Source: a phage
Direction: 5' to 3' (one strand)
Length of the DNA: 486 nucleotides
Sequence record: EF517056.1
Shown here: piece by piece, positions 1 through 486 of the stretch
Numbering within the stretch: the stretch's first letter is position 1
How the letters are laid out: each line of letters starts with the position of its first letter
Program-made: the position numbers and the translations under genes
The notes under the pieces: model-generated
The model's database searches: none
What the model saw: the letters and a program-made list of their open reading frames with translations, nothing else
What the model was told of the DNA's origin: nothing

Positions 1-134
1 CTCGTAAAGAGGCCACACAGTCACGCGCTCTGGCGATTCGCTCCAACGAACTGGCTAACAGTGCATCCACTAAAGTTACCGAGGCTGCTCGTGTGGCAAA
101 CCAAGCTCAACAGCTTTCCAAATTCTTTGAGTAA
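1..134 (+). CDS. 4.3: 3' end of a small hypothetical protein, T7 gp4.3-like (5'-partial; last 43 codons plus stop)
   Basis: Frame 3 is open from the window start (first full codon at 3) to TAA at 132..134, reading RKEATQSRALAIRSNELANSASTKVTEAARVANQAQQLSKFFE*. Same strand as the downstream gene and 19 nt from its start, matching my recollection of the T7 gene 4.3 to 4.5 spacing. Identity rests on recalled T7 gene order, not a search. Not listed in the ORF track because it has no start codon in the window. Confidence 0.7.
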   Translation, partial: RKEATQSRALAIRSNELANSASTKVTEAARVANQAQQLSKFFE

Positions 135-140
135 TCAAAC

Positions 141-145
141 AGGAA
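141..145 (+). promoter_or_regulatory. Shine-Dalgarno ribosome-binding site for the downstream 89-aa gene
   Basis: AGGAA at 141..145 (core AGGA 141..144), 9 nt upstream of ATG at 154; purine-rich and correctly spaced for E. coli-type translation initiation. Confidence 0.65.
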
Positions 146-153
146 AAACCATT

Positions 154-423
154 ATGTCTAACGTAGCTGAAACTATCCGTCTATCCGATACAGCTGATCA
201 GTGGAACCGTCGAGTCCACATCAACGTTCGCAACGGTAAGGCGACTATGGTTTACCGCTGGAAGGACTCTAAGTCCTCTAAGAATCACACTCAGCGTATG
301 ACGTTGACAGATGAGCAAGCACTGCGTCTGATCAATGCGCTTACCAAAGCTGCCGTGACAGCAATTCATGAAGCTAGTCGCGTCAATGAAGCTATGACTA
401 TCCTCGACAAGATTGATAACTAA
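154..423 (+). CDS. 4.5: T7 gene 4.5 protein homolog (89 aa), small non-structural accessory protein
   Basis: ATG 154 to TAA 421..423 gives 89 aa: MSNVAETIRLSDTADQWNRRVHINVRNGKATMVYRWKDSKSSKNHTQRMTLTDEQALRLINALTKAAVTAIHEASRVNEAMTILDKIDN. Good SD 9 nt upstream. I recognise this protein as T7 gp4.5 (89 aa) from memory; length and flanking layout agree. The ORF-track version (61..423) begins at an in-frame GTG that overlaps the upstream gene and has no SD, so ATG 154 is the better start. Confidence 0.9.
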   Translation: MSNVAETIRLSDTADQWNRRVHINVRNGKATMVYRWKDSKSSKNHTQRMTLTDEQALRLINALTKAAVTAIHEASRVNEAMTILDKIDN

Positions 424-436
424 GAGTGATATCCTC

Positions 437-459
437 AAGGTCGCCAAAGTGGTGGCCTT
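437..459 (+). other. RNA stem-loop in the gene 4.5 to promoter spacer; candidate RNase III processing site (T7 R4.7 position)
   Basis: AAGGUCGCCA (437..446) pairs with UGGUGGCCUU (450..459) around an AAG loop (447..449): 10 bp including two G-U wobbles (441-455, 443-453). It lies 14 nt after the gp4.5 stop and just before the promoter, where T7 has RNase III site R4.7 by my recollection. No U-tract follows, so it is not a typical intrinsic terminator. Confidence 0.45.
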
Positions 460-467
460 CATGAATA

Positions 468-486
468 CTATTCGACTCACTATAAG
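468..486 (+). promoter_or_regulatory. T7-RNA-polymerase-type promoter, phi4.7-like class II promoter, 3'-truncated by the window end
   Basis: CGACTCACTATA at 473..484 is identical to positions -12..-1 of the T7 consensus TAATACGACTCACTATAGGGAGA. The upstream specificity region reads CTATT (468..472) instead of TAATA, and the predicted +1 (485) is A followed by G. Position corresponds to T7 phi4.7 by recalled genome layout. Only 2 nt past -1 are visible. Confidence 0.85.

Follow-up and report, generated by a model that had tools for sequence, protein, structure and literature searches.

Bacteriophage T7 gp4.5 and, by function, T4 PinA are the closest described counterparts of the protein encoded by the DNA analysed here. 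T7 does not need gene 4.5 for growth in the laboratory, and four T7 populations adapted to heat acquired, in parallel, deletions spanning genes 4.5-4.7. As summarized in the papers that cite Sberro et al. 2013 (PMC8230891, PMC10286901, PMC3985639, bioRxiv 10.1101/2024.10.10.617714), T7 gp4.5 interacts with and inhibits the Lon protease, so that the antitoxin is not degraded, and the Shewanella sanaTA system expressed in E. coli blocks T7 lacking 4.5. The Lon-inhibiting, anti-toxin/antitoxin (TA) role of T7 gene 4.5 is already known, having been published in 2013 and incorporated in Pfam as PF17574. T4 PinA (gene pin, NP_049694.1) is, like gp4.5, a small phage protein reported to inhibit host Lon, but it is considerably longer (161 versus 89 aa) and belongs to an unrelated phage lineage. 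A BLASTP comparison of gp4.5 with T4 PinA detected no homology (E = 0.54 over 7 residues), and on the basis of their sequences the relationship between the two proteins is one of functional analogy and not of homology.

The stretch of DNA analysed here, hereafter the window, spans 486 nucleotides. In a megablast search of 50,697 phage records, 149 records matched the window; the best matches were all to bacteriophage T7, with 98.3% identity over window positions 1-484, a segment that corresponds to nucleotides 13431-13914 of V01146. All 486 bases of the window can be aligned to V01146 nucleotides 13431-13916 with nine substitutions and no gaps, and the annotated gene 4.5 of V01146 (13584-13853) corresponds exactly to an open reading frame (ORF) at window positions 154-423 on the plus strand, which starts with ATG and runs for 89 codons before a TAA stop codon. 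Window positions 154-423 are T7 gene 4.5. The features of the window, with the evidence on which each assignment rests, are as follows:

1..134, plus strand: 3' end of gene 4.3, codons 28-70 from window base 3, with the TAA stop codon at 132-134 (V01146 annotation).
141..145, plus strand: gene 4.5 Shine-Dalgarno sequence, 8 nt upstream of the ATG (alignment to T7).
154..423, plus strand: gene 4.5 coding sequence, 89 aa plus stop, with V60I, G75S, A82T and the silent change C198T (V01146 annotation, T7 protein comparison and Pfam).
424..473, plus strand: two-stem hairpin directly downstream of gene 4.5, presumably the RNase III site R4.7 (folds and consensus structure).
468..486, plus strand: T7 RNA polymerase promoter phi4.7 from -17 to +2, where the window stops and truncates it (V01146, NC_001604).

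A preliminary description of this DNA had taken the 89-aa ORF to be T7 gp4.5 and had proposed a BLASTP comparison as a check. The identification is borne out by DNA and protein identity, by Pfam family and by synteny with genes 4.3 and 4.7. The ORF product shows significant similarity to T7 gp4.5 (NP_041980.1; 86 of 89 residues identical, E = 2e-64), and the few deviations from T7 that the description had anticipated are V60I, G75S and A82T. The product matches the Pfam family PF17574 (TA_inhibitor, "Inhibitor of toxin/antitoxin system (Gp4.5)") with 201.1 bits (E = 2.3e-60; gathering cut-off, 27 bits), residues 1-89 aligning to profile positions 1-89, and it also matches PHROG phrog_2254 (E = 4e-40); an NCBIfam search gave no family. 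Upstream, the partial ORF is identical to residues 28-70 of T7 gp4.3 at 42 of 43 positions and matches Pfam PF17565 (DUF5471, E = 3e-26), carrying the substitution D46N (G57A) and the silent change C89T. The placement of gene 4.5 between gene 4.3 and promoter phi4.7 with gene 4.7 is the same in six Teseptimavirus relatives.

A search of 5.8 billion proteins returned only 85 homolog clusters, every one of them with PF17574 and some labeled 'inhibitor of toxin/antitoxin system' by their sources. In DNA comparisons, the conserved part of gene 4.5 is detectable in 740 phage records, from phages whose hosts include Escherichia, Klebsiella, Yersinia, Salmonella and Pectobacterium, among others; in several of these records the annotation reads "inhibitor of host toxin/antitoxin system". 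The Pfam model starts at or near an MS(N/K) N-terminus, as do all 73 homologs in the alignment, which supports the ATG at position 154 as the right start. An in-frame GTG at position 61, which would give an extended ORF of 120 aa, was rejected for the same reason, and because this longer ORF would share sequence with the 3' end of gene 4.3. On the minus strand, we also discarded a 99-aa antisense ORF (181-480) and two short ORFs, which lie opposite a conserved coding gene; all annotated genes of T7 are on the plus strand. A single weak PADLOC match (REase_II; E = 0.008, 13.9 bits) was treated as due to chance.

The allele in the window shares with T7 gp4.5 its locus, length, flanking genes and signals, at 98% DNA and 97% protein identity, and departs from it in three conservative substitutions within the variable C-terminal helices and in an apparently weakened Shine-Dalgarno sequence. 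The nine nucleotide differences fall at window positions 57, 89, 145, 198, 331, 376, 397, 429 and 485, and every one of them is a G:C>A:T transition (seven G>A and two C>T on the plus strand). The T7 base is present in all six relatives at seven of these sites, and in four and five of the six at the other two. Since most or all of the relatives agree with T7 at every site, the bases in the window are the derived ones. Among natural differences between the six relatives and T7, the G:C>A:T share is 40 of 142, and the probability of obtaining nine out of nine by chance is about 1e-5. Given this one-directional spectrum, we rejected an origin of the window from a natural T7 relative. The preliminary description had suggested that differences from T7 would point to a close relative rather than to T7 itself, a suggestion that does not hold here, as the differences carry a signature of mutagenesis.

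The exact gp4.5 variant encoded in the window is already deposited in GenBank as ABR22877.1 (UniRef100_A9XL05, "Escherichia phage T7"). It belongs to a set of T7 4.5 variants from 2007 (ABR22861, 22867, 22869, 22873 and 22877) in which all amino-acid changes can be produced by single G>A or C>T substitutions. A 34-mer that includes G145A had no exact match among viral contigs, and no contig encoding the exact window gp4.5 is on record, the protein being found only as a GenBank/UniRef entry. When T7 is mutagenized with nitrosoguanidine or hydroxylamine, G:C>A:T changes are the dominant class (PMC6042481). Together, the one-directional spectrum and the ABR22877.1 variant series point to chemically mutagenized T7 as the most likely source of the window, which would then be an amplicon or a clone.

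Our main reading, to which we assign a probability of roughly 0.85, is that positions 154-423 hold an allele of T7 gene 4.5, that the role of this gene against Lon-dependent sanaTA is the one given in the literature, and that this copy most likely derives from chemically mutagenized T7. The preliminary description had stated that T7 gp4.5 is a reported Lon inhibitor acting against Lon-dependent TA systems, and for the T7 protein the literature says the same; at 97% identity to characterized T7 gp4.5, the allele in the window can be expected to share the Lon-inhibiting, anti-sanaTA role. Gene 4.5 belongs to class II, is non-essential and is situated between gene 4.3 and promoter phi4.7; its 10-kDa product is the founding member of PF17574. 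Under the proposed mechanism, this product would bind and inhibit host Lon, as the literature describes. With Lon inhibited, the labile sanaTA antitoxin would survive infection; with the antitoxin intact, the toxin would stay neutralized and the phage cycle could be completed. Beyond correct annotation, these assignments are of little consequence, although the likely G:C>A:T-mutagenized origin needs to be known before the differences in the window are taken for evolution. Only two leads are non-trivial, namely the origin by mutagenesis and the predicted PUR/PC4-like fold discussed below.

Conservation within the family is concentrated in the N-terminal part of the protein. In an alignment of 74 sequences including the window protein, 19 columns are invariant (T7, T13, D15, R19, H22, N24, V25, K29, T31, V33, Y34, R35, W36, H45, Q47, R48, T50, Q55 and L59), all of them within residues 7-59 and 17 at or before residue 50, and the C-terminal third is variable. 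The AlphaFold2 model computed with the family alignment (mean pLDDT 91.2, pTM 0.71) places four antiparallel strands at residues 5-9, 16-26, 29-38 and 41-51 and, after them, two helices (53-73 and 77-88) that form a hairpin. The predicted pI is about 11.0 for residues 1-52 and about 4.95 for residues 53-89. The basic sheet (pI 11), with its invariant aromatic and basic residues, may bear indirectly on nucleic-acid binding. In the predicted structure, we infer that the basic and aromatic invariant face of the sheet is the functional, Lon-contacting interaction surface and that the helices act as a scaffold. The confident model, which resembles PUR/PC4 and combines an invariant basic sheet with a variable helical hairpin, designates residues that could be mutated to probe the Lon interface.

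All three substitutions in the window protein map outside the conserved set. Residues 60, 75 and 82 are variable family columns at which I, S and T, respectively, occur in natural homologs, and since the substitutions fall in the helices and the turn between them, the allele probably retains activity. G75 is the majority residue (48 of 74 sequences) at the predicted helix-helix turn, and in the model G75S may have an effect on stability. Upstream of the gene, the Shine-Dalgarno sequence reads AGGAG in T7 and the six Teseptimavirus relatives, all seven of which have G at position 145, and AGGAA in the window (G145A). This change may weaken the Shine-Dalgarno sequence and reduce translation of the allele, judging from the sequence. 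These observations bear on an alternative that we consider somewhat unlikely, namely that the allele is a functionally degraded passenger, a copy in which a dispensable gene has accumulated neutral mutations and is translated less, and which may also be less active. The nine changes comprise four non-synonymous and two synonymous substitutions and three at conserved regulatory (non-coding) bases, a pattern that is not that of purifying selection, and the altered Shine-Dalgarno sequence, the loss of the majority glycine at position 75 and the dispensability of the gene in the laboratory point in the same direction. However, the 19 invariant and 15 nearly invariant columns are all unaltered, the three replacement residues are all found in nature, and the AGGA core of the Shine-Dalgarno sequence is still present.

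We think it unlikely that gp4.5 is a broader counter-defense factor, for instance a general AAA+/ATPase inhibitor for which Lon is only one target and which would also blunt RADAR and further Lon-dependent TA systems, CcdAB among them. The evidence for such breadth comes from the PhageMaP preprint (bioRxiv 10.1101/2024.10.10.617714), in which gene 4.5 was more essential on UTI strains with CcdAB and deletion of 4.5 decreased plating by about 70% on a host that expressed RADAR2, a defect that complementation rescued; its authors speculate on general ATPase inhibition. A 2024 preprint describes gp4.3, together with gp4.5, as weakly countering a RADAR system.

Structural comparison provided a further lead on how Lon might be engaged. 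Sequence and profile searches of the PDB for a structure of gp4.5 or of gp4.5 with Lon returned only chance matches (E at least 0.16), and a search of BFVD with gp4.5 recovered family members first, together with uninformative uncharacterized proteins. The top Foldseek ranks for the gp4.5 model were Whirly, PUR and COMM domains, all weak (E at least 0.16). According to their PDB entries, proteins of the PUR/PC4/Whirly class are single-stranded nucleic-acid binders. No sequence or profile relationship links gp4.5 to the PUR-alpha, PC4 and Whirly structures (e.g., 3n8b, 4bg7, 8chw and 3n1h), a lenient Pfam scan of all 74 family members yielded nothing but noise besides PF17574, with PC4, PUR and Whirly all absent from the matches, and the gp4.5 model differs from that fold by a second helix, which completes a hairpin. 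The modeled resemblance is hence a lead, not a membership. It is quite doubtful that gp4.5 has a PUR-alpha/PC4/Whirly-like fold and acts through its basic sheet face on Lon, a DNA-stimulated, DNA-binding AAA+ protease; with such a fold, gp4.5 might bind nucleic acid or occupy a substrate- or DNA-sensing surface of Lon. If true, this would explain in structural terms how a phage protein inhibits Lon, and might account for the weak effects reported against other ATPase-based defenses (RADAR). That gp4.5 is primarily a single-stranded nucleic-acid binder of the PUR-alpha/PC4/Whirly type acting with the neighboring DNA-metabolism genes, with Lon, as a DNA-binding protease, affected indirectly or seeing gp4.5 as a ligand or substrate, appears very improbable.

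Downstream of gene 4.5, the window contains two overlapping signals. Scans of the window for sigma-70 promoters and intrinsic terminators found none, as expected for a region transcribed by T7 RNA polymerase, and an Rfam search of the window (E <= 1) returned no match. The segment at 424-473 is predicted to fold into a lower stem (424-432/465-473), an internal loop and an upper stem (437-445/451-459), and a consensus hairpin structure was obtained across eight sequences, the relatives being too similar to show compensatory changes. The architecture of the hairpin agrees with that of T7 RNase III processing signals, and it is presumed to be the signal R4.7, which Dunn & Studier 1983 reportedly placed at about T7 nt 13892. 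In the window, G429A converts the G429-C468 pair of the lower stem into an A.C mismatch. The predicted free energy of the 53-nt fold is -15.6 kcal/mol in the window versus -19.2 kcal/mol in T7 (a cost of 3.6 kcal/mol; z-scores of -2.5 and -4.3, respectively), and in an 82-nt fold it goes from -23.1 kcal/mol in T7 to -17.3 kcal/mol in the window, a cost of 5.8 kcal/mol for G429A. R4.7 has been named as a T7 RNase cleavage site (PMC6938266).

The second signal, promoter phi4.7, is annotated at position 13915 in V01146 and NC_001604, corresponding to window position 485, and the same promoter is annotated in phage 13a. Its +1 base is A in the window (G485A), and G in T7 and the six relatives. C468, the lower-stem base that faces position 429, is also position -17 of phi4.7, and the hairpin and the promoter hence overlap.

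Follow-up and report, generated by a model that had tools for sequence, protein, structure and literature searches.

What is a short hairpin doing between a phage gene and the promoter that follows it, and does it act as RNA or as DNA? We have examined this question for the hairpin at positions 437–459 of the window, by which we mean the whole stretch of 486 nucleotides analyzed here (record EF517056.1). A search of a phage collection returned 149 phage records, every T7 record included, and identified the window as phage T7 13431–13916, with 98.3% identity over a match to 13431–13914. The alignment with V01146 showed nine differences and no indels, and T7 coordinates are obtained by adding 13430 to the window position. 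On the + strand the window carries the last part of gene 4.3 (to 133), gene 4.5 (154–423, 89 codons plus stop, T7 13584–13853), which is the cistron upstream of the hairpin, and positions -17 to +2 of the T7 RNA polymerase promoter φ4.7 (468–486), the remainder of which lies beyond the window. The T7 promoter annotation, mapped by alignment, places the +1 of φ4.7 at window 485 (T7 13915), leaving a spacer of 61 nt between the gene 4.5 stop and the φ4.7 start.

Two minor features accompany this arrangement. The homologue of gp4.5 is called 'inhibitor of toxin/antitoxin system' in several phage records. An antisense ORF of 99 codons with a GTG start (181–480, - strand) covers gene 4.5 and the hairpin, and it is most likely mechanical since T7 has no genes on the - strand (PMC6938266).

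The hairpin and the larger fold that contains it

On the + strand the hairpin reads AAGGUCGCCA-AAG-UGGUGGCCUU, with the 5' arm of the stem at 437–446, the terminal loop AAG at 447–449 and the 3' arm at 450–459. It has 10 pairs closed by a 3-nt loop and only two wobbles, U441·G455 and G443·U453, exactly the position, pairs and wobbles described in the sequence-only reading. Folded alone as RNA it reached -13.2 kcal/mol (z = -4.52), a value that none of 200 shuffles matched. The same reading had proposed to fold 420–475 against shuffled controls. As RNA this segment gave -16.9 kcal/mol (z -2.5) when the + strand was folded; for the - strand the value was -11.7 (z -1.0), and its stem was interrupted at both A·C/C·A positions. 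With DNA parameters the + strand hairpin was weak (-5.6) and the - strand had none (-2.5, z -0.9). These values bear out the claim that the hairpin is strand-specific and would make a poor cruciform in DNA.

The hairpin does not stand alone, however, but forms the upper stem of a larger element spanning 424–473 on the + strand. Both the minimum free energy (MFE) fold and RNAalifold place below it a 4-nt/5-nt internal loop and a 9-bp lower stem that pairs 424–432 with 465–473. The 5' arm of the lower stem, GAGUGAUAU (424–432), begins immediately past the gene 4.5 stop and its 3' arm is AUACUAUUC (465–473). The loop is formed by CCUC on the 5' side (433–436), of which CUC is nearly invariant, and by CAUGA on the 3' side (460–464), within which the putative single cut, between U462 and G463, would fall. 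The gene 4.5 stop (423) and the φ4.7 start (485) flank the whole element, which is therefore intercistronic. With the wild-type T7 sequence these 56 nt folded to -23.1 kcal/mol (z -5.27), with none of 200 shuffles as good. All 9 bp of the lower stem form there; in the window A429·C468 is a mismatch and 8 bp remain.

In the MFE fold of 420–475 from the window itself, the second helix, below an internal loop, joins 424–433 with 463–473. The sequence-only reading had found just weak pairing in the flanks (425–428 with 466–469) and had for that reason hesitated over an RNase III substrate, which it expected to have a longer interrupted stem. That pairing was in the wrong register; on the window sequence the conserved lower-stem register gives -16.6 kcal/mol versus -14.1 for the register proposed then, and the interrupted stem that was missed is the one at 424–473.

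A G+C-rich intergenic stem-loop directly upstream of a promoter could also be read as a signal that makes T7 or host RNA polymerase terminate or pause before it reaches φ4.7. But the 3' flank of the stem, CAUGAAUAC, has no U-run, and T7 has a single terminator for its own polymerase, located after gene 10 (PMC6938266), so that we consider this explanation extremely unlikely. A scan of the window for terminators and sigma-70 promoters found none of either, and with the U-run missing and the scan empty, an intrinsic or T7 class I terminator is excluded.

R4.7 in T7 and its relatives

The R-sites of T7 are textbook RNase III substrates, and Dunn and Studier are said to have described ten of them in 1983, R4.7 included, together with the genome sequence. 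We have compared the element with what public records annotate at the equivalent place, using a sensitive search with window 395–486 that returned 265 phage records. In Yersinia phage Y a misc_feature, 'single-stranded RNA cleavage site; R4.7', maps to window 424–472, and in T3 (NC_003298, X17255) and T7M a stem_loop of 49 nt falls on window 424–473, labelled 'RNase III recognition site R4.7' or 'structure R4.7'. RNase III features were absent from the displayed feature tables of V01146 (whole), NC_001604, AY264774, GU071091, phiA1122 and EcoDS1. A scan against Rfam with E up to 10 produced three chance-level matches to snoRNA or lncRNA families (E 4–9, 12–14 bits versus gathering scores of 40–75), and evidently Rfam has no family for the T7 R-sites.

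The hairpin 437–459 is identical (100%) to T7 13867–13889 and orthologous to these annotated features. Judged by sequence and position, the element 424–473 is R4.7, an ordinary RNase III site already known since 1983. The sequence-only reading had suggested RNase III processing 'as at T7 R4.7', and the processing part of this proposal is supported, but the window had not been recognised as T7 and the element is R4.7 itself rather than something resembling it. As R4.7 has long been known, the discovery value is small; what can be said is that a strand-specific, RNA-level RNase III signal had been inferred correctly from the sequence alone. The 424–473 segment equals T7 13854–13903 save for G429A, and the φ4.7 promoter beside it differs from that of T7 by G485A at +1.

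For the comparative analysis we took the sequence 3' of gene 4.5 in 24 IMG/VR contigs, identified by a gp4.5 protein search, and in phage records, obtaining 20 distinct orthologues. Without any guidance RNAalifold returned the same two helices. Standard pairs filled 95.8% of the cells, and 8 of the 19 pairs tested (5 of the 9 in the lower stem) had changed on both sides. Neither value was reached by any of 500 shuffles, and sliding the partner by 1–3 columns reduced the paired fraction to 33–58%. The individual replacements include U441·G455 to C-G in one orthologue, G443·U453 to G-C in two relatives (one of them the Salmonella phage Vi06) and to A-U in two others, the G429-C468 pair of T7 to A-U in T3-type sequences and A438-U458 to G-C in Vi06. 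Such substitutions preserve pairing in the RNA of the + strand, which matches the argument that had been made from the wobbles. The element is conserved across several genera of Studiervirinae, with compensatory changes.

Short hairpins are common in any sequence, and this one might in principle have arisen by chance and have no function. Against that stand the z-scores, -4.5 when the hairpin is folded alone and -5.3 for the complete element of wild-type T7, and the conservation just described; the shuffles together with the comparative covariation refute a chance hairpin, leaving it a negligible probability.

In 10 of the 20 orthologues the upper stem lacks its tenth pair, A446-U450, which by this comparison is specific to T7. 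The conserved upper stem is therefore of 9 bp, and, the 446–450 pair being absent, the terminal loop has 4–5 nt in most relatives. The T3-type R4.7, for instance, has a 9-bp upper stem and a 4-nt loop where the window and T7 have a loop of 3 nt. In T3, T7M and Yersinia phage Y the site is found at the same place, directly 3' of gene 4.5, with the same helices and internal loop. Unlike in T7, gene 5 follows the T3-type site directly, gene 4.7 and the φ4.7 promoter being absent. Gene 4.5 and the gene for DNA polymerase flank R4.7 in T3-like, Erwinia and Serratia phages, and neither gene 4.7 nor φ4.7 is annotated there.

These comparisons also bear on whether the repeat could be a site in the DNA, either a cruciform or a palindromic protein-binding site tied to the promoter or to replication. 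An imperfect inverted repeat adjoining a promoter would fit such a role. However, the complementary strand has A·C and C·A in place of the wobbles and is unfolded as RNA or DNA; the substitutions found in relatives keep the RNA pairing, including the replacement of G·U by G-C or by A-U; T3-like phages retain the element without the adjacent promoter; and all the significant matches of the covariance model in T7 (see below) are on the transcribed strand. We regard a DNA-level site as vanishingly improbable.

The R-site family and the proposed cleavage of R4.7

The internal-loop motif CCUUNAUGA is common to R4.7 and three other T7 sites, and the T7 genome contains the pattern AAGG-N(8-30)-CCTTNATGA 4 times, when 0.15 occurrences would be expected. 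We built a covariance model from the 20 orthologues and ran it unfiltered over the whole T7 genome. Eight matches were obtained at E<0.005, all on the + strand, at 851–906, 1426–1484, 3099–3154, 5846–5903, 6406–6458, 13852–13908, 18500–18579 and 36815–36872. R4.7 and other T7 R-sites have in common a conserved core, CUCAAGG...CCUU-N-AUGA. The base located 16 nt before the end of each full-length match is the U of the loop 'AU|GA' or its aligned equivalent, and falls at 890, 1468, 3138, 5887, 6448, 13892, 18563 and 36856, positions that we take to be, in the same order, R0.3, R0.5, R1, R1.1, R1.3, R4.7, R6.5 and R18.5. The coordinate 13892, which corresponds to window 462, is presumably the R4.7 cut of the V01146 record and of Dunn & Studier 1983. 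That all eight matches put these coordinates at one model position supports both the assignment of the sites and the putative cut at 462|463. We infer this bond from the GenBank coordinate 13892, from the geometry of a 2-nt overhang and from the model position common to the eight matches.

Two other sites, R3.8 and R13, were not recovered by the covariance model in T7. The regions where they presumably lie (T7 11165–11235 and 27245–27315) fold into hairpins of unrelated sequence, and therefore the ten T7 sites are not one sequence family.

The model was also applied to 100 IMG/VR loci, which came from a broad pattern scan that included many unrelated contigs and were used only after filtering by the model; it gave 65 matches, 59 of them distinct. 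Among these 59 T7-like members 95.6% of the cells were paired and 15 of 18 pairs were compensatory, figures that are somewhat biased towards the structure, given that the loci had been chosen by a pattern fixing the first upper-stem pairs and the alignment was fitted to the model. As an isolated case, Pectobacterium phage DU_PP_II (locus 143–198) has a near-identical upper stem and loop core upstream of its DNA ligase gene. This is the position of R1.3 and not that 3' of gene 4.5, and paralogous sites may be as similar to each other as orthologous ones.

The model substrate of RNase III is T7 R1.1, which has 'an asymmetric (4 nt/5 nt) internal loop' and one primary cut (PMC6121014). The covariance model recognizes R1.1 with 50.1 bits (E 1e-10). 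As in R4.7, the loop separates two helices, and the core CUCAAGGUC...GGCCUU-N-AUGA is identical in both sites, including a U·G wobble at the fifth pair. They differ in the distal-box pairs (A-U and U·G in R1.1, G·U and C-G in R4.7), in the terminal loop (GCAA versus AAG), in the loop pair at the scissile bond (U·C versus C·C) and in the sequence of the lower stem.

We have transferred the R1.1 numbering to R4.7 by a mapping inferred from the text of PMC1540722. In that work G-C or C-G at position 2 of the proximal box is a binding antideterminant and at position 4, by the scissile bond, a catalytic one. By alignment to R1.1, position 2 of R4.7 is A438-U458 and position 4 is C436·C460, without any inhibitory G-C pair. 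The distal-box position, about 11 bp from the cut and with UA/UG as its optimal sequence, corresponds in the same numbering to G443·U453 and C444-G452. Every distal-box substitution lowered the reactivity of the minimal μR1.1 substrate (PMC1540722), and a review describes the distal box as lacking conserved sequence among substrates (PMC3867540). In the 59 family members the R1.1 form, A-U/U·G, was the commonest and that of R4.7, G·U/C-G, the second. For the helix from the cut to the loop, 11 bp is the minimum for good reactivity (PMC1540722).

The fifth-pair wobble is a more peculiar case. U441·G455, equivalent to U12:G27 of R1.1 by the inferred numbering, is kept in 19 of the 20 orthologues and in 50 of the 59 family members. 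Replacing the wobble by G·U or G-C in the minimal R1.1 substrate slightly raises cleavage (PMC1540722), and because the mutants are cleaved slightly better the rate of cleavage does not explain its conservation. Possible roles would be setting the rank of the site in a hierarchy of reactivity, enforcing a single cut or making the strand specificity strict. A tentative reading, with the chances clearly against it, is that U441·G455 has been selected for something beyond cleavage rate and that, in the window, G429A may partly disable R4.7.

One member of the group departs from the rules derived from R1.1. The R4.7 of phage Vi06 (locus 669–725) carries A438G together with U458C, that is, a G-C pair at the equivalent of proximal-box position 2, where G-C or C-G strongly inhibits the binding of RNase III to μR1.1 (PMC1540722). 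Its sequence suggests that the Vi06 site may be weak, or that the position-2 rule may depend on the context.

Taking these data together, the hairpin 437–459 is almost certainly the upper stem of the T7 R4.7 processing signal at 424–473, which would be cut once by RNase III. T7 transcripts are polycistronic, and the host RNase III cuts them at ten sites including R4.7 (PMC6938266). The dependence of R4.7 on RNase III goes back to Dunn & Studier 1983, as cited in 10.1101/106799 and PMC6938266, and the former describes R4.7 as a strong site with the same citation. Polycistronic class II transcripts from upstream T7 promoters would read through gene 4.5, and their RNA would fold into two roughly coaxial helices, the lower of 9 bp and the upper of 9–10 bp, with the 4-nt/5-nt loop between them. 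Host RNase III would bind 424–473 as a pseudo-duplex of roughly two turns and make one cut on the 3' side of the loop, at U462|G463 (T7 13892|13893), since the loop would let only one strand engage the catalytic site; internal loops are described as confining cleavage to one strand (PMC3867540). The upstream product would carry gene 4.5, gene 4.3 and the cistrons before them, and its last bases would be the hairpin followed by CAU-3'OH; at the 3' end of the gene 4.5 message the hairpin would be a barrier to 3' exonucleases. The 5' end of the downstream product would be G463, 34 nt before gene 4.7.

Two further proposals of the sequence-only reading agree with this scheme. One was a function of the + strand RNA in RNase III processing, 3'-end protection or both, which the identity with R4.7 supports, the cleavage itself being known from the literature. 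The other was that transcripts initiated at the promoter would lack the structure. Those started at φ4.7 (+1 at 485) would never carry the element, because 485 is downstream of all of 424–473.

A role restricted to protection deserves separate consideration: the hairpin would then only stabilise the 3' end of the gene 4.5 message or shield it from exonucleases, and no endonuclease would process the RNA. The upper hairpin is stable alone (-13.2 kcal/mol, as given above) and stays dominant even when the lower stem is weakened, and 3' hairpins, such as those that result from RNase III cleavage, are known stability determinants (PMC3867540). But there is no terminator at the site to make a 3' end, and as transcription runs on into genes 4.7 and 5 the gene 4.5 message needs a cut to acquire one. 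Besides, a plain barrier would not need the conservation and covariation of the lower stem and the internal loop, and public records label the element as an RNase III site. We therefore find a pure stabiliser very unlikely, and retain the processing signal as the function of the element.

Changes specific to the window

The nine differences between the window and T7 are at window 57, 89, 145, 198, 331, 376, 397, 429 and 485. On the + strand seven are G-to-A and two are C-to-T. They include four missense changes, D46N in gp4.3 and V60I, G75S and A82T in gp4.5, and at 145 the Shine-Dalgarno sequence of gene 4.5 goes from GGAG to GGAA, an A shared with one of 17 relatives. Five of the nine alleles occurred in none of the 17 close relatives, and another three each differed from 16 of the 17. 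Neither the G429A context nor the exact gp4.5 protein of the window was found in IMG/VR, in metagenome contigs or in the protein collection searched. In its composition this spectrum of mutations looks like the product of chemical or deaminase mutagenesis, or of artificial alteration, rather than natural divergence.

The change within the element, G429A (429, + strand), is specific to the window and converts G429-C468 into an A·C mismatch, the only non-standard pairing found at that pair among the 20 orthologues. It costs 6.2 kcal/mol. When the element was folded in contexts of 107 nt and 187 nt, the pair probability of the lower stem fell from 0.99 to about 0.1 with G429A, and that of the upper hairpin with the mutation was 0.86–0.92. 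With the lower stem made marginal, thermodynamics predicts that the R4.7 of the window may be processed less well than that of T7. If G429A did partly disable R4.7, it would provide a ready-made in vivo test of the contribution of the lower stem.

The change at 485 makes the +1 of φ4.7 an A in the window, versus G in T7. Among 17 T7 promoters an A at the annotated +1 was found only in φOL and φ2.5, and initiation at φ4.7 may be altered by this replacement. Provided that the genome is real, the region of genes 4.5–4.7 may be expressed differently from the wild type by virtue of the mismatch in R4.7, the change at +1 of φ4.7 and the weakened ribosome-binding site of gene 4.5.

The promoter and the processing signal also overlap physically. 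Positions -17 to -12 of φ4.7 (window 468–473) also form part of the lower stem, in its 3' arm, and the three positions at which φ4.7 deviates from the T7 promoter consensus, -17, -16 and -13, are all within this arm, a coincidence that suggests a dual constraint on 468–473.
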